Below are positions 1-64,000 of a stretch of 64,000 bases of DNA, piece after piece; within the stretch, counting starts at the first letter, position 1, and each line of letters opens with the position of its first letter. Source of the stretch: Escherichia coli (GTDB taxonomy: Bacteria > Pseudomonadota > Gammaproteobacteria > Enterobacterales > Enterobacteriaceae). The notes beneath the pieces were generated by a model that did no database searches, was not told where the DNA came from, and saw only the letters and a program-made list of their open reading frames with translations. The translations under genes and the position numbers were made by a program. The stretch lies in assembly GCF_003334335.1 (NCBI RefSeq), contig NZ_QOWQ01000004.1, one strand, 5' to 3'.

Positions 1-22297: not shown

Positions 22298-23446
22298 TTG
22301 ATTAAGTCAGCGCTATTGGTTCTGGAAGACGGAACCCAGTTTCACGGTCGGGCCATAGGGGCAACAGGTTCGGCGGTTGGGGAAGTCGTTTTCAATACTT
22401 CAATGACCGGTTATCAAGAAATCCTCACTGATCCTTCCTATTCTCGTCAAATCGTTACTCTTACTTATCCCCATATTGGCAATGTCGGCACTAATGACGC
22501 CGATGAAGAATCTTCTCAGGTACATGCCCAAGGTCTGGTGATTCGCGACCTGCCGCTGATTGCCAGCAACTTCCGTAATACCGAAGACCTCTCTTCTTAC
22601 CTGAAGCGCCATAACATAGTGGCGATTGCCGATATCGATACCCGTAAGCTGACGCGTTTACTGCGTGAGAAAGGTGCTCAGAATGGCTGCATTATTGCGG
22701 GTGACAACCCGGATGCGGCGCTGGCGTTAGAAAAAGCCCGTGCGTTCCCAGGTCTGAACGGCATGGATCTGGCAAAAGAAGTAACCACCGCAGAACCCTA
22801 TAGCTGGACACAAGGGAGCTGGACACTGACCGGCGGCCTGCCAGAAGCGAAAAAAGAAGACGAGCTGCCGTTCCACGTCGTGGCTTATGATTTTGGTGCC
22901 AAGCGCAACATCCTGCGTATGCTGGTGGATAGAGGTTGTCGACTGACCATCGTTCCGGCACAAACTTCTGCGGAAGATGTGCTGAAAATGAATCCGGACG
23001 GCATCTTCCTCTCCAACGGTCCTGGCGACCCGGCCCCGTGCGATTACGCCATTACAGCCATCCAGAAATTCCTCGAAACCGATATTCCGGTATTCGGCAT
23101 CTGTCTCGGTCATCAGCTGCTGGCGCTGGCGAGCGGTGCGAAGACCATCAAAATGAAATTTGGTCACCACGGCGGCAACCATCCGGTTAAAGATGTTGAG
23201 AAAAACGTGGTGATGATCACCGCCCAGAACCACGGTTTTGCGGTGGACGAAGCAACATTACCTGCAAACCTGCGTGTCACGCATAAATCCCTGTTCGACG
23301 GTACGTTACAGGGCATTCATCGCACCGATAAACCGGCGTTCAGCTTCCAGGGTCACCCGGAAGCCAGCCCTGGTCCACACGACGCCGCGCCGTTGTTCGA
23401 CCACTTTATCGCGTTAATTGAGCAGTACCGTAAAACCGCTAAGTAA
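22298..23446 (+). CDS. carA: Carbamoyl-phosphate synthase small (glutaminase) subunit
   Basis: 382 aa from TTG at 22298 ([23 protein letters not shown]...); carA is known to use a UUG start; track GTG start at 22271 would add 9 aa. Confidence 0.95.
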
Positions 23447-23463
23447 TCAGGAGTAAAAGAGCC

Positions 23464-26400
23464 ATGCCAAAACGTACAGATATAAAAAGTATCCTGATTC
23501 TGGGTGCGGGCCCGATTGTTATCGGTCAGGCGTGTGAGTTTGACTACTCTGGCGCGCAAGCGTGTAAAGCCCTGCGTGAAGAGGGTTACCGCGTCATTCT
23601 GGTGAACTCCAACCCGGCGACTATCATGACCGACCCGGAAATGGCTGATGCAACCTACATCGAGCCGATTCACTGGGAAGTGGTACGCAAGATTATTGAA
23701 AAAGAGCGCCCGGACGCGGTGCTGCCAACCATGGGGGGGCAGACGGCGCTGAACTGTGCGCTGGAGCTTGAGCGTCAGGGCGTGCTGGAAGAGTTCGGCG
23801 TCACCATGATTGGTGCCACTGCCGATGCGATTGATAAAGCCGAAGACCGCCGCCGTTTCGACGTAGCGATGAAGAAAATCGGTCTGGAAACTGCGCGTTC
23901 CGGTATCGCTCATTCAATGGAAGAAGCGCTGGCGGTTGCCGCTGAAGTTGGCTTCCCGTGCATTATTCGCCCATCCTTTACCATGGGTGGTAGCGGCGGC
24001 GGTATCGCTTATAACCGCGAAGAGTTTGAAGAAATTTGCGCCCGCGGTCTGGATCTCTCTCCGACTAAAGAGCTGCTGATTGATGAGTCGCTGATCGGCT
24101 GGAAAGAGTACGAGATGGAAGTGGTGCGTGATAAAAACGACAACTGCATCATCGTCTGCTCTATCGAAAACTTTGATGCGATGGGCATCCACACCGGTGA
24201 CTCCATCACTGTCGCGCCAGCCCAAACGCTGACCGACAAAGAATATCAAATCATGCGTAACGCCTCGATGGCGGTACTGCGTGAAATCGGCGTTGAAACC
24301 GGTGGTTCCAACGTCCAATTTGCGGTGAACCCGAAAAACGGTCGCCTGATTGTTATCGAAATGAACCCACGCGTGTCTCGCTCCTCTGCGCTGGCGTCGA
24401 AAGCCACTGGTTTCCCGATTGCCAAAGTGGCGGCGAAACTGGCGGTGGGTTACACCCTCGACGAGCTGATGAACGACATCACCGGTGGCCGTACTCCGGC
24501 CTCCTTCGAGCCGTCCATCGACTACGTGGTGACTAAAATTCCTCGCTTCAACTTCGAGAAATTCGCCGGTGCTAACGACCGTCTGACCACTCAGATGAAA
24601 TCGGTTGGCGAAGTGATGGCGATTGGTCGCACGCAGCAGGAATCCCTGCAAAAAGCGCTGCGCGGCCTGGAAGTGGGCGCAACTGGCTTCGACCCGAAAG
24701 TCAGTCTCGACGACCCGGAAGCGCTGACTAAAATCCGCCGCGAACTGAAAGATGCAGGCGCAGAGCGTATCTGGTACATCGCCGATGCTTTCCGTGCGGG
24801 CCTGTCTGTAGATGGCGTCTTTAACCTGACCAACATTGACCGCTGGTTCCTGGTACAAATTGAAGAACTGGTGCGTCTGGAAGAGAAAGTAGCGGAAGTG
24901 GGCATCACTGGCCTGAACGCTGACTTCCTGCGCCAGCTGAAACGCAAAGGCTTTGCCGATGCGCGTCTGGCAAAACTCGCGGGCGTGCGTGAAGCAGAAA
25001 TCCGTAAGCTGCGTGACCAGTATGACCTGCACCCGGTTTACAAGCGCGTGGATACCTGTGCGGCAGAGTTTGCTACCGACACCGCTTATATGTACTCCAC
25101 TTATGAAGAAGAGTGCGAATCCAACCCATCTGACCGTGACAAAATCATGGTCCTCGGCGGCGGCCCGAACCGTATCGGTCAGGGTATCGAATTCGACTAC
25201 TGTTGCGTACACGCCTCACTGGCGCTGCGCGAAGACGGTTACGAAACCATTATGGTTAACTGTAACCCGGAAACCGTCTCCACTGACTACGACACTTCCG
25301 ATCGCCTCTACTTCGAGCCGGTAACTCTGGAAGATGTGCTGGAAATCGTGCGTATTGAGAAGCCGAAAGGTGTTATCGTTCAGTACGGCGGCCAGACCCC
25401 GCTGAAACTGGCGCGCGCACTGGAAGCCGCTGGCGTACCGGTTATCGGCACCAGCCCGGATGCTATCGACCGTGCGGAAGACCGTGAACGCTTCCAGCAT
25501 GCAGTTGACCGTCTGAAACTGAAACAACCGGCGAACGCCACCGTTACCGCTATTGAAATGGCGGTAGAGAAGGCGAAAGAGATTGGCTACCCGCTGGTGG
25601 TACGTCCGTCTTACGTTCTCGGCGGTCGGGCGATGGAAATCGTCTATGACGAAGCTGACCTGCGTCGCTACTTCCAGACGGCGGTTAGCGTGTCTAACGA
25701 TGCGCCAGTGTTGCTGGATCATTTCCTTGATGACGCAGTAGAAGTTGACGTGGATGCCATCTGCGACGGCGAAATGGTGCTGATTGGCGGCATCATGGAG
25801 CACATCGAGCAGGCGGGCGTGCACTCCGGTGACTCCGCATGTTCTCTGCCAGCCTACACCTTAAGTCAGGAAATTCAGGATGTGATGCGCCAGCAGGTGC
25901 AGAAACTGGCCTTCGAATTGCAGGTGCGCGGCCTGATGAACGTGCAGTTTGCGGTTAAAAACAACGAAGTCTACCTGATTGAAGTTAACCCGCGTGCGGC
26001 GCGTACCGTTCCGTTCGTCTCCAAAGCCACCGGCGTACCGCTGGCGAAAGTGGCGGCGCGCGTGATGGCAGGCAAAACGCTGGCCGAGCAGGGCGTAACC
26101 AAAGAAGTTATCCCTCCGTACTACTCGGTGAAAGAAGTGGTGCTGCCGTTCAATAAATTCCCCGGCGTTGACCCGCTGTTAGGGCCAGAAATGCGCTCTA
26201 CCGGGGAAGTCATGGGCGTGGGCCGCACCTTCGCTGAAGCGTTCGCCAAAGCGCAGCTGGGCAGCAACTCCACCATGAAGAAACACGGTCGTGCGCTGCT
26301 TTCCGTGCGCGAAGGCGACAAAGAACGCGTGGTGGACCTGGCGGCAAAACTGCTGAAACAGGGCTTCGAGCTGGATGCGACCCACGGCACGGCGATTGTG

Positions 26401-26682
26401 CTGGGCGAAGCGGGTATCAATCCGCGTCTGGTAAACAAGGTGCATGAAGGCCGTCCGCACATTCAGGACCGCATCAAGAATGGCGAATATACCTACATCA
26501 TCAACACCACCTCAGGTCGTCGCGCGATTGAAGACTCCCGCGTGATTCGTCGCAGTGCGCTGCAATATAAAGTGCATTATGACACCACCCTGAACGGTGG
26601 TTTCGCTACTGCGATGGCGCTGAATGCTGATGCGACCGAAAAAGTAATTTCGGTGCAGGAAATGCACGCGCAGATCAAATAA
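23464..26682 (+). CDS. carB: Carbamoyl-phosphate synthase large subunit
   Basis: 1072-aa [47 protein letters not shown], duplicated ATP-grasp halves. Confidence 0.98.
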
Positions 26683-26734
26683 TAGCGTGTCATGGCGGAT
26701 ATTTTTCATCCGCTAATTTGATCGAATAACTAAT

Positions 26735-26763
26735 ACGGTTCTCTGATGAGGACCGTTTTTTTT
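26735..26763 (+). terminator. Rho-independent terminator after carB
   Basis: ACGGTTCTC-TGATGAG-GACCGT hairpin followed by T8. Confidence 0.7.
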
Positions 26764-26942
26764 GCCCATTAAGTAAATCTTTTGGGGAATCGATATTTTT
26801 GATGACATAAGCAGGATTTAGCTCACACTTATCGACGGTGAAGTTGCATACTATCGATATATCCACAATTTTAATATGGCCTTGTTTAATTGCTTCAAAA
26901 CGAGTCATAGCCAGACTTTTAATTTGTGAAACTGGAGTTCGT

Positions 26943-27338
26943 ATGTGTGAAGGATATGTTGAAAAACCACTCTACTTGTTAATCGCCGAATGGATGATGG
27001 CTGAAAATCGGTGGGTGATAGCAAGAGAGATCTCTATTCATTTCGATATTGAACACAGCAAGGCGGTTAATACCCTGACTTATATTCTGTCGGAAGTCAC
27101 AGAAATAAGCTGCGAAGTTAAGATGATCCCTAATAAGCTGGAAGGGCGGGGATGCCAGTGTCAGCGACTGGTTAAAGTGGTCGATATCGATGAGCAAATT
27201 TACGCGCGCCTGCGCAATAACAGTCGGGAAAAATTAGTCGGCGTAAGAAAGACGCCGCGTATTCCTGCCGTTCCGCTCACGGAACTTAACCGCGAGCAGA
27301 AGTGGCAGATGATGTTGTCAAAGAGTATGCGTCGTTAA
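26943..27338 (+). CDS. caiF: Transcriptional activator of the cai/fix carnitine operons
   Basis: 131 aa from ATG at 26943 (MCEGYVEKPLYLLIAEWMMAENRWVIAREIS...); track start at 26838 is an overcall. Confidence 0.93.
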   Translation: MCEGYVEKPLYLLIAEWMMAENRWVIAREISIHFDIEHSKAVNTLTYILSEVTEISCEVKMIPNKLEGRGCQCQRLVKVVDIDEQIYARLRNNSREKLVGVRKTPRIPAVPLTELNREQKWQMMLSKSMRR

Positions 27339-27369
27339 TGTCGTTTCGTTGATACCGTGCGACCTGGTC

Positions 27370-27453
27370 GCCGGATGCGATGCTGGCGCATCTTATACGG
27401 CCTACGGTTCCTTTCCAGCCAGGTCGGATAAGGCGTTTACGCCGCATCCGGAA
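27370..27453. repeat. REP elements (pair)
   Basis: GCCGGATGCGATGCTGGCGCATCTTATACGGCCTAC and inverted GCCGCATCCGG copies. Confidence 0.8.
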
Positions 27454-27456
27454 AGA

Positions 27457-28047
27457 TCACCGTTTCGGCGTCACATCCGTCGTCCCCTGCAAACGGGGGC
27501 GATTTTCCTCCATTTGCCTCAGTGGCTGCGTTTCATGCAACGATGCATGACAGCGCCCGACAAGATCCTGATACTCTTTGGTATTCAACCGTTTCCAGTG
27601 TAACTCGTCGTCACTCACGCTGCGTACAGCGCGGGCTGGCGTACCCATCAACAACTGGCGTTTCTCGCCGCGAAAGCCCGCTTTGATAAAGCTCATAGCG
27701 GCAACAATGCTCTCTTCGCCAATGACCGCGCCATCCATAATCACGCTGTTCATCCCGACCAGTGCATCGCGACCAATCACACAACCATGCAGGATCGCTC
27801 CGTGCCCGATATGACCGTTTTCCCCAACGATGGTGTCAGTGTTGCAGTAGCCATGCATAATGCAGCCATCCTGAATATTGGCTCCCGCTTGCACGATCAA
27901 CCGCCCGTAGTCACCACGCAGTGAGGCGAGTGGGCCGATGTAGACACCGGCTCCCACAATCACATCGCCAATCAAGACGGCACTGGGATGGACAAACGCC
28001 GTCGGGTGAACCACCGGAATTAACCCCTCAAAGGCGTAATAGCTCAC
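27457..28047 (-). CDS. caiE: Carnitine operon protein CaiE (hexapeptide-repeat transferase family)
   Basis: 196 aa from GTG at 28047 ([21 protein letters not shown]...), leaving a 5-nt gap to the caiD stop as in K-12; the alternative ATG at 28068 would give 203 aa. Confidence 0.9.
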
Positions 28048-28052
28048 GGTTG

Positions 28053-28838
28053 TTAACGTCCTTTCCACACCGGATCGCGCTTCTCGGCAAACGCCAGCGG
28101 CCCTTCAATGGCATCTTCCGAATGCAGAACCGACGGATAGTGTTTCAACACGCCGCTGCGAATATAGCGATACGCTTCTTCCACCGGCATTTCGCTGGTG
28201 GTGCGGTAGATCTCTTTCAGCGCCGCAATCGCCAGCGGGGCGCTGTTAACCAGCTGCTGCGCCAGTTCGCGGGCGTTATCCATCAGTTCCGCCTGGTTAA
28301 CCACGCGGTTGACTATCCCCCAACGCAGCGCCTCTTCTGCGCCCATTCGTCTGCCGGTCATCACCATTTCATTGACGATGGCAGGCGGCAGGATCTTCGG
28401 CAGACGCAGCACGCCGCCGCTGTCAGGAACGATGCCCAGTTTGGCTTCCGGCAGGGCGAAGCTGGCATTATCGGCACAAACAATAAAATCTGCCGCCAGC
28501 GCCAGTTCAAAGCCGCCGCCAAAGGCATAGCCGTTCACAGCTGCGATAACCGGTTTGTCGAGATTGAAAATTTCGGTTAATCCCGCAAATCCACCCGGGC
28601 CAAAGTCAGCATCCGGTGCTTCGCCTTCTGCTGCCGCTTTTAAATCCCAGCCCGCGGAAAAGAACTTCTCTCCGGCACCGGTGATAATGGCGACACGTAA
28701 TTGCGGATCGTCACGGAAATTTAGAAATACTTCGCCCATTTCAAAGCTGGTTTTTGCATCAATAGCATTCGCTTTTGGACGATCAAGGGTAATTTCCAGA
28801 ATTGATCCATTGCGGGTCAGATGTAATGATTCACTCAT
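28053..28838 (-). CDS. caiD: Carnitinyl-CoA dehydratase (crotonase family)
   Basis: 261 aa from ATG at 28838 ([29 protein letters not shown]...); track start at 28946 is an overcall. Confidence 0.95.
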
Positions 28839-28946
28839 TCCTTTTCTCCATTTTTGCTTTTTCAGGGACGACAGCATCCCTGCAAAAAATGCATATTGTT
28901 TTAGAGTGTGATTATTAGCTGGTAGGGTAGTTCCCTGCCGTTTCAT

Positions 28947-30467
28947 TTATTTCAGATTCTTTCTAATTATTTTCCCCGAGCAATTACGTGGCAGATCTTT
29001 TCTGATCTCCAGATAAGAGGGCACTTTAAATTTCGCCATATTTTGTTCGCAGAAGCGGAAAAATTCCTCTTCGCTCAATGTTTCACCTTCATTCAGCACC
29101 ACAAATGCTTTGATGGCTTCATCGCGAATCGAATCTTTAATACCCACAACCACGATGTCCTGAATTTTCGGGTGCGCGGCGATAATATTTTCCAGCTCCA
29201 CGCAGGAGACATTCTCGCCACCGCGTTTGATCATATTGCAGCGGCGATCGACGAAATAAAAAAAGCCCTCTTCGTCGCGGTATCCGGTATCGCCGGTATG
29301 TAGCCAGCCATCGGCTTCCAGCACTTTCGCAGTGGCTTTCGGGTTGAGAAAATACTCTTTGAAGATGGTTTTCCCTGGTACGCCTTTAATACAGATTTCA
29401 CCGAGCTCACCAGCCGGGAGGGGACGATTGTGATCGTCGCGGATCTCCGCTTCGTAGCAAAAGCCCGCCCGACCAATCGACGGCCAGCGCCGTTTATCGC
29501 CAGGGCGATCGCCGATAATGCCCACAATGGTTTCCGTCATCCCATATGACGTCAGCAAGCGAACGCTGAAGCGTTCACAAAACGCGTCTTTTTCCTGCTC
29601 CGACAGGTTGAGATAAAACATCACTTCCCGCAGGCAGTGTTGCCGATCGTTCGCTGAAGGCGGCTGCACCATCAACGTACGAATCATCATCGGAATACAT
29701 TCGGTAATGGTGGCGCGGTACTTCTGCACCTGTCCCCAGAAGGCGCGGGCGCTGTATTTCTCGACCAGCACAAAGGTGGCCCCGGCAGAAAACGCCGCCA
29801 TCGCCGCAGTACACTGGCAGTCAATATGAAACGCAGGCATTACCGTCAGGTAGACGTCATCGTCACGCAGTGCACACTGCCAGGCGGAGTAATATCCAGC
29901 GAAGCGCAGGTTGTAATGGGTAATCACCACCCCTTTCGGTCGGGAGGTAGTGCCGGAGGTGAAGAGAATTTCCGCCGTATCGTCAGTCGATAGCGGCGGT
30001 GCATAGCACAAGGTGGCAGGTTGTTGATTTTTCAGTTGAGTAAACGAACTCACGCCATCATCAGCGGGAAGTGCCATATCTGTCAGGCAAATGTGCCGCA
30101 ACTGAGAGGCATCTTCCTGCTGAATCTGTTGATACATAGGATAAAATTGCGCACTGGTCACCAGCAGGCACGCCTGGCTATTTTGCAGGATCCACGTGCT
30201 TTCTTCGCGCAACAGGCGGGCGTTAATCGGCACCATAATCGCGCCAATTTTTGCCAACCCGAACCAGCAAAAGATAAATTCCGGGCAGTTGTCGAGATGT
30301 AGAGCAACCTTGTCGCCTTTGCGAATCCCCAGCGTATAAAACAGGTTTGCCGTGCGGTTAATCTCCTGATTTAACTCAAGATAACTATACCGGTTAACGA
30401 CTCCGCCGCTGGATTCACAAATTAGCGCCGTTTTATGACCGTAAACGTCCGCCAGATCGTCCCACAT
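28947..30467 (-). CDS. caiC: Crotonobetaine/carnitine-CoA ligase (N-terminus affected by an in-frame TAA, see findings)
   Basis: 506-aa [25 protein letters not shown]..., AMP-binding enzyme motifs; the K-12-like N-terminus MDIIGGQHLR is encoded in frame upstream but separated by TAA at 30468-30470. Confidence 0.92.
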
Positions 30468-30573
30468 TTAACGTAGATGTTGTCCGCCAATGATATCCAT
30501 TGCACCTCTATCCATTGTTGTTCGTTTGTTATTGAGCGGGCGCTAGTCAGGCAAGCTGACTGACGCCACGCGT

Positions 30574-31809
<1,236 letters not shown>

Positions 31810-31825
31810 TTATGTAGCGCATGAC

Positions 31826-31900
<75 letters not shown>

Positions 31901-31908
31901 GCACGGAC

Positions 31909-33051
31909 TTAGCGGTATTGCTTCAGCACCGCGCGACCCAGCGTCAGGATCTGCATTTCGTCAGATCCCCCGGAGACGCGGTCTACACGCAGATCACGCC
32001 AGAAGCGGCTGATGCGGTGGTTGCCCGCAATCCCGACACCGCCCAGCACCTGCATTGCGCTATCCACCACTTCAAATGCTGCATTGGCGCAGAAGTATTT
32101 GCACATCGCTGCATCGCCAGAGGTGATGGTGCCGTTGTCTGCTTTCCACGCTGCTTCATACAGCATGTTTTTCATGGAGTTTAATTTGATCGCCATGTGG
32201 GCGAATTTTTCCTGAATCAACTGGAAACGACCAATAGCCTCGCCAAACTGCACGCGCTGGTTGGCGTAGCGCGCCGCATCTTCAAAGGCGCACATCGCCG
32301 TACCGTAGTTGGTCAGGGCTACCAGGAAACGTTCATGGTCGAACTCTTCTTTGACGCGGTTAAAGCCGTTACCTTCCCGACCGAACATGTCTTTCTCGTC
32401 CAGTTCCACATCGTCAAAGGTGATTTCACAGCAGCTATCCATACGCAGACCGAGCTTCTCAAGTTTGGTCACTTTGATGCCCGGTTTGCTCATATCAACA
32501 AACCATTCGGTGTAGACAGGTTTGTCCGGAGAAGCCCCGTCGCGCGCCATCACCACGATGTACGGGGTGTAGGCGCTACTGGTAATAAAACACTTACTAC
32601 CATTAAGATAAATCTTACCATTTCTACGGGTATAAGTCGTTTTCAGGCTACCCACGTCGGAGCCCGCGCCCGGTTCGGTAATCGCTGAGTTCCACATCTG
32701 CTTACCGGTGCCGCGGAAAGCCATAATCTTGTCGATCTGCTCTTGTGTGCCTTCGCGCAGGAAGGTATTGAACCCGCCCGGCAACTGGTACAGTACATAG
32801 GTTGGTGCCCCCAGACGTCCCAGCTCCATCCACACGGCGGCGAGAGTAACAAACCCCGCGTCCAGACCACCGTGCTCTTCAGGGATCAGCAGACTGTCGA
32901 TACCCATATCCGCCAGTGCTTTGACAAAACGTTCCGGGTAGACGCTGTCACGGTCGCACTCGGCAAAATAGGCCTCCCAGTTTTCGCTGGCCATCAGTTC
33001 GCGGATACCGGCGACAAACAGTTCCTGCTCATCATTTAAATTAAAATCCAT
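31909..33051 (-). CDS. caiA: Crotonobetainyl-CoA reductase (acyl-CoA dehydrogenase family)
   Basis: 380 aa, [35 protein letters not shown]... Confidence 0.97.
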
Positions 33052-33081
33052 CTTTCAACCTCTTGATATTTTGGGGGTTAA

Positions 33082-34599
<1,518 letters not shown>

Positions 34600-34846
34600 T
34601 TAATTCCACTGTGAAAACGAATATTTATTTTGCGTTCCCGTTTGTTTTATTTTTGTTAACATTTAATATAATTATTATTAACCTCGTGGACGCGTTAATG
34701 GCTAACTCATAATGGGTATTCAATAAGCTGTATTCTGTGATTGGTATCACATTTTTGTTTCGGGTGAATAGAGGGCGTTTTTTCGTTAATTTTGATTAAT
34801 AATCAGTTTGTTATGCTCTATTGTGAGTAAAAAAATAACATCTGAC

Positions 34847-34977
34847 TTTCAATATTGGTGATCCATAAAACAATATTGAAAATTTCTTTTTGCTACGCCG
34901 TGTTTTCAATATTGGTGAGGAACTTAACAATATTGAAAGTTGGATTTATCTGCGTGTGACATTTTCAATATTGGTGA
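34847..34977. promoter_or_regulatory. cai/fix divergent control region with direct repeats carrying CAATATTG palindromes (probable CaiF/CRP target region)
   Basis: TTTCAATATTGGTGA at 34847, 34904 and 34963; ACAATATTGAAA at 34870 and 34927; lies between divergent caiT and fixA. Confidence 0.6.
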
Positions 34978-35068
34978 TTAAAGTTTTATTTCCAAATTAA
35001 AGGGCGTGATATCTGTAATTAACACCACCGATATGAACGACGTTTCCTTCATGATTTCTGGAGATGCA

Positions 35069-35839
35069 ATGAAGATTATTACTTGCTATAAGTGCGTGCC
35101 TGATGAACAGGATATTGCGGTCAATAATGCTGATGGTTCATTAGACTTCAGCAAAGCCGATGCCAAAATAAGCCAATACGATCTCAACGCTATTGAAGCG
35201 GCTTGCCAGCTAAAGCAACAGGCAGCAGAGGCGCAGGTGACAGCCTTAAGTGTGGGCGGTAAAGCCCTGACCAACGCCAAAGGGCGTAAAGATGTGTTAT
35301 CGCGCGGCCCGGATGAACTGATTGTGGTAATTGATGACCAGTTCGAGCAGGCACTGCCGCAACAAACGGCGAGCGCACTGGCTGCAGCCGCCCAGAAAGC
35401 AGGCTTTGATTTGATCCTCTGTGGCGATGGTTCTTCCGACCTTTATGCCCAGCAGGTTGGTTTGCTGGTAGGCGAAATCCTCAATATTCCGGCAGTTAAC
35501 GGCGTCAGCAAAATTATCTCCCTGACTGCAGATACCCTCACCGTTGAGCGCGAACTGGAAGATGAAACCGAAACCTTAAGCATTCCGCTGCCTGCGGTTG
35601 TTGCTGTTTCCACTGATATCAATTCCCCACAAATTCCTTCGATGAAAGCCATTCTCGGCGCGGCGAAAAAGCCCGTCCAGGTATGGTCGGCGGCGGATAT
35701 TGGTTTTAACGCAGAGGCAGCCTGGTCAGAACAACAGGTTGCCGCGCCGAAACAGCGCGAACGTCAGCGCATCGTGATTGAAGGCGACGGCGAAGAACAG
35801 ATCGCCGCATTTGCTGAAAATCTTCGCAAAGTCATTTAA
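35069..35839 (+). CDS. fixA: Electron transfer flavoprotein beta-subunit homolog FixA
   Basis: 256 aa from ATG at 35069 ([18 protein letters not shown]...); track start at 35006 is an overcall. Confidence 0.95.
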
Positions 35840-35853
35840 TTACAGGGGATGCT

Positions 35854-36795
35854 ATGAACACGTTTTCTCAAGTCTGGGTATTCAGCGATACCCCTTCTCG
35901 TCTGCCGGAACTGATGAACGGTGCGCAGGCTTTAGCTAATCAAATCAACACCTTTGTCCTCAATGATGCCGACGGCGCACAGGCAATCCAGCTCGGCGCT
36001 AATCATGTCTGGAAATTAAACGGCAAACCGGACGATCGGATGATCGAAGATTACGCCGGTGTCATGGCTGACACTATTCGCCAGCACGGCGCAGACGGCC
36101 TGGTGCTGCTGCCAAACACCCGTCGCGGCAAATTACTGGCGGCAAAACTGGGTTATCGCCTTAAAGCGGCGGTGTCTAACGATGCCAGCACCGTCAGCGT
36201 ACAGGACGGTAAAGCGACAGTGAAACACATGGTTTACGGTGGTCTGGCGATTGGCGAAGAACGCATTGCCACGCCGTATGCGGTACTGACCATCAGCAGC
36301 GGCACGTTCGATGCGGCTCAGCCAGACGCGTCACGCACTGGCGAAACGCACACCGTGGAGTGGCAGGCTCCGGCTGTGGCGATTACCCGCACGGCAACCC
36401 AGGCGCGCCAGAGCAACAGCGTCGATCTCGACAAAGCCCGTCTGGTGGTCAGCGTCGGTCGCGGTATTGGCAGCAAAGAGAACATTGCGCTGGCAGAACA
36501 GCTTTGCAAGGCGATAGGTGCGGAGTTGGCCTGTTCTCGTCCGGTGGCGGAAAACGAAAAATGGATGGAGCACGAACGCTATGTCGGTATCTCCAACCTG
36601 ATGCTGAAACCTGAACTGTACTTGGCGGTGGGGATCTCCGGGCAGATCCAGCACATGGTTGGCGCTAACGCGTCGCAAACCATTTTCGCCATCAATAAAG
36701 ATAAAAATGCGCCGATCTTCCAGTACGCGGATTACGGCATTGTTGGCGACGCCGTGAAGATCCTTCCGGCGCTGACCGCAGCTTTAGCGCGTTGA
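35854..36795 (+). CDS. fixB: Electron transfer flavoprotein alpha-subunit homolog FixB
   Basis: 313 aa, [30 protein letters not shown]... Confidence 0.96.
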
Positions 36796-36845
36796 TCCAC
36801 TCTGGCAGGGCTGCATTTTGGCCCTGCCGCTGACAGGGAGCTCTT

Positions 36846-64000: not shown

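Follow-up and report, generated by a model that had tools for sequence, protein, structure and literature searches.

The start of caiC and its codon-11 stop

Does a gene still function when its frame is closed after 10 codons and a second start codon follows the stop directly? The question is raised by caiC in the 64,000-nt stretch of Escherichia coli DNA analysed here (hereafter, the window). The gene encodes a betaine:CoA ligase (crotonobetaine/carnitine-CoA ligase), an ATP-consuming enzyme that primes the anaerobic carnitine pathway and does so catalytically, by priming a CoA cycle that is upheld by CaiB; in E. coli, the cai operon converts dietary L-carnitine to gamma-butyrobetaine.

On the minus strand, the 5′ end of caiC (30500-30465) reads ATG GAT ATC ATT GGC GGA CAA CAT CTA CGT TAA ATG; with the TGG GAC GAT that follows, the translation is MDIIGGQHLR*MWDD. 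An ochre stop (TAA, 30468..30470) occupies codon 11, where the ancestral codon is CAA (Gln11); comparison with CAA alleles places the derived base at 30470, where it is T on the minus strand and thus A on the plus strand. This is a real, inherited CAA-to-TAA transition: in an alignment of the start region, K-12, ETEC4071 and MS6198 all carry CAA, whereas the window and M217 carry TAA. An earlier, sequence-only reading of this DNA had proposed that codon 11 had undergone a nonsense change from the K-12 state, giving HLRQMWDD for the K-12 protein, and both points agree with the K-12 sequence.

The stop converts the first 11 codons of caiC into a 10-codon mini-ORF (MDIIGGQHLR plus TAA; 30468..30500, minus strand), although orthologs use this frame as conserved coding sequence. 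The ATG for Met12 (30465..30467, minus strand) abuts the stop, giving TAAATG; no other codon offers a plausible restart, and this is the start that RefSeq assigns in carriers. As the earlier reading also described, a 506-aa ORF is left, which lacks residues 1-11, runs from ATG12 to the caiC stop at 28947 (28947..30467, minus strand) and is identical to RefSeq WP_021571091.1. The distance from TAA to ATG12 is therefore 0 nt, inside the range of about −8 to +10 nt over which neighbouring genes can be translationally coupled (PMC10666635).

The substitution leaves the local mRNA fold as it was, with minimum free energies of −26.9 and −28.5 kcal/mol for the two alleles and unpaired probabilities at the start site of 0.45 and 0.49; neither difference is meaningful, and an effect of the T on mRNA structure or start accessibility was rejected.

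The window's caiC sits in caiTABCDE, divergent from fixABCX and beside caiF (annotation transferred from TOE17 at 99.94% identity). The upstream gene, caiB (405 aa; 30574..31791), and the last gene of the operon, caiE (196 aa; 27457..28047), are intact, full-length ORFs, as is the downstream gene caiD (261 aa; 28053..28838), which would face polarity if caiC were poorly translated; all are on the minus strand. Neither the rest of caiC nor any other cai gene is damaged in the window, TOE17 or LR-03. About 400-530 nt past ATG12 there is a C-rich, G-poor stretch, with a C/G ratio of up to 1.9, which is at most suggestive of Rho loading.

Evidence that translation begins at ATG1

The native Shine-Dalgarno (SD) sequence of caiC, AGAGGTG (30503..30509, minus strand), serves ATG1: its duplex with the 3′ end of 16S rRNA has a free energy of −7.1 kcal/mol, and its own 3′ end sits 2 nt ahead of the start codon. 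The same duplex search found no comparable site for ATG12, the best candidate reaching only −3.2 kcal/mol and ending 13 nt away; thus, the SD that is characteristic of a coupled cistron is missing here. An older 522-aa start, the ATG at 30515, likewise has no SD by this measure.

The N-terminus is also conserved as protein. A pattern MD-x-[IV]-[GA]-x-x-x-L-[RG]-Q is common to 22-32 CaiC orthologs of 65-92% identity, drawn from Citrobacter, Salmonella, Plesiomonas, Cedecea, Aeromonas, Shewanella, Serratia, Providencia, Edwardsiella and other genera, and nearly all 517-519 aa long. In the ortholog alignments, Met1, Asp2 and Leu9 are invariant, and Arg10 and Gln11 are at least 90% conserved; Gln11 itself is invariant in 22 of 22 orthologs and at least 90% conserved in the alignment of 32. 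The curated CaiC equivalog model, NF005947.1, tells the same story: the intact ancestral allele scores 986.5 bits over profile positions 1-518, and the 506-aa product 964 bits over positions 12-518 of 518, so that residues 1-11 are worth 22 bits. Taken together, the SD placement, the cross-genus N-terminus and the family profile indicate that ATG1 is the real start and that codons 1-11 are genuine, constrained coding sequence.

With a cutoff of 651 bits, the truncated product passes the family test as a whole protein, the conserved N-terminus being the part that is not matched; PGAP therefore calls the 506-aa caiC of carriers intact. In other respects the window's ORF is an orthologous member of this family within the ANL adenylate-forming superfamily, with the caiTABCDE context and an intact family motif, but its product lacks the conserved first 11 residues and its ATG lacks a ribosome-binding site of its own.

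Structural information on the missing segment is modest. An AlphaFold2 model of CaiC, of moderate quality (mean pLDDT 69; residues 1-10, pLDDT 65), places residues 2-6 in a short helix and residues 9-11 in the first turn of a helix spanning 9-20. Sequence matches of CaiC to ANL ligases are unambiguous, and among the PDB homolog matches no solved ANL structure aligns to residues 1-11. In the model, these residues look peripheral, albeit conserved, and they may be dispensable for catalysis.

Distribution and ancestry of the TAA allele

Of 5426 complete genomes, 5393 matched a 341-nt query around the site with at least 95% identity, and the annotation there was caiB/caiC throughout. A 57-mer centred on the T was found exactly in 331 of the 5300 matching complete E. 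coli genomes (∼6%), a count that misses carriers with a neighbouring SNP and comes from a collection skewed to clinical isolates, in which clinical ST167 is over-sampled. Nearly all of the remaining genomes differ from the TAA 57-mer by one or two mismatches, and the CAA codon is shared by ∼94% of the complete E. coli genomes; TAA is thus the minority state, not one shared by K-12 and most strains, and the suggestion in the sequence-only reading that it is a strain marker holds in the form of a lineage allele.

A whole-gene search found the window's exact caiC in five genomes (DLI.5a, LR-03, TOE17, EcE.CRE.COL and AST46), together with a group one base away that includes NCTC86, and many genomes two bases away. 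The allele WP_024257861.1 (517 aa), carried by NCTC86, D9, USMARC-51408 and AR_0085, has C for T in codon 11 as its one difference from the window's caiC and is, on this comparison, the immediate ancestor of the TAA allele; NCTC86 belongs to ST10, phylogroup A (PMC5793043). In a four-way comparison over ∼50 kb, 30470 is the only site that joins the window, TOE17 and M217 against USMARC-51408. The closest 25-kb matches to the window in the complete-genome collection are ∼7-8 bases different, as estimated from bit scores. On these data, TAA is a fixed lineage allele that marks out a clade derived from ST10 within phylogroup A, with ST167 among its members, and the single base at 30470 cleanly separates this clade from the ST10-type ancestor allele.

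Later lesions in descendants of the TAA allele

Two mismatches from the window's caiC lies the allele WP_000263451.1, which combines TAA with P188S and R310C and is present in M217, EC22, EC0900 and ‘167’. Among the matches listed, the carriers at two mismatches include ECONIH6, AR_0011/14/149/150/151/162, WCHEC005237, CRE1493, CREC-532/629, Y5 and SCEC020007, all of them published ST167 strains (PMC6392093). The window has the ancestral state at both sites: codon 188 is CCG (Pro; 29937..29939, minus strand) and codon 310 is CGC (Arg; 29571..29573, minus strand), and these are TCG (Ser) and TGC (Cys), respectively, in ST167-type descendants. Pro188 lies in the AMP-binding motif, the signature of which is intact in the window, and is kept in both top PDB homologs. 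Moreover, Pro188 and Arg310 are each invariant in 32 orthologs, against a background in which 36% of columns are invariant among 22.

The P188S and R310C 57-mers are exact in 330 and 324 genomes, respectively, and we attribute the gaps between these counts and the 331 for TAA to some genomes having additional SNPs close to the sites. An allele with CAA, P188S and R310C is absent from the genome collection, where the best matches are one mismatch off; the existence of such a revertant or recombinant was accordingly rejected. Because no such allele exists in the collection, the simplest order of events would be TAA first, with P188S and R310C following later.

Over the 40.7 kb in which M217 is collinear with the clade of the window, it has seven SNPs of its own, and two of them are the caiC substitutions P188S and R310C, where 0.2 would be expected in the gene (Poisson P ∼0.017, a post hoc value from small counts). 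A further TAA carrier, CFSAN061772, has an extra D141N at a variable position. Of the five genomes whose caiC is identical to that of the window, two (AST46 and DLI.5a) share a deletion of 3,032 bp. The segment, which is present in the window (30991..34022, minus strand), comprises the 3′ portion of caiT, the complete caiA gene and the 5′ portion of caiB. Within the sample, this secondary decay (P188S, R310C and the 3-kb deletion) occurs only on the TAA background.

Probable consequences for CaiC synthesis

The fixed Gln11 ochre mutation of this lineage, which annotation masks, is in our view probably a strong hypomorph or a null. The strong native SD serves ATG1, and the frame opened there ends after 10 codons; the sole route to CaiC would then be local termination-reinitiation at TAAATG, without the help of an SD, which would yield little protein, and that protein would lack the conserved residues 1-11. 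CaiC would be expected to fall several-fold to more than ten-fold, because SD removal cuts E. coli reinitiation by 60-100%: of four native gene pairs, one lost it altogether and three lost 60-90% of it (PMC6728339). The process is local in E. coli and declines steeply with distance, a spacing of +2 nt costing 5-70% (PMC10666635), so that the 0-nt spacing of TAAATG is favourable. Poor reinitiation would also leave 1.5 kb of caiC mRNA free of ribosomes, which could lower caiD and caiE via instability or Rho-dependent polarity; reduced expression of both genes is possible, since long untranslated stretches make E. coli transcripts unstable (PMC10666635). The suggestion in the sequence-only reading that caiC is expressed differently relative to caiD and caiE is plausible. 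The amount of enzyme matters: CaiC dosage limits flux through the pathway, since a K-12 derivative that overproduced CaiC yielded 50-fold more L-carnitine (PMC2131755).

The stop falls in a frame that is coding in the orthologs and in the immediate ancestor, as in pseudogenes that arise by early nonsense mutation, and TAA would represent the first step of pseudogenisation, with which the later damage in descendants fits, although the window-type allele itself is otherwise clean. Set against this explanation is the 0-nt geometry of stop and ATG, which is the most favourable for reinitiation. Some CaiC protein is likely to be made from the TAA allele, because the stop and ATG12 are directly adjacent, and little of it might be enough, because the enzyme works catalytically, in priming the cycle that CaiB upholds. 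The secondary lesions, for their part, might be explained just as well if this lineage can do without the entire pathway, irrespective of what TAA does.

The strongest competing explanation, possible but less well supported than a hypomorph or null, is that reinitiation at the abutting ATG is efficient, that the 506-aa CaiC works and that the allele is a near-neutral lineage marker; we consider this rather unlikely. With 0 nt between TAA and ATG, much coupling could be retained, as it is at short spacings in E. coli, where the loss at +2 nt can be as low as 5% within its range of 5-70% (PMC10666635). Apart from the lost residues, the 506-aa ORF is undamaged, its product scores far above the CaiC family cutoff, the window's other operon genes are intact too, and the lack of any solved homolog aligning to residues 1-11 is compatible with their being expendable. 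However, ATG12 lacks an SD, the loss of which is so costly to reinitiation, and residues 1-11 are conserved across genera; nor would descendants with substitutions at invariant residues and an operon deletion be expected under purifying selection. The same three observations weigh against the sequence-only reading where it judged the Met12-start product to be ‘probably functional’.

It is considerably less probable that caiC has been retuned adaptively rather than killed, i.e. that TAA created de novo a 10-codon leader ORF, making CaiC strictly dependent on SD-less reinitiation, and that the resulting down-tuning, coupling or outright silencing of the ligase was selected in the ST10/ST167 lineage. 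Fixation of the allele in a large, successful clade would fit such selection, as would the excess of caiC changes on the M217 branch (two of seven SNPs, P ∼0.017), which goes beyond simple relaxation. Clonal hitch-hiking, however, accounts for fixation without selection, and clinical ST167 is over-sampled in the collection. Furthermore, the later changes at invariant catalytic-motif residues look like decay, not tuning, and caiC has been truncated independently in other E. coli. The short ORF and its stop are not conserved across related taxa: codon 11 is read through in every ortholog, in the one-base ancestor and in ∼94% of E. coli genomes, and no ortholog has a conserved leader-ORF arrangement. 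Were selected down-tuning nonetheless correct, the globally spreading ST10/ST167 lineage would have altered the gut conversion of carnitine to gamma-butyrobetaine, and the excess of later caiC changes would reflect selection, not drift.

That the annotated start is simply wrong, ATG12 being the true start in all E. coli and TAA a silent change in the 5′ leader, is very improbable, even though RefSeq starts the gene at ATG12 in carriers and raises no pseudogene flag. The strong SD is placed for ATG1, with none for ATG12; the 11 upstream codons are kept as protein in orthologs, with conservative substitutions; the curated equivalog model covers positions 1-11; and Met12 is not universal, being Thr or Ala in Shewanella and Edwardsiella. 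A wrong upstream start in K-12 was thus rejected on SD placement, cross-genus conservation and the family profile. Least probable of all, and rejected, is a sequencing or assembly error. The base accuracy of the window is imperfect, as is shown by two 1-bp differences in homopolymers at other positions, which are private or near-private; the codon-11 change, however, substitutes one base for another and is no homopolymer indel, and 331 complete genomes, each assembled independently, share it.

Comparison with known systems

Early nonsense mutations in E. coli lacI and in phage T4 rIIB gave translational restarts, as is well known from classical genetics. As there, caiC has an early stop followed by a nearby in-frame start, and a restart would give an N-terminally truncated product in reduced yield. 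In contrast to those cases, the caiC mutation is a natural allele fixed in a wild lineage, its restart codon touches the stop, and both the restart and the activity of its product are putative. The event is thus of a familiar kind (early nonsense with a possible restart) and will not surprise the specialist.

Native coupled gene pairs (Huber et al. 2019, PMC6728339; PMC10666635) resemble caiC in their stop-to-start distances of −8 to +10 nt and in the strong SD of the upstream gene; in the experiments on such pairs, the last 15 nt of an upstream gene were enough for coupling. They differ in usually having an SD inside the upstream gene, which ATG12 lacks, and in that their upstream gene is an evolved cistron, whereas that of caiC is an accidental 10-codon remnant. 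A third likeness is to the lineage pseudogenes of dispensable catabolic operons in E. coli, which also arise from a single point mutation, are inherited clonally and acquire later lesions; caiC departs from the usual case in that its lesion lies so near the start, with an ATG at hand, that gene callers report an intact gene, and in that its loss of function is putative.

Implications

A literature search on caiC nonsense alleles, and on ST167 in connection with carnitine, returned nothing relevant. More than 300 complete genomes, including those of the NDM-associated ST167 high-risk clone, have a RefSeq-‘intact’ caiC that begins after a premature stop, and most TAA carriers also have substitutions at invariant catalytic-motif residues. 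For both of these reasons, metabolic reconstructions and pan-genome presence/absence calls would wrongly credit the carriers with a working carnitine pathway. Strain-level loss of this kind could matter for microbiome studies of the conversion of carnitine to gamma-butyrobetaine. Moreover, TAAATG without an SD would provide a convenient natural test case for SD-independent reinitiation.

Beyond this clade, public protein data contain other caiC truncations from E. coli, which we judge to be independent of the TAA allele, although some may be assembly artefacts. Together with the lesions described above, they fit a gene that can be spared and has decayed more than once, TAA being the first hit in the clade studied here. 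One set of truncations begins at residue 164 (N-terminal truncation; 176 members), and there are several internal deletions. Others have frameshifted tails after residue 416, in clusters of 901 and 70 members, and a run of seven T residues in caiC (29264-29258) lies at the site of these frameshifts.

Haplotype context of the caiC allele

Between 3888 and ~14800, M217, an ST167-type strain in which the TAA allele of caiC (an ochre stop at codon 11) is accompanied by P188S and R310C, is strongly divergent from the window: >200 SNPs are found across a stretch that spans nhaA/nhaR, the fimbrial operon, espX1 and ribF, and the fimbrial usher is truncated in M217. From ~14.8 kb on, the two sequences are almost identical. 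This position looks like a recombination boundary between M217 and the window, and the caiC allele therefore lies inside a block of at least 40 kb that is common to both.

Within the TAA clade, a further subdivision is seen in fixB. At codon 137 (36262), the window, M217 and USMARC-51408 (which has the CAA allele of caiC) have CGC (Arg), and TOE17, whose caiC is identical to that of the window, has Cys. The fixB protein of TOE17, WP_032304519.1, is common to AST46 and DLI.5a, and this marks a TOE17/AST46/DLI.5a sub-lineage. The latter two, isolated at geographically distinct sites and carrying the same TAA allele as the window, have in common a 3,032-bp deletion corresponding to 30991-34022 of the window; as a result, the remaining 5' part of caiT is fused to the remaining 3' part of caiB, and the junction shows an overlap of ~7 bp.

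The window carries eight SNPs that none of TOE17, USMARC-51408 and M217 has (11395, 13989, 21141, 28683, 28874, 33164, 42911 and 52327). Three of these fall within the cai operon, namely, a synonymous change at I52 of caiD (28683), a caiC-caiD intergenic change (28874) and A478G in caiT (33164); that at 21141 gives G41R in dapB.

Homopolymer runs and other local variants

caiC contains a T7 run at 29258-29264 (codons ~413-415). Among E. coli CaiC clusters in public protein data, there are some with frameshifted tails that begin directly after residue 416 (901 members at 424 aa and 70 at 454 aa), which points to this run as a site of either recurrent slippage or recurrent assembly error.

Two other T-runs of the window differ by 1 bp from comparators. 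In the run at ~7233-7239, the window lacks one T (~7234) that is present in all three comparators (TOE17, USMARC-51408 and M217); as a result, the minus-strand gene for a 319-aa 'hypothetical protein' (WP_000871680.1; 6572-7530), which adjoins the fimbrial usher, is split, and an ORF of 207 aa (6572-7195) remains. The missing T reflects either a frameshift private to the window or an error in sequencing the homopolymer. In espX1 (473 aa; 11574-12994, minus strand), a 1-bp deletion in the T-run at ~12464, relative to TOE17 and M217, yields two ORFs of 217 and 186 aa. The deletion is common to the window and USMARC-51408, where the gene is annotated as a frameshifted pseudogene; since this grouping conflicts with that defined by TAA, recurrent homopolymer slippage is the probable origin.

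TOE17 lacks a 15-bp segment of yabP, CCCGGACGGTGCTAA (51742-51756 in the window), which the window shares with USMARC-51408 and M217; all three comparators have yabP annotated as a pseudogene with a frameshift. Finally, three caiC matches in the complete E. coli genome collection lie on plasmid-labelled records; the probable explanation is either mis-assignment of chromosomal contigs or the presence of large inserts of chromosomal DNA.

What the first reader, a model, noticed from the sequence alone, without database searches (positions are those of the whole stretch)
34847..34977. Direct repeats with five CAATATTG palindromes in the caiT-fixA divergent control region
Seen in sequence: TTTCAATATTGGTGA occurs three times (34847, 34904, 34963; spacing 57 and 59 bp) and ACAATATTGAAA twice (34870, 34927). 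Each unit therefore carries two copies of the self-complementary core CAATATTG about 15 bp apart, roughly 90-220 bp upstream of fixA. This looks like an array of dimer-binding half-sites. The cai and fix operons are known to be co-activated by CaiF and CRP under anaerobiosis, so these repeats are candidate CaiF operators, though I cannot confirm the published footprint from memory.
Basis: partly seen in the sequence, partly recalled or inferred. Interest (0 to 1): 0.35.

Follow-up and report, generated by a model that had tools for sequence, protein, structure and literature searches.

The report
Known CaiF operators plus extra box
The repeats are the already published binding sites of the carnitine regulator CaiF between the E. 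coli cai and fix operons, so the finding is real but ordinary; the only fresh point is that the lone fifth copy, sitting inside the fix promoter, is the most widely conserved of them all.

Summary
CAATATTG occurs five times in 131 bp (34850, 34871, 34907, 34928, 34966), and TTTCAATATTGGTGA three times (34847, 34904, 34963), far beyond chance.

Four of the five palindromes form two copies of TTTCAATATTG-N13-CAATATTGAAA (34847-34881 and 34904-34938). This is letter for letter the published CaiF operator (sites F1/F2, Buchet et al. 1999, as quoted in PMC12083890 and PMC3680233).

Comparison of 80 caiT loci adds detail:
- The boxes are present in all 55 intergenic regions of the clade that has caiF.
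- They are absent from all 16 Shewanella/Ferrimonas regions, where no caiF was found.
- The number of full operators varies from 0 to 3: Proteus has 3, Escherichia, Citrobacter and Salmonella have 2, and Edwardsiella and Hafnia have 0.

The fifth, partnerless box (34963-34977) lies 6 bp upstream of a conserved -10-like TTTTAT, inside the fix core promoter. It is retained in 54 of the 55 regions, including lineages with no full operator. I found no description of it in the searchable literature.

CaiF's homologue GrlA binds a promoter spacer, so a GrlA-like role for this box is plausible but untested. Overall interest is low.

The parts
34847..34881 (.). Full CaiF operator, distal to fixA: TTTCAATATTG-GTGATCCATAAAA-CAATATTGAAA. 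It is one of the published sites F1/F2; which of the two was not determined.
   Evidence: Perfect match to the published consensus (PMC12083890). Left box conservation is 0.96 and right box 0.99 across 25 sequences from several genera, against 0.62-0.64 for the DNA between sites.
34904..34938 (.). Full CaiF operator, proximal to fixA: TTTCAATATTG-GTGAGGAACTTAA-CAATATTGAAA. It is the other of F1/F2.
   Evidence: Perfect match. It lies 165 bp from the fixA ATG in nearly every genus that has any full site, and an almost invariant 59 bp from the terminal box.
34963..34977 (+). Terminal 'orphan' left box TTTCAATATTGGTGA with no right-hand partner, inside the fix core promoter.
   Evidence: Identical to the left arm and GGTGA extension of both full sites. 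The sequence 13 bp downstream, TATTTCCAAAT, matches the right arm at only 4 of 11 positions (read). TTCAATATTGGTGA-N6-TWTWAT (TATTAC in Leminorella) is kept in 54 of 55 intergenic regions of the caiF-bearing clade.
34857..34872 (.). CRP-like site GGTGA-N6-AAACA nested in the spacer of the distal operator, centre 34864.5.
   Evidence: Read from the sequence: 3 mismatches to TGTGA-N6-TCACA. GTGA and the AA before CAAT are the conserved spacer positions. Its identity with published CRP site 3 (-126.5 of fix) rests on my memory of the Buchet 1998 abstract and was not verified with tools.
34914..34929 (.). CRP-like site GGTGA-N6-TAACA nested in the spacer of the proximal operator, centre 34921.5.
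   Evidence: 2 mismatches to the CRP consensus. Such matches are not enriched in the window (15 found, 25.7 expected), so the sequence alone is weak evidence. Its identity with published CRP site 2 (-69.5 of fix) is from memory.
34736..34751 (.). Perfect CRP site TGTGATTGGTATCACA at the cai promoter.
   Evidence: The only zero-mismatch match in the window. PMC3105977 states that cai and fix are served by different CRP molecules. The position -41.5 of cai is from memory.
34984..34989 (+). -10-like hexamer TTTTAT, 6 bp downstream of the terminal box.
   Evidence: Conservation 1.0. It reads TTTTAT, TTTAAT or TATTAT at a fixed 6-bp distance from the box in all clades.
34956..34984 (+). Alternative sigma-70-like promoter GTGACA-17 bp-TAAAGT, whose 17-bp spacer is filled by the terminal box.
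   Evidence: Consensus scan. It fits a fix start near 34991, which follows from remembered published positions. TAAAGT is not conserved outside the Escherichia group.
33082..34596 (-). caiT, first gene of caiTABCDE.
   Evidence: 504-aa ORF. 67-99% identical to the caiT of the 80 loci.
35069..35839 (+). fixA, first gene of fixABCX.
   Evidence: ORF and translation MKIITCYKC.... Annotated as fixA in E. coli genomes.
26943..27338 (+). caiF, the regulator that binds the boxes.
   Evidence: 131-aa translation. Pfam CaiF_GrlA PF07180, E 2.1e-6.

Best explanation
The array is the CaiF-responsive operator region shared by the divergent caiTABCDE and fixABCX operons of E. coli.

Two full operators (34847-34881 and 34904-34938) each consist of two 11-bp arms, TTTCAATATTG and CAATATTGAAA, whose palindromic cores are 21 bp apart. 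That is two helical turns, so both arms face the same side of the DNA. Published work assigns these sites to CaiF, the small winged-helix activator that responds to carnitine through crotonobetainyl-CoA. Each operator's 13-bp spacer carries a CRP-like half-site pair (GTGA ... ACA), so CaiF and cAMP-CRP act on interleaved DNA. This much is known, or follows directly from the sequence.

The fifth palindrome (34963-34977) is a lone copy of the left arm, including its GGTGA extension. It lies 59 bp from the proximal operator and 6 bp upstream of a universally conserved -10-like hexamer, so it falls within the -35-to-spacer part of the fix core promoter. My inference is that it is a real CaiF contact point. 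I think it is probably the ancestral, minimal one, from which CaiF helps RNA polymerase at a promoter that lacks a good -35. This would resemble how CaiF's homologue GrlA acts from the spacer of the LEE1 P1 promoter.

On this view the upstream full operators are lineage-specific additions, present in 0 to 3 copies, that add affinity and CRP input.

Sub-probabilities: the four paired boxes are CaiF operators, about 0.95. The fifth box is a functional CaiF target, about 0.55.
For: Match to the literature:
- The published CaiF site sequence is matched exactly, twice (PMC12083890; PMC3680233).
- The fix promoter is the CaiF-responsive part used in carnitine biosensors.

Specificity:
- 140 of 141 matches with at most 1 mismatch to TTCAATATTGGTGA in 1.54 Mb of fetched loci lie in cai-fix intergenic regions.

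Co-occurrence with the regulator:
- All 55 caiT-fixA intergenic regions of the clade that has caiF carry at least one box.
- None of the 16 Shewanella/Ferrimonas regions, where tblastn found no caiF within 10 kb, carries one.

Conservation:
- Boxes score 0.96-0.99 against 0.62-0.64 for the DNA between them.
- Within E. coli the array is found at 95% identity or more in 5388 of 5426 genomes. The adjacent 131 bp is found in only 4663, mostly at 90-95%.

Fifth box:
- TTCAATATTGGTGA-N6-TWTWAT (TATTAC in Leminorella) is kept in 54 of 55 regions, with a mean of 0.09 mismatches over the 53 scored.
- It is kept in the nine loci (ten with Leminorella) that have no full operator, and it is perfect in Providencia, where the full sites have decayed by up to 6 mismatches.

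The protein side fits:
- The CaiF residues reported as needed for the response, Y11, N43, Y47 and R75, are invariant in 51 orthologues that are only about 50% identical overall (PMC12083890).

GrlA parallel:
- CaiF belongs to Pfam CaiF_GrlA.
- It aligns with O157 GrlA at 28% identity over residues 2-62, E 4e-8.
- GrlA is described as binding the 18-bp spacer of LEE1 P1 (PMC10877973).
Against: - The primary papers (Buchet 1998 and 1999) are not held. The footprints are known to me only through secondary quotation, and those quotations name two sites, not three. A lone half-site may simply not bind CaiF in vitro.
- The transcription start points and CRP positions are from my memory of an abstract, and an open TSS data set gave nothing. 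The placement of the fifth box 'between -35 and -10' therefore rests on a consensus scan and a conserved -10-like hexamer.
- In the Escherichia/Citrobacter group the whole fix leader is conserved (0.93). Conservation of the fifth box within that group is therefore not distinctive. The argument depends on the wider comparison.
- The LEE1 spacer (TTTAATGATAATGTATTT) shows no convincing sequence similarity to the box.
- CRP-like matches of this quality are not enriched in the window.
Confidence: 0.88

Rival explanations
1. The fifth box is conserved because it is core promoter DNA for RNA polymerase, or the site of another factor. Its identity to the operator arms then reflects common descent by tandem duplication, not CaiF binding.
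For: - It sits next to a conserved -10-like hexamer at a fixed distance.
- The published footprints, as quoted, list only two CaiF sites.
- Units 1 and 2 are a 51-nt direct repeat at 75% identity, which suggests duplication.
- An EPEC strain has lost exactly one unit by deletion between repeats.
Against: - A 14 of 14 match to the CaiF left arm is kept in lineages whose flanking DNA can no longer be aligned, and in lineages with no other box to recombine with.
- It is absent wherever no caiF was found.
- The sequence has no resemblance to a -35 hexamer.
Confidence: 0.3
2. The fifth box is a decaying relic, the truncated last unit of a tandem array, with no function.
For: It lacks the right arm. 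The copy number of the units varies between genera.
Against: It is the best conserved box of all: mean 0.09 mismatches, present in 54 of 55 regions. The right arm of the proximal full site averages 0.57 mismatches. A relic should decay first.
Confidence: 0.05
3. The inverted repeats act through nucleic-acid structure (cruciform, or an RNA hairpin such as an attenuator) rather than as protein sites.
For: As single-stranded DNA, 34840-34990 folds better than shuffles (-20.3 against -10.2 kcal/mol, z -3.98).
Against: - That result follows trivially from the inverted repeats.
- The stems are A+T-rich.
- No Rfam family matches.
- Right-arm variants CACTATTG and CATTATTG in Citrobacter and Pseudocitrobacter are not compensated in the left arm.
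- The array lies between the two divergent promoters, so it should not be transcribed. This last point is inferred from remembered start points.
Confidence: 0.02
4. The boxes bind a regulator other than CaiF.
For: I could not read the primary footprint data myself.
Against: Two independent papers quote the same sequence as the CaiF site. The boxes occur only with caiF and only at this locus.
Confidence: 0.03

Closest known systems
CaiF operators F1 and F2 of the E. coli cai-fix intergenic region (Buchet, Nasser, Eichler and Mandrand-Berthelot 1999, Mol Microbiol 34:562, as quoted in PMC12083890 and PMC3680233)
   Same: Identical sequence, TTTCAATATTG-N13-CAATATTGAAA, in two copies, at the same locus in the same species. 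Four of the five palindromes are these sites.
   Different: The fifth palindrome is outside both. It has only the left arm and lies in the fix core promoter. The quoted literature does not mention it.
GrlA at the LEE1 P1 promoter of enterohaemorrhagic E. coli (Islam et al. 2011, as described in PMC10877973 and PMC3130263)
   Same: The regulator is a homologue of CaiF: same Pfam family and 28% identity in the N-terminal DNA-binding part. Its target lies inside the promoter, between -35 and -10, which is where the fifth box appears to lie.
   Different: The LEE1 spacer sequence does not resemble the CaiF box. LEE1 P1 has a consensus -35 and an 18-bp spacer. Binding of CaiF to the fifth box has not been shown, and the fix start point was not verified here.
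MerR-type activators that bind the promoter spacer
   Same: An activator site centred near -25, at a promoter that is poor without the activator.
   Different: A different protein family. MerR sites are dyads in 19-20 bp spacers. Here there is a single asymmetric box and no evidence of DNA untwisting.
Promoters co-dependent on CRP and a specific activator (for example melAB with MelR, araBAD with AraC)
   Same: cAMP-CRP sites are interleaved with the sites of a pathway-specific activator, and both are needed for expression.
   Different: Here the CRP-like site sits inside the spacer of the activator's own dyad. That arrangement is repeated in each unit of the array.

Membership tests
CaiF operator (F1/F2 type) | Sequence TTTCAATATTG-N13-CAATATTGAAA | tested here: met
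   Two perfect copies, at 34847-34881 and 34904-34938; 0.00 expected by chance. The consensus is quoted in PMC12083890.
CaiF operator (F1/F2 type) | Located in the caiT-fixA divergent intergenic region | tested here: met
   caiT ends at 34596 on the minus strand and fixA starts at 35069 on the plus strand. E. coli annotation agrees.
CaiF operator (F1/F2 type) | Bound by CaiF protein (gel shift, DNase I footprint) | not testable with these tools
   Reported for E. coli according to secondary citations. The primary papers are not held.
CaiF operator (F1/F2 type) | Occurs together with caiF across genomes | tested here: met
   Boxes are present in all 55 intergenic regions of the caiF-bearing clade and in none of the 16 regions from clades where no caiF was found. 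These counts are not phylogenetically independent. Four loci scored as 'no caiF' (L001, L005, L009, L049) are truncated loci, not true absences.
CaiF operator (F1/F2 type), applied to the fifth box at 34963-34977 | Has a right arm 13 bp downstream | tested here: not met
   TATTTCCAAAT matches CAATATTGAAA at 4 of 11 positions. No genus has a partner there. The fifth box is therefore not a full operator of this type.
cAMP-CRP site | Match to TGTGA-N6-TCACA | tested here: inconclusive
   34736-34751 is perfect. 34914-34929 has 2 mismatches. 34857-34872 has 3 mismatches (read from the sequence). Matches with 2 mismatches or fewer are not enriched in the window (15 against 25.7 expected).
cAMP-CRP site | Footprinted by CRP at these positions | not testable with these tools
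   From memory of the Buchet 1998 abstract: three CRP sites, at -41.5 of cai, -69.5 of fix and -126.5 of fix, with start points 289 bp apart. The three centres 34743.5, 34921.5 and 34864.5 fit these numbers together if the starts are at 34702 and 34991. Not verified.
GrlA-like activator site in a promoter spacer | Regulator belongs to the CaiF/GrlA family | tested here: met
   Pfam PF07180. BLASTP of CaiF against GrlA gives E 4e-8.
GrlA-like activator site in a promoter spacer | Site lies between the -35 and -10 elements | tested here: inconclusive
   The box fills the spacer of the scanned promoter GTGACA-17-TAAAGT. It also ends 6 bp before the conserved TTTTAT. No start point could be confirmed with tools.
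GrlA-like activator site in a promoter spacer | Activation is bypassed by changing the spacer length | not testable with these tools
   Needs promoter mutants.
Structured RNA or DNA hairpin element | Pairing maintained by compensatory changes, or membership of a described RNA family | tested here: not met
   No Rfam match. Right-arm substitutions are not compensated in the left arm.
Dispersed repeat (REP or mobile element) | Copies at many loci | tested here: not met
   There are no other copies in the window. 140 of 141 copies in 1.54 Mb of loci lie at the cai-fix spacer.

The most novel reading that the evidence does not exclude
The lone fifth box, not the footprinted palindromic operators, is the ancestral and minimal CaiF target.

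On this reading, a single asymmetric TTCAATATTGGTGA placed 6 bp upstream of the -10 of the fix promoter lets CaiF activate from inside the core promoter, as its homologue GrlA does at LEE1. The upstream CaiF/CRP composite operators are then later tandem additions whose number (0 to 3) differs between genera. The same reading would explain an old deletion result, recalled from the Buchet 1998 abstract, that about 50 bp around the fix start are needed for cai transcription 289 bp away.
Probability: 0.4. Interest if true: 0.4.

Novelty: already known. Interest (0 to 1): 0.2.

Why it matters
As submitted, the finding rediscovers a regulatory region characterised in 1998-1999, so it does not change what is known.

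It has some practical value. The fix promoter with these boxes is the sensing part of current L-carnitine biosensors (PMC12083890). Three observations could guide promoter engineering:
- a fifth, promoter-embedded box exists;
- the number of operators varies naturally from 0 to 3;
- E. coli strains exist with one unit deleted.

If the fifth box is a true CaiF contact, CaiF and GrlA would share a way of activating from within the core promoter. That would be a modest but useful generalisation for this small protein family.

Tried and rejected
- **Primary papers.** Buchet 1998 (PMC107209) and Buchet 1999 (PubMed 10564497) are not held. I used secondary quotations and marked what comes from memory.
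- **Papers that gave nothing.** Kugler 2021 has no mention of CaiF or promoters. MotifAdjuster mentions caiF only for NarL. The FNR ChIP paper concerns the caiF promoter, not this region.
- **Start point of fix.** The supplements held for the Cappable-seq paper have no entry near the locus, so the start point remains unverified.
- **Literature search for the box.** A search for the box sequences found only PMC12083890 in a relevant context, and nothing for CAATATTGGTGA.
- **Rfam.** A scan of 34400-35300 gave no match.
- **Hairpin reading.** Rejected: the fold z-score follows trivially from the repeats, and the arms show no compensatory changes.
- **CRP consensus scan.** Matches are not enriched, so sequence alone cannot establish the nested CRP sites.
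- **LEE1 comparison.** Sequence similarity between the LEE1 P1 spacer and the CaiF box is weak. Only the positional analogy stands.
- **Autoregulation by CaiF.** Rejected: the only near match near caiF (TTTCGATATTG at 27041) is inside the coding sequence and stands alone.
- **Another regulator gene in the long Shewanella spacers.** None in L066. There is a porin-like ORF in the Ferrimonas locus L076. Not pursued.

Full report
**The observation**

- TTTCAATATTGGTGA starts at 34847, 34904 and 34963, with spacing of 57 and 59 bp.
- ACAATATTGAAA starts at 34870 and 34927.
- The self-complementary CAATATTG occurs five times in 131 bp.

This is well beyond chance.
- The whole 64-kb window has nine copies against 1.45 expected from shuffles.
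- In 200,000 order-1 Markov simulations of the A+T-rich 472-bp intergenic region, the mean was 0.026 copies and the maximum 2.

The array lies between caiT (33082-34596, minus strand) and fixA (35069-35839, plus strand), 222 to 92 bp upstream of the fixA start codon. The intergenic region is 100% identical to several E. coli chromosomes and is found in 5392 of 5426 complete E. coli genomes.

**Anatomy**

The first two units are each a perfect 11-bp inverted repeat with a 13-bp gap:
- TTTCAATATTG-GTGATCCATAAAA-CAATATTGAAA at 34847-34881;
- TTTCAATATTG-GTGAGGAACTTAA-CAATATTGAAA at 34904-34938.

The two cores of a unit start 21 bp apart, which is two helical turns. The third unit has only the left arm with its GGTGA extension (34963-34977). 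The DNA at the position of a right arm, TATTTCCAAAT, matches at 4 of 11 positions.

**What it is**

Two open-access papers quote the CaiF binding sites found by Buchet et al. (1999). [quoted passage not shown] The window holds exactly two matches to this 35-bp pattern, both perfect, against none expected. Four of the five palindromes are therefore the published CaiF operators.

- caiF itself is in the window at 26943-27338 and belongs to Pfam CaiF_GrlA.
- The same papers describe CaiF as the carnitine-pathway activator, activated through crotonobetainyl-CoA.
- They use the fix promoter as the sensing part of biosensors.
- They describe cAMP-CRP as a co-activator.

I could not read the two primary papers.

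**CRP sites and start points (partly from memory)**

I recall the following from the abstract of Buchet et al. 1998:
- the two start points are 289 bp apart;
- a perfect CRP site lies at -41.5 of cai;
- two further CRP sites lie at -69.5 and -126.5 of fix;
- a 50-bp region overlapping the fix start is needed for cai transcription.

This is memory, not a tool result. It does fit the sequence in one consistent way.
- The only perfect TGTGA-N6-TCACA in the window is at 34736-34751.
- GGTGA-N6-TAACA (34914-34929, 2 mismatches) is centred exactly in the spacer of the proximal operator.
- GGTGA-N6-AAACA (34857-34872, 3 mismatches, read from the sequence) is centred exactly in the spacer of the distal operator.
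- With starts at 34702 for cai and 34991 for fix, all three centres and the 289-bp distance agree.

Within the spacers, the conserved positions are GTGA and the As before the right arm. This is what nested CRP half-sites would require. By sequence statistics alone these weak CRP matches are not significant.

**Comparative evidence**

A scan of one genome per species with CaiT returned 80 loci. tblastn with CaiT, FixA and CaiF shows two groups.
- caiF lies within 10 kb in the Enterobacterales loci. Four exceptions are truncated loci.
- No caiF was found in the Shewanella, Ferrimonas, Campylobacter and related loci.

I extracted every divergent caiT-fixA spacer and scanned it. All 55 spacers of the caiF-bearing clade carry at least one box. 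None of the 16 Shewanella/Ferrimonas spacers does, although those are 0.57-1.9 kb long. These counts are not phylogenetically independent.

In 1.54 Mb of loci, 140 of 141 matches with at most one mismatch to TTCAATATTGGTGA lie in cai-fix spacers.

In a 25-sequence alignment of Escherichia, Citrobacter, Salmonella, Phytobacter and relatives, the boxes score 0.96-0.99 conservation. The DNA between operators scores 0.62-0.64.

Within E. coli, the array is found at 95% identity or more in 5388 genomes. The adjacent 131 bp is found in only 4663, mostly at 90-95%.

**Copy number varies between genera**

Counting full operators upstream of the terminal box:

| Full operators | Loci | Genera |
|---|---|---|
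| 3, at a strict 59-bp period | 8 | Proteus |
| 2 | 29 | Escherichia, Citrobacter, Salmonella, Phytobacter, Pseudocitrobacter, Intestinirhabdus; also Providencia, where they are degenerate |
| 1 | 7 | Yokenella, Atlantibacter, Pluralibacter, Trabulsiella and two unnamed Enterobacteriaceae |
| 0 | 9, or 10 with Leminorella | Edwardsiella, Hafnia, Limnobaculum, Budvicia, a Serratia sp. |

The step from the proximal operator to the terminal box is 59 bp, with a range of 59-61. The step between operators varies from 55 to 59 bp.

**The fifth box**

The lone box is the most widely kept element. TTCAATATTGGTGA, then 6 bp, then TTTTAT, TTTAAT or TATTAT (TATTAC in Leminorella), is present in 54 of 55 spacers. 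The mean is 0.09 mismatches over the 53 scored.
- It is kept in the lineages with no full operator, whose flanks cannot be aligned with E. coli.
- It is perfect in Providencia, where the full sites have accumulated up to six mismatches.
- Only Entomohabitans has lost it.

In E. coli the box ends 6 bp before TTTTAT (34984-34989; conservation 1.0). It also exactly fills the 17-bp spacer of the promoter-like GTGACA-17-TAAAGT found by the consensus scan. Whichever -10 is used, the box lies inside the fix core promoter, roughly at -32 to -15.

The sequences quoted from the literature do not include it, and a full-text search for CAATATTGGTGA found nothing relevant.

**How it most likely works**

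Known or shown: CaiF occupies the two palindromic operators, and CRP sites are interleaved with them.

Inferred: the fifth box is also a CaiF contact. Three points support this.
- Its 14-bp identity to the left arms is kept wherever CaiF exists.
- The CaiF residues reported as needed for the response (Y11, N43, Y47, R75) are invariant in 51 orthologues that are otherwise only about 50% identical.
- CaiF's homologue GrlA (28% identity over the N-terminal 61 residues) is described as activating LEE1 P1 by binding its 18-bp spacer (PMC10877973; PMC3130263). I confirmed the LEE1 P1 sequence TTGACA-TTTAATGATAATGTATTT-TACACA in O157 genomes.

The analogy with GrlA is positional only; the two spacer sequences are not convincingly alike.

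I put about 0.55 on the fifth box being a working CaiF target. About 0.3 goes on conservation for promoter reasons unrelated to CaiF, and the rest on minor alternatives.

**Rivals**

- **Structural (hairpin or cruciform) reading.** The single-strand fold z-score of -3.98 follows trivially from the repeats. No Rfam family matches. Right-arm substitutions in Citrobacter (CACTATTG, CATTATTG) are not compensated in the left arm.
- **Dispersed-repeat reading.** It fails on locus specificity.
- **Relic reading of the fifth box.** It fails because this box is better conserved than the operators.

**Verdict**

The feature is already known. The comparative picture and the conserved promoter-embedded fifth box are small additions worth a bench test, not a discovery.

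Noticed in passing
L082 560-780 (E. coli O127:H6, E2348/69 derivative, NZ_LT903847.1); corresponds to window 34904-34962: One 59-bp unit of the array is missing. The sequence runs from the distal operator straight into ...CGCCATGTTTTCAATATTGGTGATTAAAGTTTTATT. This is as expected from unequal recombination between the second and third direct repeats. The deletion removes the proximal operator's right arm, its CRP-like site and GTGACA. 27 E. coli records cover less than 80% of the array. I did not check how many share this deletion.
   Followed up: partly
window 34990-35068: The 79 bp between the presumed fix start and the fixA ATG are unusually conserved across genera (0.93). They include TGTAATTAAC (35013-35022), which resembles an ArcA box (from memory). 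A related TGnTAnTT block follows the -10 in Proteus, Yokenella and Edwardsiella. Function not examined.
   Followed up: no
L047 (Budvicia aquatica), cai-fix spacer, about 311-338 bp upstream of fixA: There are two tandem direct copies of the box with its -10-like element, TTTCAATATTGGTGATGAAGGTATTG and TTTTCAATATTGGTGATAGAGGTATTAT, 27 bp apart. This arrangement was not seen in any other genus.
   Followed up: no
L021, L043, L045-L048, L050-L052: In Leminorella, Limnobaculum, Edwardsiella, Budvicia and Hafnia, caiF lies on the fix side of the locus (beyond fixX), not next to caiE as in Escherichia and Proteus. The single box there sits 263-348 bp upstream of fixA, which implies a long leader or a different promoter layout.
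   Followed up: partly
L036 (Entomohabitans teleogrylli): This is the only locus of the caiF clade that lacks the terminal box. One full operator lies 225 bp from fixA, and the DNA 59 bp downstream of it is degenerate (TTCAGCGACGTCGGGTGA).
   Followed up: no
L045, L046, L048-L052 etc., cai side of the spacer: The distant group has a conserved AATAATCCGTGATCTTAATCAAA block in place of E. coli's perfect CRP site. It reads as well as an FNR site (TTGAT-N4-ATCAA, consensus from memory) as it does as a CRP site.
   Followed up: no
window 34769-34791 and 34998-35020: Direct repeat TAGAGGGCGTTTTTTCGTTAATT / TAAAGGGCGTGATATCTGTAATT at 74% identity. The upstream copy lies in poorly conserved DNA, so it is probably chance.
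   Followed up: partly
window 7692, 12320, 20320, 44324 and 27041: There are four isolated CAATATTG copies elsewhere in the window, and a one-mismatch TTTCGATATTG inside caiF. None has the flanking TTT/GGTGA or a partner arm. I take them as chance.
   Followed up: yes
CaiF residues 68-75 (window 27144-27167): The stretch GRGCQCQR is almost invariant in all 51 CaiF orthologues, and CQCQR is fully invariant. It is absent from GrlA. R75 is the residue whose alanine substitution abolishes the biosensor response (PMC12083890).
   Followed up: no
L058-L079 (Shewanella, Ferrimonas): Here caiT and fixA are still divergent neighbours, but the spacers are 0.57-1.9 kb long, no caiF was found, and there are no boxes. 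In L066 the 957-bp spacer has no ORF of 50 aa or more. In the Ferrimonas locus L076 it holds a porin-like 369-aa ORF. How these loci are regulated is unknown to me.
   Followed up: partly
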